Positions 1 to 64,000 of a stretch of DNA of 64,000 nt are shown here, in pieces. Numbering within the stretch: the first letter of the stretch is position 1; each line of letters begins with the position of its first letter. The position numbers were made by a program, and so were the translations under genes. The notes under the pieces are model-generated. The model ran no database searches, was not told where the DNA came from, and worked only from the letters and a program-made list of their open reading frames with translations. The DNA lies in the IMG/VR virus record IMGVR_UViG_3300027974_001900, positions 53,361 through 117,360 of that record; one strand, written 5' to 3'. This DNA comes from a virus.

Positions 1-587
1 AACCCATAATAACCATCTACATTAAAATATTTAAATAAAGTATTATAAAAGATATTTTCAACAACTTTATTTAAATCATTTGTGTTTGAAATAAAACTCT
101 CATCTAAAAAACTATATGTAAAAGAATTAAAAAAATCCCACCCATCGGATTCTGTAAGAGGAAATCCATTTTTTATAGAATCAAATCTTTTTTTAATTCC
201 AAATAATCTACCATCTACAAAATAATCAATAGGAACTTTCAACTCTTCAGTTTTTTTATTTATATTTTTTATCTGCGAAGTTTCATCAGAACAAACATAA
301 TTCATAAAAAAATAAGGCAAAATACTTTGATAATAAGTATTATTATTATTTCCTATGTTTTGTATAACATTATCAAAGTTTTGTTTAATATCTCCAACTT
401 TTTTAAATACTGGTATTTCTTGACCAAAAACAAAAATAGATGATTCTTTTTGTAAAATTGGCGTCATAAAGTCATCAATTTTTTTATAAGGATCATTTGT
501 ATAGTTGTTGGTTGTAAATGTATCAAAAACTTTTTTGTAGTTTCCGTACACTGTTGATCCTGAATAATTGATATTGTTAAACGCCAT
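1..587 (-). CDS. Hypothetical protein, truncated at window edge (MAFNNINYSGSTVYGNY...)
   Basis: ATG at 587-585, just after the stop of the 590..1816 ORF; the frame appears to stay open toward the window start; absent from the ORF track. Confidence 0.7.
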   Translation of the reverse strand, partial: MAFNNINYSGSTVYGNYKKVFDTFTTNNYTNDPYKKIDDFMTPILQKESSIFVFGQEIPVFKKVGDIKQNFDNVIQNIGNNNNTYYQSILPYFFMNYVCSDETSQIKNINKKTEELKVPIDYFVDGRLFGIKKRFDSIKNGFPLTESDGWDFFNSFTYSFLDESFISNTNDLNKVVENIFYNTLFKYFNVDGYYG

Positions 588-589
588 TT

Positions 590-1816
590 TTATGCCTCTA
601 ATACAAAATACTCATAAGCCACTTTATCAAAGTATTTTTTATTTTTTAAACTTATTCTGCAGAAAATAGAATTGAAATTAGTAACAGAATTAATATTTTC
701 TTGGGTTATTTGTTCCCATGTTTCATGCATAGAATTTGGATCTATTGAAACTAAATATTCTATTTTAAATTTTAAAACATGTTTAAAAAAGTAAGTTGGA
801 TATTCAAAAGAATCAATTAAGAAAGATCTATAATCATTATTTTCTTCTTCTGTTGTTGGCTTTATGATTCCATCATTTAAAATAAAAGATAGGAATAAAT
901 TAGCACTGTCTTTTGCTTCATCTGTTTTGAGACTGGTATTTTCTTTTTTAAACAATCCCTCTTCAGAAGAAGTGTTTGCATTTGCAGTATTTGCTCTAAC
1001 CAATTCTGGATCGACTACTTTTTTAGAGTTATCTTCATTTTTAACAAAAATACTCAATTGATTTAAAAATCTTTTATAATCATAATCACTTATAGAATTA
1101 ACAAGCTTTCCATAATATTCTGCTAATTTTTGTTTATCTGCATCAAAGATGTTTTGAATTTGTTTGTCTATTATTATTTTCTCAAATTTAGTATAGCCAT
1201 TGCTATCAAATAAAATTTGTTGTAATAATGATTTACTATCTCTTTCTGAGCTTGTGAATGCTGCTCTTTCTTTTACTTCGTCATAATTTCTAAAGTCTAT
1301 GTATCCCGTTGAAACGGTTTCTGTATGTCTTATCAATTCTGAATTATCATAGTTTACCAATGCTTCATCATAATTTGCAATCTCGTTGTATAATACTCTA
1401 AGATCTCTATCTATATCTATTTCAGTTCTAGCATTTATATTTTTTAATTTTTCATCTAAAAATCTATAATATCTAAACTTAAATGAATAGTTAAAAAGTA
1501 TTCTAGCAGGAAACTCTATAAGATTGTTTTTTAATTTTATTAGATATGTCGTAAATTGTTGATTATCTAAAATATTAATTTGTGATATTTCTGCAACGGA
1601 TTCGATTGGATAAGTTCTTAAATCAGATCCTTGCAATAAAATTTTCTTTGTTACAACTTTACTAAAAATATCTAACAGCTCTTGCTCTGTAAAGAGCTTA
1701 TATAATTCTGCTCTATCTTTCAGCATAAGATTTTCGTTGATAGAAAGAAAAATGTATAGATTATCATCTAAACTTCTAGATACATACATATTTGAAAGAT
1801 AGTTTTTAGAATTCAT
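590..1816 (-). CDS. Hypothetical protein (tail module)
   Basis: 408 aa ORF tightly packed with its neighbours; no motif recognised. Confidence 0.6.
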   Translation of the reverse strand: MNSKNYLSNMYVSRSLDDNLYIFLSINENLMLKDRAELYKLFTEQELLDIFSKVVTKKILLQGSDLRTYPIESVAEISQINILDNQQFTTYLIKLKNNLIEFPARILFNYSFKFRYYRFLDEKLKNINARTEIDIDRDLRVLYNEIANYDEALVNYDNSELIRHTETVSTGYIDFRNYDEVKERAAFTSSERDSKSLLQQILFDSNGYTKFEKIIIDKQIQNIFDADKQKLAEYYGKLVNSISDYDYKRFLNQLSIFVKNEDNSKKVVDPELVRANTANANTSSEEGLFKKENTSLKTDEAKDSANLFLSFILNDGIIKPTTEEENNDYRSFLIDSFEYPTYFFKHVLKFKIEYLVSIDPNSMHETWEQITQENINSVTNFNSIFCRISLKNKKYFDKVAYEYFVLEA

Positions 1817-1819
1817 GGT

Positions 1820-2647
1820 TTAGCAATTTGAAGGAGTTTCCTTTCCTCCTGGTCCGTAAATATCTGCTGTTTTCATCTTTTGTTCAAAGTCAGCATTATT
1901 ATCAAAAGAAATATTTAAATAATTTTCTATTGAATATTCGTTGTTTATTTCTTTATTAAATAGAAGTTGAACTAATTTTCCCTTATCTTTGCCGTCTGAC
2001 GCTTCTAAATAAACTTCGATAAAATAATTATCTGTTTCATTTTCTTCAAATGCATTTATTTCTTCAATTTCAGCTAGAAGCTCGTTGTCCTCTACTATAA
2101 ATGTTTTTATATATTTTTTACCATCTTTATCAACAAAATTTTTAACTTCAACTTTTTGATAATAAGATGTTATGTTTAATTGAGGTATTACTTCTTCTAG
2201 CCCTTCGTTTTCAATAATGTTCTCAAAAGTATTTGCAGTAATATATGTTGTATAATATTTTGGAGTTATCAAAGCACTGCCTGAAACATAGTTTTGAAAA
2301 TCCGGAGAATTAATAAACTTTATTTTCCATGCTGGAGCGTATTGATTACCAAGTATTTTATCACCAATTCTATTAGCTAGATTATGTTTTCTTATTACTT
2401 GTCCTGTTTTGCCATCTCTATAATAATCTTCTCCACTTGAATAATAAGAAGGAGCTTTTAAACGAGCAGAAGTTTTAATTCTTGAAGCTATCTCATTCTG
2501 GGGTTCTCCATTGTTGCTTTCATATTTTACATCAATGTCGTGGAAAGAATAGCTAGCTGGTGTAAACATTCCCTTTGCTAGCAACTCTCTTCCTTTTGGA
2601 GTTAAAACTAGATCAATGACTTCTTCATTTTGTTTAAAAAATTCCAT
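1820..2647 (-). CDS. Putative virion structural protein
   Basis: N-terminal 'VIDLVLTPKGRELLAKG' resembles the LT..GR..LA motif of phage tail/baseplate proteins; located in the structural block. Confidence 0.5.
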   Translation of the reverse strand: MEFFKQNEEVIDLVLTPKGRELLAKGMFTPASYSFHDIDVKYESNNGEPQNEIASRIKTSARLKAPSYYSSGEDYYRDGKTGQVIRKHNLANRIGDKILGNQYAPAWKIKFINSPDFQNYVSGSALITPKYYTTYITANTFENIIENEGLEEVIPQLNITSYYQKVEVKNFVDKDGKKYIKTFIVEDNELLAEIEEINAFEENETDNYFIEVYLEASDGKDKGKLVQLLFNKEINNEYSIENYLNISFDNNADFEQKMKTADIYGPGGKETPSNC

Positions 2648-2655
2648 GTTTTTTC

Positions 2656-5600
2656 CTACTTGTTAGTTTCAGAATCTTTTACAACATTACCTTGATTATC
2701 TAAATGAAATCCTTTAGCAACATTATTTGTCTTATCGTATTCTAGTTCAACTTCTACTTCACCACCAGCAATCAACTCTGCTTTAGAATAAGGCCAATTG
2801 TAAGCTAATTTATAACTATCATTAATTGGATCGTTCAAAGTTCTGTTGATAACATTTTTGTAATCAGTTTCTGCTCTATAGCTTACTTTAAATACTTTGA
2901 ATCTTAGATTCTTTGGCAATGTATTGCCAAATTTTACTAAATCATCATAAGAAAAAATATTGCTATTTTTTAGATCAAATTCAATTGTTTTATTATCCAT
3001 TTCCATAGTTTTTGCTATGTCTGGCATTATTCCTTGCCAAATTTTTATTAAATCACTTCTTGTTATAACTGATTTAAATTCTTCAAAGAAGAACAAAAAT
3101 GGAGCAGAAACTTTTCCATAATCTTGTAATTTTAATGGAATCTTAGAATTTCTTCTTATTCTCATAAAATCCATAAGAGGAGGCATAATGTATTTTTTGC
3201 TAAAATTATCCATTTTTATTAAATCTTGATCTTTGCCATAATTTTTTTCAAATTTATCTAAATTTAAATATAAAAGTTTTTCTTCAATTTCATTTTCAAG
3301 ATAAACTGGAACTATCACCAATGCCTCTTCAAATGTTTTTGATGTGGCAACTTCGCCAATTCTAATTCTTTCTTTCGGATTAAATCCAACTATGTCTAGC
3401 AAAGAGCCTGTTAATGTGTTTGAATTATCTGTTGCTTGAAAAAACAAACCCGTTGTATCATCAACATCAACACCTAACTGATGCCAAACTCCTCTTATTG
3501 CATCTCCAGGAGTTGTCCCACCTGAATCATAGCCAGAAGAATTGGTTAGTTTTGCCATTGTTCCGGAAAAATTTAAATTAGCAGTTGGATTTGTCCATTT
3601 AACATACGGAGTCCAAGTTTTATTAGTCTCTGAAAATCCAAAAATTTCTACACAATCTCCTAGATTTACTGCCTTATTAGCGACGGTAGATGATGTTACG
3701 AAAGAGCTTTCATAGGTTACTGTACTGTATCTCTTAATTTCATTAAAAGTAAATTGAGCACCTTTACCCGCGACAATCTGTACGCCAGCAGAAGCGGTAA
3801 TCAAAGAGGGCTTAAACGTAATTGTTGCTGCAGCATAAGAAGCATTTTTCCAAGAAGAAGAAGGAGCTAAGTTTAAATCAGAATTAAACGAAGAGCCAGT
3901 AATTGTTTGCAAAGTAGCATCCCCACTTGTTGTTATCCAAGGTGGATTGTGGAAAATATATGGTCTTGGTCCAAAATTTTCTAAAGAAGAATAGGTTGTA
4001 AAATTAGGAGTCTTATTTATTACAAGTCTCATAGAGTAATCTTTTGTTAAATCTGAGAAATACCAAAACTGTTCTGGGGTAGAACTTAACGATGGTAGTT
4101 TTTCATCTTTTATAAAAAATTCAACTATTTCTGAATAAAGATTATTAGCTAGCTCTTTATAAGCAGAATCTTTTTGGAAACCTTTTTGTAATGTTGCAGA
4201 AGCACTATTAGCAAATTGTATATCCGGATCTGCATCATAGATCTTTACATCTGCAAATTTACTTGGATCTAATGCTGCCTCAAATGGAATTTTTGTATAA
4301 TAATTTCCATTTAAATTACCTGTTATTGCATTTGCACCTGTTGTACTTAAATCTGTCGTAACAACATTAAACGGCATTGCAATACCAGATTTTATTGAAT
4401 TAAAAGTAATTCCAGGATAAAACAATGGTTGTAACGCTGGTTTAACCCAATAGTATGTTCCGCTATAAGATCCGGAAAATATAAAAGCCCCAGTGGCTGC
4501 ATCAGTTATTGATACACCATTTTTAATAAAATATTTATAAAAATTCTTTGGTAAAACTTTGCTTAATTGTTCTGACGGGTAAAATTCTGATAATGGTACA
4601 AATTTTTTAACAGTATTTAAATTAAATTTAATTTTAGAAATTTTTAAATCTTCATTTTTATTAAAATCAGGCAATACGTCTATAAAATCTGTATAGTTAC
4701 GTCGGTCTGCGTAAAATTGACTTAAAGTTATTTGGCCAGTAGAATAATCGATATTAAAGCCTAATGGATCATATTCTGTTGATAATGAAACAATTAAATT
4801 ATAAGAATCTATATATTCATAATTAACTGGTGGAGTTGTTCCTTCATTATAATAATTTCCTAACACAACTGTTGGATTATAAGAAGAAAAAACGGCATAA
4901 TTTTTAAAATTATATTTTACGTCATAAGCTACAGTTTTGTAGCTATCATAATAAGGTACACTAACAGAATCCTGTATAGTGTTTTGTGGTCTATTGGTAT
5001 TAAAATTTCTTCCAAATAAACATGTCCCAAGCATTTCGGTGCCATAAGGGGGAAATAAATAAGAACCAGTGAAATTAATGCCAGCATAACTATTTGAAAT
5101 AAATGTTGGATTGTCTAAATGCATCAAAACACCAGATTTTTCTATAAATACAGTTCCGCTTTGATAAGTATAAGTATCCATAGGCCAAACGCTAGCATAC
5201 TCTTTGCCACTTGCTGGATAGTTAAGTTGCCCTGCAGAACTATCCTTTCCTGGATCCCAACCAAAAATTTGTGTTGACGCTCTTGAGCGATTATTAAAAT
5301 TACTATTCCACGTATATAAAACACTTAGCAAACTTCTTCCTGTTGCTATGTTTCTATAAGAATTCTCTGTTTTTGGCCAAAGTTTTTCTTTATAATAAAT
5401 TTTATTTATTTTTGAATTTGTTATGTTGTTTTGAATTTTTTCTTTATCAACTTCTAATAACTTATAAAACAAAGAACCGCTCTTATCTGCGTATCTTATG
5501 TTTCTTTCATCTTTATAAAGAGTATCTAATCTATCTAAAGAAATGTTGTAAAAATCTCCTAAATAAGAATAATTTGATGCAAATGGTAAAGAAATGTTTT

Positions 5601-7431
5601 CTTTATTACCATCACTTAAATTGTATTCTACAACTATATTTCTGTATTTAGAATTAATAGGAGATTGTTGATAATAAACAAATTGTTTTTTATCATCAAT
5701 GTTTCCCACATAATTTGATTTTATAATTTCGAAATCAGCACCAGAATAACCAATCCCAGAAACTACTGAACTTACTTGTTTTCTTGTTTTTAATCTAATT
5801 GGGTTGTAATAATTTGAAAGCTGTCTTTGTGTGCCAAACCCCATAAGCTTATTTCTAGAAATCAAATAAGTATTTAATGAAGTTGCACTACTGGCTGTAA
5901 ATGTGGTTGAATAAGCAGAAAAACTCGAACTTTTAACCATTTCATCTTGTGTTGTGTTAAATCCATAAGTTTCAAAATAGACGCTTCTATCTAAGGACTT
6001 ACTTAAGAATGTTATCCCAGGATTTGAATAATCTTTTACAAAAACATTGTTATCAAACGACCCAGTTCCAAATCTTGAATTTATCCAACTGTACCCTCTA
6101 GGAGAAGCCGGTATTTCTCTTCTTATAAAAGCATTGTCGTATTTTTTAACAATACCACCAGAAGATGTAATATTATAGTTTGTATTTCTTTGAATTCCGT
6201 GGAATGAAGCTGTCAAGCCATAACCAGCGGTTGTATAATTTCCGTACTCAGCATGATCAACTAAAAATTTCTTATTTAGGTAATAACGAGCAGAAGGATT
6301 TCTATAGTTAACTGTATTATACGGAGAAAATTGTCTTGATGTTGGATCTAGATTTTGCGCTGCTCTTGTCTCTGGACCGCCTGGCGCTCCGAAAGTTTGA
6401 GCAATAATCATTTCACTATTTGTACCGTCACCAAGAGTAAAATCTTGTACTTGAAAATCTTGAGCGCCGGAAATGAACGGGCTATCAATAAGAGGGAAAC
6501 TTGCAGTTGGATAAGATCTAAACCAGAGATTGTTTTCATTTCTATTTGTCGCCTGAAACACTTCATAATTTTTTGAGTAATTTCCGGCAATTCTTGGATC
6601 AGTTGTCTTAATTCTTTTTGTGCTTACAACTCTTCTAGCTCCACCTTCTCTAGAAAAACGAACTGCTAGTTTATTATAATTTGGAGTGGAGCCAAGAGGA
6701 CTTGTAAAACTTATTGAAGTCCCAGAAGCAGAAATAGAGAACATTTCTGGTCTATTAAACTGATTATCACTGCCAGTATTTATGGCAACATGTCTATGCG
6801 CATATCCACCAACATGTTGAGTAGTAAACGGACCTTGTAATGTAGATTTTATATCTCCTTCATTATGTATTTTAGTTATGTCATAAGCCTTTGTAACACC
6901 AGAACTTGATAACACACTTCTATAACCATTAAAGTCAGATGGAGCAATTATTGTCACGGGCATGTAGGAATTTTTTAATCCAACATTAGATCCATAAACT
7001 TTTATATTTCTTATGTACATTCCTGTTTTTGCAACCAAGTCTGCACTTTGCTGTTCTGTAAACGTTATTACTTGAGTTGGATCTCTTTGCAATAATTCAT
7101 TAACATAACCATATATCTTTTGCTCATCAGTATTGTATCCTTGAGTATACGAAAAACTTGTTAAAGACTCTTTTAGTTTAACAACATTAACTTGGTCTTT
7201 ATTATAATCTGTATACACAGAATCATGAACTTGTGTTCTTGTTTCTGTATTAGTTCCACTAGTAAATAAATTAGTATCGTTTCTGTTGGCATAATATTTG
7301 TAAAAAGTATCTAAAGGATTAGTTTCTGAAGTGTAAAGATAAGAGCGGGATTTAAAGGCATCGCCTTTTATCTTTTCTTCGTCCTGAGAAACTACATTAT
7401 ATTTTATTTTGTTTCTTGTGCTTTGGCTCAT
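2656..7431 (-). CDS. Large virion structural protein (baseplate/tail-associated)
   Basis: 1591 aa, S/T/G/Y/N-rich with many TGS/SGS motifs; downstream of the baseplate wedge genes. Confidence 0.55.
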   Translation of the reverse strand: MSQSTRNKIKYNVVSQDEEKIKGDAFKSRSYLYTSETNPLDTFYKYYANRNDTNLFTSGTNTETRTQVHDSVYTDYNKDQVNVVKLKESLTSFSYTQGYNTDEQKIYGYVNELLQRDPTQVITFTEQQSADLVAKTGMYIRNIKVYGSNVGLKNSYMPVTIIAPSDFNGYRSVLSSSGVTKAYDITKIHNEGDIKSTLQGPFTTQHVGGYAHRHVAINTGSDNQFNRPEMFSISASGTSISFTSPLGSTPNYNKLAVRFSREGGARRVVSTKRIKTTDPRIAGNYSKNYEVFQATNRNENNLWFRSYPTASFPLIDSPFISGAQDFQVQDFTLGDGTNSEMIIAQTFGAPGGPETRAAQNLDPTSRQFSPYNTVNYRNPSARYYLNKKFLVDHAEYGNYTTAGYGLTASFHGIQRNTNYNITSSGGIVKKYDNAFIRREIPASPRGYSWINSRFGTGSFDNNVFVKDYSNPGITFLSKSLDRSVYFETYGFNTTQDEMVKSSSFSAYSTTFTASSATSLNTYLISRNKLMGFGTQRQLSNYYNPIRLKTRKQVSSVVSGIGYSGADFEIIKSNYVGNIDDKKQFVYYQQSPINSKYRNIVVEYNLSDGNKENISLPFASNYSYLGDFYNISLDRLDTLYKDERNIRYADKSGSLFYKLLEVDKEKIQNNITNSKINKIYYKEKLWPKTENSYRNIATGRSLLSVLYTWNSNFNNRSRASTQIFGWDPGKDSSAGQLNYPASGKEYASVWPMDTYTYQSGTVFIEKSGVLMHLDNPTFISNSYAGINFTGSYLFPPYGTEMLGTCLFGRNFNTNRPQNTIQDSVSVPYYDSYKTVAYDVKYNFKNYAVFSSYNPTVVLGNYYNEGTTPPVNYEYIDSYNLIVSLSTEYDPLGFNIDYSTGQITLSQFYADRRNYTDFIDVLPDFNKNEDLKISKIKFNLNTVKKFVPLSEFYPSEQLSKVLPKNFYKYFIKNGVSITDAATGAFIFSGSYSGTYYWVKPALQPLFYPGITFNSIKSGIAMPFNVVTTDLSTTGANAITGNLNGNYYTKIPFEAALDPSKFADVKIYDADPDIQFANSASATLQKGFQKDSAYKELANNLYSEIVEFFIKDEKLPSLSSTPEQFWYFSDLTKDYSMRLVINKTPNFTTYSSLENFGPRPYIFHNPPWITTSGDATLQTITGSSFNSDLNLAPSSSWKNASYAAATITFKPSLITASAGVQIVAGKGAQFTFNEIKRYSTVTYESSFVTSSTVANKAVNLGDCVEIFGFSETNKTWTPYVKWTNPTANLNFSGTMAKLTNSSGYDSGGTTPGDAIRGVWHQLGVDVDDTTGLFFQATDNSNTLTGSLLDIVGFNPKERIRIGEVATSKTFEEALVIVPVYLENEIEEKLLYLNLDKFEKNYGKDQDLIKMDNFSKKYIMPPLMDFMRIRRNSKIPLKLQDYGKVSAPFLFFFEEFKSVITRSDLIKIWQGIMPDIAKTMEMDNKTIEFDLKNSNIFSYDDLVKFGNTLPKNLRFKVFKVSYRAETDYKNVINRTLNDPINDSYKLAYNWPYSKAELIAGGEVEVELEYDKTNNVAKGFHLDNQGNVVKDSETNK

Positions 7432-7442
7432 ACTTCACTCTC

Positions 7443-10400
7443 TTAAGATTTAATTAAAGAACCTATTGGTTTTATGCCTTCTTTACCCGTCGCTCCATTA
7501 TTTATATCTGCCTTGCCAACATATAAATATTGATCCCCAGCATTATTTTTTGCATCTTTCACATAATAAATAAATGATTTTGGATAAATTTGTTTCTTTA
7601 CTTTATTTCTTTGTAAAATTGTATTTTCAATAATTGTTCTTGCTTTTTCTGAAACATTTGCAGATGCTGGTATTAAATTTCCTAAAATTCCATCTAATGC
7701 ATCGTCAATCCATTTGTACACTTCAACGTATCTTTCTAAATCTATCGTATTTTGTATTTTTTCAAAAAAGATTCTTCTAAAAAAGTCTAAATCTTTATAC
7801 TCAAATCTATACTCCGCTAACGGATCGGCAATAAGATTATTAAATTCTACTATTGATCCAAAGAAATTTAACATGTTTTTAGAAATAATGTCATACATGC
7901 TTGTTTCAATTGCAAAGAAAAACTTTTCTGGTCTATCTTGTTTTGTATAATAATCATCATTACTTTCTAAAATGTTAACCAAATTACTTGAAAGTATATT
8001 TTCTGGGTCTTGTTGTTCTTGTCCATAAATCATTTCTTTTGATTTAATTGTGACTGATGGTTCAAATCCATACCCTGCGGCTGTATAAACTTTTGATTTA
8101 AAATTCGACAAGTAGCCAGTTGCGTATGGTGCAGAAACAGAACCAGAAGTTAAGTCATTTATGTAAAAAACATTACCAGATGCATCACTAGAAGTTATAG
8201 TAGAATAATCCCAGTGAAGTATAAGTGTTTCTGCTTTTGGTATGTAAGTACTATTACCTATCAAAGCATTCTGACTAACGTTCTTTCTACCAACATTATT
8301 TGCATTTTTTGAATGCTCTTTTAGTTCATAAGAACTTAACTGATCCATCCAAACCATAGTTGATGCAATTCTATGGTTACTAGAATAATTTATCGTTCCT
8401 GTTGTATTTGTTCTTTCTGCTCCAACATAAACTCTCTTATTAGAAGAGAAAAAAGCAGAAGCACTTGCTTGACTTAGGGAAGAAGTTAGTTCAAAACTGT
8501 TAAAAGTATCATCATTGATGTAAGAGTACCCAGAAAACTTAACGATGAATCCAGGATTTGTTAAAACTTTTTCTTGGTAAACCTGAAACGAGATATTCCA
8601 AAGATTATTGTTGTAAAATTCATCAAAATAACTTGATGTTAGATCTATACCATGTTTAGCAGAGTAAAGCTGGAAATAAGCTTTATCATCTCTTTCACAA
8701 TATCTAACGCTAAAGGATGCGCTATCTTGTGCAACATTTGTCACAGAAGAGGATGTATCACTTGCGCCTCTTGTTCCAAACAAAGAATAGGTTTTTAAAT
8801 TACTTTTCTCTGCTGCTGTTTCATAAATGTTTATTGGTTTTGATGGAAAATAAAAATTACTTTCAAAACAAATAGCACCAGTAATGTTACCAGATGATGT
8901 TATACAAGAGGTTGTATTTGAATCGGAGCTGTTATAATAAGAGTAAATTACAGAATTAGAATTCTGATTATATCTATAATTTGTTTGATCTAATACGTCT
9001 TTCTTAATCGATCGATTTACATAAGAACTTGTTAGTTGATAATTTGTTTTATTAGAATAAATGTTAAGTTTGTATAGATCATCATCTGCGCCAAAACATT
9101 TAATTAAGTTTCTAAAAGACTTCTCAGTTCCTTTAGATTTATAAATAACATCTAAATTGTTATAGATATTCTTGTAAACAATGTTTTTTAAATCATTAAT
9201 TAAAACTGTATATTCTTTTTGATTATTTTGGGATACTACAGAAGATAGCTCGTCAAGACTTATAAACAAATTTGGAGTTTCAAAGCCCGCAGATGATAAC
9301 AATAAATCATTAAATGGAGCTTCACTTCCGCTGTATTGTAAATAATCTTTGTTCTTTATATCTTTTGATTTATCAATCTGTAAATAAAGGGTATCTAAAT
9401 AACTGGAGATTACTTGTGTAAAATTTAGTAATGTTTCTCCATTTTGTAAATCATCATCAACTATCCAAGATGGTAATAAATTTTTTAAACTAAAATTATT
9501 TGTATAATCATGAGAATCAGCTAAATACAATTTTTCTGTCAAAAAAGACTGGACGCTGGGATTATCGTAATAAGTTATTGGAGAGCCAACTTCTATATTT
9601 TGCGTAGCTGTACTTATTGCTGATCCTGTATTGCGGCTAGTAGTAGAATAGCCAGTAAACGTTCCATTACATAAATGTCCAGAATAATCTAATACAACTG
9701 AATCTGTTGAATTCGCTCCTACTATACCTTCGTTAAATTTAAAATAAACACCTAAATTTATATTAGCATCATCAGTATTTGCCCCGCCGCCAACATTCTT
9801 AAAATAATTTAAACCTATTTGTTGGGCGTCTCTTTTTGTGTTCCAGAATCTAAATTCGTCAACAGATCCAGATAATTTTCCATAACCAGTTAAATCAGTT
9901 GAAGAGTTGTATTTGCCACCAAGAGCACCAATATAACCAAGGCAAGATCCTGTAATATTTACAATCGTCGCTGATTGAGTGCTCGTTGTTTTATAGGCTC
10001 CATCTAGATAAAAATCTATGCTATAACCATTAGAAGAAGTGCCATATACAAAAGCATAATGATGCCAATTTGAATCAGCTATGGTTGTAAGACCAGTATT
10101 AAATCCTATAGAAAACTGTGATGTTGAAGTACCAGAATAAAATTCTGTATATATCGAAGATGTGTTTGAAGAACCACCAGATACATAAATTGCCACTCTT
10201 TTATCTGAGTCGCTTGTTCTAGTGTAAAAGATACACTCTTTATTGGTCTGTGAGGACGTGTTTGTAAAAGAATTCTTCTTCAGCCAAAATTCAATAGTAC
10301 TACCAGATGTAAAAATAAATCTAGTATTTTCTCTTCTTAAATTTGTTGGATCATAAATATTACTTTTTGTTTGATTAAAAAAACTAATATATTCTGGTGC

Positions 10401-10808
10401 GCTTGATGAACCAAAACCGTTGTTTAGGTTACTTGCTCCTGCCCATGTTCTACCAAATTCAACATAACCTGTTGATCTTGGATACTCAAAACTATAAATA
10501 TATCTTTCTAGTGGGTTTAAATCATTTTCAAACTTTAACTGTTCATATTTTGAACCGTCATAAGGAAAATAGTCTGTAATTCTTCCAACTATATTTTCAT
10601 AATATTTTCTAGCCAATCCAAATTTTGCAAAGTTTTTTGGATCACTATAATCAACATCTAATAAATGATTTTGGTTTTTCTTATCAAATTCTTTAACATA
10701 ATTATCAGATTCCAATAAATCCGAAAAATCATTAATGTTTTTTTGCACCAATGGTTTTGTTGGAGTTTCTTGAGATTTATTTTTGCTAAAGAAGTCTTTT
10801 AAGCTCAT
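7443..10808 (-). CDS. Baseplate-associated protein with LamG/concanavalin-A-like domain(s)
   Basis: 'TIEFWLKK', 'WHHYAFVY', 'FYLDG' and 'SGSVDEFRFWN' are LamG_3-type motifs; 'KSKGTEKS...FG' resembles baseplate wedge/tail-P2-I-like segments. Confidence 0.65.
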   Translation of the reverse strand: MSLKDFFSKNKSQETPTKPLVQKNINDFSDLLESDNYVKEFDKKNQNHLLDVDYSDPKNFAKFGLARKYYENIVGRITDYFPYDGSKYEQLKFENDLNPLERYIYSFEYPRSTGYVEFGRTWAGASNLNNGFGSSSAPEYISFFNQTKSNIYDPTNLRRENTRFIFTSGSTIEFWLKKNSFTNTSSQTNKECIFYTRTSDSDKRVAIYVSGGSSNTSSIYTEFYSGTSTSQFSIGFNTGLTTIADSNWHHYAFVYGTSSNGYSIDFYLDGAYKTTSTQSATIVNITGSCLGYIGALGGKYNSSTDLTGYGKLSGSVDEFRFWNTKRDAQQIGLNYFKNVGGGANTDDANINLGVYFKFNEGIVGANSTDSVVLDYSGHLCNGTFTGYSTTSRNTGSAISTATQNIEVGSPITYYDNPSVQSFLTEKLYLADSHDYTNNFSLKNLLPSWIVDDDLQNGETLLNFTQVISSYLDTLYLQIDKSKDIKNKDYLQYSGSEAPFNDLLLSSAGFETPNLFISLDELSSVVSQNNQKEYTVLINDLKNIVYKNIYNNLDVIYKSKGTEKSFRNLIKCFGADDDLYKLNIYSNKTNYQLTSSYVNRSIKKDVLDQTNYRYNQNSNSVIYSYYNSSDSNTTSCITSSGNITGAICFESNFYFPSKPINIYETAAEKSNLKTYSLFGTRGASDTSSSVTNVAQDSASFSVRYCERDDKAYFQLYSAKHGIDLTSSYFDEFYNNNLWNISFQVYQEKVLTNPGFIVKFSGYSYINDDTFNSFELTSSLSQASASAFFSSNKRVYVGAERTNTTGTINYSSNHRIASTMVWMDQLSSYELKEHSKNANNVGRKNVSQNALIGNSTYIPKAETLILHWDYSTITSSDASGNVFYINDLTSGSVSAPYATGYLSNFKSKVYTAAGYGFEPSVTIKSKEMIYGQEQQDPENILSSNLVNILESNDDYYTKQDRPEKFFFAIETSMYDIISKNMLNFFGSIVEFNNLIADPLAEYRFEYKDLDFFRRIFFEKIQNTIDLERYVEVYKWIDDALDGILGNLIPASANVSEKARTIIENTILQRNKVKKQIYPKSFIYYVKDAKNNAGDQYLYVGKADINNGATGKEGIKPIGSLIKS

Positions 10809-12256
10809 TCTTCTACTCTAAATTTAAAGGCGTATGGTTGTTCTTCAACTTGTCCGTTTTGTTGTAAATCAAAAGCAAATTTGAATCCATACATATATCC
10901 TTTTTCTAGAATAGACATATCAAAATCAAAGTAGTTTCCGCTTACATCAAAAGATAGGAGAGTATGCTGAGTACTTCCGGTTCCATAGGGGACAACTTCA
11001 AAATTGTCCTGTACTCTAAATAGACGGTAGTAAGCTTTTTCAATTATGGTTGGTTCTATTTCTGTCGAAGCAACTGTATAAATTGTTGGATTCCAATTCT
11101 TTTCTCTAACAAATAATCTTAGTCTTGGTTTATCATTTTGATAATATTTTTGTTGAGCGTTTGATACTTTTAACACATAATCTGTAATACCAGAGTCACT
11201 TGAAGCATTATAAGTTATCGGATAAATTGTGCCAGTATGAAATAAAGTTGTGCCAGTTTGGTTCTGCCATACATCATAAATGGTCGAAGCAGAACCCGTA
11301 TAAGCAAAGGAAGCAGAATAAACTCCAGTAGAAACCCACCCACCGGTTACTACAGAAGTATTCCCAGAACTTACACCACCGGCAATAGGCATGGCAGAAG
11401 CAGATCCGCCAAGAGTTTCGTAAATTTTTACGTAGACATTATTTGTTCCTATTGACGGAATATTAGTCGGTTTACCATTTCTATAATTGTATAGATAAAC
11501 TGTGTTTACATTTTCGGTAGACAAAAGTGAACTACTAATATAAAAATTACCACGATCATCTGCAATTTGCGAATTCCATCTTGCTTCTATGTGTGGACGC
11601 CACAATTGGAACTCGCTTCCTCTACCAAAGAATTTCTTTGTGTAATAAGAACGAGTATCTGATAGCAAGCTTGAAGTCAAAAATACTCCAAGACCGTAAG
11701 AGCCAGTTGAACCGGTAATCCATTTTTCAACCTGTGAGGTTACATCAACTTCTAAATTTTCTAATCCGGTTTCAAAATAATATGAACCAGTTGAAGCACC
11801 AGAACCTGTAATGAAATCTCCTCCTTGTTTTGTCCATCCAGAAGTAGAAGAAGCAGAAATCCAATTAGATATTCCAAGATCCTTATACTCATCCATATCC
11901 AGACCAAATCCCTCCGTCCAGGAGCGCGAGATTGGCGCTACAACGAGCGTAAATTCTGTCGGGGTAGTTGAGGAGTGTTCAGCATTGTAGAGCTTTACAA
12001 CGAAGTTTACAGAACCACTTGCAGGAATATATCCAGAAGATCTGTCTGAAATTATTGATGAAACGGGAAAATTTATTAAGATTCTTGATTCTTCAGTTGA
12101 ATAACCAGCCGCTCCACTTGTTTGCCCATAAATATTAAAAACTTCAAGGATGTCTGACGCGCCCATATTTGAGCCTGTGCCTCTTGTAGTAAGGGTGGCA
12201 TCAAAAGCATTTGTTATTGTATTGTCCGAATTTGCAATATATCTCTTTACGCTCAT
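10805..12256 (-). CDS. Virion structural protein (DNRLRE-like N-terminal domain)
   Basis: 'ESRILINF', 'PISRSWTEG' and 'WTKQGGDF' follow the DNRLRE/disaggregatase-like pattern; adjacent to the baseplate wedge gene. Confidence 0.5.
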   Translation of the reverse strand: MSVKRYIANSDNTITNAFDATLTTRGTGSNMGASDILEVFNIYGQTSGAAGYSTEESRILINFPVSSIISDRSSGYIPASGSVNFVVKLYNAEHSSTTPTEFTLVVAPISRSWTEGFGLDMDEYKDLGISNWISASSTSGWTKQGGDFITGSGASTGSYYFETGLENLEVDVTSQVEKWITGSTGSYGLGVFLTSSLLSDTRSYYTKKFFGRGSEFQLWRPHIEARWNSQIADDRGNFYISSSLLSTENVNTVYLYNYRNGKPTNIPSIGTNNVYVKIYETLGGSASAMPIAGGVSSGNTSVVTGGWVSTGVYSASFAYTGSASTIYDVWQNQTGTTLFHTGTIYPITYNASSDSGITDYVLKVSNAQQKYYQNDKPRLRLFVREKNWNPTIYTVASTEIEPTIIEKAYYRLFRVQDNFEVVPYGTGSTQHTLLSFDVSGNYFDFDMSILEKGYMYGFKFAFDLQQNGQVEEQPYAFKFRVEE

Positions 12257-14046
12257 TATACTGCTACTCCCTTAATGTCTGCATCTAAATCTTGTATTTC
12301 AAAAACATGAGTCTGTGGTATAGATAAATATCTTCCATCTTTTGATAAATTATCTACTACAGAATATTGAGTTGAGCTATATCCTGCTGATGATTTTTCT
12401 ACTATTTTTACGTTTTTTGTATCTACTACGTTTTTAACATTATTTAAAAGTTTATAAATATCGGTTAAATAAATTGGCTCTCCCATCTCAAATTTTTGTT
12501 TATATTTTTCTTTTAATACGCTCAAACATTCTGACAAAGTAGCATTTACATCTTTATTCAATTCAACTACAACTTCAAATTCAATCCCGATATTAACTAT
12601 TGATCCGTCTAGAATATCAATAACATCATTGATCATTTTATAATTTGAAATCCAATTTTTAACATTTTGTTTTAAAGCTGTGGTCGCAGTTGTAAGAGAA
12701 CTGTTTTCGTCTACGGAAACAACATAAATATTAATATCTCTTTTTATAGAATCAGGATCCTGAATAACGTTTACTCTTTTTACTGAACCGTATTTAGCTG
12801 GCATTCTATAAATTAAGTTTATATAATCCTGTTTGGTTACTGCTCTATTCTGTGTAGAATAAGCAGCAGCAGATCTCATTCTTAGTTCTTCTACTGTTGG
12901 AACATCGACATATCCAACTATTGCTTCTTCATTGTCACATTCAAAAGGAGATAACAAAGTTAACGCTTCTACCTTTGTATAAGTGCTTGATCTAAAATCA
13001 ACTATTGGATTTGTAACAATTTTAACAGATCCAATTGGAACATTTGCATTTGAACTTGGATTAACTCTATATTTAATTGTTAAAGTTGTATTTGCAGGTG
13101 ATATTCCTAGTTTTTCACTCTTTATTATTTGATTTGGATCAAATAATAAATCCGTATCATAGTTTTTGCCGTAAAAATTTAAAACAACTGATGTTGGATC
13201 AATAAAATTATTCTCAACAAAGTCAGCTTCAGAGCCGCCTCCAAACTGAATTGTGCAATTACCATCTATATCAAACTCTGTAGTAAATCTTCTAAAGGTT
13301 TGAAATTGTTTTAAAATATACGGAACATTATTAGAATCTGCTCCTGTATTTTTAACAGCTTTATAAATAACATCTTGAGTTAAATAATCTACTTCGTAAT
13401 ATTCGTTACCATCAGAATCTGTTATGGAAATAATTTCTGTAACATTTTCTTCACCTATATCTATTGTAGAAAATTTAACATAATCTCCCATTATAAAATC
13501 TTTTGTTTTTGTCTCTCCAGAAACAACTTTTCCGTATGATTTATAAACGTAATTTATAGGAGTTCCATTGGTATTAATTTCTCCAACGGTAATCTCAACG
13601 CCTTGTTTATTAAAATCTACATTTTCTGCAAGTATAAAAGAAGCGCCAGATTCAGATGATAAAGTTGTCCCTTCTTTTAAAATAGGTACGAGATCTAAGT
13701 TTGGTTGTCCGCCATTGCTTTGAGCAGGGACTGCAACATAAAAAGAACAAATGCCAGTTGAAGATGGGTAGCCTGGTAACTTATATCCAAGTTGTTTTGC
13801 TATTTTTAAAACATTATTTTGTTGCAAAGATGTTTCGATGAAAGATTCATTTACTTGATAATCTACATAATATGATAAAATATCTCCAACATATGCCACC
13901 AAATCAATCATCAAAGCGCCAAAAGAAGAATCATTAAAATCTTTATATGTATCTGGATAATAAACCTTAACATAATTTAATAAATCTTTCTTAATAGACT
14001 CGAAGTCTCTGCTTGTATATGAAATAGGCGGTCTCGTCTTTGGCAT
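12256..14046 (-). CDS. Baseplate wedge subunit (T4 gp6 / baseplate J-like)
   Basis: 'YTSRDFESIKKDL...DFNDSSFG', 'AKQLGYK' and 'QNRAVTKQDY' are hallmark gp6/J motifs. Confidence 0.9.
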   Translation of the reverse strand: MPKTRPPISYTSRDFESIKKDLLNYVKVYYPDTYKDFNDSSFGALMIDLVAYVGDILSYYVDYQVNESFIETSLQQNNVLKIAKQLGYKLPGYPSSTGICSFYVAVPAQSNGGQPNLDLVPILKEGTTLSSESGASFILAENVDFNKQGVEITVGEINTNGTPINYVYKSYGKVVSGETKTKDFIMGDYVKFSTIDIGEENVTEIISITDSDGNEYYEVDYLTQDVIYKAVKNTGADSNNVPYILKQFQTFRRFTTEFDIDGNCTIQFGGGSEADFVENNFIDPTSVVLNFYGKNYDTDLLFDPNQIIKSEKLGISPANTTLTIKYRVNPSSNANVPIGSVKIVTNPIVDFRSSTYTKVEALTLLSPFECDNEEAIVGYVDVPTVEELRMRSAAAYSTQNRAVTKQDYINLIYRMPAKYGSVKRVNVIQDPDSIKRDINIYVVSVDENSSLTTATTALKQNVKNWISNYKMINDVIDILDGSIVNIGIEFEVVVELNKDVNATLSECLSVLKEKYKQKFEMGEPIYLTDIYKLLNNVKNVVDTKNVKIVEKSSAGYSSTQYSVVDNLSKDGRYLSIPQTHVFEIQDLDADIKGVAV

Positions 14047-14049
14047 TTA

Positions 14050-14424
14050 TTATACTCCCAAAACTAATGTGTCTCTTGTATTTAGTGCTGGAACTGAAAA
14101 TTGTATCTGCACTATCATGTTGTTTAAATTATTTGGATCTTCAAGAACCTCTACAAAATCTATGTTAATAAACGGCATGTATCGCCTTACTTGAGTAACA
14201 ACTTCAGATTGAATTTGCATTTTAGTTGTTTGATTAAAATTTTCAAACAAAAATTTATTTAATCCAACGCCAAACTCTGGGATCATTATTCTTTCTCCCT
14301 TATCTGTTAACACAAGGGTTTTTAAATTTTGTTTAACAACGTCAATCATACTTTTGTTCAAAGCATAAGGCCCATCTTCTTTATTGTATAATAGTGGCAG
14401 TGCCACAGAATAACCTTTAAACAC
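14050..14424 (-). CDS. Baseplate wedge subunit gp25/GPW-like
   Basis: 'KQNLKTLVLTDKGERIMIPEFGVGL..FLFE' is the gp25 family signature. Confidence 0.9.
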   Translation of the reverse strand: MFKGYSVALPLLYNKEDGPYALNKSMIDVVKQNLKTLVLTDKGERIMIPEFGVGLNKFLFENFNQTTKMQIQSEVVTQVRRYMPFINIDFVEVLEDPNNLNNMIVQIQFSVPALNTRDTLVLGV

Positions 14425-16282
14425 GATCTGTTGCCTCCCTTGCTAATGATTCTACAGTATTTATGTAATATTCCAAAAAATCATTATAATTTTTATAAGA
14501 TCTTAGATCTTTTGCTGTATCTAAAATTTGTTCATTAAAAGTACCAAAATCTAGTTTTTCAATAACTGATTGAGCTAAAATATCAGACGGGAACAAAGAA
14601 TCAATAAGAAATTTAAATTCTTGTTTTTCAACAATTGACATAAATTTGTTATAAAAATTATTTTGTATATACTGAGAATTTGCTATATTAACGGCTTGCA
14701 TACCATATGGATTCATCGGCATATCATCTGGAATAAATTGTTTTATTAAAACTCCGTTAACATTTATTTTCTTTTCGTTACTATCAGATAATTTTATATT
14801 AATTATTTCTTTTCTATTTAATATTAAATAATTAGTAATATTTGGTTGTACTTTGGAAAAAGTATCTTGAATTTCTTTTACATATAAGAGATATTTTCCC
14901 TCTTTATTAAGAAAATTTTCTAAATTGTTTTTAAAAACATTATCCATATTTTCTATTTGAAATATTTTTTGTTTTGATATGTTACTTTCTGCATACTGTT
15001 TAATATCAATTTTATTTGAATATACTCCAAAATACAAATCAAATAATTCATTTATATTAAATCCAGAATTAGAAAATTTATAAAAAATCGTCCTATTAAA
15101 TGGTTCTTGTTTTTTTCTACCTAATAATTCAATTACATCATTAATTGACATTTTGGATTTTCTTTCTTTTTCACTAAAAACAGACAAATAAAGCTTTTTG
15201 TTATTATCTAAATTTTGTAAAAATTCATTAATTTTTTTTACATCTTCATCTTTAATAGTTTTATTAGGTATTATGGCTAAAAATCCACTATTATTACCGC
15301 TTTGTTTTAAAAAATCTTTAAGTTCTAAAATTTCTTTTTTGTTTAAAATTTTAGCTCCAGATAAATCTATGGAATTATAAGAATTATTAAACGTATAAAC
15401 ACCATTTTTTTCAAATTTTATTTTTTCTAAAATTTGAGGATTTCTTATAAATAAAAATTGCTCTATATTTCTGTAGGTATCGTCTATTTTCCAATCAAAA
15501 AATTGCTGTACTGCCAAAAATTCTTTATCGTCTTTATTATTTAATAAATCTCTTATAGAAAAAATTATTATGTCTTTTTTTGAAGAATTTCCACAATCTA
15601 ATTGAATATCTAATTTTTCTTTTATTTTATAATAAAATTCTCCAGAAATACCATTAAAATTTCCTAATCCTTCATGAACTTTTTGATATAATTTTTGAAT
15701 TTCTTTTTCATTTATAATTGGATAAAATAAATTACTTTTTATATATGGTATTAAAACCGAATCATTTTCGGGATCAAATGTTGGTATAGATGAACCAATT
15801 TTAAACAAATCTTCTATAGAAGATTTAAAATTTTGTTTTTCTCCTTTTTGTCCTTCTTTGCTATCTTTTAAAGCATCTATATCTATATCAAATTTTTCTT
15901 TAACCTGGAATATGAAGTTAAAGAAAACATCAAAAAATATATCTTTTAATTCTCTTTCTCCAATTTCCTGTATTTCTACGTCTGATAAATTATTAAAGTT
16001 TGTCTTCATATCTTTATTTAAAACTGTTGCTAATAGCATATATTTTCTTGTTTTTATGGACAAATTATTATAAAAAGAATCAAATAAAATTTTATTATTA
16101 TTTATAAAATTTTCAAATTGTTCTTTTGAATTTATTTGTAAAGAATCTTTAGAAAAATTTGTTAAAATTGGTTTAACAAAAAAATTAGGAGAAGTAATAA
16201 ATAAATTAAATAAATAAGAATAAATTATTTGCTTTATCAGAGCAATTTGAATTTTTATATTTATAAATTTGTATCCTAACAT
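14417..16282 (-). CDS. Hypothetical protein
   Basis: 621 aa K/N/I/F-rich ORF overlapping the gp25 start. Confidence 0.55.
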   Translation of the reverse strand: MLGYKFINIKIQIALIKQIIYSYLFNLFITSPNFFVKPILTNFSKDSLQINSKEQFENFINNNKILFDSFYNNLSIKTRKYMLLATVLNKDMKTNFNNLSDVEIQEIGERELKDIFFDVFFNFIFQVKEKFDIDIDALKDSKEGQKGEKQNFKSSIEDLFKIGSSIPTFDPENDSVLIPYIKSNLFYPIINEKEIQKLYQKVHEGLGNFNGISGEFYYKIKEKLDIQLDCGNSSKKDIIIFSIRDLLNNKDDKEFLAVQQFFDWKIDDTYRNIEQFLFIRNPQILEKIKFEKNGVYTFNNSYNSIDLSGAKILNKKEILELKDFLKQSGNNSGFLAIIPNKTIKDEDVKKINEFLQNLDNNKKLYLSVFSEKERKSKMSINDVIELLGRKKQEPFNRTIFYKFSNSGFNINELFDLYFGVYSNKIDIKQYAESNISKQKIFQIENMDNVFKNNLENFLNKEGKYLLYVKEIQDTFSKVQPNITNYLILNRKEIINIKLSDSNEKKINVNGVLIKQFIPDDMPMNPYGMQAVNIANSQYIQNNFYNKFMSIVEKQEFKFLIDSLFPSDILAQSVIEKLDFGTFNEQILDTAKDLRSYKNYNDFLEYYINTVESLAREATDRV

Positions 16283-16283
16283 T

Positions 16284-19200
16284 TTATTCCTTTATTTTGC
16301 TAATATAAGACATGAATAATTCTATATCATCTTGCATATCAATATTTGTTGCATTCTGCACCTCTTGTTCCATTTCGAGTTTTAATTTTTCTAAATAATC
16401 AATACTATATGCTATTTCATTATAATTTTTTATAAATAAATTTTTTGAAGCTAATTTTTCAAATAGTCTTCCTACCATATACAATGGATCAACGTATAAT
16501 TCATAATTAATTTTTTCTTTTATTGTATCATTATCAATTATAATATTTTTTGTATTAAAATAATTAACTATTTTGCTTTTTCTTAAATTAAAATCTTCTA
16601 AATATTTGTTATCAACATTAACAAGATTTGTTGCTGATTCTAATAATTCTTCTTTTGTTATAGCATTCTGATAAATTATTTCTGGTGTATATCCTGTGTT
16701 ATATTTAGATTTTACTAATTTTACAGATTGTAGATATTTAGCATAAATTTCTTCTGGTGGTTTTGTAGAAAATTTTAAAATCTTTTTTTGATCGTCCGTT
16801 AAAGATTTTTCATAGTCATAAATGTTTTGTTGGAAGTCTATTATGCTTTGAAAAGGCATTACCATATACTGTGTTAAACTACTTGCTAATAATCTTGGAC
16901 CATCTTTAAATAAATCAATATTAATTAAAAGTTTATTTGAACACAGTTTATCAAATTGTTTTTCCAAATCAAGTATTTGATCTCTTATAACATTTTTATA
17001 ATCATCTCCAACAGTTTCTTTAAGTAATAATTCATAATCTTTTCTTCTAGATTGTTGCGGAGTACAAATGTTTCCTACATACTTTTCTAACGACTTTGAA
17101 AGAATATCATAACAAATTCTGTAATCACAATAATTGGATAAGAAAATAAAAAGTTTTATTATATCGTCATCTTGCGCAAATAAATTTTTAAAAGGAGCAT
17201 CAACTAAACTTATTGTATCTATTAAGCCTATTCTTGTTGATTCTGTAGAAACATTTCTTAGTAAAGAAGCTAATTCGTATAAATCTATTGAAGAACTTAT
17301 ATCTGATAAAAATTTAGAAATTTCATCGAATGAATTTTGAGACTTTTCTAAAGAATATTCGTCTGCAAATTTAGAATAAACTAAATCTCTTGTTGCAATC
17401 TCAGATAGATCAATTAATACATTTATGTCTATAGCTAATTGAACATCATATAAGCTACTTCCAGATTCAGCCGGTGCCCCAAAAGAATCTGATGCGATTG
17501 ATGGAGAAAAAAAGTTATCTTCACTGTTTTCTAGATTAAAGAAAGGAGGTTTAAATAATTCAAAATCTAAAGAACAGAGTTTTTCTAAATACGGTCTAAC
17601 AAAATCAAAAAACATCTTTAGAATAAAATCTGCTGCAATCTTTAATAAAAATAAAGCTATTTTCTCAATTAATGTTAACCAAAAATCTAAAGTATCAAGG
17701 GTTGGAAAGCTTTCAATAATACCTTGAATTAAACCTTCGGGATTTAAACTCCTTGCGTATAAATCTTTAAGGTATTCAATTGTAGAAAATAAATCATCAG
17801 GTATTGTAGGAAATTTACTCGGCAAAGGCTTACAGGGATCTCTGTACTCATTAAGAACGCCTAACCAGCTTAATAATTTTTGAAGAAGTTCTGAAATAAA
17901 TTCTGAGAGGGGGAATTTATTTAAAAAAACCATAATTGTTTCTACAAGATCCCATCCATCATCAATATTTCTAAAATCATTAATAACATTTACTATGTCG
18001 GCATAACATGGAAGACTGCTAACAAATGTAGAATTAGCTTCTTTAACAAGATCGTTTACAGAAAATTCATTACCTTTTATAAATTCAAATGTCTTTTGTA
18101 TTTCTGTAGATACAAGCAAAATTTCTTGTGGTACATCAAGATCTGGTAATTTAAGAATATCTCCAATTTTAAATTCATCTGTAGTAGATTTAGCTGCTGC
18201 AATAGTTAATACTGGGTAGTGAAATGATTCTCCAAATTTTTTGAGGTCTCCTTCGTTTCCAAATAAACTTAAACCAGATTCTGTATTTATTAAATAAAAT
18301 GCCATAGTCTGTAAAGCAATAGATTGATATTTATTTTCTCTATAATTTGTTGTTAAATTTGCTATTCTAATAGACTTATCTATTAATCTCTCGTTTATAA
18401 ATAAGTCTTCTTTATTGTAGTTAAAATTTGCATTTGGTAAAGTTAAATTTATTTTAGTTATTAAATTTACATATTTTTTTTCTACTTCCGTGGAGGTTAA
18501 ATCTTTAGTTACTAAATAACCACCATCAACTCTATCAAAACTATCATAAAGCATCCTTTCAAGAGTTCTTGTTGCAACACAAATTCTTCTTCCAGAATAG
18601 TCAATTAAATCTGCAGTTAAGTTCTGATACTTTCCAAAAAATTCTTCAGAAACATATTTTTGATCTGTCTCTCCGAATCCAAAATTATCAAAAGTTTCAA
18701 TTTTAAAAGGTGAATATTGTTTTGTAGAATTTTGTTTTTTCTTTTCATTTGGTATCGTTGTTACACCAAGTAAATTCAAAAAAGAATCAAAATGAAAAGT
18801 AACTTTAAAATCACTAGAATCAAAAGGAGTTAAATAAATATTTTGTCTTCTTGCCTCTTTGTATGTACTAATCAGTAAATTTACATACTCATTAAAAGCA
18901 GAAGTAATGTTTCCTCTATTTATTTTTACAACTTGGCTAATTGATTTTAAAATCTCAAATTTATCTTGAACATTAATTCTATTATAAACTTCTTCTACAT
19001 GCTTGTTTCTAGCAAAATAATAATACTCAACTTCAGAGAAAGAATCTTCATTAAAATAATCTTGCATTAAACTCATTAAAGCTTCTGATTTATTCTTTAA
19101 TTCGTCGATGTTATTTACTTCTAGAGAATACTTTGTAAAAAATCCCAAGGCTACTTCAAGAATAGATTGAGTATCAAAATTTCTAGAAATAGTTTTTGAT

Positions 19201-20117
19201 AATATTATTTTTGACAAGTCATAAACAACACAAATAGCATTATAAAATGTTTTCTCGTCTTTTCTACTCTTTAAAATTGGAAAAGATTTAAAATTATCTT
19301 CATAAACACCAGGATTACCTATTATATTGGCGAAGCATTCATTTCCAATTTTTTTACCAAAAATATTTGAGATAAAATCGTTTGATTGTTTTAAAATTTG
19401 TTCTTTTTTATCTTCGTTTAATCTTTTTGTTAAAACACATACAACAGGAAAAGATTTGTTGTCTGGTCCGCCTTCTACATCAATAAAGTATTCAAAATTA
19501 CCTGATCCTAACTTTATTGCTTTATCGACCCATCCTGCCGCAGTTCCTTCAAAAAAATTAAAAGAAGTGCTTTTTAAATTATCATATAAAGTATGTTTTA
19601 TAACACTTTCATATAAAATAGTATTTAAAGTTCTTGAAATATAATTTATATAATCTTCTGTTTTTGCTATATCAAAGTAATCTGATAGTTTTTGTGGTAA
19701 AAAATCAAGACTTTTATCTACTGCATATTTTTTAACCTGATCAATTGTCAAAGAAGAATTTATAGTATTTTTAATTTTATTCGTTTGAATATCACTTACA
19801 TAACCAGCCACTTCTGGAACAAACAAAAATTCATCATTTGTATAATTTATTGCTCTTGAGACGTTTTCAAATAAAAATGGTTTACTTTTTAAACAATATA
19901 AAAATAAATAATATCTTTTTAAAGAGATAGTAAAATCATCTATGTTACTTTTTGATTTAGAAAATTCTGTCTTTTCGTTAAGATTACCAGTAATATCAAT
20001 TGGGAAAAGATTATTAAATGTTCCATCAAATAATCCTGGTAACCATTCTTCAACATTATCAATGCTGGAGAATTCTTTTATTAAATTTATTCCTGGTAGA
20101 TTATAAGAAATTGCCAT
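16284..20117 (-). CDS. Large hypothetical protein with internal hydrophobic helices
   Basis: 1277 aa; hydrophobic stretch 'FWLTLIEKIALFLLKIAADFILKMFFDF'; lies between the spike-like and gp25 genes. Confidence 0.55.
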   Translation of the reverse strand: MAISYNLPGINLIKEFSSIDNVEEWLPGLFDGTFNNLFPIDITGNLNEKTEFSKSKSNIDDFTISLKRYYLFLYCLKSKPFLFENVSRAINYTNDEFLFVPEVAGYVSDIQTNKIKNTINSSLTIDQVKKYAVDKSLDFLPQKLSDYFDIAKTEDYINYISRTLNTILYESVIKHTLYDNLKSTSFNFFEGTAAGWVDKAIKLGSGNFEYFIDVEGGPDNKSFPVVCVLTKRLNEDKKEQILKQSNDFISNIFGKKIGNECFANIIGNPGVYEDNFKSFPILKSRKDEKTFYNAICVVYDLSKIILSKTISRNFDTQSILEVALGFFTKYSLEVNNIDELKNKSEALMSLMQDYFNEDSFSEVEYYYFARNKHVEEVYNRINVQDKFEILKSISQVVKINRGNITSAFNEYVNLLISTYKEARRQNIYLTPFDSSDFKVTFHFDSFLNLLGVTTIPNEKKKQNSTKQYSPFKIETFDNFGFGETDQKYVSEEFFGKYQNLTADLIDYSGRRICVATRTLERMLYDSFDRVDGGYLVTKDLTSTEVEKKYVNLITKINLTLPNANFNYNKEDLFINERLIDKSIRIANLTTNYRENKYQSIALQTMAFYLINTESGLSLFGNEGDLKKFGESFHYPVLTIAAAKSTTDEFKIGDILKLPDLDVPQEILLVSTEIQKTFEFIKGNEFSVNDLVKEANSTFVSSLPCYADIVNVINDFRNIDDGWDLVETIMVFLNKFPLSEFISELLQKLLSWLGVLNEYRDPCKPLPSKFPTIPDDLFSTIEYLKDLYARSLNPEGLIQGIIESFPTLDTLDFWLTLIEKIALFLLKIAADFILKMFFDFVRPYLEKLCSLDFELFKPPFFNLENSEDNFFSPSIASDSFGAPAESGSSLYDVQLAIDINVLIDLSEIATRDLVYSKFADEYSLEKSQNSFDEISKFLSDISSSIDLYELASLLRNVSTESTRIGLIDTISLVDAPFKNLFAQDDDIIKLFIFLSNYCDYRICYDILSKSLEKYVGNICTPQQSRRKDYELLLKETVGDDYKNVIRDQILDLEKQFDKLCSNKLLINIDLFKDGPRLLASSLTQYMVMPFQSIIDFQQNIYDYEKSLTDDQKKILKFSTKPPEEIYAKYLQSVKLVKSKYNTGYTPEIIYQNAITKEELLESATNLVNVDNKYLEDFNLRKSKIVNYFNTKNIIIDNDTIKEKINYELYVDPLYMVGRLFEKLASKNLFIKNYNEIAYSIDYLEKLKLEMEQEVQNATNIDMQDDIELFMSYISKIKE

Positions 20118-20118
20118 T

Positions 20119-20979
20119 TTAGTTTACCGTATTGTATGTGCTCAAAACATTTACCTTTGTTATTGGTAAAGTGCGGTTTATTCTTTCTAATTGATGATTA
20201 ATCATATCTGTATAAGAATTTAATGTTCTTCTTAGGTCATTAGTTAACAAAGTAGGAGCAAACTGTGCGACAAGAGTTGGCGATGGGGGTGCTAATGGAG
20301 GATGAAAATGAACCATAAGCCCTACTTTCATTTGCATTATTTCTAAGTTTATATCAGAAATATTACTAGATAGAGATTGTAGTGTTTTATAAATTTCTTT
20401 TAATGCTTTATTTAAATTATCTCCCAAGACCATTGGTTGTGATTTTGTTGCGTACTCAGAATCTCTATCTCCAGCATAAATATGAACACCAGCTGGGGTG
20501 CTTGTCTTGAAACTGTTTGAATTTTTACTTGGAGCGCCTGAATTTATTATTACCATCTCGTTTCCACTAAACTCTATAACGTCTGCTTTGCCCTTGATAG
20601 CCGATCTTTGATCTAGTTTTGTTCCTGGTACGCCTTTAACAAGATTTTTTGTAGAAATATTTGTTAATGAAGTTACGTGAAATTGAGCAGCAATTGAAGG
20701 CTGATTATCGTCTTGAATATCAAAATATCCAATTTTAGTTCCATCTGAGGACTGAAAAGGCTCTTTACCGTTTCCAATATAAACAGAAAATTTTGGAGCA
20801 TTTGCTTTTATATTTGGATCTGATGCATATTTTGTATCATTTAAAGTCATTAATGCAAACTTGTTTTCGTGTTCTGCTTTAAACTCGTAAGGTTGTAAAA
20901 TAATTTTTGGAACAACGCTTACTGGTGGCGATGTTACTGAAGTATTGTTTTTAAATACAGAATCTGGTATTTTTGGCAT
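20119..20979 (-). CDS. Putative baseplate central spike protein
   Basis: 'QPMVLGDNL' followed by a C-terminal 'HFHPP' (HxH metal-binding tip motif of gpV/gp5-like spikes). Confidence 0.55.
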   Translation of the reverse strand: MPKIPDSVFKNNTSVTSPPVSVVPKIILQPYEFKAEHENKFALMTLNDTKYASDPNIKANAPKFSVYIGNGKEPFQSSDGTKIGYFDIQDDNQPSIAAQFHVTSLTNISTKNLVKGVPGTKLDQRSAIKGKADVIEFSGNEMVIINSGAPSKNSNSFKTSTPAGVHIYAGDRDSEYATKSQPMVLGDNLNKALKEIYKTLQSLSSNISDINLEIMQMKVGLMVHFHPPLAPPSPTLVAQFAPTLLTNDLRRTLNSYTDMINHQLERINRTLPITKVNVLSTYNTVN

Positions 20980-23123
20980 TATAATAACCTTAAAATTTTT
21001 GCTACTGGTGCTGTTTTCATTTTATTTAGAATATAATCTTTTAAAGCTTTTTCTTTTTTGTTAATTGATAGTTTGTCTATTTTCTTTAATTCATCTTTTT
21101 TACCGCCGTTTATCCATAATCTTCCATTTTCTCTTTCATCGTTGGACAAGCCAGATTTTACCTGTGATGGTTTTTCTTCATCAGCGGAGAAACACAAATA
21201 TTCAAAATGATTATATGCTTCATCAATAAATACTCCAAATCCAGAATTTTCTTTTTCGTTTCCACCTTTAAAACTCTCTACAACTTTAAGACAATATAAA
21301 TATACATATTCTGGTGGTATTTGATAAACGTCATTATTAAGTTGCACATAAATTACAAAGTCAACAGCTTGACCATAATAATGTCTTGATTCGGCATCAG
21401 AAGAATTTGTTTTCTTTGTTCTCAGTACATTTATTGGTATTATTAGGACATCCTTGTCTTCTACATTTTCATTTGTCCTAACAAGTTCTCTCAGAGAAAT
21501 CAAGAAATCAGATAATTTGGAAATTCTATTATCTAAAGATTCTTTTGAAATAAAATTATCTTTTCCGTTTTTAAAGTTAGAATTTATTCCTATAAATTGT
21601 TTTGATTTCGAATTCTGTTGTTTAATTTTTTCTGGGATTGAATAAAATTTATTATTTATTTTTTTTAAATCTTCATAGGAATAAAAAGGACTATTGTTTT
21701 TGCTGCTTATTAATTCTCCTGAGATGTATAAGCTTTCCTCCAACAATAAATCTTCTGGAGCTGTGATTTCTATAGGATAACTAAATGGTATTTTAGTAGT
21801 AGAAAGAGAATCAAAAAAGAAACTTATAAAAGCTCCATCTTTGTTTCCTCTGTGCCACCTGTTTAAATCTTTTACAGGTATGTATAAATCTGTTACCGTT
21901 TGTTGAACGTTTTCACATGGGTCAAATGTAGCTCTTTCTCTTAGTGTTGTTTGAGTAGTTTGAGGTGTTTCTGTATTTGAATTATTATTAGAAATACTAC
22001 CATTTTTTAATTTTTCACTTGTTTGTATATAAATGTCTACGCTTGCCTCATTTATATCTAATCCAATAGCTTGAATATCTATAGATATATCAGTATAAAA
22101 AAGAATACTCGTTTCTATTTTTTTAATAGCATTGATATTTACAGAAAATCTAAATTTAGATAATTGCTTTTCTATATATTTAGAAAATTTCTCTAAAGAT
22201 TTTTCATCAGTAAACGTTAATCTAACTAAAACTTCAAAACTAGATCTATCTTCACCAACAACAACCTTTGGTATTGCAGATCCATCATCTTTAAAATTAT
22301 TCTTTAAATTATTTTTATTTTTTCCTATTTCTTTAACTTTTGAGTCACAATAGATTGAATAAATTATTTTTTTTAAATTATCAACATTAATTGTATTTTT
22401 TGGACCTTCTTGTCTTAAAAAGTTTTGAAATCCAGAAGGAGAAAATACATAATCTAAAGTATCAAATAGTTGATAATAACCAGCAACAGGATCTGAAACG
22501 AAAGATGAATTTAAATCAGCATTTGGAGCTGCAGAACCTTCTAACTGCAAGACTCTACAATTATTATAGCTTTGTAAGGATTGTGTTATTTTTCCTTTTA
22601 AATCAACTTCAGAATTATCATCTCCATTTGATTTATATACAGCTATTATTTGTGGATCTGAGAAGTTTTTTGCGTTTTTAAAAACTATTTTAACTAAATC
22701 ATTTACTTTAATCGCATCTTTACCAGAATAATTAATTTTAAATTTAGTATAATAATTTAATAAGCTTCCGCCCTTATCTATCCTTGAAGTAGAATAAAGT
22801 TCCGGTATATGAACAACGAATTGATTTGTTATAGTTTTATCTTGAGTTTTATAATTTGAATAAAATCTTTCTAAGTTTGTAATAGAGTCATTAAATATAT
22901 CAAATATTCCAATATCTTTATTGTTCTCTGCTATAACTTGAACAACCTTACCAACATAATAATTGTTTCCATCATTAGGGTCTGGTGCTAACTCTTGACG
23001 AATAAAATCTTCTAATAAAGATTCAACAGGTAATCTTTGATTAACCGCAATTTTTTCTGCGTGTTTAGATTTCGGCTTTTGGTTTATCTTGCTATTTGCA
23101 ACAGGAGCGTCTTCGTTTGCCAT
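20979..23123 (-). CDS. Putative baseplate hub protein with C-terminal M15A-like peptidoglycan peptidase
   Basis: 'SRHYYGQAVDF' matches SxHxxGxAxD and is followed by 'GFGVF...YNHFE'; N-terminal 'YYVGKVVQV...VHIPEL' looks like a gp5 OB-fold. Confidence 0.55.
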   Translation of the reverse strand: MANEDAPVANSKINQKPKSKHAEKIAVNQRLPVESLLEDFIRQELAPDPNDGNNYYVGKVVQVIAENNKDIGIFDIFNDSITNLERFYSNYKTQDKTITNQFVVHIPELYSTSRIDKGGSLLNYYTKFKINYSGKDAIKVNDLVKIVFKNAKNFSDPQIIAVYKSNGDDNSEVDLKGKITQSLQSYNNCRVLQLEGSAAPNADLNSSFVSDPVAGYYQLFDTLDYVFSPSGFQNFLRQEGPKNTINVDNLKKIIYSIYCDSKVKEIGKNKNNLKNNFKDDGSAIPKVVVGEDRSSFEVLVRLTFTDEKSLEKFSKYIEKQLSKFRFSVNINAIKKIETSILFYTDISIDIQAIGLDINEASVDIYIQTSEKLKNGSISNNNSNTETPQTTQTTLRERATFDPCENVQQTVTDLYIPVKDLNRWHRGNKDGAFISFFFDSLSTTKIPFSYPIEITAPEDLLLEESLYISGELISSKNNSPFYSYEDLKKINNKFYSIPEKIKQQNSKSKQFIGINSNFKNGKDNFISKESLDNRISKLSDFLISLRELVRTNENVEDKDVLIIPINVLRTKKTNSSDAESRHYYGQAVDFVIYVQLNNDVYQIPPEYVYLYCLKVVESFKGGNEKENSGFGVFIDEAYNHFEYLCFSADEEKPSQVKSGLSNDERENGRLWINGGKKDELKKIDKLSINKKEKALKDYILNKMKTAPVAKILRLL

Positions 23124-23129
23124 TCATTA

Positions 23130-23426
23130 TTACCCCTTAATAATATCTAGTATCTCATCAACTTCTTCTTCTGATATGTTTAGGGATTCACTAGCGGTTT
23201 TTTCTTTCTTCATTATAGCAACCGCTTTAATAAGCTGTTCATTTGATCTTTGTAAAGTTTCCATATATTTTGCAGCAGTAAACCCAACTTCTTTGTGAGA
23301 AACTCTTGCTGCAACCAAATCTGCGCGAAGCTCGTTAATTAATTCATAAGTTAAACCACGATCTTCCCTGATGTTTGTTATTGCTTCTTCCAACAACTCT
23401 GCATCTGTTAGTTTAGATTTCGCCAT
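23130..23426 (-). CDS. Hypothetical helical protein
   Basis: Likely start is MAKSKL at 23426, overlapping the end of the upstream gene, rather than 23480. Confidence 0.6.
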   Translation of the reverse strand: MAKSKLTDAELLEEAITNIREDRGLTYELINELRADLVAARVSHKEVGFTAAKYMETLQRSNEQLIKAVAIMKKEKTASESLNISEEEVDEILDIIKG

Positions 23427-24096
23427 CGTCCCAATCTTCCTTGAATACTTTATACTTAGCTTTAATACCAGATAGTCCACTTACAACTTGTTTTGTGTTT
23501 AAACCAGTAAGTTCTCTTATGTATAAGTAAATAGCTTTCTTGTTAAAAATTTCTATGTTGTCAATGTTATTAAAAATGTGGATTATTGAATTAAGAACTT
23601 TTCTTTCGTTTTCTCTTAAGTCCATTTTTTCCCACAAAGCTATTTCGCCCATAAGATGTGTCCAGAATTCAGAGTTTTCTCTCGTATCTTCATAATCATT
23701 GGGAGTAGATTCAGTGTCTTCGTCAATTTCCATTTCAGCGTCTTCTATGGAAACTTCTCTTTTCTTTTCTTTATTAGTTTTCTTTACATTCTGAATAAAC
23801 CAATTCTTTGTAATAACTGAATAATAAGAGAATGCTTTGGAACCTTTTGTTGTGTCATACTTGTCAAGAATTGTAGTAAGCCAAATTTTACACTCATCAC
23901 GAAGCTGATCTATGTTTGGTAGTGTATTAAATTTATAAGTGAAAATGATCTTATTTACCATTTCATCAAATGCGGGTTGTATAAACTCTACATATAATTT
24001 TGTTCTAACAACCCTATCATTTGATAAAGCATATTTGATAATTGCATCTTCGTGAACTTGTGTAAAATAATAATTACTCTTCTTCGTTGTTGTCAT
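23413..24096 (-). CDS. Phage sigma factor (T4 gp55-like, late transcription)
   Basis: Region-2-like 'ILDKYDTTKGSKAFSYYSVITKNWFIQ'; 227 aa; directly upstream of the structural genes. Confidence 0.65.
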   Translation of the reverse strand: MTTTKKSNYYFTQVHEDAIIKYALSNDRVVRTKLYVEFIQPAFDEMVNKIIFTYKFNTLPNIDQLRDECKIWLTTILDKYDTTKGSKAFSYYSVITKNWFIQNVKKTNKEKKREVSIEDAEMEIDEDTESTPNDYEDTRENSEFWTHLMGEIALWEKMDLRENERKVLNSIIHIFNNIDNIEIFNKKAIYLYIRELTGLNTKQVVSGLSGIKAKYKVFKEDWDDGEI

Positions 24097-24370
24097 TCTT
24101 GTCTTCTACCTCAATAGATTGTAGAACATCGTCTAGTGCCTTACCCAATTCTTTTGTGTGTTCCACAAGAGCCATTATGGTAGGTTCACCAAAATACAAT
24201 TCCATCTTGGTCAGACTTTGTAAATGTTCTTCGTATTTTTTAACTAACGGTGAGAACTGTTTAAATAGCTCGACAAGAGAAATACGATCTCTCAAAAGAT
24301 TATAACAGTACCAAATTAAGAATCCGTTTAATACTGTTGATAATGTTAATGTTAGATAAAGAAAAATCAT
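24074..24370 (-). CDS. Membrane-anchored hypothetical protein
   Basis: N-terminal hydrophobic helix. Confidence 0.6.
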   Translation of the reverse strand: MIFLYLTLTLSTVLNGFLIWYCYNLLRDRISLVELFKQFSPLVKKYEEHLQSLTKMELYFGEPTIMALVEHTKELGKALDDVLQSIEVEDKNDNNEEE

Positions 24371-24612
24371 CTTTTATTTTCTGCCTTATATTCTTTTAAA
24401 TCGCTTCTCGCTTGTTCAATATAATTTCTCGTTTTTTTACCAGTTTTATTTTGCATAGTTTCTGTTAGCTTGTTTACAGTTTCTTGGTATTTAAAAACTT
24501 TTTTAAAATTTTCTGTCTCGCAGTAAGGACATTTTTCTGGTTTTTCATCAAAACCATGTATTTCTACCCACTCTTTTTGACAAGACTGGCACTTGTAATC
24601 ATATGCTGGCAT
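24367..24612 (-). CDS. FmdB-family zinc-ribbon protein
   Basis: 'MPAYDYKCQSC...CPYC'. Confidence 0.8.
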   Translation of the reverse strand: MPAYDYKCQSCQKEWVEIHGFDEKPEKCPYCETENFKKVFKYQETVNKLTETMQNKTGKKTRNYIEQARSDLKEYKAENKR

Positions 24613-24947
24613 TAAGACCTTCCATAATTATCTTCTAATCTAATAACGTCATCTAATTCTGGGGTTGATACTTCTACAAGTTCAACGTATTCAAAAATAT
24701 CTCGACAGGAAAATCTGTGAACTATATTTGGTTCTATATGAAACACTTCACCTTCGTGAAGAGTTAATATTTTATCTTGTAAATATAAATCTAAAATACC
24801 ATTTTTTACGTATATGGTTTCTGTTTTTTTTTCATGGTATTGAAGAGAAAGTTTCTGTCCTGAATTGATATGCAAAATTTTTCCAACATACTTATCTGTT
24901 TTAGCCCAGATTATTTCATAGCCCCAAGGTTTTTCTACTCTTTCCAT
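24612..24947 (-). CDS. Cupin, mannose-6-phosphate isomerase C-terminal-like
   Basis: 'VEKPWGYE', 'LSLQYHEKKTET', 'HRF', 'EVSTPELDDVIRLED.YGR'. Confidence 0.8.
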   Translation of the reverse strand: MERVEKPWGYEIIWAKTDKYVGKILHINSGQKLSLQYHEKKTETIYVKNGILDLYLQDKILTLHEGEVFHIEPNIVHRFSCRDIFEYVELVEVSTPELDDVIRLEDNYGRS

Positions 24948-25150
24948 TCAAACTCCTTTTTTTCAACAACTTTTTTTACTTCTTCATTTACTTTAAAAGA
25001 AGGTGTATTCGTTACAATTAAAAATTCTGGCTGATCATCATCAATAATAAAATCTAGATCATCTAATAATTGACTAATATCTGTTTCTTCCATAATGCAC
25101 TTTTGTAAACACATCATAATTGCTGCATGTGCTTGTAATGATAGTTTCAT
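24935..25150 (-). CDS. Hypothetical protein
   Basis: 71 aa, preceded by an AAGGAG Shine-Dalgarno. Confidence 0.65.
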   Translation of the reverse strand: MKLSLQAHAAIMMCLQKCIMEETDISQLLDDLDFIIDDDQPEFLIVTNTPSFKVNEEVKKVVEKKEFEWKE

Positions 25151-25311
25151 TTATTTTCTCCTTTATTTAAAATAATACAACATGGTGTTTTTTTAATTAA
25201 CTTTTGAAATTCTAAGTATGCATCTGTAAAGTTTTCAAATACTTTATTTAAAACCATAGCTTGAATAGTAAATTCGTCAAAATCACACACTTCCCATAAT
25301 TCGTATTTCAT
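25147..25311 (-). CDS. Small hypothetical protein (54 aa, MKYELWEVCDFDEF...), not in ORF track
   Basis: Open frame filling the gap; its stop forms an ATGA overlap with the 25150 start. Confidence 0.55.
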   Translation of the reverse strand: MKYELWEVCDFDEFTIQAMVLNKVFENFTDAYLEFQKLIKKTPCCIILNKGENK

Positions 25312-26296
25312 TTTTTATCCTATTGAAGTCGTAATCGTACATCATTTGTACGAGTTGTTTAATGTCTGTTTTTGGCTCCCAGCCAAGTTGTTCTTTTGCT
25401 TTTGTCGGATCACCTAAAAGGTATGGAACTTCATGTGGCCTAAAGTATTTAAGGTCTTGTACAACATAATTTTGATAATCTCCAAGACTTGCATATTCAA
25501 ACACTAATTTACAAAACTCTCTAACTGAATATGTTTTTCCCGTAGCTATTACATAATCTTCTGCTTTATCTTTCTGAAGCATTAGCCACATGGCCTCTAC
25601 ATAATCTCCTGCAAAGCCCCAGTCTCTATACGCGTCAAGATTACCTAGTCTAAGTTCTTTCTCAAGTCCTAGAGCGATTTTAGCAACTCCAATTGTAATC
25701 TTTCTAGTTACAAATGTTTCTCCTCTTCTTGGAGATTCATGGTTAAAAAGAATTCCTCCACAACAGAACATGTCATATGATTTACGATAATTTCTCATTA
25801 ATTGATGTGCAAATACTTTTGCATTTGCATATGGAGAAGCGGGCATAAATCTTGATTCTTCATTATATGGATAATTTGGATTATCTCCGTACATTTCTGA
25901 TGATGATGCCTGATAAAACTTACATGACGGATGAACATTTCTAATTGCCTCTAAAATTCTTAATGTTCCCATTGCTACACCATCAACCGTTGTTTCTGGT
26001 ACTTCAAAAGATACTTTTACGTGTGACTGAGCGGCGAGATTATAAAACTCATCTGGCTTATATTGTAGTAAAAGACGATATAAACTACCAACATCGTTTA
26101 AATCAAAATATTCTATTTTAAAGTTTTTATCATTAAAAATATGATCAATTCTGTCTGTAGCAATTAGAGAAGTTCTTCTTTTCAAGCCAATTATTTTATA
26201 TCCTTTTGATAATAAAAATTCTGCTAAATAAGAACCATCTTGTCCTGTCACACCAGTTATAAAAGCTATTTTTTGCATTTTAGACATCCATTTCAT
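25283..26296 (-). CDS. gmd: GDP-mannose 4,6-dehydratase
   Basis: 'ITGVTGQDGSYLAEFLL', 'YNLAAQSHV', 'FYQASSSEMYG', 'NHESPRRGETFVTRKI'; true start may be a few codons downstream. Confidence 0.95.
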   Translation of the reverse strand: MKWMSKMQKIAFITGVTGQDGSYLAEFLLSKGYKIIGLKRRTSLIATDRIDHIFNDKNFKIEYFDLNDVGSLYRLLLQYKPDEFYNLAAQSHVKVSFEVPETTVDGVAMGTLRILEAIRNVHPSCKFYQASSSEMYGDNPNYPYNEESRFMPASPYANAKVFAHQLMRNYRKSYDMFCCGGILFNHESPRRGETFVTRKITIGVAKIALGLEKELRLGNLDAYRDWGFAGDYVEAMWLMLQKDKAEDYVIATGKTYSVREFCKLVFEYASLGDYQNYVVQDLKYFRPHEVPYLLGDPTKAKEQLGWEPKTDIKQLVQMMYDYDFNRIKNEIRIMGSV

Positions 26297-27437
26297 TAAT
26301 AATATTAGTTATATACGATATTTCATTTTCTTTTAAGTCCTGATGATTTGGTACATAAAAGCCATATTTATCAATATAATCAGCATTTTTCATTTCAACA
26401 ATTCCATATTTTTTATACCAAAAAGGTTTTCTGCTTAAAGAACCAGCTATCAAAGGTCTTACTTCAATATTGTGGTCTTTTAACTTCTGTACTATTTCAG
26501 TTCTTCTTTCGGATAAATAAGGAAAAGCAAAGTTAGATATAAAAGCTTCTTTATTGTTATTTATTTGTAATATATTTTTTTTCAATTTTTCTAAGTAAAT
26601 ATTAAAATTTTCATTTCTTTTTTTAGCAAATAAATTTAATTTATCTATTTGTTTTAAGCCAATTTTAGCTTGTAAATCTGTAGATCTAAAATTAAAACCA
26701 GGATAATAAAAAGTATATAAAGAATCAAATTCATTTATATTATATTTTTTTCTATATTCTTGTTGTACTTCTTTTGGCCAATCTCTATCCCATCCATGCG
26801 ATCTCATAGAAGTGATCAGCAAAGAAAGCTCTTTGTCATTGGTGCAAACAAAACCTCCTTCAATTGTGCTCAAGTGGTGTCCATAAAAAAGGGAAAAAAC
26901 CGAAACTTCTCCAAATGTTCCTAAATACTTATCTTTATACTTGGATCCCATGCTTTCGCAAACATCTTCAAGCAAAATAACATCATATTTTTTACAAAGC
27001 TCTAAAACCTTGTCCATGTCTGGTACAAGTCCTAACACCGATACCAATATAACAATAGAAGGGCTTTGTTCTTTAAAAATTTTTTCTAACTCTTCTAAAT
27101 CTAAAGATAAATCATGTAGATTACAATCACATAAAATTGGTGTCATACCTAATTGCATTACAGAAGAAATATCTGTCAACCAACTTAGTGCAGGTACAAC
27201 AACTTTATCATTTTTAATGCCCCTTTCTTTTAGAGCCGCCAAGGCCAATAATATTGCAGAAGACCCTGAGTTTACATAAGTTGTATGATTTGTATTTATA
27301 TAAGATGACCACTTTTCTTCAAATTCGACAGTGACATCTCCTTTAGTAAGCTTTGGAATTTCATCCTGTAGAAGCCAGTCAGTAAGCGATTTAATATCTT
27401 CTTTGTTTATTGTATCAGAAACAAGTCCTATTTTCAT
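26280..27437 (-). CDS. colD: PLP-dependent DegT-fold enzyme, ColD-like GDP-4-keto-6-deoxymannose 3-dehydratase
   Basis: 'FSLFYGHHLSTIEGG' has His where aminotransferases have the Schiff-base Lys; also 'RSHGWDR' and 'GFNFRSTD'. Confidence 0.75.
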   Translation of the reverse strand: MKIGLVSDTINKEDIKSLTDWLLQDEIPKLTKGDVTVEFEEKWSSYINTNHTTYVNSGSSAILLALAALKERGIKNDKVVVPALSWLTDISSVMQLGMTPILCDCNLHDLSLDLEELEKIFKEQSPSIVILVSVLGLVPDMDKVLELCKKYDVILLEDVCESMGSKYKDKYLGTFGEVSVFSLFYGHHLSTIEGGFVCTNDKELSLLITSMRSHGWDRDWPKEVQQEYRKKYNINEFDSLYTFYYPGFNFRSTDLQAKIGLKQIDKLNLFAKKRNENFNIYLEKLKKNILQINNNKEAFISNFAFPYLSERRTEIVQKLKDHNIEVRPLIAGSLSRKPFWYKKYGIVEMKNADYIDKYGFYVPNHQDLKENEISYITNIINEMDV

Positions 27438-27468
27438 TTAAATTATTCTCCAAAAAATATTTTATTTA

Positions 27469-28257
27469 TTACGAAGGAGTTCCATCATTCCACGTATGCA
27501 AAGAAATTGCAACCTTAGCCGTGCCTTCATATGAAATTAAAATATCATTTATTTCTTCTTCGGTGTATGTTTCTGGGTAGTATTTGCCTGTTATTTCTGT
27601 ATAAAGATCTTTTATAACATTATATTTTTCTGGGTGGTGTTTTAAACACCAATTTGCATAAGAATCTTGATCTGATATACAACATTCTTTTGTGGTAATT
27701 TTACAAGCTTCTTTAAAAAATATTTTATGGTCATTTCCATATTTATTTAAAAGTTCTTTTGTAATTTTTTTATTATACATCATAAATTCAACTATAAAAG
27801 AATCATCTGCAACTTTTTCTAAATCAAACATATGCTCGGTGAATTTAAAGTATGCCTCACAATAATGAGAATGTTGTGGAGACATGAAAAAATTTGGTTT
27901 TCCATCTTTATCAAAAAGATCTATAGGATTTAAAAAGAAATTATCAGACTGAATATCTAGATAGTAATCTTGTTCTGTTATATCTTGAAATAAAGCTATA
28001 AATTGTGCAAAACACCAATTTTTTCTATATTTAATTTCTTCTCTATCGCAGCCAGGAAGTGCATCTTCATCTTTTACAGTTATAATTATATCATCATATT
28101 TAGTGTTTTCTGGTTTATAACCATCTGGATTGATTAAATAAATTTTTGATGGCTGTGGATTTAAAAATTTAATAGAGTTGATTACATGTTTAAGTTTACA
28201 ATAATCTTTTATTCCAGATTTTATAATAACATCATATTTTTTATTTTGTTCTTTCAT
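27469..28257 (-). CDS. Putative GT-A-fold glycosyltransferase-like protein
   Basis: 'YYLDIQSDNFFLNP' DxD-like region; inside the sugar cluster. Confidence 0.45.
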   Translation of the reverse strand: MKEQNKKYDVIIKSGIKDYCKLKHVINSIKFLNPQPSKIYLINPDGYKPENTKYDDIIITVKDEDALPGCDREEIKYRKNWCFAQFIALFQDITEQDYYLDIQSDNFFLNPIDLFDKDGKPNFFMSPQHSHYCEAYFKFTEHMFDLEKVADDSFIVEFMMYNKKITKELLNKYGNDHKIFFKEACKITTKECCISDQDSYANWCLKHHPEKYNVIKDLYTEITGKYYPETYTEEEINDILISYEGTAKVAISLHTWNDGTPS

Positions 28258-28261
28258 AATA

Positions 28262-29191
28262 TTAAATTCCTCTTATGTTTGGATAGTTTTCTTCTAGCCA
28301 CTTACAGGTTTCCTTTAATCCGTCTTCTAGGTTGGTATAATTATTAATATCCCATCCTAGTGACAAAAATTTAGAATTATCTGACATTCTTCTATGCTGA
28401 CCTTCGGAAAACTTTTCGTCCCATTTAATTTCTCCTTCATAGTTATAAATTTTTGAAATTAAATTTGCTAAATCTCTTATACTAATTTCGTTCGTATTAC
28501 CAACATTTATAGATTCAGTTTCGTTGTAGTTTTCTAAACAAAAAAGAATAATTTTTGCTAAATCATTTGAATAAGTAAACTCTCTCTTTGCACTACCATT
28601 TCCCCATAAAACTACTTCTTTATTAAATTTTTTAGCTTCAAATATTTTTCTCATTATTGATGGTATAACATGTGCATTATTTAAATCAAAATTATCATAT
28701 GGTCCATAAAGATTGTTTGGTATTATACAAATAAAATTATCTCCATATTGTTCTTTATAAGCTCTAGAATGTATGTCCATCATTCTTTTAGAAAAACCAT
28801 AGCCATAATTTGAATGGTGACTTAATCCATTATGTATGTCTTTTTCTTTTAATGGCAAAGGAGCATTAAAGGGGTATATACAAGTGCTAAGTATAGAAAT
28901 TAATTTTTTTACCTTAAAATCATGGCACGCTTTAACTACATTTGTATTTATTAAAACATTTTCTGTAAAAAAATCAGCTTGAGAATATAAATTTGCTTTT
29001 AATCCCCCGACTTTTGCGGCTAGGTGAACAACATATTCAGGTCTATATTTTTCAAAAACTTCTCTAGTTTGTATTGGGTCTTGTAAATTTATTTTACTAT
29101 CAAGATATATTGCACCTGGCAAGATTTTTTGTAAGGCTCTGCCCGCCATTCCGCTTCCACCAGTTACTAAAATTTTTTCATTATTTATCAT
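28262..29191 (-). CDS. fcl: GDP-L-fucose synthase / ColC-like epimerase-reductase
   Basis: 'LVTGGSGMAG', 'HLAAKVGG', 'STCIYP', 'YGFSKR', 'NLYGPYDNF...HVIP'. Confidence 0.9.
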   Translation of the reverse strand: MINNEKILVTGGSGMAGRALQKILPGAIYLDSKINLQDPIQTREVFEKYRPEYVVHLAAKVGGLKANLYSQADFFTENVLINTNVVKACHDFKVKKLISILSTCIYPFNAPLPLKEKDIHNGLSHHSNYGYGFSKRMMDIHSRAYKEQYGDNFICIIPNNLYGPYDNFDLNNAHVIPSIMRKIFEAKKFNKEVVLWGNGSAKREFTYSNDLAKIILFCLENYNETESINVGNTNEISIRDLANLISKIYNYEGEIKWDEKFSEGQHRRMSDNSKFLSLGWDINNYTNLEDGLKETCKWLEENYPNIRGI

Positions 29192-30449
29192 TAATATCCT
29201 CCGAAGAAATTATAGTAAATTTAGGACATGGTACTATAAATTTACCACCATTGTTTAAATAATTTCTTTCTCTCTCGGTAAATTCTTTTATAAAGTGCCA
29301 AGGAAGAATTAATAAATAATCAGGCTTTTCGCTTCTCATTTGTTCTTCTGATATAATTGGAATATTTGTTCCCGCTGTTCTTAGCCCGTGTTTATATGGT
29401 GAACGATCAGCAATTGCGGTTATTTGAGCATTATCAAGACCATACCATTGGATAAGAGTATTTCCTTTTGTCGAAGCTCCATAGCCATAAATTGTTTTAT
29501 TTTTCTCTTTTTCTTGTTTTATAAATGAAACCATTTTTTCTTTTAAAGAACAAATATCATTATAAAAATTAATATATGTTTCTGGATTATTAATTTGCAA
29601 ACTTTCTTCATATTTTAATAAAGATTCAATTCTAAAATTTGCAACGTCTCTCTTTTGTTGGTCTCTAAACCTAGTTTTATCCGCTTCTTTTTTCATCAAA
29701 AATACTCTAAAGCTTCCACCATTTACATCATTTAAAGTACAATCAACTATATCAAACCCCACCTTATCCATTAAGTATTTAATCGAAGATAGTGAATAAT
29801 ATGTTATATGCTCATGGCAGATATTATCAAAAGCCATTTGTCTTAACATTAAAGGAGTATAACTTAATTGAATGACCCAAATTCCATTATCTTCTAATAT
29901 TTCTTTAACATCATTACAAAAAGAAATTGGATTATCTAAATCATAAAACATTGCAATAGTAGTAACTATTTTTGCTTTTTTACTACCATATTTTCCAGAT
30001 TTATATGCCTTGGCTGAAAAATAATCTTGTATTACTTCGTCTGCTTTTTTAGACGATTCTGTATGATAAGAATCGTCACTCGGATCTATGCCTAACTTAA
30101 CAAGATGACTAGGAACATAATCAAATAAAGTTCCATCATTACAGGCTATATCTAAAAAAATATCTCCTTCTTTTGTTTTAACCGATTTTAAACAGCTATC
30201 GACAACATCTTTTAATTCATCTTTCATTGTTTGATTGGTTCCAGAACGATACCAATATCTTCCATACATCTTTTCTTGTGGTATGGTATCTTCTAGTTGC
30301 AACAGCCCAGATTTTTCACATAATTTTAATTTTAACTCACATTCACCAGCTCTTGGCTGTTCGTTTTCTGTTAAAAAATCAGACATATATATATTGCCCA
30401 AAGAAAATACTTCTTTTGTTTCTTCACCCGAAATTCTACATTTAGACAT
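29181..30449 (-). CDS. NDP-hexose C-methyltransferase
   Basis: 'DIACNDGT', 'FDNICHEH..YY', 'GYGASTKGNT', 'PDYLLILPWHF'. Confidence 0.85.
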   Translation of the reverse strand: MSKCRISGEETKEVFSLGNIYMSDFLTENEQPRAGECELKLKLCEKSGLLQLEDTIPQEKMYGRYWYRSGTNQTMKDELKDVVDSCLKSVKTKEGDIFLDIACNDGTLFDYVPSHLVKLGIDPSDDSYHTESSKKADEVIQDYFSAKAYKSGKYGSKKAKIVTTIAMFYDLDNPISFCNDVKEILEDNGIWVIQLSYTPLMLRQMAFDNICHEHITYYSLSSIKYLMDKVGFDIVDCTLNDVNGGSFRVFLMKKEADKTRFRDQQKRDVANFRIESLLKYEESLQINNPETYINFYNDICSLKEKMVSFIKQEKEKNKTIYGYGASTKGNTLIQWYGLDNAQITAIADRSPYKHGLRTAGTNIPIISEEQMRSEKPDYLLILPWHFIKEFTERERNYLNNGGKFIVPCPKFTIISSEDINDK

Positions 30450-30755
30450 TTAATCCTCGCTTTTAAAAAATATTAAACTATTAACCGCTTTATCGCATAT
30501 GAATAAATCATAAGCTGGTTTACCGAATTTTATTGAATGATATTTGACATTCCAATCACTAAGCTGTTTTTTTGTTATTTGTTCCCAATTTATACCAGTT
30601 AATGTTCCTCTTGCTGTCCAATAAACTATATTATTACCATCGTCATATAGTTTGTTTATTTTTTCAATATTTTGTTTTATAGGAATTGATTTTGCATAAT
30701 TTCTATCTTCTGGTGTTATGCAAATCGTTTCGTCTATATCTACATAGATTATCAT
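30450..30755 (-). CDS. Small HAD-family phosphatase
   Basis: 'YVDIDETIC', 'WTARG', 'GKP..D..ICDKA'. Confidence 0.8.
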   Translation of the reverse strand: MIIYVDIDETICITPEDRNYAKSIPIKQNIEKINKLYDDGNNIVYWTARGTLTGINWEQITKKQLSDWNVKYHSIKFGKPAYDLFICDKAVNSLIFFKSED

Positions 30756-31567
30756 TTTCCTCTCAAAGATTTTTTCTTTTCTATTTCACTTCCGACTAGT
30801 TCTCTTGGGGCTGCACTTCCTAAGGCAGATTCTATATCTCTTATACCTTTTACAAGTTTAATTAAACCTTGAGGCTCAATTGATGCCATATGATCACTAC
30901 CCCACATTGTTCTATCTAAAGTTATGTGTCTTTCAATCCAAGTTACTCCCATCGCAATGGTTGCAAAAGTTGTAACTAATCCATATTCGTGCCCACTATA
31001 TCCAACTTCTTTTTTATATTTTTCTTTTAAAAAGTTAATATAATTTAAATTTAATTCATTTATTTTAGATGGATAGCTAGAATTTGTATGAAAGATAACA
31101 TCAGGATTACCCAAAGATACTGCTTTTTCTATTTCCTCTTCGGTGCTCATACCAGTTGACATGAGCAAATAATCAAATTTTTTTCTAGAATATTGTAATA
31201 ATTCATCTTCTGTTATTAGAGCAGATGGTATCTTACCAATTGATTTAAAATTAGACATAAAGTCTACAGATGGTGTATCCCATACAGATGCAAACCATCC
31301 TATATTATTATTTTTACAGTATTTGTCAATTTCTTGATATTCTTTTTCTTCAAACTCAATCTTCTTTTTGTATTCAATATAAGTCATTTCACCCCACGGA
31401 GTTTGTCTTAACTTATATTTTTGCTCTTCTGGGACGCAAATATCAGGAGTTCTTTTTTGAAATTTTACATAATCACACCCGGCAACTTTTGCGACATCAA
31501 TTAATTTTTTTGCCGTTTCAACACTACCATTGTGATTTATTCCAATTTCAGCTATTATTTTTACCAT
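30752..31567 (-). CDS. neuB: NeuB-family nonulosonic acid synthase (no C-terminal SAF domain)
   Basis: 'IIAEIGINHNG', 'VKFQKR', 'GYSGHE', 'IERHITLDR..WGSDH.AS'. Confidence 0.9.
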   Translation of the reverse strand: MVKIIAEIGINHNGSVETAKKLIDVAKVAGCDYVKFQKRTPDICVPEEQKYKLRQTPWGEMTYIEYKKKIEFEEKEYQEIDKYCKNNNIGWFASVWDTPSVDFMSNFKSIGKIPSALITEDELLQYSRKKFDYLLMSTGMSTEEEIEKAVSLGNPDVIFHTNSSYPSKINELNLNYINFLKEKYKKEVGYSGHEYGLVTTFATIAMGVTWIERHITLDRTMWGSDHMASIEPQGLIKLVKGIRDIESALGSAAPRELVGSEIEKKKSLRGK

Positions 31568-32192
31568 TGTATTTCTCCAAATCTTTTTGATAATCTACAT
31601 CAATAACATTATTAATTGGAAAATAGATTGTATTATCATTATACAGATTTTCATTCAGATTTTTAATTTCTTTTGTTTTAAAAATACAAATAAAATGACT
31701 TAATTCAAAACATTTTGGATAATCTTGCCTTCTGAAGAGGTTATGATTAACTAACTGTTTTCCTTTGTTATCTTCTAATTCATATAACATTAAGAATGGG
31801 TGTGCCTCAACCTTTTTTTTGCATAAAAGTGAGTCAGCATTGTTTGAGGAAAAAAATAAAATTGCCGACTTAACATCTTCCCAAGTTCTTTCTGGATATG
31901 TTAAGTATAGCATTAGTATTATCTCTTGATCATTTATCTTGCAAATATCTACCACATTTTGCAGCACGCTTTTTGTTGATGTTGTATCTTGCGCTAAATC
32001 TTCTTCTCTTTTTAAGAGAAATATATCTTCTGAGAAAAATTTTGCTTGTTCTAGAATGATGTCGTCGTCGCTAGATATAATTACATCTTTTAATTTATCC
32101 TTTGGTATTTTTTCTAATGTATGTAACAAAAGATTTCTGTTTTTAAATGGTAAACCTTTTGAATTTTTTCGAGCAGGTATTATTATTTTCAT
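31548..32192 (-). CDS. neuA: CMP-nonulosonic acid synthetase (acylneuraminate cytidylyltransferase)
   Basis: 'IIIPARKNSKGLPFKN', 'RRQD', 'IDVDY..D'. Confidence 0.85.
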   Translation of the reverse strand: MKIIIPARKNSKGLPFKNRNLLLHTLEKIPKDKLKDVIISSDDDIILEQAKFFSEDIFLLKREEDLAQDTTSTKSVLQNVVDICKINDQEIILMLYLTYPERTWEDVKSAILFFSSNNADSLLCKKKVEAHPFLMLYELEDNKGKQLVNHNLFRRQDYPKCFELSHFICIFKTKEIKNLNENLYNDNTIYFPINNVIDVDYQKDLEKYNGKNNS

Positions 32193-33052
32193 AATAAAAA
32201 TTCACCAAATTCTAATGTATTATACCAAGATTCTTTGTTTAAATTAATAATAGATATCCCTCTATTTTTAGCACTCTCATTAAGAACTTTTATATCATTT
32301 TCAAGATTTGCTCTAATTGGAGTCCAAGAATTTGGACCTAAATCTTTATACATCCAGTCGGTTTTTGTTTTATCTGCGTATCCCTTACTATAATCTAAGT
32401 CCATACCAGAAACATAAATTGGGTTACACCCCATAATTATTGCAAATGCAATCGCATGAAAAGAAACAGTGTCTCCAGTACTATAATGTTCATTGAAATT
32501 TGCTATATTCATTAAATATTCTTGTATTGTAATTCTTGGCGGAATATTCATTGAACAGCATTTGCCATCTGTAGCAAAACCAAAATTTCCTAAATGCCTT
32601 GGCGGTTGCCACATTGAACTGTTGTTACCATAATCTTTAAAATCAAAATTTTTATTTTTTACATAATATTCTTTAAAGTCTCTTAGAATTTGTAAACAAT
32701 CTTTTCCTTTCCAGTGACGTTGATCATACGCAAGCCATTCAAAATTAGCATTTTCTTCAATTAATTTTTTATCTGTAAAATCTCCATCATCGGAAAAAAA
32801 TACAGGTAATTTATTAATATTTAAAAAATTTAAATAATTTTTGATAGCAAATTCTGCATTACTTAATATCCAATAATCTGGCTTATCCTCAAAATAATCC
32901 CACCAATTATTTACAGAAAATCTAATAATATTTTTATTTTTATGCGCATTTATAATTTTTTCTTTGTCGTTATTCAAACTTGGGCCGTGGCCAGCAATAA
33001 CACAAGGAACATTTTTATGTCTATCTAATATGTCTTTATAATCTAATCTCAT
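32189..33052 (-). CDS. Maf/DUF115-like putative nonulosonic acid transferase
   Basis: 'IAGHGPSL' and 'GDTVSFHAIAFAIIMGCNPIYVSGMD' match the DUF115/Cst-type pattern. Confidence 0.65.
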   Translation of the reverse strand: MRLDYKDILDRHKNVPCVIAGHGPSLNNDKEKIINAHKNKNIIRFSVNNWWDYFEDKPDYWILSNAEFAIKNYLNFLNINKLPVFFSDDGDFTDKKLIEENANFEWLAYDQRHWKGKDCLQILRDFKEYYVKNKNFDFKDYGNNSSMWQPPRHLGNFGFATDGKCCSMNIPPRITIQEYLMNIANFNEHYSTGDTVSFHAIAFAIIMGCNPIYVSGMDLDYSKGYADKTKTDWMYKDLGPNSWTPIRANLENDIKVLNESAKNRGISIINLNKESWYNTLEFGEFLL

Positions 33053-33059
33053 ATTATCT

Positions 33060-33947
33060 CTATAGTTTTATTTCCAAAGAATTTATAATTTTATCAAATA
33101 TGATATCATCATAGTTTAAATAATCGTTCATGAATATATCATAATTAATTGTGATATATTCTAACATAGATTTGTATTTCTTTTCAGAAATCTCCTCTTT
33201 TAATATATTAATTAAATCATCTGGGCTATTAAATTTTATTATACCTCTCTCGTCAAAAAATTCTCCAATATTATCACAACCCCAATATACCGGTACTGTT
33301 CCACAGGCAAAACAATCTAATATTTTATCAGCAAAATAATTCTTTCTTTTTGCATTTTCTATAGCAAGTTGAAACATAAAATCCACAGTTCCTTCTGCTT
33401 TTAATTTTATATGTCTATTACATCCATTACCAAATAGTTCTATTTTATCATATGATATTTTTGGTAATAAACTATCCGCTATTATATGTCTTAATCTATG
33501 ACCAAAAAGCCAAGTTTTTTCAGAATATACCATTGAGATAAGTTTATTTTTTTGATGTATCTTACAATCTTTATCTCCAAGACCAGTTGAGTCAGGATTC
33601 ATAAAAATATATTTATTTTTATTTTTTTTTAGTAATTCTTCATCGTGTGTTAAAATTAAATCAAAATTTTTTTCATATTTTTGTATCTCATCATATATGT
33701 GTGGCAATAAATCTCTAGGTTCTTGTAAAATAGCGACTTTAAATTTTGAATTAATAACCTCACTTAGAAAGAAAACTTTATCTGTAAATAAAGTTACGCC
33801 GTCCCAGTTTTTTTCGTTTTTTACATATTGTATTTTTTTTGGAGATCTAAGTTCTCCTGGCACTTCCCCCGCTGCTCTCATAATAGATTCTACAAATGAA
33901 TTTGCATAAACAGAATCGTCTATCATATTAACAGTTAATTTTTTCAT
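33060..33947 (-). CDS. GT10-like (alpha-1,3-fucosyltransferase-like) glycosyltransferase
   Basis: 'FQLAIEN...NYFADKILDCFACGTVPVYWG' is the GT10 motif. Confidence 0.75.
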   Translation of the reverse strand: MKKLTVNMIDDSVYANSFVESIMRAAGEVPGELRSPKKIQYVKNEKNWDGVTLFTDKVFFLSEVINSKFKVAILQEPRDLLPHIYDEIQKYEKNFDLILTHDEELLKKNKNKYIFMNPDSTGLGDKDCKIHQKNKLISMVYSEKTWLFGHRLRHIIADSLLPKISYDKIELFGNGCNRHIKLKAEGTVDFMFQLAIENAKRKNYFADKILDCFACGTVPVYWGCDNIGEFFDERGIIKFNSPDDLINILKEEISEKKYKSMLEYITINYDIFMNDYLNYDDIIFDKIINSLEIKL

Positions 33948-35959
33948 TTTGTCACACCTATTTCTTCAATTTTTGTTTTACAAGCTGCGACTCTTCTTCC
34001 CCACCATAAAATTTCAGTTCCCCAAGAATAATAATCACCATTGAAGTTTTTTGCATTGAATTGCAATTTATTTTGTTTTTCTAACAAATTTTCTTTTTTA
34101 TGTATCACATTATTAATGTTATGTACAAAAGAACTTTCAATCGGATAATTTTTGTTTGGATCTAAAATTGCACATTCTTGATATTTTATTAATTCTTTTA
34201 GCAAAGAATCTGGAATATCAAAATTTTCTTTTATCACTTTATAAACTTCCTCGTAGAATTTTTCTTTATTCTGATTTATTTTCATTGCCGTGGCTTCTTC
34301 AAAATCCCATGCGTAATTTTCTCTTACGTCTTCTACGATTCTTCCCCACGGGAATTTACAATCTAATATTTTGTCTAGAGTATCTGCTGTTTCTTTTAAT
34401 TCATTGCCGATAAAAGTATTTGGATTATTTATCATATATTCAAGAAAAGTGCTATAAAATTTTTTATATGACACATTATATGCTGTTCTCATAAATCTAC
34501 TGATATACTGTAGATATCCTAGATAATGCCCAAACATAAAAAGCCATCTATAATAATGACATTTTTTATATTCATCATGAGTCATGGTATTGCTACCAAC
34601 TACCATCTCTTCTCTTTCAAATTCATTGTGTTTTGTGAGATCAAGATGTTGAAAAGCAGTATAGGTTTCTATAACTTTTAGCCCATATTGTTCCCTATAT
34701 TCTTTGGATCCAAATGGAGTATTTGGCAAAGAGGTGAGAGAATATATTCCGATATAGTTGTGTTGTTCTAATTCTATTATTTGACAAATACCATCAATAA
34801 AACTTTCTAAAGTTTCTTCTGGAAGCCCTAGAATAACCTCCATATAGCTGGGCAATTCTGTTTGATTATATAAATCTAAAAATTCTTTTAATTTTCCATT
34901 GTCAACATTTTTTCTTTTTATTGCTTTTAAAACATTTGGATTCATAGATTGAACTGCTATTGTAATTCCTTTATCCATTTGTGCTTCATAAAAAGTTTTT
35001 GCCAAATCTAATACTTCATCAGCTTTATTTTTAGCCCAATCACAACGGTGTTTTTCTGGATATCCATTTTCTTTTTTCTTTTTTACCAAATATTCAGTTA
35101 CATGTTTATGCTCTGGCAACATACCAAAATTGGAATCTGCATTATAAACAAAAACCACTTTATTATCTGATAACCAATCTACTTCTTTTAGAACTTTTTC
35201 TAAAACTGGAGTTCTAATTCTTTGATAATATTTTGTTCCAATCTCACAAAATGTACACTGATACGGACAGCCCCTAGTTGTTTCAATTGTTGCCTCTAGT
35301 TTATATGGGCAGTCTTTTATTAGTTCATCAAATAGTCCGTTTAAATACGGGCTAGGCATCGTTGATAGGTCTTCTATTCTAGGTCTTACTGATGTTACAT
35401 ACGTATCGTCCTCAAATATTAAATCAGCTGTTTTTATTTCTATTAAATCAATACTATTTTTTATAATATTTTTTATTTTACGGTGTTCTTTATCAATAAG
35501 AGACATTTTTATCGAACAGCCTAGAACATTATGCCACTCTTTTTTGTCTTTAAGATGTTCTAAGAGAATATCTTTAAACGCCTCCTCTCCTTCTCCATGA
35601 ACTATTATATCAACATATGGGTGCTCTTTAAAAAAGTTTTGACTTCTATCAGCAATTGGCGGCTGCCATCCACCATATACAATTATACAATCTGGATACT
35701 TTTCTTTTATTTTTTTCGCCATTTTATTATTAAAATGCCAATTCCAAACAAAAGTATTAAATCCTATTACAGAAGGATTTTTTATTTTTTCTAATATTAG
35801 ATCTATATCTTCTCGATAATAAAACCATCCATCTAATTTATAATTATTAGATATTGTTTCATTTCTTAAACAATTTGACCAAATTAAACCAGTACTATAT
35901 GGTAATTTAACCTGTCCAACTAGTACATCATTTATTTCAAATAGATAAAGATTGTTCAT
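33944..35959 (-). CDS. Cobalamin-binding radical SAM protein
   Basis: 'TTRGCPYQCTFC' (CxxxCxxC); N-terminal B12-binding-like region ('GEGEE'); 'ILGLPEET'. Confidence 0.85.
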   Translation of the reverse strand: MNNLYLFEINDVLVGQVKLPYSTGLIWSNCLRNETISNNYKLDGWFYYREDIDLILEKIKNPSVIGFNTFVWNWHFNNKMAKKIKEKYPDCIIVYGGWQPPIADRSQNFFKEHPYVDIIVHGEGEEAFKDILLEHLKDKKEWHNVLGCSIKMSLIDKEHRKIKNIIKNSIDLIEIKTADLIFEDDTYVTSVRPRIEDLSTMPSPYLNGLFDELIKDCPYKLEATIETTRGCPYQCTFCEIGTKYYQRIRTPVLEKVLKEVDWLSDNKVVFVYNADSNFGMLPEHKHVTEYLVKKKKENGYPEKHRCDWAKNKADEVLDLAKTFYEAQMDKGITIAVQSMNPNVLKAIKRKNVDNGKLKEFLDLYNQTELPSYMEVILGLPEETLESFIDGICQIIELEQHNYIGIYSLTSLPNTPFGSKEYREQYGLKVIETYTAFQHLDLTKHNEFEREEMVVGSNTMTHDEYKKCHYYRWLFMFGHYLGYLQYISRFMRTAYNVSYKKFYSTFLEYMINNPNTFIGNELKETADTLDKILDCKFPWGRIVEDVRENYAWDFEEATAMKINQNKEKFYEEVYKVIKENFDIPDSLLKELIKYQECAILDPNKNYPIESSFVHNINNVIHKKENLLEKQNKLQFNAKNFNGDYYSWGTEILWWGRRVAACKTKIEEIGVTK

Positions 35960-36633
35960 TTTTTTTCTCTAAAAATATTGTGTTTTCTTAAATCGTGATA
36001 TGTTTTATTAGATCCATTATCTTTATTTTCTTTCTGCATTATATCAAAAGCTAATATACCTTGTGCTGCAATCTCTGGCGGCATATACATATTCCATCCC
36101 ATAATAGTAAAGATTTCATCTTCATACATTGTATTTTTATGTGGGTGACGACCTTTTGCCCTAGCGGCTTTAAACCATTCTACTGCTTTTTCGTCATTTG
36201 TCAATATCATTCCGCCTTTTGTAAGTTTTAAAATTTTTTTTCTATGAAAGGATAAACATTGATATGAATCTTTTATATACATATTTTTAGTAAATCTTTG
36301 AGCACTATCATATATCGGATATGGTGATAACTGATATAAACCCGACCATTCAATTTCATTTAATTCAAAATCACACCCAGCATGTTTTATTAACATCGGC
36401 AATGAAACGTATGTATTACATGGTATTTTTATTGTACCATTAGCATTTAAATATTTTAAACACAAAAACAAAGCATCGGTACAATTATCAACAGCAACCG
36501 CAAATTTACTTCCAGCAAATTCTGCAATCTTTTTTTCAAAAATATCAACAGCATCCCAAGGGGTATTTATTTTATATCCTTTTTTTTGTAATTCTTCTAG
36601 AGCATATTCTCTTAATGGATCATATTCTAACAT
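35956..36633 (-). CDS. Short DegT/DnrJ-family PLP aminotransferase
   Basis: 'FEKKIAEF.G..FAVAVDNCTDAL', 'DSAQ', 'LSFHRKK.L...KGGMILT'. Confidence 0.75.
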   Translation of the reverse strand: MLEYDPLREYALEELQKKGYKINTPWDAVDIFEKKIAEFAGSKFAVAVDNCTDALFLCLKYLNANGTIKIPCNTYVSLPMLIKHAGCDFELNEIEWSGLYQLSPYPIYDSAQRFTKNMYIKDSYQCLSFHRKKILKLTKGGMILTNDEKAVEWFKAARAKGRHPHKNTMYEDEIFTIMGWNMYMPPEIAAQGILAFDIMQKENKDNGSNKTYHDLRKHNIFREKK

Positions 36634-36638
36634 TTTAA

Positions 36639-37295
36639 TTATTCCTTATTGAACAGAGTGTAATATTCTCCGGGAGCAAACTTTTTCCCATAAAAACTAA
36701 ATTTTTTCTCTTCTTTGTTATATCTATCATATGGAAGAATTCTAAAGTCAAAACTAACTCTAGTTTTTCCAGTTGTATTAAGTTTATTTCCGTGCCTACA
36801 TCTATTACCGTTAAATATTGCATATTCACCAACAGACATTTCAATTGGCTTATAATCTTCTAAGCCAGGAACCGATTCTATCCATGTACAGTTTGTATCA
36901 TAACACTTTGTTAGTGGAATTTGAAAATTTATTTCCCACTCTGGGTGTCCATGATCTTCATCGTTATCATAGTGCCATTTAGAAACGGCTGTTTGATTTG
37001 GTACTTGAACTCTAAATGATGGAAATGCTTGATAAAGAAAACTTTTACTAAATTGAGGAGCTATAACTTCTTTAACGAAATCTTCATATACTTTTTTTAT
37101 TTCATCCCAATTTTTTAGCTTATCATAAAAAATTTTATGAAAATGTGTTTCTGCTTCGTTTTTTTGTTCTAATTTTTTTGATCCACAAAGCTCTAGATCT
37201 ATTAAGTGTAATTCTGTTAAATCTTTTATTTGATAAAGATCCTCAACTAATTTAACAAAGTCAAATTTTTGTTTTTCATAATTTTTTATAATCAT
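36639..37295 (-). CDS. StrG-like 2OG-Fe(II) dioxygenase
   Basis: HxD 'WHYD', distal His 'RHGN', 'RVSFDFR'. Confidence 0.7.
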   Translation of the reverse strand: MIIKNYEKQKFDFVKLVEDLYQIKDLTELHLIDLELCGSKKLEQKNEAETHFHKIFYDKLKNWDEIKKVYEDFVKEVIAPQFSKSFLYQAFPSFRVQVPNQTAVSKWHYDNDEDHGHPEWEINFQIPLTKCYDTNCTWIESVPGLEDYKPIEMSVGEYAIFNGNRCRHGNKLNTTGKTRVSFDFRILPYDRYNKEEKKFSFYGKKFAPGEYYTLFNKE

Positions 37296-37305
37296 TTATC
37301 TTCTC

Positions 37306-38085
37306 CTAAATTACAATCCAATTTTCTGGTATTAAATCTTTTATATTTAAATGGCTATTTTTATGAGCAAACCAATTTTTTGGAGCAATAATTTGTTTAT
37401 CTTTATTCTGGTTTAACCACGCTGCCCACCACGAAAAAGAACTATTGGCTATTATATTATTTTTTATTTTTGACATTAAATATAAATCTAACACATCGTC
37501 TTGGTTATCTATAAAAATATTTTTATCATTATTAAAAGTGTTTTTGCACCACTCAATATCGTCGCTAAAAAACACAAAACTTTTATCTTTAAAAAGACTC
37601 ATAGATTTATCGTAATACTCTTTATTTAATACAGTATGATAATCAGAAAGCCTTAAATAATCGCCTCTCCTTATGTGAACAGAAACATAATCCTCGGTGA
37701 AAATTTTATCATATTTTTTGTTTATAAAATTTTCAACTTCTTTTATTGGTTTAAAAAGTTCTAATATTTTTTCTCTATTGTGTGAAAAATATTTTTCTGA
37801 TTGGAAATAACCCTTAAGAAGTAAATTTGGTTTATAATCTATTTTTAAATAAGATTGATCTTCTGGTTCATAATGAGTATTCTCAATAAAATTAAAACTA
37901 TCTGTAAAATTTAAATTTTTATAAATAGTTTTAAAGTAAATTTGTGTTTGTTTGTCGCTTGGTATTATACCACTGGACTTGTACGGAAAAACACATTTAT
38001 CATTATTATCTAAAGCCAAAGAATAAGCCGTAGATATTATAAACATCTGATTACCGAGTCTTCCTAGTAATTCTGCCGCTATCAT
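37306..38085 (-). CDS. GT11 alpha-1,2-fucosyl/colitosyl transferase
   Basis: 'GRLGNQMF', 'GYFQSEKYF', 'VHIRRGDY', 'IIANSSFSWWAAWL'. Confidence 0.9.
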   Translation of the reverse strand: MIAAELLGRLGNQMFIISTAYSLALDNNDKCVFPYKSSGIIPSDKQTQIYFKTIYKNLNFTDSFNFIENTHYEPEDQSYLKIDYKPNLLLKGYFQSEKYFSHNREKILELFKPIKEVENFINKKYDKIFTEDYVSVHIRRGDYLRLSDYHTVLNKEYYDKSMSLFKDKSFVFFSDDIEWCKNTFNNDKNIFIDNQDDVLDLYLMSKIKNNIIANSSFSWWAAWLNQNKDKQIIAPKNWFAHKNSHLNIKDLIPENWIVI

Positions 38086-38834
38086 AAATCACCATCAATT
38101 TTATTATATTTTTTTCTATTTCTAATTTCACTTTCCATACTCAATTGAAAGCTATGATTTACTTTATCTTCATTTAAAACATTTGCACGATTATAAACAT
38201 ATAATATATCTCCAATGAACGATGCTCTATTTCCAGCCATTTCTAGAAGTGGAAACATTGCGGCTAGGTCTCCAGCCATAAGATAAAATTGATTATTTTT
38301 ATCTAACAAATCTTCTTTATCTATTTTTTTCCATAATTTATATTTAAAACTTCTTAAATGAGAAGTCATCCAGTTACTTTCTCTAAACAAATTATTTTTT
38401 ATAATCTGCTCTGGTACTTGCCTAGAAAAATTTCCTCTAATTAATGAAGGATATTCTACATAGCTACCATATGACATCCAGCATTTTTTTTCTAAATAAT
38501 TTTTGTTTAAAATTATTAATGTTTCTTTACTATAAAACCAATCATCTCCGTCAAGAACTACTATTACATCTTCTTTCTCGCAAGAAGCATTTTCTATTCC
38601 ATAAAATAAACTAGCTAATGCTCCACGATTTTTATCTGTGTTTAGTAGTTTAAAATTTTTTAAATCTTTAATTTCATCTTCTATAATTTTTTTAGAGTTA
38701 TCTGTAGAAGAATCGTTTACAATAATACAATCAAAGTTTTTATAATCCTGAAGTTTTATACTTCTCAGACAAAGTTTTATCCATTTTTCAGCATTGTACA
38801 TTGGTACAACAATTTTAAATTTTGTATCAATCAT
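38082..38834 (-). CDS. GT2 glycosyltransferase
   Basis: 'IVVPMYNAEKWI..CL.SI..Q', 'VNDSSTDNS', 'LDGDD'. Confidence 0.9.
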   Translation of the reverse strand: MIDTKFKIVVPMYNAEKWIKLCLRSIKLQDYKNFDCIIVNDSSTDNSKKIIEDEIKDLKNFKLLNTDKNRGALASLFYGIENASCEKEDVIVVLDGDDWFYSKETLIILNKNYLEKKCWMSYGSYVEYPSLIRGNFSRQVPEQIIKNNLFRESNWMTSHLRSFKYKLWKKIDKEDLLDKNNQFYLMAGDLAAMFPLLEMAGNRASFIGDILYVYNRANVLNEDKVNHSFQLSMESEIRNRKKYNKIDGDL

Positions 38835-39658
38835 AGTATTCCTAATATTTTATCACATACTTCTTGTCTTTTATTAATCATAAAATTAATTAATTCTTCT
38901 CCGTTCAAATAGAACCAATCTTCATATAAAGCTCCAACTAGTTTATTAGTAAAAACAGTTATATTCATCATTTTTGCTTCTATTACAACCCTAGATAAAG
39001 TTTCTGGCGTTTTAGGTATAAAGCAAAAATAATTATTTTTTCCTAATTTATTTAAGAACTCATAATAATCTTGACTTTCAATCAATTCATAATTTAAATT
39101 TTTATTTTTACAAAAAGAAATTGCTCCAAGAGTATTTTTATGTTCTATAGCGCTTAATAATATAGAACATGCATCTTTTTTTGGATTTTTTATTTTTTCT
39201 CGAACAAATTCTAAATCTTTTAAAGACCAAAGATTACCAGATAAATTTGTAATATTATCTATTTTAAGATTATTGTATATAATATTTTTATGGAAGCTTG
39301 ATTGACAAAAAATAGAAGAAGCATTTTTGTAAAAATCATAGTTAGCAATTTTATCTTCTGAGCATGTAAAATTCTTACAAAGCCCGGGATTTCTATTTTT
39401 TATATACTTATGATCGTGTTCATATAATATATATTTTTTATTATAAAAAAACTTAATTAATTTTTGATCAATCAAACAGAAATTGCTTATAATAAAAAAT
39501 TGATTTTCTTCTATTATTTTTTCATTAATATCAATACTTTTTATTTTTTTAACTTCTATTGATCTTTCTTCTAAAACATTTATTAATTCTCTATCATTTA
39601 GCTCACAGCCTCCTAAAACTTCATCATGAAAAAAATCTGAAATATATACTATTTTCAT
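38831..39658 (-). CDS. Putative GT-B glycosyltransferase
   Basis: 'GGCEL', 'PETLSRVVIEAKMM' (E-x7-E-like). Confidence 0.6.
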   Translation of the reverse strand: MKIVYISDFFHDEVLGGCELNDRELINVLEERSIEVKKIKSIDINEKIIEENQFFIISNFCLIDQKLIKFFYNKKYILYEHDHKYIKNRNPGLCKNFTCSEDKIANYDFYKNASSIFCQSSFHKNIIYNNLKIDNITNLSGNLWSLKDLEFVREKIKNPKKDACSILLSAIEHKNTLGAISFCKNKNLNYELIESQDYYEFLNKLGKNNYFCFIPKTPETLSRVVIEAKMMNITVFTNKLVGALYEDWFYLNGEELINFMINKRQEVCDKILGIL

Positions 39659-40917
39659 TTGTATTCTTGGACATCTTGTTCTAGTTGCTTAAGCCACTCG
39701 TCAATCTCAAACACTTCTTTTTTACAAATTGCTTCTGCTAATAATGTGTATGGATTTTTTTCTTTATCTTTATTAGTTAAGTACTCTTTTAGTTTTTTAG
39801 CTTGTCCTTTAAACCTTCCATAATCCTTAAAACATTCTCTCATGGCAGATTTTGCTCCAAGTGGTCTAACAAACGCCCACTCCGATTCTGAATGTAATAC
39901 TCCGTTCCAAACAACTTCTGGCTGAACTTTTTTAAGATCATAGGGGACATTCGTAAACGCTTTCTTTTTCTTTCCGTCTATCTCTATATATAAAAAGTCT
40001 TTTTGACCAGAATAATCAATAGTAATAACAGGTAATCCACAATAAGCAGCCTCAAACAACGGAAGACCGAATCCTTCACCGTGAGCAAAATTTACAATTG
40101 CTTTAATTTGTGGGTGAATATAAAGATTATGAATTTCATCTTCATTTAAATCTCCATGAACTAAATAAATTTTACATTTTCTATCTGGGTATGGCTTTAA
40201 CAATCCTTGTAGTGCTCTTTCACATGCTATCTTATCTAACAAAGAATTATTTGAATAGTTTACTTTACAAACTAGTCCTACATTATCATTCTTAAACTCT
40301 TCTAAAAACCAGTTAATTGTATTTGGAAGATTTTTTCTTGGACCCCATTGTGCAACACAGAGAAAATTAAAATCATAATCTAGTGGTAACCATTCTTTGT
40401 GATTATCAAAATGTTTAAATTGTTTTATTGGATAACCAACAACCTCAACGGGTTTTTGAAGCTGTAGATCTAGAATTCTTCCGTATTGATCTTGTGCTTT
40501 CCAACTTGTATTAACTAAAGTTTCTTTTGAATGTTCAGAAACAGTAATAATTTTATCACACTCTCTATTACAAATATCAATCCACTCTGGAGCTACTTTG
40601 TTAGTCTCTATACCTGCCGTAATTTCAACTGTAATTGGAGCTTTTCTTTTTAATTCATTAGGTATACCAACATGAACATATACATCAAATTGTCCTTGTT
40701 GATTAACATATTGAACCGTTTTGTTTATAATAGAATCAATCCATTTTCTTTCTTCATTTTCTTCAAACAACCAAGATGTCTGACCCCAGTTTAATGGCAA
40801 TGTGTAAATATCAAAAATATCTTCTTGCAAACGTAGAGATCTTAAAACAAATCTTACATGCTCACCATAGCCAGACTGAGTTAAACCTGGTCCTTCAACT
40901 AATACTTTCTTTTTCAT
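39655..40917 (-). CDS. GT4 glycosyltransferase
   Basis: 'SGYGEH', 'PRKN', 'HGEGFGLPLFEAAYCGLPVI'. Confidence 0.85.
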   Translation of the reverse strand: MKKKVLVEGPGLTQSGYGEHVRFVLRSLRLQEDIFDIYTLPLNWGQTSWLFEENEERKWIDSIINKTVQYVNQQGQFDVYVHVGIPNELKRKAPITVEITAGIETNKVAPEWIDICNRECDKIITVSEHSKETLVNTSWKAQDQYGRILDLQLQKPVEVVGYPIKQFKHFDNHKEWLPLDYDFNFLCVAQWGPRKNLPNTINWFLEEFKNDNVGLVCKVNYSNNSLLDKIACERALQGLLKPYPDRKCKIYLVHGDLNEDEIHNLYIHPQIKAIVNFAHGEGFGLPLFEAAYCGLPVITIDYSGQKDFLYIEIDGKKKKAFTNVPYDLKKVQPEVVWNGVLHSESEWAFVRPLGAKSAMRECFKDYGRFKGQAKKLKEYLTNKDKEKNPYTLLAEAICKKEVFEIDEWLKQLEQDVQEYK

Positions 40918-42438
40918 TATTTAACCTCATTTAGAGTCCAGCGACTATATTGTTTTCTATTTTCCCAAGACCCTCTTTCTTCATAAATCTTGGTCATTAG
41001 TTCTACCCATTTATTTTGGTAGTCAGCAAATCCATAGTGTTTTAAAGCGTGCTCCCTGCCCTTCAGACCGATCTTTTTTCTATCAGTGTGTGAAAGTGTG
41101 TGCATTTTTTCAAGCGCTTGTATAAAGTCTTTACCAGAGACTTTGTCTTCATAAATGTATGGAACTTCTTGTGAACCAATAACATATTGGGCTGCTGGCT
41201 CAATCATTACGCCAAACGTGTCTTCTCCATCTGTAACTTGCTCTTGCAAACCACCAGTTCTTGGAACGATGATTGGTGTTCCGCAATTTAGAGATTCAAG
41301 GGTTGAAAGACCAAACCCTTCCGCATCAGAAGCAGATACAGTTACGTCTGCCATATTATACATTAATCTTAAATGTTCTGGTGGCACTCCTTGATTTGAA
41401 AACAATACTCTACCGTCATCTAATCCACACTCTTTAATAATTGCTTCAAGATCTGGTCCATTAGGATCTTTTGGATTTGTATGCATCAAAAGAACTGCTT
41501 TATCATTTCCTACTCGATCCAAAAACTCTTTAAACCACCAAATGATTGCTCCTGGTTGTTTACGACGAGCATTTCTACTATTCCAAAAAACAAGCATTGT
41601 ATCATCTTTCATATTTGGAAAATGTGCTTTTCTTGCTTTTTTAACTTCATCTTCTGGAAGTGGGAAGAACTGATCTTCTGGAATTGCATGTGGAATGTAA
41701 TGACATTCAATTTCTGGCGATACTGTTCTCACAATGTCATCTGTAACCTTACTGATTGTAGCAATTACATCATTAGAATCATAGAATGGTTTATTAAACT
41801 TTGGATAAGGATAATTATCCCAAACGTGGTAGTAAACCATTGGAACTAAAGGACGAATTTCGTTTGCAATGCTCCATAGCCATCCATAAAATCTTGGATC
41901 TGTCATAAACCAAAGAATATCTGGTTTTTCTGATCTAATAATTGATCGAATGATATTTGGATCGCCAAACCCATCTACAGGAAAAATAGTCCAATCTTCT
42001 TTCCACTCTTCTGTTCTAACTGGTTGATAATTTTGATGCTTGATTGCACCACCTAAAGAAATTACTTGAAATTTTCCTGACTTAAGTAATCCTTCAATAA
42101 AATACTTCGTTTGAGTTGCAACACCGCTTGGCATTACCTAAAAAGTGGACTATATCATCATGAGTAAATCATGTTGGGCGCTGTCGGATCATTACCGTGC
42201 TCTTTTTAGAGTTTAGGCTAACCGTAGTCTCTGAACCTTCACCAGTATTTCTACACAGATGCTTGGCTGCTGATTGTTACAATACTTATGCTTTTCGAGC
42301 ATTCACACTTGCCGTTTCCCGCTATGTTGTAGCGCATAAGTTAGATAATGTTCCAGCAATTCACCCAATTTTATATCCGCCAATGCTTCAAGCTAACGGA
42401 TGGTCTGAGATCGTCAGAACCTTAATTTTTTTCTCCAT
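40917..42438 (-). CDS. GT4 glycosyltransferase split by a group I intron; predicted join(42396..42438, 40917..42136), 420 aa
   Basis: Exon 1 MEKKIKVLTISDHP + T joins exon 2 TA-ATG-CCA in frame to give ...SDHPLMPSGVATQ, restoring the first Rossmann strand; 'RRKQPG' and 'EGFGLSTLESLNCGTP' are GT4 motifs. Confidence 0.85.
42137..42395 (-). ncRNA. Group I self-splicing intron (IA-like, ORF-less, 259 nt)
   Basis: P AATTGCTGGAA (42351-42361), Q AATCAGCAGCC (42265-42275), R GTTCAGAGACTA (42225-42236), S GATGATATAGTCC (42147-42159); P3 TTGGGTG/CGCCCAA; P8 CATGA/TCATG; IGS GCAUUGGCGGAU (42375-42386) pairs with exon 1 AUCCGU (terminal U.G) and exon 2 UAAUGC; ends in G. Confidence 0.9.
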
Positions 42439-43312
42439 ATACACACTCTCTTAGACTGTTTAGTGTTTGTTCGCTGTCTGTTTTATAGTCGTGCTCCCAA
42501 ACAACTACGACTTTATATCCAAGACCTTCTAGGAAGGTTTTTCTATCGCTATCATAACTCCAAATTTGCTCCGCTTTAAGTTTTTTCTTCTTATTAAAAT
42601 AATTTTTTTCATAAAATCTTGGGTCGCAGTGCCAATATGTTCCGTTGAATTCTATTGCCAAATTAATTTCTTTTATAAGAATGTCAACCTTATATTTTTT
42701 TCTAGATTTCTCAATTGCAAAATCAGAAAAAACAGTAAATTCTTTATAATTGGTTTGTATAAATTCTAATATCTCCCTCTGGGGTTTGCTCAGAGATGTG
42801 TGTTTTGCGAGCATATAAGCATTTGATACTCCGTATTTTTTGAGCATCGTTCTTTTCGCTTTTTGTCTCCAAGATTTAGATTTATTTTTATTTATTATAA
42901 AAGGATTATTTTTGCTTATTTTTCCCTTAGAAAATTCTGTTTTACACTTACGACTACAACATTTAGGCTCTTTTCTTCTGCCTTCTGTATAATAGAATTC
43001 TTTTTGACAGTTATCACAAGTCTTTGTCTTTCCACGCTTTTGCTGATTTTTGAGTCTCCAATTGTCATATGTGCCGTCTTTTATATAAGATTTTGATGCA
43101 CAAGAACGGCTACAAAAACCATTTCTTTCGTCTTTTCGAAAGTAAGATTTATTACAAAATTTACAAAATCGTTCTATGGAAAGTTTCTCATCTAATTTTT
43201 TCTTATATGCTAGACGGTATTTTTTTCTACATTCTTCAGAACAACTTTTGGTAGAATGATTTTCAGATTGAAACTCTACGCTACAATTATTACATATTTT
43301 TGTATATTTCAT
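42422..43312 (-). mobile_element. Free-standing homing endonuclease (Vsr/DUF559, EDxHD-like nuclease with Cys-rich DNA-binding repeats)
   Basis: Three CxxC...CSxxC repeats; 'KRTMLKKYGVSN' module; C-terminal 'VDI...AIEFNGTYWH...GYKVVVVWEHD'; stop overlaps exon 1 of the intron-split gene. Confidence 0.8.
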
Positions 43313-43336
43313 ATAATATATAGTGTGGAGTTACAA

Positions 43337-43675
43337 TTATTTTAAGAGTTCAGCGATCAACTCTTCTTTTTTCATCTTCATTAAATTCTTGTGAGGAATT
43401 CCAAGTGTTGATTTAGACATACTACGAAGTTGGTTAATGTCGAGAGTGTCTAGGTACTCCATCTTCTCTTCTAAATTATCTTCCTGTTTTTCTTCTTCTG
43501 CCAGCGCTTTAAGTGTTTCTTCATGCTCAACGATTACTTTATCAATTTGTCTATGAAGGTTTTTATCATCTTTACTGATTCTTACTCCATAGACTCCTTC
43601 AACATAATCATCTCCACCAATTCTATAAGCCTGTCTTAACTTCATTTTATTCGTAGCCATTTTATTTACTTGCAA
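43337..43675 (-). CDS. Hypothetical protein
   Basis: 112 aa; C-terminal 'QLRSMSK.LGI....MKKEELIAELL' resembles a Rho-N/HeH motif. Confidence 0.55.
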   Translation of the reverse strand: MQVNKMATNKMKLRQAYRIGGDDYVEGVYGVRISKDDKNLHRQIDKVIVEHEETLKALAEEEKQEDNLEEKMEYLDTLDINQLRSMSKSTLGIPHKNLMKMKKEELIAELLK

Positions 43676-44330
43676 TCTCCTCTAGTTGTTTAATTTTGTT
43701 ATATAATTCAGGGCATAATTCTTCTACTAAAGATTGATCACCCATATACAATCTTTCGAACCCTTCAGAGAAGTATTCTCTTAGGGATGTAGCGCTGTAA
43801 GGCGTAACATACATTTGTTCCGTGAAATGAGATAATGTATCATAACCTATTTTTTTATAAAATAATATATCTAAAGCCTTACTATATTCTGTCTTTCTAA
43901 AATATTTATCATCCAAAGTATATTTAGCTGATAACTCATTATAGAGTTGTTTTCTCTTTCTTAAAAACTCTTTCTTTAGCAACCCATCTCCGTAGATCTG
44001 TTCTGAGTAGATTTCTTCTAGTGAGTGAGCAGTTTCGTGGATAATATTCTCAATAATATCCTCTTCATCATCTTGAACATTCGTTAGATAGATTATTTTT
44101 TTATCATAGACAGAGTCTACACTTCTGTTATCAAGCGTATCATACTGCCCGATTGCAATTGCAGAAATATTCTTAAAAAAATAAGCGGGCAGAATATTTC
44201 CTACCCGCTTACATACACTGTCCATATTAATTTTCTTTGTTAAGCCATTTTTAAAATACACGGGTATTCTACCGTGAATCATAAAGTGTGCTTTTGGAGA
44301 TTGTTTAATATATTCTGCTAACTTATCCAT
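43662..44330 (-). CDS. Putative zincin metallopeptidase
   Basis: HExxH 'IHETAH' plus downstream 'REYFSEGF'. Confidence 0.6.
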   Translation of the reverse strand: MDKLAEYIKQSPKAHFMIHGRIPVYFKNGLTKKINMDSVCKRVGNILPAYFFKNISAIAIGQYDTLDNRSVDSVYDKKIIYLTNVQDDEEDIIENIIHETAHSLEEIYSEQIYGDGLLKKEFLRKRKQLYNELSAKYTLDDKYFRKTEYSKALDILFYKKIGYDTLSHFTEQMYVTPYSATSLREYFSEGFERLYMGDQSLVEELCPELYNKIKQLEEIASK

Positions 44331-45682
44331 TACAGTAATTTTGCTGCTAGTGTTGCTACCTTGCTTCTTTCGCCCTTGGTTAGACTAACGTGTCCGGTTA
44401 ACTCGCTTTCTTTTAATTTTTCAATTGCATAAGTTAAACCGTTTGTTGTTTCATTTAAATAAGTATTATCAATTTGTTCAACGTCACCTGTTAAAACAAT
44501 TTTTGTGTTTTCACCAACACGAGTTAAGACTGTTTTAATTTCGTGCGTATTCATATTTTGGCATTCATCAATAATAATAAAAGCGTTGTTTAGTGAGCGA
44601 CCACGAATATACGTTAGAGCTTCAACCTGAATGATACCCTTTTCTTTATAATGTTCTAGAGGATCAAGATTCTTAAATGCCTTGTTGCTAAATAGAGTAT
44701 CGAGGTTGTCTTGGATAGGAGCGACCCACGGAGCCATCTTTTCTTCCATAGTTCCTGGTAAGAAGCCAATGTCTTTGCCCATTGGCATTACAGAGCGGGA
44801 CACAATAATCTTCTCGTATTTCTGTCCTTCGTCCTCTCTGTTGATGACGTATTCCAGAGCCGCTGCTATGGCTAGGAGCGTCTTTCCAGTTCCAGCCGAC
44901 CCCATCATAGACACAACTGGCACAGACTCGTCCATGAGGAGATTTAGAGCCATTTGTTGTTCTTTGTTACGAGGAGATAAACCAAAGACCGTTCCTTCCT
45001 TGCTCTTAACAAATTCTTTGACTTTTAGTAGCGGCTTATTAAATGCCACAAATCTTGAAAGACCAGACTTCTTTTCATTAGCTGAGGATACAAGAATTAC
45101 AAATTGATTTGGTTTAAAATCTTTTGTATTCTCATCTTGTTCTAGAAAGATCTGTTCACCAGCGTAGAAGCGATCAATTAGCTGATCGTCTACTACGATT
45201 CTGGATTGTCCTGTATAGATGTCGTTTGCACGCTTGATAACTTGATTCTCTGTATATGCTTCACATTCAAGACCCAAAGCATCGCAGCGAACACGAAGGT
45301 TAATATCAAGTGATACGACAATTACTTTTTTTCCTGGATTATCATTCTTTTCCGACATTGCACAAGCTAGTATGGCATTGTCAGCTTGATTAGGATCAAA
45401 GTCAGGAGGTAGAGTGCTAAGATCAGAAGGTCTTGCTCGTACAATACCAAGTCCCTTATCGATTCGCACACCTTTATTTAGATTTCCTTTCGATCTTAAT
45501 TCGTCAAGAACTCTAATAAAGTTTCTGGCATTCAAGCCTACGCCATCTTGCCTTTTCTTGTGCTTATCTACTTCTTCTAAAACCTTCAGCGGGATTATGA
45601 TATCCCCTGTCCCAAATTTGTAGATTGCTTCGTAATCTGTTAAGTAACAATTCGTATCCAGAACATATATTTTTTTAGACAT
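44330..45682 (-). CDS. phoH: PIN-domain PhoH family protein (PhoH2-type)
   Basis: PIN 'YVLDTN'; Walker A 'GSAGTGKT'; 'IGFLPG', 'YIRGRS', 'IIDECQN', 'GDVEQID'. Confidence 0.92.
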   Translation of the reverse strand: MSKKIYVLDTNCYLTDYEAIYKFGTGDIIIPLKVLEEVDKHKKRQDGVGLNARNFIRVLDELRSKGNLNKGVRIDKGLGIVRARPSDLSTLPPDFDPNQADNAILACAMSEKNDNPGKKVIVVSLDINLRVRCDALGLECEAYTENQVIKRANDIYTGQSRIVVDDQLIDRFYAGEQIFLEQDENTKDFKPNQFVILVSSANEKKSGLSRFVAFNKPLLKVKEFVKSKEGTVFGLSPRNKEQQMALNLLMDESVPVVSMMGSAGTGKTLLAIAAALEYVINREDEGQKYEKIIVSRSVMPMGKDIGFLPGTMEEKMAPWVAPIQDNLDTLFSNKAFKNLDPLEHYKEKGIIQVEALTYIRGRSLNNAFIIIDECQNMNTHEIKTVLTRVGENTKIVLTGDVEQIDNTYLNETTNGLTYAIEKLKESELTGHVSLTKGERSKVATLAAKLL

Positions 45683-45704
45683 TTTTCCCCGCTGTTAGGT
45701 GTAA

Positions 45705-45712
45705 TAAATAGT
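45705..45712 (-). promoter_or_regulatory. Candidate phage promoter element ACTATTTA upstream of phoH
   Basis: Same 8-mer at 61168-61175; variants at 63690-63697 and 43317-43324; all lie in short intergenic gaps before starts. Confidence 0.4.
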
Positions 45713-45718
45713 TAGAAC

Positions 45719-46018
45719 TTACCCATTGTCAGTTTGTTTTGGCATCGTTGCGACTCTTTTGTTATAAGTACCAAGTATTCCATAACCTGCAATATCCTGC
45801 CAAGGATCTTCATTGAATGCACTTTTATCATTAGCAATCCTAAATAGTTTGTCAAGAATTCTTACCACTGCAAGCATATCACCATATTGTTCTGGTTTAA
45901 TACCTTGCGGAAATAATATTCTAAGCATTTCACCAGCATTATCAAATGCTGAACCATAAGCTTGATTTTTCTTATCTACTAGCGCACCAATTTCTTTACC
46001 AATTTGTTCGTAAACCAT
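45719..46018 (-). CDS. DUF1599/nucleotide-modification-associated all-alpha domain protein
   Basis: 'KKNQAYGSAF', 'RILDKLFRI', 'DPWQDIAGYGIL'. Confidence 0.65.
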   Translation of the reverse strand: MVYEQIGKEIGALVDKKNQAYGSAFDNAGEMLRILFPQGIKPEQYGDMLAVVRILDKLFRIANDKSAFNEDPWQDIAGYGILGTYNKRVATMPKQTDNG

Positions 46019-46033
46019 AAATACCTCATAATG

Positions 46034-46057
46034 AAAAAGCCCAACCGAAGCTGGGCC
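46034..46057 (-). terminator. Intrinsic terminator with cUUCGg tetraloop
   Basis: Minus strand GGCCCAGC-TTCG-GTTGGGCT-TTTT, downstream of the lipoprotein gene. Confidence 0.75.
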
Positions 46058-46080
46058 AAAACTTGCGTTTTAATTATTTT

Positions 46081-46290
46081 TTAGTCACCTACGGATGCAT
46101 CAGTTGCAGTAGATGCGTCTGGTGTTGCTACAGTTGCAACATCAACTGCAGAAACATCCTCTGCAACGTCTACTGCATCAATATCCGAAACTACGTCGGT
46201 TGCTACAGTATCGGCTGCTGTAGCCTGTGTGTCTTTGTCGCAAGAGGCAAAGGCAACTAGGGCGGCGCACATAACAAAAAACTTCTTCAT
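46081..46290 (-). CDS. Small acidic lipoprotein
   Basis: 'MKKFFVMCAALVAFAS-C' lipobox-like signal; D/A/T/V-rich mature part; strong AAGGAG SD. Confidence 0.75.
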   Translation of the reverse strand: MKKFFVMCAALVAFASCDKDTQATAADTVATDVVSDIDAVDVAEDVSAVDVATVATPDASTATDASVGD

Positions 46291-46305
46291 TAAAAACTCC
46301 TTTTA

Positions 46306-46491
46306 TTAAACAACTGTGTCATCTTCGGTGGCTTTTTGATTAAACAAACGACCAGTATTTACCGACCATTTGTGTGTCTCTGGCGCACCTCGATTGTCTG
46401 TGAATGAATGATACCAGACCAACCTATTTCCGTCAAGCTGGCATCCTTCAACATTACATAGTGGGCAACGAGTAAATTTCTTCATAATCAA
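46306..46491 (-). CDS. Small hypothetical protein (CxxC)
   Basis: ORF packed within the operon. Confidence 0.5.
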   Translation of the reverse strand: MIMKKFTRCPLCNVEGCQLDGNRLVWYHSFTDNRGAPETHKWSVNTGRLFNQKATEDDTVV

Positions 46492-46661
46492 TCCAACAAT
46501 AAATCTTTTTTCTTTGACTCATTTAGATTCTTTGATTCGTATTCCTTCCATAATTCTTCTTTTTGAAGATCGGCAAGATGTGGATACTTTTTAAAAACTT
46601 CTTGAGTTGTAAGGTTTTCTTCTAACTTGATCTTCTCGATCATTTCAGTAACTTTACCCAT
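46488..46661 (-). CDS. Small hypothetical protein (57 aa, MGKVTEMIEKIK...), not in ORF track
   Basis: Open frame exactly filling the gap between neighbouring genes. Confidence 0.6.
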   Translation of the reverse strand: MGKVTEMIEKIKLEENLTTQEVFKKYPHLADLQKEELWKEYESKNLNESKKKDLLLD

Positions 46662-46663
46662 TT

Positions 46664-46867
46664 TTAGCCCTCTGCAGTCTCTGCAACGCCTTCACCACTG
46701 TCTACGCCGAAGGAAGCTTGGCGAACCTCTTGTAGAGCCTTCTTGGCGTCTTGCAAGGCAACTCTGACTCTACGAGCAGCTGCCTTATTACCGCGATCTG
46801 CCTTCTCGGCATCGCCTTGTAGTGCAGTTAGTTCAGTAACAACTTGAGTTAATCTTTCTAGTAGCAT
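46664..46867 (-). CDS. Hc1-like (histone H1-like) nucleoid protein
   Basis: 'DAEKADRGNKAAARRVRVAL...K...E.R' matches the Hc1 N-terminal domain; strong SD. Confidence 0.7.
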   Translation of the reverse strand: MLLERLTQVVTELTALQGDAEKADRGNKAAARRVRVALQDAKKALQEVRQASFGVDSGEGVAETAEG

Positions 46868-46878
46868 AATTTTCTCCT

Positions 46879-47529
46879 TTAAATAATTTCATCGGCAAAG
46901 CCGCTGTTTATAATTGTCTCAGAATCCATCCATAGATCATGTTTCATCATTTCAAGGATTTCTTCTTCAGAAAGCTTACTTGTTTCCAAATAAACATTTT
47001 TTGCAGTATGCATCAATTTTTCTTGATTTTTAAGCTCATCTTTAAATTCTTCATATTTTCCACCTAACATTGTTGCAGATAGTTGATGAATTAACATAAA
47101 AGAATTTTTGTAAATATATCTCTTCTTACCAGCTAAGAACAAGAATGTTGCAGCAGAAGCAGCACAACCGTCTATATAGGTATGAATTGGTGTCTTACAA
47201 GCTCTAATACAATCGTATGCTGCAATACCAGCAAACAATGAGCCGCCTTCGCTTTGAATATGAAGCTCGATTGGCGGCGGTGGAATATTAAATGTAAGTC
47301 CAATGACCTGCATTTCTTTATCCAGTCTTTTAACTAGTTTATTGAGTTCTAAAACTTCTTTATCGCCTATTTGTGTATAAAAATAAATTTTGTTTTCATC
47401 CTGATCAACTCCAGTTACTAGTCCTGATGATTCGGGATGTGACATATAATAAACTTGTTCTTGGGGAATTTCCGGTTCTTGTTTAACTTCTTCTTTTTTC
47501 TTTTTTGCGTTCCAATAAACGGATCTCAT
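46879..47529 (-). CDS. ClpP-like serine protease
   Basis: 'HIQSEGGSLFAG', nucleophile 'CAASAA', 'FMLIHQ', 'HDLWM'. Confidence 0.85.
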   Translation of the reverse strand: MRSVYWNAKKKKEEVKQEPEIPQEQVYYMSHPESSGLVTGVDQDENKIYFYTQIGDKEVLELNKLVKRLDKEMQVIGLTFNIPPPPIELHIQSEGGSLFAGIAAYDCIRACKTPIHTYIDGCAASAATFLFLAGKKRYIYKNSFMLIHQLSATMLGGKYEEFKDELKNQEKLMHTAKNVYLETSKLSEEEILEMMKHDLWMDSETIINSGFADEII

Positions 47530-47535
47530 TTTACC

Positions 47536-50500
47536 TCATGGTTTGCGTATTTTTCCAGTTCCCTTAAGATTCAAGGAGAATGGTACTTGTTGTGTTCTTC
47601 TAGTAAATTGATACGATAAATTAGCATAATCGTTTATCGTATAGTCTTTATTTAGATTAGAATAAATGCTCGTGGACTGTGTTATTGTAGTTGATGTGAT
47701 CGCTACACTTGCTGTCAGTATACTACCAGATGATAAATTTGTCAATGATGTAAATTTAAGATTTAAGGTAGAACTTGGACCCCATGAAGAAAGTGTTGAA
47801 ACTGTTATATTTTTTGAACCACTTTCTTGGTTTGCCCAGTTAACAGTATAAGGGAAAATATTTGCATAGTCAACCCCTGCTACTGCTGTACTACTTGATG
47901 ATGCATCAACTATTACGGAGGCTGAAACGTCCTTGCCGTTATATCTCTCTACTTGAACATTTATTGCGTCAGGAATTGATACTGCATATGAACTTGTTAC
48001 AAACCTTACAGATCCAGTTATTTCATAATCTAAAATATTTAACTGGAACGAAGAAGTTGGTCCTATTGCCGAGACAGAAGAAGAGTTTATTCCAAAAATA
48101 ATTGTTCTGTCGCCATCTAATAGATTATTGTCATAAACAGATGCAGTTATATATCTTGTATCTTTTGTTTGATCTGCCCATATTATATTAAATGGACTTG
48201 ATTGGGTAATACCATTATAAATTATATCGTATTGTGTTCCTGAGGTTGCTGTTCCACCAATTGTAATAGATGCTGTTTCTGCTTGATCTCCACCGTATAG
48301 TCTATTAACTGCAATATAATAAGAACCAGTATTTTCATAAATTGTTGCAGAACTTCCACTAAATGTTACGGAACCAGTTTCATTGTCTATTATTGTTAAT
48401 ATTAAAGTGCCTTGTGATCCTGTCTTTGCAGTTCCGGCTGTAGTTGTAAGTGAAGAGAAAGTTATATAAACAGGGTCATTTGCTTCATCTATTAAATCAT
48501 CTGTTAACGCATAAACTACTTGTGCCGTTGTTTGACTACCAGAAAAAATAACACTTCCAGCTGATCCTGTTTGTGGAGAAATAGTTCCCGCACTTGAAGA
48601 ATAAAACAAACTCGCTGTTACTGCTCCATAAGAACCACTCGTTCTTAAAACATTTATTGTTGCATTACTGGCAGTTTCATATGCAGATAAAGAAGTTACT
48701 TCCCAATTAAATGTACCAGGCTCTTGATCGACAATAGTGATTGTTGAGCTTGTTATTGCATACGGAAGAAAGCTGCCTGTTGATAATGAATATAAATTTA
48801 TTCCAAAATTTATATTTGATGTTTGTACATTATCATACAAAATAGGTATGCTTGCAGATAATCTGCTAGTATTTCCATCTACCCAAGAAAAAGTTCCTGA
48901 TATTGCTGTGTAATTTGTACCGGAAACCGCTGTTCCGTTTGTTGTAATATAATTTACGGATAGTGGACCATTAGATCCAGATAGACGATCAACATAAACA
49001 GTTACCGAACCAGATGCTTCCCCTGTGTTATATGATGCACTTGTAAATGAAGGATTCCCCTCTTCATAATCTAAAATATTAAGAGTAAAAATGAACGGAG
49101 AAGTTGTTGTTACATTTGTTGAACTTGCCGTTTGAATTATTAAACTAAATGAAGAAGATGTACCTGTATAAGTTGTATTATCTATTATAGATGCTGTAAT
49201 ATACTTTGTAGTTGTATCGCTTGCTGACCAAGATACATACAATGGTAACTGCGCAGAAGAAGAATAAGTTGTACCGCCTAATATTAAATTATAGTTTGTA
49301 CCTAAAACAGCGGTCTGTCCAGATGATCCAGTTGTAAATGATGCTGTTGCAGATTGTCCAACCGAAGCTGTTGCTACTTGTATACTAAACACATAAGACG
49401 ATGTATTTTCATATACAGAAGATGAACTTGTATTAAAAGAAACAACGGCGTTTGATAATACACTTGCGGAATAAGCTAAACTACTATACGCGGTATAGGA
49501 TTGACCAGAACCAGTAGCAGTTAGAAAAACGTTACCACCGCCTGTTACCATTGTTGAGGCAGAGTGAATGTTTCCGTAAGTACCCCAGTCTCTTGTGTTT
49601 AACATAGAACCAGTTTCTTCAAATCTCCAGTTGAAAATAACAGCTCCATTTTTTCCAGAATAATAAGAACCAGTTATTACTTCTGTTGGATCTGACCAGT
49701 TACCTGAATTGAATATTGCAGAGAAAAAGCTTGCATGGTTTGCAGGAGTTGCTGCATCCAAGGTTCCTAAGAAAACATCATCAAAAGAGCCAGACCAGCT
49801 TTGACCTGTGGAAATAACACCAGCCGATCTATATTGACCTAATATAATATTTTGAGAAGAGGTAATATTACCGTGAACAGAGGCAAAGGTCGCAGATGAA
49901 GAAGCAAAGAAAGCACCATCTCTATATGCCGCTACGTTATAACCTGTCGTACTCGTTCTGCGAATTGCCCAACCATAATGGTGCCATTGAGGAACTAGTT
50001 TTGCTGTTGTTGGTGCGCCAGTGCCGCCGCCTTGTAACATGTTGGTGGCAGTAAATAAATTTGCATTACTATTTGAATCTCTATAGACAATTCTTAAATC
50101 TTGCGTAGCACTTACTTTATTAATAACAAGACCCTGATTTCCCGAGCCAGCATCACCAATCGTAATAAGACCTCTTAGCGGATCATCAGAATCATAATCT
50201 GCTCTAGCCCAAAAACCTAAAACTATATCTTTTGAACCAGTAAGAGTACTAGAACCAGTAAACATGCCGGGAGCAAATGTTAAGTATGATTCTTTTGGAA
50301 ACGTAGCTCCATACTGATTTCTTATTACACCAGACGCAGAATCAACAGTTTGTATACCGCTTCCTGTCCAATCTAATTGAAATCCTCCTAAAGTTCCTAC
50401 TGTATTCGTAGAAGTTCTGCTACCAAATCTTATATATGCTCTACCTGCAGAAGCAGTAATAGTTTGAGTACTTAAAGTTCCAGATAAAACAGCTAATAAA

Positions 50501-50757
50501 GTTTCGTCTACAGTAAGTCCAGAATAGGAAGAAGTATTTGGAATACCATTATAAATTCTTAAAGCATCATTTGGATCAATCGCACCACTTATAACGTTAA
50601 GTGTTAATGTTCCAGTTGTATATTGTGGAGCAATTAATACATAATAATTTTGACCAGATGAATAGCTACCAGTTGGACCACCAGAATCAAATAAAGAACC
50701 AGTTTGATCTGTTAAAATGTAAGTATTTCTAAACTGATTAAGATTATAATTAGCCAT
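47536..50757 (-). CDS. Adhesin-like virion protein: CUB-like + LamG + about 5 Calx-beta repeats
   Basis: 'GSLFDSGGPTGSYS' (CUB-like); 'WHHYGW...YRDG...SGSFDD' (LamG); repeats such as 'FTSASYNTGEASGSVTVYVDRLSGSNG..SVNY.T.NGTAVSGTNY' (Calx-beta). Confidence 0.75.
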   Translation of the reverse strand: MANYNLNQFRNTYILTDQTGSLFDSGGPTGSYSSGQNYYVLIAPQYTTGTLTLNVISGAIDPNDALRIYNGIPNTSSYSGLTVDETLLAVLSGTLSTQTITASAGRAYIRFGSRTSTNTVGTLGGFQLDWTGSGIQTVDSASGVIRNQYGATFPKESYLTFAPGMFTGSSTLTGSKDIVLGFWARADYDSDDPLRGLITIGDAGSGNQGLVINKVSATQDLRIVYRDSNSNANLFTATNMLQGGGTGAPTTAKLVPQWHHYGWAIRRTSTTGYNVAAYRDGAFFASSSATFASVHGNITSSQNIILGQYRSAGVISTGQSWSGSFDDVFLGTLDAATPANHASFFSAIFNSGNWSDPTEVITGSYYSGKNGAVIFNWRFEETGSMLNTRDWGTYGNIHSASTMVTGGGNVFLTATGSGQSYTAYSSLAYSASVLSNAVVSFNTSSSSVYENTSSYVFSIQVATASVGQSATASFTTGSSGQTAVLGTNYNLILGGTTYSSSAQLPLYVSWSASDTTTKYITASIIDNTTYTGTSSSFSLIIQTASSTNVTTTSPFIFTLNILDYEEGNPSFTSASYNTGEASGSVTVYVDRLSGSNGPLSVNYITTNGTAVSGTNYTAISGTFSWVDGNTSRLSASIPILYDNVQTSNINFGINLYSLSTGSFLPYAITSSTITIVDQEPGTFNWEVTSLSAYETASNATINVLRTSGSYGAVTASLFYSSSAGTISPQTGSAGSVIFSGSQTTAQVVYALTDDLIDEANDPVYITFSSLTTTAGTAKTGSQGTLILTIIDNETGSVTFSGSSATIYENTGSYYIAVNRLYGGDQAETASITIGGTATSGTQYDIIYNGITQSSPFNIIWADQTKDTRYITASVYDNNLLDGDRTIIFGINSSSVSAIGPTSSFQLNILDYEITGSVRFVTSSYAVSIPDAINVQVERYNGKDVSASVIVDASSSSTAVAGVDYANIFPYTVNWANQESGSKNITVSTLSSWGPSSTLNLKFTSLTNLSSGSILTASVAITSTTITQSTSIYSNLNKDYTINDYANLSYQFTRRTQQVPFSLNLKGTGKIRKP

Positions 50758-51070
50758 TCATGTTTTTCCTATTTTTAACAGGTATTTTATACTTAAACAT
50801 ATTTCTTTCTAATGTATCTATATCTAAGCCTAAAAATCTTGATGTACCTTTCTTTGTCTTTTTCAAATCGAGAGCAAATTTTATTAACCCTTCAGTAATT
50901 ACTTCTCTGATTATAAAATAGAGTTTATAACCCATTAAATTATTTTTGAAAGATTGATCTTCTAACTCTAAACGCAAAAAGAAGATCTCTTCGAGTGTTA
51001 GGTGTTTTAACATCACCTCAAACTCCTCGTTGGATCTTCTTTCTTCTCTTAATTTTTTAATTAATGACAT
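50750..51070 (-). CDS. Fis-like HTH protein
   Basis: C-terminal 'AL....KKGTSRFLGLDIDTLERNMFKYKI'. Confidence 0.5.
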   Translation of the reverse strand: MSLIKKLREERRSNEEFEVMLKHLTLEEIFFLRLELEDQSFKNNLMGYKLYFIIREVITEGLIKFALDLKKTKKGTSRFLGLDIDTLERNMFKYKIPVKNRKNMNG

Positions 51071-52002
51071 TATCTTAACAAATGAGCGAGAATTTGATCG
51101 CTTAATTTCTTTGATTCAACTAATCTTCTTCTTTTCTTACCTTCTGCTAATGGAGCTGGTGTGCCACCAGCGCCGCCTTCGTAAGATTGACCAGTTTGCT
51201 TAATTTTCTCATAAGCAGATGTTGTTGGCTCTTCAACCATTCCTTGTAAGTCTTTCTCAAAGCGGTCAAAGTATAGTTTTAAATTAGTTAATAGATAATC
51301 AAAAAAGATCTTTCTATCTTTTGGTAATTCTAATAATTTATAACCATTTTTAATAGTTGTACCAATACCTCTTTTATTCCAAGTTCTTAGGGCGATATTT
51401 CTACCTGTTAGGTCTTGCCCTGGAATTGTAAACGACTCTTCAGTTTGTTCTTCTTTAGTTTTCTTTTTATCATCTGGTTGATCATTGGTTTTAACATCAA
51501 TCATCTTACCTTCTTCACCAGAAGGTTCGTCGCCTATTTTAATATCAATACCTTCTTTATCTTCTTGTTCTTGTAGATTTTCTGTTGCTTCTGGAGGTAA
51601 TTCACTTTTTACAGCATCTGGTATTGCTTCTGCACTGATAGATCCTTCTCCTCCTTCTTGGTCTGCATCAAAGGCAGCATCAGCAGCTAAAAGAATGTCA
51701 ATGGCAGCACGAATAATGTGTGCTCTGTAAGATTTTCTTTGATCTTCGCTTGATGTTAGTTTTTTGTAGTCAGATTCAATAGCTGGAATAATAGAAGTCA
51801 AAACAGATTCAAGCTCATTAATACCAGTTGATGCACCAGGAACAACTGATTCTTTTTCTTGTAGAAGTTTACGAATAGCTGTTCTTAGAATCTTCTCTTC
51901 TTTTAATGTTTGCTTTTGTTCTTCTTGTTTTTTAGCATGATTTTCAGCTAAATACTTTCTAACAAACATTCTTAGCTTCTTTTCTTCCAGTTTATTTGAC
52001 AT
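51070..52002 (-). CDS. Hypothetical protein, putatively head-packaged
   Basis: Leader 'LRMFVRKYLAE...LRTAIRKLLQE'; acidic linker; tail 'RRLVES'. Confidence 0.55.
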   Translation of the reverse strand: MSNKLEEKKLRMFVRKYLAENHAKKQEEQKQTLKEEKILRTAIRKLLQEKESVVPGASTGINELESVLTSIIPAIESDYKKLTSSEDQRKSYRAHIIRAAIDILLAADAAFDADQEGGEGSISAEAIPDAVKSELPPEATENLQEQEDKEGIDIKIGDEPSGEEGKMIDVKTNDQPDDKKKTKEEQTEESFTIPGQDLTGRNIALRTWNKRGIGTTIKNGYKLLELPKDRKIFFDYLLTNLKLYFDRFEKDLQGMVEEPTTSAYEKIKQTGQSYEGGAGGTPAPLAEGKKRRRLVESKKLSDQILAHLLR

Positions 52003-52015
52003 TCTTTAATTCCTC

Positions 52016-54100
52016 TTACTTATTATAAATACTATTCACTCTACTAATTAGATCTCCAAGATTTAATTTTGGTTGAATTGGTTGAGGTTTATGTAGTTCT
52101 TTATTTATTATTTGAATAATAGTGTTTTCTTTTAATGATTGAACTTCTTCTTTTACACGTAAAATATCATATGCTCTCTTTTGATATTCTGGTGTACTTA
52201 GAATTTCTTCTGGTAGATATTCGTTTATTGTTTCTATATCATTTTCTGCTACTGCGTTTCTAAACTCTGTTGAAGCGTATTCACTTAAAATATCCTGCTC
52301 TCTACTCGCACCACTCTTCAATGCGACAGGAATTTCGTATTCTTCTCCAAACAAAATTTGCCACGGTTTATCTTTTACAAACTTTGATAGGTTAGAGTAA
52401 TAACCACGATCTTTTCTACTAACCCCAAGCAAGATTACATCACCAGGTTGTGTTTTGTCAAGATCGTTGTTGGGATTAGCGATATAGTCATAGACATCCT
52501 TGACAGGATTCTCGCGTTTTGTTATTCTTAACTCCACAAGGTCTTGCAAGCCAGAAGCTTCTAAATACAAATTAAATAATTCCATAGATTGTCCAAGTGT
52601 AAATTCTTGGTTGTCTTTGGAATACCTTGCTCTATCACCAACTATAACAATAACTTTTTCTACTGTAAAATTCTTATTATTAATTTCTGGTAGTTTAATA
52701 AAGTTCTTAATAACTTCTAAATGACCTTTATGTGGTGGTTTAAAAGCTCCAGCATACAAAACTTTCATCCCATTTGCTTCAACAGTTTTGCTTTCATTTA
52801 ATTGTTGACCATCATATTTCATCATATTTACAATTTGATTGACAGGACCAAAAGAAGATGTTAACTTGTAAGTGTGATCCTTATAGCGGAACACTAAACC
52901 CTCAACAGGGTTACTCACCAACTCCACAAAGTTAATGCTACTACCTTTAAGTTTATCCATCTGCTTTCTTAAATTACTTTTCTGTTTATCAGTTCCGCTA
53001 CTGTTAATATTTTCTATTGCTTTGTTAACCATAGAAATAATGTCTTCTGCTGTTTGCTTTTGGTTGGATACATACAAGCTCTCGTGTTTATCCAATAAAA
53101 TAGAAGAACAGTTAAATATTATTCTTTCTAATGGTTGTCGTAAGGTTCTGAAAATTTCTTTGGCAGGCTCTTCATTTGTAAAGTTCTTAATAGCTCCGCT
53201 ATTCTGCATAGATGAAGTTGTAAAGAATTCATTTATTCGTGGTTTCTTAACGTGCTTTGGACCAAAACCAACTGAAAGAATTGATTTAACTACAAATTCA
53301 GTTTGTTGGTTATCTAAGTTAGCTTTTTTATCTGCTAGGTATTTCTCTATGCCTTTAATAAAATACTTTCCTACGGTATCTTTCATATCCAGTCCAAACT
53401 TTTTGAACTCTTTTCGTAGGTCAATTAATTCCGCCTCAATAGCCCCAGGATTTATACGGTCAATTTTGGAAGGCTTATCATCGGTAATTTGTATTCCGTT
53501 AGTATTTGTAGAATTACCAAAAAGTTTAGATAAGTCAGCAAATTTTCTTTGTATTTCTTCTGTATCGGAAGCTTCGATTGTTCCCTTAGCAGAATCTATT
53601 TTAATATTTCCCAGTTTGTGGAAAATTAACATTTTTCTTGCATACTTGATTACATTTGGAGTGTTTGGGTCAAGTAATTCTACGTTAAAAAAGAACTGCG
53701 GATTTCCTTGGTTGTCTTTACCAAAGATCATTTCTTTTGATGAATCAGAAGAAAATACTACATTAACAACTTTTTCAAAATATCCCAATAATTCTGTATA
53801 TGTTCTAACAACATTAGAAGGAACAGGTTTTTTGTTGTCTTGAATACGCTTTGATGTAAACTCATCTCTCAATTCTTCAATGGTTACACCAGCAGTTTTA
53901 ATTTGTCCATTATTTCTTAATAATTTTGCTTTTTTATCCTTAGTTGAATAAGAGAGATAAATGTTATATCCGTCTACTTTTTCGTAGATTTGAATATCTC
54001 CTCTATTTTCAGCAATATCTCGATAAATTCTTACAACATCTTCTAATGTAAGATCAGGGTCTTCATATAAATGATCTATGTGTCCTGTTAATCCGCTCAT
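52016..54100 (-). CDS. Fusion of an ATP-dependent ligase-fold domain and a HIGH-family nucleotidyltransferase
   Basis: 'YEKVDGYN' (KxDG motif I), 'VEGLVFR', 'YKLT'; then 'YAGAFKPPHKGH' (HxGH) and 'ASTEFR'. Confidence 0.65.
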   Translation of the reverse strand: MSGLTGHIDHLYEDPDLTLEDVVRIYRDIAENRGDIQIYEKVDGYNIYLSYSTKDKKAKLLRNNGQIKTAGVTIEELRDEFTSKRIQDNKKPVPSNVVRTYTELLGYFEKVVNVVFSSDSSKEMIFGKDNQGNPQFFFNVELLDPNTPNVIKYARKMLIFHKLGNIKIDSAKGTIEASDTEEIQRKFADLSKLFGNSTNTNGIQITDDKPSKIDRINPGAIEAELIDLRKEFKKFGLDMKDTVGKYFIKGIEKYLADKKANLDNQQTEFVVKSILSVGFGPKHVKKPRINEFFTTSSMQNSGAIKNFTNEEPAKEIFRTLRQPLERIIFNCSSILLDKHESLYVSNQKQTAEDIISMVNKAIENINSSGTDKQKSNLRKQMDKLKGSSINFVELVSNPVEGLVFRYKDHTYKLTSSFGPVNQIVNMMKYDGQQLNESKTVEANGMKVLYAGAFKPPHKGHLEVIKNFIKLPEINNKNFTVEKVIVIVGDRARYSKDNQEFTLGQSMELFNLYLEASGLQDLVELRITKRENPVKDVYDYIANPNNDLDKTQPGDVILLGVSRKDRGYYSNLSKFVKDKPWQILFGEEYEIPVALKSGASREQDILSEYASTEFRNAVAENDIETINEYLPEEILSTPEYQKRAYDILRVKEEVQSLKENTIIQIINKELHKPQPIQPKLNLGDLISRVNSIYNK

Positions 54101-54111
54101 TGGTTATCTTC

Positions 54112-54555
54112 TTAATAATCGCCAGGGGCATTTTGATGAAACCACTTAATTAATCTTCTTTTTTGTTCCGTGGTCGCTTCATATCTTGCGTGAGTCATCT
54201 TTTCAATCCATACTGGCAGAGTATCTCCGTCAGCATCACAATCCATAACAAATACGTTTGCTTTTTTGTAGTCTCTGGTTTCCTCGTCTGTTAGTGAATC
54301 TTCTTTACTTTTTACTTCTTCAATAATTTTAACTTGTTCTTCTAATAGTTTTAATCTTTCTTCCATTAATCTTGCGTGCTTTCTTGCTTTACGAAGATTT
54401 TCTCGCATAACAGATAGTCTGGATGATTCAGAGACTTTTGATGGTTTAAAGTATTCAATCATCTCGGATATAACATTAAGATACTCCATAAGAGAAGGTT
54501 CTTTTCTCTCATTGAGAATAAAGTCTTTTGTCATTTTATCGTAATCTACTTGCAT
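54112..54555 (-). CDS. Hypothetical protein
   Basis: 147 aa, coiled-coil character; N-terminal 'FILNE'. Confidence 0.55.
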   Translation of the reverse strand: MQVDYDKMTKDFILNERKEPSLMEYLNVISEMIEYFKPSKVSESSRLSVMRENLRKARKHARLMEERLKLLEEQVKIIEEVKSKEDSLTDEETRDYKKANVFVMDCDADGDTLPVWIEKMTHARYEATTEQKRRLIKWFHQNAPGDY

Positions 54556-55811
54556 CCTTTCACCAATCTTTCAAATACGAGTTTTTCTACTTGTTCGTAT
54601 CTGCGTCTTCTTAGAGATTCGTTCATATCTCCACCAAATTTTTCAATTTTTTCTTCTTCTGGTTTTGGCGGAGGAGTTGGTGTTGGTTCTGGTTTTGGAG
54701 TTGGTTCTTCTGGTTGTTTAGAATTACATTTATTTAAAGCTTCAATACTTTTTTGACCAGCAACTCCATCTGCAGTTAATCCAACAGAACTTTGAAACTT
54801 TTTCATTGCTCCCGTTGTTTCTGTACAATATAAACCATCTACTCCAAATTTAGGCAACGGAAAACCACAATCAATTAATTTTTGTTGTACTTCTTTAACT
54901 TTTTCACTTGTTGGACCAGATGGTCCTCCACATCCCCATGATAAATTAGTACACTCTTTAGGAGTTTTTCCGCCATGACAAATTCCGCCTTTGCCACCCT
55001 TACCACCTTTACCGCCACCGCCCTCATCAGGAGTTGCACTAGAATCCTCATCAGCAAACATTTTTGATCCAAGCAAAATTGCTCTTTGAATTATTTTTTG
55101 CTCACCTCTATATGCTGCTTTGCCAGCCAAAGATCCTGCTTGCTTTTCTGCGCTTTTAACAAATTTAGATAATGCAGCGTCTGAGACTTTTTCCTCTGCT
55201 TTCCCGCCTACTTTTACTAGATCTTTATCTAGATTTTTAGCAAGATATTCGCCCGCCTTTTCAGCACCTTCTTTTTCATAAATCTTGAAAAAGTCATCCA
55301 TAACACTGCTTATTGCTTTTGAAGCTCCTTTTGCACCAAGTTTCTCTTCTATAACAATAGTTTTTGTTAAAAATGATTTAATTAAATTTCTACTTTTATA
55401 AATTTGTGGGATAAATGGTATTAATTTGCTAAGTCCCTTAGATCCAAATTTTAATAAACCTTGAACTGGTAAAGCTAAAACATCACCAACACCAGGAATT
55501 GCCATTAAAAAATATAATGCCGCAATAAATGTATGACCAGTATTATAATACCAAATTGCATTTATTACATCTGCGCCAAAACTTATTACAGATCCTGCAC
55601 CTGGAACAAAAGAAGAAACAAGAGCAACTGCATCAAGAACTAAGTGCCCATCAAAAAATGAACTTTCTTCGCTATCTTTCTCGTCACCAGAAAATGGATT
55701 AATTTTAGATAAAAAATCCATAAAACCTTCTTGAAGCAATTCGTCACGTAATTCTTCTTCTATTGCTTCAAGAAGGACTTTATTAAATTGTCTTTCATAA
55801 ATTTTGTTCAT
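54546..55811 (-). CDS. Peptidoglycan-binding protein with hydrophobic pre-toxin-TG-like region
   Basis: 'VKEVQQKL...FGVDGLYCTET..AMKKFQ..VGLTADGVAGQKS' (PG_binding_1); hydrophobic 'FVPGAG...ADVINAIWY...LMAIPGVGD'. Confidence 0.7.
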   Translation of the reverse strand: MNKIYERQFNKVLLEAIEEELRDELLQEGFMDFLSKINPFSGDEKDSEESSFFDGHLVLDAVALVSSFVPGAGSVISFGADVINAIWYYNTGHTFIAALYFLMAIPGVGDVLALPVQGLLKFGSKGLSKLIPFIPQIYKSRNLIKSFLTKTIVIEEKLGAKGASKAISSVMDDFFKIYEKEGAEKAGEYLAKNLDKDLVKVGGKAEEKVSDAALSKFVKSAEKQAGSLAGKAAYRGEQKIIQRAILLGSKMFADEDSSATPDEGGGGKGGKGGKGGICHGGKTPKECTNLSWGCGGPSGPTSEKVKEVQQKLIDCGFPLPKFGVDGLYCTETTGAMKKFQSSVGLTADGVAGQKSIEALNKCNSKQPEEPTPKPEPTPTPPPKPEEEKIEKFGGDMNESLRRRRYEQVEKLVFERLVKGCK

Positions 55812-55825
55812 TTTATAGTTCCTAA

Positions 55826-57193
55826 TTATAGTTTTCTAACTAGTTTTTCAAACAAGATTTTTGCTTCGTTTCCTTTCTTATAATCATAGAAATTTTCGTG
55901 ATTAAATTGTTTGGATTCTTGTTGAATTCCTGCAGTTGGAATATATGATCTTAGTTTACCAATTGTTAAGTTAGTTAAATTCTGTAGATCTTTTATTATC
56001 TTATCAGCAAGAACACGGGTAGCTCCAAGACCAGTTCCTTCAGCCTGAGCTTTTACAACATTTTCTGGAACTCCGGAATTTCTTCCTGATGTTTTTCTTG
56101 GTCCAATAATTGCTTCAACCGCACTATAAGCTTTTTGAGGAGACATTTTTTTCTCATCAATTAAGTATGCAACAGCAGCCTTAAAAATATTACCATAACC
56201 TGGCTCTTGTGGTAGAGAACCACCGTACATTTTATCTATAGCCTCGGTTCTGGTCATCCCACCTTGCTCCTGTGGTTGTGGAGTTGGAGGTGGGACTGGT
56301 GGTGGAACTGGCTCTGGCTTAGTATCATCCTTCTCGTCTGGTGGAGGAACTGGCGGAGGATTGCCACCACATTTTATTCCTAGTGCCTTGCTTGTATTTT
56401 TTCCAGCAATACCGTCGTCTTTTAATTTCTTTGATTTTTGAAACTTTATAACGGCTGCTTCTGTTTCTTTACCAAACAATTGCGAGCTAACTTCTGAACT
56501 TGTTGTACTTAACAACTTTAATGCGACAAGCTTATCCTGTACTTCTTTTACACTTGCACCTTTGCAATTAAGTCCGACTCCCTTGCAGCGTATGCAAGAA
56601 ACTTTTGCTTTATCACCACCTCCATTATCTGGAACTGGCTCTGGTGGTTGTGGAGATGGTGCGGGTTGTGTATCTGGCATTCCTTCAAACTCTTCAAGGA
56701 GTCTAAGAAGCTCTAGCTTATCCTTCTTCTGCCCACCAACAGCAGAAGCACTCCATTTTGATTGAATTTCTGTCTTATAATTTGGGAAGTTTTCAATAAC
56801 TTTTTTGCACCAAGAAGTATCACCACCTTTACAGTGGGTTTGATAAGCTCTTGCAACTCCAACCATTGCTTCTGATTCATTATCATTAATATAACGGGAA
56901 GCTAATTGTGACTTAATTAAATCTGCTAATGCTTTTGGATTTTTTTCACATCTTGCGATAGCATCTTGTAACTCTAAAGGACTTCCTTCCACAATTGATG
57001 CAATTGTTGCAACAGCAGCAGGAATAAGAGCGACACCACCAGTTGCTACTGCTGCAACTGCACCACCAACTCCAGTAAGAGCTGTTCTACCAATATTATT
57101 ACTACTAGCTTTTTCTGTTTCTGTACCTAAATTTACTTGTTCTAAAATGTTTTTAATTTCTTTTAGAATTTTTTGGCGTAGCATATTGTTCAT
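55826..57193 (-). CDS. Peptidoglycan-binding protein with Gly/Ala-rich hydrophobic helix
   Basis: 'VKEVQDKL...FGKETEAAVIKFQKSKKLKDDGIAGKNT'; 'TGVGGAVAAVATGGVALIPAAV'; Pro-rich linkers. Confidence 0.7.
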   Translation of the reverse strand: MNNMLRQKILKEIKNILEQVNLGTETEKASSNNIGRTALTGVGGAVAAVATGGVALIPAAVATIASIVEGSPLELQDAIARCEKNPKALADLIKSQLASRYINDNESEAMVGVARAYQTHCKGGDTSWCKKVIENFPNYKTEIQSKWSASAVGGQKKDKLELLRLLEEFEGMPDTQPAPSPQPPEPVPDNGGGDKAKVSCIRCKGVGLNCKGASVKEVQDKLVALKLLSTTSSEVSSQLFGKETEAAVIKFQKSKKLKDDGIAGKNTSKALGIKCGGNPPPVPPPDEKDDTKPEPVPPPVPPPTPQPQEQGGMTRTEAIDKMYGGSLPQEPGYGNIFKAAVAYLIDEKKMSPQKAYSAVEAIIGPRKTSGRNSGVPENVVKAQAEGTGLGATRVLADKIIKDLQNLTNLTIGKLRSYIPTAGIQQESKQFNHENFYDYKKGNEAKILFEKLVRKL

Positions 57194-59130
57194 TATAAAA
57201 TTTCCTTCTTTGCAGATGATTTAATTAGTTTTTCAAATAACATTTCAGCATTTTTAACTTTTTTATTTTCATAAAAAGATTCATAATCACGTTTTGCTGG
57301 AGCTTTAGCAGCTGGTTGTGCAGCAACAGATTTGAATCTAGAATCAGCAGCTAAATCAGAACAAACTTTATTTAATTTAGCAGGATCTTTAAAATCATCT
57401 ATGCTATTATACATTCCAAAATTTAATACTTCATTTCCTAAACTTTTTGCTGCTGCAAAAGTTTTTGGACCAAATGCTCCGTCCACTTTAATTGCTTTTG
57501 CTTGTGGAGTTTGTGCATTTGCTTTAACCCATTTCTGGAAGTTCATGATGGTATTTGTATCTGAACATTTAAAAGAATGAGTTCTTTGATCAAAAGTACC
57601 AGGGGCTGTTGCTGGTTGTGCATCTCCAGCTGCTGCAGGCGAAGTTTGAGAAGGTTCTGGAGTTATGCTATTTAATAAATTAGCAACTTCTTCTGCAGTA
57701 AGTATACCGCTTTCTCCAAGCATTAGTCCTCTGGCTTGTAATACATTACCGGCTTTAGTTCCATAAAGAGGAGCAAAACATTTTGATAATTCTTTTTTAG
57801 TATCATCATTAATGCTTTTATCATTTATAATTGTGTTATAAAGAATTGCCATATCATCGACATCTTCCCTACCCCAACTCATCGGTGTTTGTTCGCCTTT
57901 GCTTGCTTGTAATTTCGAATATTGACCAAGGGTTGCTATATTTCCAACAGTTCCTGCGATTCCTTTACCAATTGCTCCTAAAGTAGAATCAGCGCTTTCT
58001 CCGCGCTTAAATCCGCCCTTACAATATTGTTTAAACATTTCAACTGCTTGCTGTCCTTTTGCATTTACGACTTCGCCTTTTTCTTCATTTTTTTGAGCCT
58101 CCGCTGCCATTGAGCCTAATTTATTAATGCCCATACCAATCAGAGTTCCAATTGCAACTCCGCCTCCAACAGCAGATGCGGCTCCTGCAATACTGGCGAA
58201 TCCTGCTTTAGCGGCAAGCATAGCTCCTACCTCAACAACCGTTGCTCCACCAAGTAAGTGCTCATCAAAAGTTATGGCACTTGGATCTGTAGCTAATTGC
58301 CATGCGTACATTGCAGCTCCAATGACTGCTAATGGTTTGGCAATTTTTCCTAATTTTTCAATAAAGGCTTTAACAGGAAGAGAGCCAGCTCCTTTTCTAA
58401 TTCTCTCAAGTAATTGAACAAATTTTGCAGGATTTTTTGCAGCAGCAGATACTTCCGCTGCAGTTGTCTTAGCAACATTAGCTGCTACAGCAGCTTCCCC
58501 AGACGCAGCTGCTGTAGAAGTACTAGCAGATTTTAACATGGCAGTTGCATCTTCTACTGAATTAACAAGATAACTTTTCCCTGGATTAAAAGTTATTGCT
58601 TTTTGATTTATTAATGCTTGAACTTCTTTCTCTGTTTTACCTAAATTTTTTGCTAATTCTGCAACATCTTTTGCCTTAGTCTTAATAATGCTGCCAGCTG
58701 TTAAACGAGTAGCAGATGAAGGAATAGGAGCTTTTCCTGGTGGTGGAGGAGCTGAAGGGGTAGCAGTAAGAACAGCGCCTGGTTTAGCCTTTGCAACTAT
58801 GCCATTTGCTACTTGATCAAAATTTTTAGTTGCCTTTAAATCCGCAACAGTAATTTCTTTAAGTTTATTAACTATATCCGCGCCTTTTTTGTTGCTCATA
58901 AGCAATCTTTCAGCAGCCCTTAATTGTCCGGTATTTCCTGCGGCTTTTGCTCTCAACCATCTTTCTGCAGCAAGCTGTAGAGCGGGAATGCTTTCTATTT
59001 CGTTTAATAGAAAGCTGTTTAATCCTTCGGCTATTTCTTCAAATAACTTTTCTTCTTGAAGAGCTGATTTATTTTGATTTTGTAAAAATCTAAGCTCTTT
59101 TAAAATTTCTTGACGTAGTTTCTTGTGCAT
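57193..59130 (-). CDS. Ala-rich protein with glycine-zipper helices and a C-terminal PG-binding motif
   Basis: 'NFQKWV...IKVDGAFGPKT'; 'AGAASAVGGGVAIGTLIGMGI'. Confidence 0.65.
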   Translation of the reverse strand: MHKKLRQEILKELRFLQNQNKSALQEEKLFEEIAEGLNSFLLNEIESIPALQLAAERWLRAKAAGNTGQLRAAERLLMSNKKGADIVNKLKEITVADLKATKNFDQVANGIVAKAKPGAVLTATPSAPPPPGKAPIPSSATRLTAGSIIKTKAKDVAELAKNLGKTEKEVQALINQKAITFNPGKSYLVNSVEDATAMLKSASTSTAAASGEAAVAANVAKTTAAEVSAAAKNPAKFVQLLERIRKGAGSLPVKAFIEKLGKIAKPLAVIGAAMYAWQLATDPSAITFDEHLLGGATVVEVGAMLAAKAGFASIAGAASAVGGGVAIGTLIGMGINKLGSMAAEAQKNEEKGEVVNAKGQQAVEMFKQYCKGGFKRGESADSTLGAIGKGIAGTVGNIATLGQYSKLQASKGEQTPMSWGREDVDDMAILYNTIINDKSINDDTKKELSKCFAPLYGTKAGNVLQARGLMLGESGILTAEEVANLLNSITPEPSQTSPAAAGDAQPATAPGTFDQRTHSFKCSDTNTIMNFQKWVKANAQTPQAKAIKVDGAFGPKTFAAAKSLGNEVLNFGMYNSIDDFKDPAKLNKVCSDLAADSRFKSVAAQPAAKAPAKRDYESFYENKKVKNAEMLFEKLIKSSAKKEIL

Positions 59131-59131
59131 C

Positions 59132-59650
59132 CTACTTTTCTCCGCGATACTTATAATTATCTTCCCAATCTCTGAAAAGCATATTACCTTTTAAATACGC
59201 TTCTTTCTCCATATTTCTTAAATGTTTGTTCGATTGAGCATAACTATGTTTTGTTGGTTCGTGATTTTCAAATTCACCACGAATATTTTGTCTATGGTGA
59301 ACAAGCTCATGAGAAAGCGATCTCATAATATCTTTAACATGACGACCTGTTGTATAAACGACAATTTCTTCTTTATGGTTAATATAACCACCGGTCTTTC
59401 CAAGAACTTTACCAGCATTCTTTTCATCATTTAGAAGATTAATTTTAACTGGTTTTGTAAGCTTTAATTTTTTTTCTAAATACTCCAACAATGAATCAAA
59501 ATACTTTTGATGTTTTTTATAAATGTTATCTCTTGATTCGTCATTAAATTTAAATATTTTTTTATTTAATGACTCATTTAAAGCCGAAATAGTGGACTTA
59601 TGCAAATCCATAAAATCAAGCCAATCATGAGTTAAATTATCATTTTTCAT
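59132..59650 (-). CDS. Putative zincin metallopeptidase
   Basis: 'SLSHELVHHRQ' (HExxH) plus 'EKEAY'. Confidence 0.65.
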   Translation of the reverse strand: MKNDNLTHDWLDFMDLHKSTISALNESLNKKIFKFNDESRDNIYKKHQKYFDSLLEYLEKKLKLTKPVKINLLNDEKNAGKVLGKTGGYINHKEEIVVYTTGRHVKDIMRSLSHELVHHRQNIRGEFENHEPTKHSYAQSNKHLRNMEKEAYLKGNMLFRDWEDNYKYRGEK

Positions 59651-59991
59651 TATCTTGAATTCTTATAGTTTTGGTATTCGAGGTAGTGATAAACATCGCT
59701 AATTTTTGATGTTGCTTCAACAATTTTTTCTTGTACCCATTCTTCTACGTCATCACCATCTTGCATAAGATCGTGAAGTTTTGCAGCATAAACAGAAAGC
59801 TGAAATAGATTTTGCATTGTCATCTCTAATTCATCCCCACCATCTGTATGTTCTTCTACGCCGTAGTCGTGATCTTCATAAGATGTGTGAGAACCGTGAT
59901 GAACATCAACGGGTTCTGCAAAACCTACAAATTGTTCAGAAACTAATTTTTGATTAACAGCTTTTCTTAAAGCATTGATGTCTAATTTCAT
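59650..59991 (-). CDS. Hypothetical protein
   Basis: 113 aa; leader ending 'KLVSE'. Confidence 0.6.
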   Translation of the reverse strand: MKLDINALRKAVNQKLVSEQFVGFAEPVDVHHGSHTSYEDHDYGVEEHTDGGDELEMTMQNLFQLSVYAAKLHDLMQDGDDVEEWVQEKIVEATSKISDVYHYLEYQNYKNSR

Positions 59992-60785
59992 TTTTTCTCT
60001 CCGTGTTGTTTACCTGTATAAATAACTGTCATGTCTACACCATCCATTGGCTCGACCCAATCTTTGCTAATAACTTCGATGTTTCTTGGATCGTCATCCG
60101 AGAATTTAAGTTTAATTACTTTTCCTTGGTTAAAGTCTTTGCAGTACTCAGCAAACTCTCTTAAAGCTTGTTTTTTTGCTTCTTCTGGTTTACCCATTGA
60201 ACCCGCTAGTTTTGGATGAGATACTGGATAAAATTTACAAAGATCTAAATAGCTTTGGATTGATCCATCTCTATCACCTTTCTTAAAAATTTTATTATAC
60301 TTTTTGATGTTTTTATAAACCTCTCCGGAATTAATGCCGTCTTTGTTTCTTATGATTAATTCATAAACAGCTCTTTTCATTGCACCTGGGCTATGACCTC
60401 TAGCTGTAATGATAGCAAAAATGGAAGCAAAATTAAGACATTCAACAAAATCTTCCCAAGAAGGACCAAGATGAGTTGCTTTTATGGCATCTTTAATAAA
60501 AGTTTTATCTGCCTCTGGTCTAAAGTATCTAAAAGCATTTGGGGCATAATCTTTAATTATATTACCTTCATAATCAAATTCTTCTTTACCAATCATTCCT
60601 CGGAACTCAGCAAAGTCTTCACTACCCATACCAACTTCTTGACCAGATTTGTCAAGAAGGATGATTTTTGTTGGCATGAAAAGAATGTTATCATCCCAAT
60701 CAAAAGCATAATACTTGAGGTTGTGTTTACTATCCTCAATACCTTCTGAAACGAATTTATTCCAATTTTCTACAATTAATTTCAT
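59988..60785 (-). CDS. HAD-superfamily phosphatase
   Basis: 'AFDWDDNI' (DxD), 'ITARGH', 'FSDDD..N'. Confidence 0.7.
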   Translation of the reverse strand: MKLIVENWNKFVSEGIEDSKHNLKYYAFDWDDNILFMPTKIILLDKSGQEVGMGSEDFAEFRGMIGKEEFDYEGNIIKDYAPNAFRYFRPEADKTFIKDAIKATHLGPSWEDFVECLNFASIFAIITARGHSPGAMKRAVYELIIRNKDGINSGEVYKNIKKYNKIFKKGDRDGSIQSYLDLCKFYPVSHPKLAGSMGKPEEAKKQALREFAEYCKDFNQGKVIKLKFSDDDPRNIEVISKDWVEPMDGVDMTVIYTGKQHGEKK

Positions 60786-60791
60786 TATTAA

Positions 60792-61151
60792 TTAATCCAA
60801 TGTTAGTAAATATTTGAGCTTGTTTGTTTCGCCAAGCATTTCGTCTCTAATATTTAGAAGATCGCTGTCTCTTGTTGAATCATAATGTTCAGTTAATTCA
60901 ATTAAAAATTGTGTTAGTTCTTCTAGGAAATCTTTAATTTGAACATCGTTCATATTTGCTAGTTCAATATTTCCGCCTGTTTTAATTCTTCCATACTTTC
61001 CCATATGAGACTCAATAAATTTATCCATTAAATCTCCAAAAGTATCATAAAACTTTCCATAAGCTTTATGTCTTGCATAAGACTTTGTTTGCCAATGAAG
61101 AATTCTAAATTGTTGTTGGAATGAAATAAGATGATCTACAATATTTTCCAT
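60792..61151 (-). CDS. Dps/ferritin-like protein (DUF5856-type)
   Basis: 'LHWQTKSYARHKA...FYD....D.FIE', 'NIRDEMLG..NKLKYLLTL'. Confidence 0.75.
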   Translation of the reverse strand: MENIVDHLISFQQQFRILHWQTKSYARHKAYGKFYDTFGDLMDKFIESHMGKYGRIKTGGNIELANMNDVQIKDFLEELTQFLIELTEHYDSTRDSDLLNIRDEMLGETNKLKYLLTLD

Positions 61152-61167
61152 AGCTATACCTCTTAAC

Positions 61168-61175
61168 TAAATAGT
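61168..61175 (-). promoter_or_regulatory. Candidate phage promoter element ACTATTTA
   Basis: Identical to the element upstream of phoH; precedes the SD GAGG. Confidence 0.4.
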
Positions 61176-61188
61176 CAGTTATGGAGGA

Positions 61189-61428
61189 TTAAGCTTCTGC
61201 TGGTTTTTTATTAAATGCTTCTTTATAGATTTTTAAATTTTTAAGAGATTCACTAATTGCGTGTTTACCATCTGTATCACTTTGTTCTAATTCTTCTAAC
61301 ATAAACCAAAGAGATTCGTTTTCATCTTTCAGTTTTTCTATTTCAAATACAAGACGAGAGATAAGTTTTTTAACCTGTTTCTCGTCTAAATATTCATATT
61401 CTTCTTCTTTATCTTCAAAAGATTTCAT
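61189..61428 (-). CDS. Hypothetical coiled-coil protein
   Basis: 79 aa, translationally coupled to the upstream gene. Confidence 0.55.
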   Translation of the reverse strand: MKSFEDKEEEYEYLDEKQVKKLISRLVFEIEKLKDENESLWFMLEELEQSDTDGKHAISESLKNLKIYKEAFNKKPAEA

Positions 61429-61868
61429 TAATCCTCTTTCTTTGGTTCTGTTGGGATTGCTTCTGACAATTTAACTTCTACTGCATCTTGTGCCGGTGAA
61501 ACTAATAATTTATCTGTTTTTGGAGTTCCTGGTGGGTCATCTTCTTCGTCGATCTTTTGTAGCATTATTTGATCTCTTTGTGAGTTGTTAAACCAGAAAT
61601 CAATAACTCTGTTGTAAGAGCCAATAAAAGCACCAAGAATTAGAAGAAGAATTTCTTTCCATTCTTGTTCCATTGTAGCTTTAAGCATTATAGAAAATAC
61701 TACGCCAAGTAGAATGGCAAGCAGAGTAATCATTGTAATAAACGTAATATACCAACGAACGCTCATCATTTTTTGAAAGATTATATTAAATCTATTTTGT
61801 TTGTCTTGTGGAACTTGCACAGCAGCCTCATTCTTTAAAGCTTTTTCTAGTTGTTCTTTTACTGACAT
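61428..61868 (-). CDS. Putative holin (2 TM helices)
   Basis: Two hydrophobic segments followed by 'VIDFWF'; in the lysis cassette. Confidence 0.5.
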   Translation of the reverse strand: MSVKEQLEKALKNEAAVQVPQDKQNRFNIIFQKMMSVRWYITFITMITLLAILLGVVFSIMLKATMEQEWKEILLLILGAFIGSYNRVIDFWFNNSQRDQIMLQKIDEEDDPPGTPKTDKLLVSPAQDAVEVKLSEAIPTEPKKED

Positions 61869-61880
61869 TCATTAAGCCTC

Positions 61881-62306
61881 CTATAGCTTCTTTACTAAAT
61901 AGACCGTAGTTAGACTAACTACAACACCAGCAGCCGTTCCAATACCAAACCACAAACCTCTGCTTGGTTTTGGTTCTAAAAGAATTTCACTAAGTCTTTT
62001 TATTTCTTTATCTTTTGAATCAAGTTGAATCTTTAAAGTTTTTTCTAAAGTTTCTTTTTCGACTTTGCAAGTATCTTTTAAGAAGGTACATTCGCCACTA
62101 CATTTTTTTGTTAATAAATCTTTATCTAGCTCACACTTTTTGATTATTGCTTCTTTATCTGCTTCGATTGTGGCAAAAGCAACTGAGTCTAATAAGTACC
62201 CACCAAAAGGAGCTTTTTGATCTTGTTTAAGAACAGATACTTTACCATCGGCAAACGCTGGTGATGCAAACATAAAACATAAAATTAATGCTATTAACTT
62301 ATTCAT
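61881..62306 (-). CDS. Secreted coiled-coil protein with C-terminal TM helix (spanin-like?)
   Basis: Likely start MNKLIALILC at 62306 (GGAG SD); SPI-type 'AFA-DG' signal; C-terminal 'LWFGIGTAAGVVVSLTTVYLV'. Confidence 0.55.
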   Translation of the reverse strand: MNKLIALILCFMFASPAFADGKVSVLKQDQKAPFGGYLLDSVAFATIEADKEAIIKKCELDKDLLTKKCSGECTFLKDTCKVEKETLEKTLKIQLDSKDKEIKRLSEILLEPKPSRGLWFGIGTAAGVVVSLTTVYLVKKL

Positions 62307-62718
62307 CTTTGTCTCCCGCTGGTACGACTTCAAATCCAAACTTATGTGCTAATTCGTCCAACACTGCTTCTGGTTCTTGATTAATCTTCTTTGTAAGCTC
62401 CTTGATTCTGGTTTGCCTTAGATCATCTAATTCTTTTACTTTTTGTTCATAATCAAGTTGGATAGAATCTAAATGTTTCTTATAGTCTTCGATTAAAATT
62501 TTTTGTTTCTCTAATGATTCAGCATTAATTTTGTTAATCTGTTCTATTTGAGAATCATAAGCTTTTCTTTGAGCAGACAATTCTTCAACATACTTACCTT
62601 TTATTTCTTCTTCTTTAAACTGGATATACTTGTAAGTACCGAAGCCTACAACAGCTAAAATTATAACAGCTGTTATTGTGACTTTAATAAGAAGATCTTT
62701 TAATATTTGATGTATCAT
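62299..62718 (-). CDS. Putative inner-membrane spanin (Rz-like)
   Basis: N-terminal TM helix plus a long coiled coil, directly after the endolysin. Confidence 0.6.
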   Translation of the reverse strand: MIHQILKDLLIKVTITAVIILAVVGFGTYKYIQFKEEEIKGKYVEELSAQRKAYDSQIEQINKINAESLEKQKILIEDYKKHLDSIQLDYEQKVKELDDLRQTRIKELTKKINQEPEAVLDELAHKFGFEVVPAGDKDE

Positions 62719-62726
62719 TTTGCTCC

Positions 62727-63665
62727 TTAAAACCAGTTGACGCCATAGACATTATCTTTTACTTCGCTCCAATATACAAACTTCTGAGCTTCATTTAAGG
62801 AATAGACTTTAAGCAATTCCTCGCCAAACTTAGAAACATTCTTTGTTAATGCTTTATCATATTGAAAGTGCCACCATTCAGCACCACCATACGCTCCGCC
62901 TTCAAAGAAGCTCTTTCTCGCTGAGATGTTTACGAAACCATGCTTGGCTGCAACCTCAGTGAAATTGAAAGCATGAACTGTTACTTTCTTTGTTTCTAAA
63001 ACAGTTTTGCCTTTTACTGTGCGGCAAACTACTGCATCTAATGTAACTTCTGGTGCTGTTGGTGATTTGCACCACACAGTCCATTTACGAGAATCTGGAA
63101 CTCTTACGCATAGGTAGGGATCTGTATCAAAGTTTTGCATACCAGTTGCTAATGACATATCAAAAGCCAATCCAGTATAATGCATGGAAGTCTTTGATCT
63201 TGCAGGACCAGCACCAGAACTTAGGGCACGACGACCACCAGCAGAGGTTACTACGCCACCGAGAGCATTTACTTCTGCTTTTAGATTCTTATAAGCCACG
63301 GAAGCATCTGTTCTCAATACTGTTGAACTGTATCCGTCTTTACCAGAAACTTTATCTGAAGGGCAAGTAACCCAACCCATTTTTACAGCGGCTTCTTGAA
63401 CAACTGCGGGTGCTTCCTCTGGTTGGTCATCAAACTCTGCGCCTTCTTTACCGGCAGCTTTTAGAGCAGCGTCAATTGCTTGTAATGTTTTTGGACCAAC
63501 AACGCCGTCTGCTCCCAATCCTTTCTTTGATTGAAAATCTTTTACTGCATCTTGGGTTTTCGCACCAAATGCACCGTCAACATTACCTAAATCATAACCT
63601 AAATCAGTTAGGTTTTGTTGTAATGTCGCAACTACTGGACCTGTCATACCTCTTTTAATTAACAT
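62727..63665 (-). CDS. Modular endolysin: PG_binding_1 + M15 (VanY-like) Zn peptidase
   Basis: 'LQQNL..LGY....VDGAFGAKTQDAVKDFQ..KGLGADGVVGPKT'; 'SMHYTGLAFD' and 'EWWH'. Confidence 0.85.
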   Translation of the reverse strand: MLIKRGMTGPVVATLQQNLTDLGYDLGNVDGAFGAKTQDAVKDFQSKKGLGADGVVGPKTLQAIDAALKAAGKEGAEFDDQPEEAPAVVQEAAVKMGWVTCPSDKVSGKDGYSSTVLRTDASVAYKNLKAEVNALGGVVTSAGGRRALSSGAGPARSKTSMHYTGLAFDMSLATGMQNFDTDPYLCVRVPDSRKWTVWCKSPTAPEVTLDAVVCRTVKGKTVLETKKVTVHAFNFTEVAAKHGFVNISARKSFFEGGAYGGAEWWHFQYDKALTKNVSKFGEELLKVYSLNEAQKFVYWSEVKDNVYGVNWF

Positions 63666-63689
63666 ACATTTCCCCCTATGTGTATATTG

Positions 63690-63697
63690 TAATTAGT
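63690..63697 (-). promoter_or_regulatory. Candidate phage promoter element ACTAATTA upstream of the endolysin
   Basis: One-base variant of ACTATTTA in the intergenic gap. Confidence 0.35.
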
Positions 63698-63699
63698 TT

Positions 63700-64000
63700 C
63701 TAAATGTCAAAGAAGATTGGAATATCTGAATTTGGTCTAAATCCAAAGTTACCGCTATGAAGATCCAATGTAGTGTGATATCCTTTTTTATCATATGATT
63801 CTTTTAAAATTTTGAATAGTTGTAACGAAATTCCTATAAATTGCTCTTCTGATAAAGAACGAACTCCATTAGGATTATCAAAAACCATATATAAAATTCT
63901 AAAAAGATTTTTAGTATCTTTTCTATTTAAAAGATCTTCTATTCTATCTAATGTGTAATCTGATGCGAAAATTTTATTTTTCATTGTAATAAAAATAGCA
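63700..64000 (-). CDS. C-terminal part of a protein-kinase-like/phosphotransferase-fold protein (5' end outside window)
   Basis: Frame stays open upstream of 63984 to the window edge; 'LDLHSGNFG...IFFD' matches the catalytic loop and Mg-binding Asp. Confidence 0.55.
   Translation of the reverse strand, partial: AIFITMKNKIFASDYTLDRIEDLLNRKDTKNLFRILYMVFDNPNGVRSLSEEQFIGISLQLFKILKESYDKKGYHTTLDLHSGNFGFRPNSDIPIFFDI

What the first reader, a model, noticed from the sequence alone, without database searches (positions are those of the whole stretch)
42137..43312. ORF-less group I intron in a phage glycosyltransferase, with a free-standing homing endonuclease abutting the insertion site
Seen in sequence: the GT4 gene appears to start at 42438 (MEKKIKVLTISDHP) and is interrupted after 43 nt by a 259-nt element. 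The element has P/Q/R/S, P3, P4, P7 and P8, plus an IGS that aligns both exons (AUCCGU with U.G; UAAUGC as P10). Splicing restores the frame (SDHP-L-MPSGV). A Cys-repeat + Vsr-like nuclease gene ends inside exon 1, ~26 nt from the splice site. Established: ORF-less introns can be mobilised by adjacent free-standing endonucleases (collaborative homing, e.g. cyanophage S-PM2 psbA intron/F-CphI), and EDxHD nucleases such as I-Bth0305I are Vsr-like. Phage introns normally sit in DNA/nucleotide-metabolism, terminase, lysin or psbA genes. Inference: this is a collaborative-homing pair using an EDxHD nuclease that targets a glycosyltransferase, the first gene of the glycan cluster; I know of no described example.
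Basis: partly seen in the sequence, partly recalled or inferred. Interest (0 to 1): 0.88.

Follow-up and report, generated by a model that had tools for sequence, protein, structure and literature searches.

The report
Mobile intron plus nuclease in phage glycosyltransferase
A sugar-transferase gene of an uncultured phage is split 43 bases after its start by a genuine self-splicing-type (group I) intron, and a separate DNA-cutting "homing" enzyme gene sits directly upstream and travels with it; this is a clear new example of a known kind of selfish DNA, not a new mechanism.

Summary
Observation confirmed. Window 42137-42395 (- strand, 259 nt) is a group I intron: Rfam RF00028 scores 64.1 bits against a cut-off of 50. 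It has a U.G 5' splice site, a terminal G, P1 and P10 guide pairings, and 26 of 78 core pairs covary across 8 relatives. It splits a GT4 glycosyltransferase after a 43-nt exon 1.

The closest relative (L002, 89% identical GT) lacks exactly these 259 nt and also lacks the upstream nuclease gene. Its N-terminus equals the predicted spliced product.

The 296-aa upstream ORF (43312-42422) stops inside exon 1, 26 nt from the splice site. It has three Cys4 zinc-finger repeats and a Vsr/I-Bth0305I-like (EDxHD-type) nuclease domain.

Thirteen other IMG/VR contigs carry the same intron at the same codon. Eleven have a long nuclease ORF or match, and two have only a nuclease remnant.

On the GT tree the intron-bearing alleles are scattered next to empty alleles, which points to mobility. 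Collaborative (trans) homing is the best reading (about 0.6), but cleavage at the intron site is untested.

This scan has already reported the same pair in at least 9 other genomes. My two literature searches found no paper describing it. Verdict: new member of a known kind.

The parts
42396..42438 (-). Exon 1 of the GT4 glycosyltransferase gene. It is 43 nt long: 14 codons plus the first base of a Leu codon.
   Evidence: Sequence read. The same 43-nt exon 1 occurs in 8 relatives. The uninterrupted L002 gene begins with the same residues.
42137..42395 (-). ORF-less group I intron, 259 nt. It has P1, P3-P8, an extended P5, P6a/b and a P7.1/P7.2-like hairpin between P7 and P3'. It has no P2 and no P9 hairpin.
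   Evidence: Rfam RF00028 at 64.1 bits against a cut-off of 50. These bases are exactly absent from L002. Of 78 pairs, 96.1% of cells are paired and 26 pairs covary, against at most 6 in slid controls.
42375..42386 (-). Internal guide sequence. GCAUUG (42386-42381) pairs with exon 2 to form P10. GCGGAU (42380-42375) pairs with exon 1 to form P1, with U.G at the 5' splice site.
   Evidence: Sequence. P1 covaries: exon AUGCGU with guide GCGCAU in L089, and exon UGCCGU with guide GCGGCA in L169.
42148..42229 (-). Span bounded by the two P7 strands that form the guanosine-binding helix: GACUA (42229-42225) and UAGUC (42152-42148). The span encloses P7.1/7.2, P3' and P8.
   Evidence: Helix 11: 5 of 5 pairs are invariant and paired in all 8 sequences. 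These are the Rfam consensus positions.
40917..42136 (-). Exon 2 of the GT4 glycosyltransferase, including the stop codon.
   Evidence: ORF 40917-42134. Pfam Glycos_transf_1 E 1e-13 and Glyco_trans_1_4 E 8e-12. PHROG 2170 glycosyltransferase E 3e-25. 521 relatives in viral contigs.
42422..43312 (-). Free-standing homing-endonuclease gene, 296 aa. Its last 17 nt overlap the GT start in another frame.
   Evidence: ORF. PHROG 22677, 1271 and 3339 (homing or HNH endonuclease families). Absent from L002. Single copy in the record.
42929..43312 (-). N-terminal part of the endonuclease (residues 1-128). It holds three Cys4 repeats, each CxxC...CxxxC, and is the presumed DNA-binding module.
   Evidence: Invariant cysteines C7, C10, C24, C28, C50, C53, C67, C71, C99, C102, C119 and C123 in 8 homologs. 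The AF2 model gives a beta-hairpin plus helix for each repeat. No Pfam family matched this part.
42425..42796 (-). C-terminal Vsr/EDxHD-like nuclease domain (residues 173-296). D210, E221 and H228 are invariant.
   Evidence: The profile against PDB gives Vsr as the top three hits, E 0.011-0.015. Foldseek's top hit is 3r3p (I-Bth0305I), E 2.4e-3, TM 0.70. VIA gives 3hrl Z 11.7, 3r3p Z 11.4 (97 of 97 residues) and 1cw0 Z 10.5. Pfam MTES_1575 and DUF559 both score below their cut-offs.
43313..43335 (-). Short leader upstream of the endonuclease start. It is shared with L003 and absent from L002, and marks the left edge of the inserted cassette.
   Evidence: Alignment A1. The gap against L002 starts at window 43335.

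Best explanation
Window 43335-42137 is a compact selfish cassette inserted at the 5' end of a phage GT4 glycosyltransferase gene. [quoted passage not shown]

Shown:
- The intron has all the sequence and structure marks of a splicing-competent group I ribozyme.
- Removing it restores the conserved GT N-terminus.
- A very close relative has neither the intron nor the nuclease gene.
- The two elements recur together at the same codon in GT genes 35-89% identical to this one.

Inferred (collaborative or trans homing):
- During mixed infection the endonuclease binds through its zinc-finger repeats and cuts through its Vsr/EDxHD-type domain.
- It breaks intron-less GT alleles at or near the intron insertion site.
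- Recombinational repair from the cassette-bearing genome then copies nuclease gene, exon 1 and intron together.
- The intron splits the target, so the carrier is immune, and RNA splicing keeps the GT functional.

Odds: genuine group I intron with these boundaries, about 0.97. Nuclease is a Vsr/EDxHD-type homing endonuclease, about 0.85. The pair moves by nuclease cleavage at the intron site, about 0.6.
For: Intron:
- Rfam scores 64.1 bits against a cut-off of 50.
- U.G at the 5' splice site, a terminal G, and P1 and P10 guide pairings.
- On 8 homologous introns, 78 pairs give 96.1% paired cells. 26 pairs have compensatory changes, against 1-6 in six slid controls, and 0 of 500 shuffles reach the observed value.
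- P1 covaries with the exon in L089 and in L169.

Empty site:
- L002 (89% identical GT, same flanking genes) lacks exactly 42395-42137 and 43335-42445.
- 78 of 80 GT relatives are uninterrupted.

Linkage:
- Of the 80 GT loci, the nuclease occurs in 2 and the intron in the same 2.
- Of 80 nuclease-related loci, the 8 full-length relatives all have the intron downstream. GT follows in the 7 of them whose DNA reaches that far.
- An exact-pattern scan found 13 intron-bearing contigs. Eleven have a long nuclease ORF or match and two (L163, L169) have only C-terminal remnants.
- The nuclease stop lies 8-35 nt before the 5' splice site in 8 relatives. In L173 it lies 73 nt inside the intron.

Mobility:
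- On a quick ML tree of 88 GT rows, the 9 intron-bearing rows need 7 changes of state, and starred branches force at least 5.
- Intron-plus and intron-minus alleles form sister pairs: WIN/L002 (support 99), L032/L045 (100) and L087/L120 (89).

Breaks near the intron site:
- Among sites where L002 and L003 differ, the window matches intron-bearing L003 at exon-2 positions +2 to +11 (5 of 5) and at the last 3 such sites of exon 1.
- It then matches L002 at 10 of the next 13 such sites, +20 to +59.
- The L087/L120 replacement ends at the intron site.

Nuclease family. E221 occupies the position of Vsr Phe62. [quoted passage not shown]
Against: - No cleavage, splicing or RNA evidence exists. No RNA sequencing run was listed for this stretch.
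- L120 has a nuclease with the same zinc-finger N-terminus at the same place but no intron. A nuclease of this lineage can therefore persist without intron-based immunity.
- The window and L003 introns are 93-98% identical, while the nuclease genes are about 80% and the GT about 70% identical at the DNA level. Intron and nuclease may have partly separate histories, or simply different rates of change.
- Exon 1 is mosaic rather than wholly donor-like, and the number of informative sites is small.
- The window's intron lacks P2 and a P9 hairpin.
- The nuclease model is of middling confidence (pLDDT 74, pTM 0.42) and Foldseek's best E-value is only 2.4e-3.
- Pfam MTES_1575 (29.7 bits against 38.2) and DUF559 (20.4 against 20.6) fall below their cut-offs.
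- The general Rfam model reaches its cut-off in only 3 of the distinct family members tested: window, L003 and L087. L086 and L088 score 27-28 bits. L032, L083, L084, L085 and L089 gave nothing.
Confidence: 0.6

Rival explanations
1. Intron-less homing with a hitch-hiking intron. The endonuclease recognises the region of its own insertion, meaning the intergenic spacer or GT start about 45-60 nt upstream of the intron site. Immunity comes from the nuclease-gene insertion or from recoded exon-1 bases. The intron is merely close enough to be co-converted, or it arrived separately.
For: - L120 has a nuclease with the same N-terminal zinc-finger module at the same position and an uninterrupted GT.
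- The nuclease gene replaces the roughly 35-nt spacer and overlaps the GT start.
- The review passages in PMC3984707 describe intron-less homing of free-standing endonucleases as an established pathway.
- Intron and nuclease show unequal divergence between the window and L003.
Against: - All 12 loci with a long Vsr-type nuclease ORF or match, including the window, carry the intron. Both loci with only a nuclease remnant also keep it.
- The switch of informative sites and the L087/L120 breakpoint lie at the intron site, not at the nuclease insertion edge.
- L120's nuclease domain is of a different type (Endo VII/HNH-like, PHROG 1035, E 4e-8). Its cut position need not be the same.
Confidence: 0.22
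2. Endonuclease turnover. The intron once carried its own homing-endonuclease ORF, which was later purged. The present free-standing gene is a later, independent arrival at a hot spot. This is the alternative raised by Barth et al. 2023 (PMC10448857, passages read) for such arrangements.
For: - PMC10448857 proposes this for intron-adjacent endonuclease genes.
- The L087/L120 nuclease-domain replacement shows that turnover does happen at this locus.
- The GT gene is a hot spot for selfish elements. L089 also carries an intein with Hint and LAGLIDADG domains.
- The window intron lacks P9, a loop where ORFs often sit. That point about P9 is recalled and comes from no call.
Against: - None of the intron copies examined (255-303 nt) shows any leftover of an internal ORF.
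- The same nuclease family accompanies the intron across GT genes only 35-40% identical to the window's.
Confidence: 0.08
3. Domesticated or regulatory intron. The intron is kept because splicing controls GT or glycan-cluster expression, and the neighbouring nuclease is inactive or has another role.
For: - The intron sits in the first gene of an 18-kb glycan cluster.
- The nuclease has decayed to remnants in 2 of 14 contigs while the intron stays intact.
Against: - 78 of 80 relatives manage without the intron.
- Its patchy distribution next to empty sister alleles is the pattern expected of a selfish element.
- The nuclease catalytic residues D210, E221 and H228 are invariant in 8 homologs.
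Confidence: 0.05

Closest known systems
Collaborative (trans) homing: the ORF-less psbA intron with the free-standing F-CphI of cyanophage S-PM2 (Zeng, Bonocora & Shub 2009). I saw it only as cited in passages of PMC3984707 and PMC10448857 and in the abstract of PMC6083498.
   Same: [quoted passage not shown] Alleles lacking both exist.
   Different: - The host gene is a GT4 glycosyltransferase, not psbA.
- The nuclease is Vsr/EDxHD-like with zinc-finger repeats. F-CphI uses the Endo VII motif (PMC6083498 abstract).
- Here the nuclease ORF overlaps exon 1.
- Cleavage at the intron site is shown for F-CphI but not here.
Phage T3 gene 5.3 and the phage PhiI DNA-polymerase intron (Bonocora & Shub 2009); T4 mobE with the I-TevIII intron (PMC2790892, abstract seen in the search listing); Vibrio phage ICP1 T5orf172 gene beside the terminase intron (PMC10448857, passages).
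   Same: A free-standing endonuclease gene next to an intron, proposed or shown to mobilise it.
   Different: - Different nuclease families: HNH and T5orf172.
- Different host genes: DNA polymerase, nrdB and terminase.
- Those host genes belong to DNA metabolism or packaging, not glycan synthesis.
I-Bth0305I, prototype of the EDxHD homing-endonuclease family (PMC3239194, abstract and passages read). Per that paper, the family also includes the free-standing Hef-type endonucleases of T4-like phages.
   Same: - A C-terminal Vsr-like nuclease domain: 3r3p Z 11.4, with 97 of 97 residues aligned.
- A conserved Asp and His, and an acidic residue at the Vsr Phe62 position.
- A DNA-binding part N-terminal to the nuclease.
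- Tenacibaculum phage genes annotated 'Hef-like homing endonuclease' match residues 172-228 at 47-49% identity.
   Different: - I-Bth0305I is encoded inside its intron (recA gene, P5 loop) and has NUMOD/HTH motifs.
- This protein is encoded outside the intron and has three Cys4 repeats instead.
- No direct sequence match to 3r3p was found at E up to 10.
Group I introns of Staphylococcus phage endolysin genes and of another phage's capsid gene region.
   Same: About 72% DNA identity over the 120-170-nt catalytic core. The matches lie in an endolysin region with HNH endonuclease genes and next to a major capsid gene.
   Different: Similarity is limited to the conserved core. The host genes are different, and in the Staphylococcus phages HNH endonuclease genes lie within or between the endolysin pieces.

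Membership tests
Group I intron (Rfam RF00028) | Covariance-model score at or above the curated gathering score | tested here: met
   64.1 bits against 50, covering model positions 1-253 of 253
Group I intron (Rfam RF00028) | P1 formed by the 5' exon and an internal guide sequence, with U.G at the 5' splice site; terminal G at the 3' end | tested here: met
   AUCCGU pairs with GCGGAU, U at 42396 pairs with G at 42380, and the last base is G at 42137. P1 covaries in L089 and L169.
Group I intron (Rfam RF00028) | Conserved core helices P3-P8, including the P3/P7 pseudoknot, supported by compensatory changes | tested here: met
   78 pairs, 96.1% of cells paired, and 26 pairs with changes on both sides against 1-6 in slid controls. 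P4 and P7 are invariant, so they say nothing either way.
Group I intron (Rfam RF00028) | Self-splicing with guanosine cofactor | not testable with these tools
   No RNA run was listed. This needs an in vitro splicing assay.
Subgroup IA group I introns | Extra helices P7.1/P7.2 between P7 and P3'. This definition is recalled from Michel & Westhof. PMC3984707 names P7.1/P7.2 only as class-defining peripheral elements. | tested here: met
   Helices 12 and 13 (alignment columns 195-241) lie between P7 and P3'. They are 100% paired, and 3 pairs covary.
Subgroup IA group I introns | P2 and P9 peripheral hairpins, usual in phage IA2 introns (recalled) | tested here: not met
   There is no P2 between P1 and P3. 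Only 10 nt lie between P7' and the terminal G in the window. L083-L086, L088 and L089 do have a P9 hairpin. I therefore call the intron IA-like and do not assign it to IA2.
EDxHD (I-Bth0305I/Hef) homing endonucleases | Vsr-like nuclease fold | tested here: met
   3r3p Z 11.4 (97 of 97 residues), 1cw0 Z 10.5 and 3hrl Z 11.7; the three are tied. Foldseek's top hit is 3r3p, E 2.4e-3. The profile search gives Vsr, E 0.011.
EDxHD (I-Bth0305I/Hef) homing endonucleases | Conserved catalytic Asp and His, a neighbouring Asp, and an acidic residue at the Vsr Phe62 position (PMC3239194 passages) | tested here: met
   D210, E221 and H228 are invariant in 8 homologs. They align to the Vsr Asp, Phe and His positions in the printed HMMER alignment. 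The Vsr residue numbers D51, F62 and H69 come from my offset arithmetic and from recall. D230 is present in 7 of 8 homologs and is Asn in L089.
EDxHD (I-Bth0305I/Hef) homing endonucleases | N-terminal NUMOD/HTH DNA-binding motifs | tested here: not met
   No Pfam family matches residues 1-170. That part instead holds three Cys4 repeats. The protein shares the catalytic domain but not the DNA-binding architecture.
EDxHD (I-Bth0305I/Hef) homing endonucleases | Site-specific double-strand cleavage of the empty allele | not testable with these tools
   Needs a biochemical assay.
Collaborative (trans) homing pair | ORF-less intron with a free-standing endonuclease gene adjacent to the interrupted gene | tested here: met
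   The intron holds no sense-strand ORF of 30 aa or more, and the nuclease ORF ends 26 nt before the splice site.
Collaborative (trans) homing pair | Natural alleles lacking both elements, and joint presence or absence among relatives | tested here: met
   L002 is an empty site. 78 of 80 GT loci have neither element and 2 of 80 have both. Of 14 intron-bearing contigs, 12 have a long nuclease ORF or match and 2 have remnants.
Collaborative (trans) homing pair | [quoted passage not shown] | not testable with these tools
   Only indirect evidence: recombination breakpoints lie at the intron site.
GT4 / Glycos_transf_1 glycosyltransferases | Pfam PF00534 above its cut-off, and an N-terminal Rossmann strand plus Gly-rich loop | tested here: met
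   PF00534 at 51.6 bits against 26.4. The N-terminal strand is supplied only after splicing.

The most novel reading that the evidence does not exclude
The unit that moves may be a single 5'-end replacement cassette made of the nuclease gene, a recoded exon 1 and the intron. Its nuclease gene is neither cleanly free-standing nor intron-encoded: among relatives its stop codon ranges from 35 nt before the 5' splice site to 73 nt inside the intron. Its zinc-finger DNA-binding module can also carry interchangeable catalytic domains at the same locus, Vsr/EDxHD-type with the intron or Endo VII/HNH-type without it (L087 against L120). If so, this family captures intermediate steps in two processes: how free-standing endonucleases merge with introns, and how they swap nuclease domains while keeping target specificity.
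Probability: 0.3. Interest if true: 0.6.

Novelty: new member of a known kind. Interest (0 to 1): 0.45.

Why it matters
Phage group I introns are mostly known from genes of DNA metabolism, packaging, lysis, structural proteins and psbA. Here one sits in a glycan-synthesis gene, showing that any sufficiently conserved coding motif can serve as a homing site.

The family offers many natural allele states: empty, nuclease plus intron, nuclease remnant plus intron, and a domain-swapped nuclease without intron. That makes it a good system for two tests. One is whether a neighbouring endonuclease really mobilises an ORF-less intron. The other is how such pairs fuse into composite mobile introns.

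There is also a practical lesson. Gene callers truncate this GT at MPSGV and miss the 43-nt exon. The general Rfam model also misses most members of this intron family.

Tried and rejected
- Chance ORF gap or natural start at MPSGV: rejected. 78 of 80 relatives encode the N-terminal extension without interruption.
- Single-protein locus scan with the nuclease: found nothing. I repeated it with a 3-sequence alignment.
- RNA evidence: no RNA holder was listed for window 41700-43400.
- Direct sequence match of the nuclease to I-Bth0305I: none at E up to 10 with the single sequence or the profile. The link rests on fold and on Vsr alignment.
- Pfam on the nuclease: only sub-threshold MTES_1575 and DUF559, and nothing for the zinc-finger part.
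- Do more distant Vsr-domain relatives elsewhere also sit beside introns? 0 of 20 sampled loci (of the 72 partial-match loci L090-L161) had an Rfam match at gathering score. blastn with the window intron hit only 8 of the 80 loci L082-L161. This blank is weak, because the Rfam model misses most members even of the GT intron family.
- Target-site recoding in L120: the 78 intron-less sites are so variable at synonymous positions that no inference was possible.
- A pseudo-palindrome (CATC....GATG) around the insertion site in L002: noted by eye. It is confined to the Met-containing clade and was not pursued.
- Tree: the careful treekit search did not finish in 300 s, so the quick IQ-TREE result was used.
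  - Rows used: window, L002-L081, L086-L089, L165, L173 and L120, 88 in all.
  - Left out: L082 and L084 (same contigs as L003 and L032), L083, L085, L163 and L169 (GT cut short), and L164 (same sequence as L165 in the region seen).
- Covariation alignment A4 used 8 of the 14 intron copies. L085 is identical to L086 in the region printed. L163, L164, L165, L169 and L173 were found later.
- Literature: two full-text searches found no paper describing a group I intron in a phage glycosyltransferase gene. Supplements were not available and subscription papers are not covered.


Full report
**What is there.** All genes in this part of the window lie on the minus strand. Rfam's group I intron model (RF00028) matches window 42127-42462 at 64.1 bits, against a gathering score of 50 (E 6e-14), covering the full model. 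It is the only such match in the 117,360-bp IMG/VR virus record that holds the window.

Reading the strand gives this layout:
- An ATG at 42438 opens a 43-nt exon (42438-42396).
- The intron is 42395-42137 (259 nt).
- Exon 2 starts at 42136 and runs into the 405-aa ORF 42134-40917.
- That ORF is a GT4 glycosyltransferase: Pfam PF00534 E 1e-13 and PHROG 2170 E 3e-25.
- The 5' splice site follows a U that pairs with G in a six-pair P1 (exon AUCCGU with intron GCGGAU, 42380-42375).
- Immediately 5' of that guide, GCAUUG (42386-42381) can pair with the first six bases of exon 2 (UAAUGC) as P10.
- The intron ends in G.

**The empty site.** A scan of viral contigs found 521 stretches encoding relatives of the GT, of which the best 80 were kept.
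- In 78 of the 80, the reading frame continues upstream through a conserved N-terminus of the type M-x-K-K-I-K-V-L-T-I-S-D-(H/M)-P-L-S-P-S-G-V-G.
- The closest relative, L002 (89% identical), starts with exactly the residues expected from splicing the window's two exons. It has the same neighbours: PhoH, a 222-aa ORF, a 107-aa ORF, the GT and a second GT.
- A MAFFT alignment of the two regions is 74-92% identical in the flanks. It opens gaps at window 42395..42137 (259 nt, the predicted intron to the base) and at 43335..42445 (the nuclease gene, replaced by about 35 nt of spacer in L002).

**The intron is under selection for structure.** Eight homologous introns with short exon flanks were aligned.
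- RNAalifold recovered P1, P3, P4, an extended P5, P6/6a/6b, a two-part hairpin between P7 and P3', and P8.
- With P7 added as a pseudoknot, 78 pairs gave 96.1% paired cells.
- 26 pairs had changes on both sides. Six slid controls gave 1-6, and 0 of 500 shuffles reached the observed value.
- P4 and P7 never vary, so they say nothing either way.
- P1 covaries with its exon. L089 has exon AUGCGU with guide GCGCAU. L169, an S-D-M-P allele, has exon UGCCGU with guide GCGGCA.
- The hairpin between P7 and P3' is the position of P7.1/P7.2, a mark of subgroup IA (definition recalled).
- The window's copy has no P2, and only 10 nt lie between P7' and the terminal G. It therefore has no P9 hairpin, although several relatives have one. 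I call it IA-like and go no further.
- A caveat on detection: the general Rfam model reached its cut-off only for the window, L003 (54.7 bits) and L087 (71.5 bits). L086 and L088 scored 27-28 bits. L032, L083, L084, L085 and L089 gave nothing.

**The nuclease.** ORF 43312-42422 (296 aa) ends with a stop codon whose last base is 26 nt before the end of exon 1. Its last 17 nt overlap the GT start in another frame.

*Zinc-finger part.*
- Eight homologs share twelve invariant cysteines arranged as three CxxC...CxxxC repeats.
- The AF2 model shows each repeat as a beta-hairpin plus helix. Overall model confidence is pLDDT 74 and pTM 0.42.

*Nuclease domain.*
- The C-terminal third gave only sub-threshold Pfam hits to MTES_1575 and DUF559.
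- A profile of the eight sequences found the three Vsr endonuclease entries as the best PDB hits, E 0.011-0.015.
- Foldseek's best PDB match was the catalytic domain of I-Bth0305I: 3r3p, E 2.4e-3, TM 0.70 on the target.
- VIA-align gave 3hrl Z 11.7, 3r3p Z 11.4 (97 of 97 residues) and Vsr 1cw0 Z 10.5, which are tied.

*Active-site residues.*
- In the printed alignment, invariant D210, E221 and H228 fall on the Vsr catalytic Asp, Phe62 and catalytic His positions. The numbering comes from offset arithmetic and recall.
[quoted passage not shown] They also say the family includes the free-standing Hef-type endonucleases.
- Tenacibaculum phage genes annotated as Hef-like match residues 172-228 at 47-49% identity.

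*What does not fit.*
- The NUMOD/HTH N-terminus of I-Bth0305I is not present.
- The protein therefore shares the catalytic domain of the EDxHD family but not its DNA-binding architecture.

**Intron and nuclease travel together.**
- Among the 80 GT loci, the nuclease is found in 2 (L003, L032), and the intron in the same 2.
- A scan with a nuclease alignment found 114 relatives, of which 80 were kept.
  - The eight full-length relatives (43-75% identical) are all followed by the intron.
  - GT follows in the seven whose DNA reaches that far; L083's contig ends.
  - All eight have a 43-nt exon 1, introns of 255-303 nt, a restored S-D-H-(P/A)-L motif, and a nuclease stop 8-35 nt before the splice site.
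- An exact-pattern scan for the intron core found 13 contigs, five of them new.
  - L164, L165 and L173 have the nuclease.
  - L163 and L169 have only a 94-aa and a 50-aa C-terminal remnant next to an intact intron.
- Counting the window, 14 contigs carry the intron at the same codon position. Twelve have a long nuclease ORF or match, two have remnants, and none has a clean upstream region.
- The GT genes involved are 35-89% identical to the window's.

**Signs of mobility.**
- On a quick maximum-likelihood tree of 88 GT rows, the nine intron-bearing rows need seven changes of state, and well-supported branches force at least five.
- Three intron-bearing rows are sisters of empty alleles: window/L002 (99), L032/L045 (100) and L087/L120 (89).
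- At sites where L002 and L003 differ, the window agrees with intron-bearing L003 at exon-2 positions +2 to +11 (5 of 5) and at the last three such sites of exon 1. It then agrees with L002 at 10 of the next 13 such sites, +20 to +59. Earlier exon-1 sites are mixed.
- Positions +8 to +11 lie outside P10, so RNA pairing does not explain them.
- This short donor-like tract centred on the insertion site is what repair of a break there would leave. However, it rests on few sites.
- The window and L003 introns are 93-98% identical, while the nuclease genes are about 80% and the GT about 70% identical. That may mean separate histories or only different rates of change.

**A relevant exception.** L120 is nearly identical to L087 in the GT and upstream genes (about 85-97% DNA identity). 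It has no intron. Its 214-aa upstream ORF shares only the first roughly 77 residues (the zinc-finger repeats) with the L087 nuclease. The rest matches PHROG 1035 'endonuclease VII' (E 4e-8) and an HNH family. The replaced segment runs from inside the nuclease gene to the intron insertion site. This has two consequences:
- Nuclease domains are exchanged on a common DNA-binding module at this locus.
- A nuclease of this lineage can exist without the intron, which keeps the 'intron-less homing' rival alive.

**Comparison with what is known.**
- The arrangement is that of collaborative or trans homing. PMC3984707 (passages) and PMC10448857 (passages) describe it for F-CphI with the S-PM2 psbA intron, for T3 and T7-like phages, for T4 mobE with the I-TevIII intron, and for the ICP1 terminase intron.
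- F-CphI uses an Endo VII motif (PMC6083498, abstract), so the nuclease here belongs to another family.
- PMC10448857 also raises endonuclease turnover as an alternative origin.
- Two full-text searches found no paper on a group I intron in a phage glycosyltransferase gene. Supplements and subscription journals were not searchable.
- Within this scan, the same intron-nuclease pair has already been reported and followed up in at least nine other genomes, with the same verdict.

**Verdict.**
- The one defining step of collaborative homing, cleavage of the empty allele at the intron site, is untested.
- This is a well-documented new member of a known kind of mobile element, in an unusual host gene and with an unusual nuclease architecture.
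- It is moderately interesting, mainly as an experimental system.

Noticed in passing
L120:2480-3124 compared with L087:2486-3361: At the same place upstream of a nearly identical but intron-less GT, a 214-aa ORF shares only the first ~77 residues (zinc-finger repeats) with the Vsr-type nuclease. The rest matches PHROG 1035 'endonuclease VII' and HNH families. This looks like a natural nuclease-domain swap whose right breakpoint is the intron insertion site.
   Followed up: partly
L173:615-1640; L163:2843-3127: In these relatives the nuclease reading frame runs through all of exon 1 (in another frame) and on into the intron, ending 73 nt inside it in L173. The gene is therefore neither cleanly free-standing nor intron-encoded.
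   Followed up: partly
L163:2843-3127 and L169:1245-1397: Only C-terminal remnants of the nuclease (94 aa and 50 aa) remain beside intact introns. This is the decay stage expected in a homing cycle.
   Followed up: partly
L089:3702-5876 (about residues 277-670 of the ORF): The distant GT homolog that carries the intron and nuclease also contains an intein: Pfam Hint_2 at 31.9 bits and LAGLIDADG_3 at 25.4 bits, both above their cut-offs. It is inserted just before the conserved EGFG motif. One GT gene has thus been invaded by two kinds of selfish element.
   Followed up: partly
window 30752-42438: The interrupted GT heads a glycan-synthesis cluster: a second GT4, then GT2, GT11, DegT aminotransferase, B12-radical-SAM, GT10, MptE-like, a cytidylyltransferase and NeuB.
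   Followed up: partly
window 43662-44330: A 222-aa ORF conserved next to PhoH in the relatives contains an HExxH-like motif. It gives only a sub-threshold Pfam hit to the ATLF domain family (23.2 bits against 27.4). It is probably a zincin-like peptidase and was not examined.
   Followed up: no
L029:677-1017: A full-length tmRNA gene (Rfam RF00023, 109.6 bits) lies on a viral contig about 3 kb upstream of its GT gene.
   Followed up: no
L003:2024-2797 and equivalents in L032, L120, L165, L169, L173: In most relatives a PD-(D/E)XK nuclease gene (Pfam PDDEXK_1, E 6e-16) with a C-terminal Cys cluster lies directly upstream of the homing-endonuclease gene. The window and L002 have a Rho_N-like 107-112-aa ORF there instead.
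   Followed up: no
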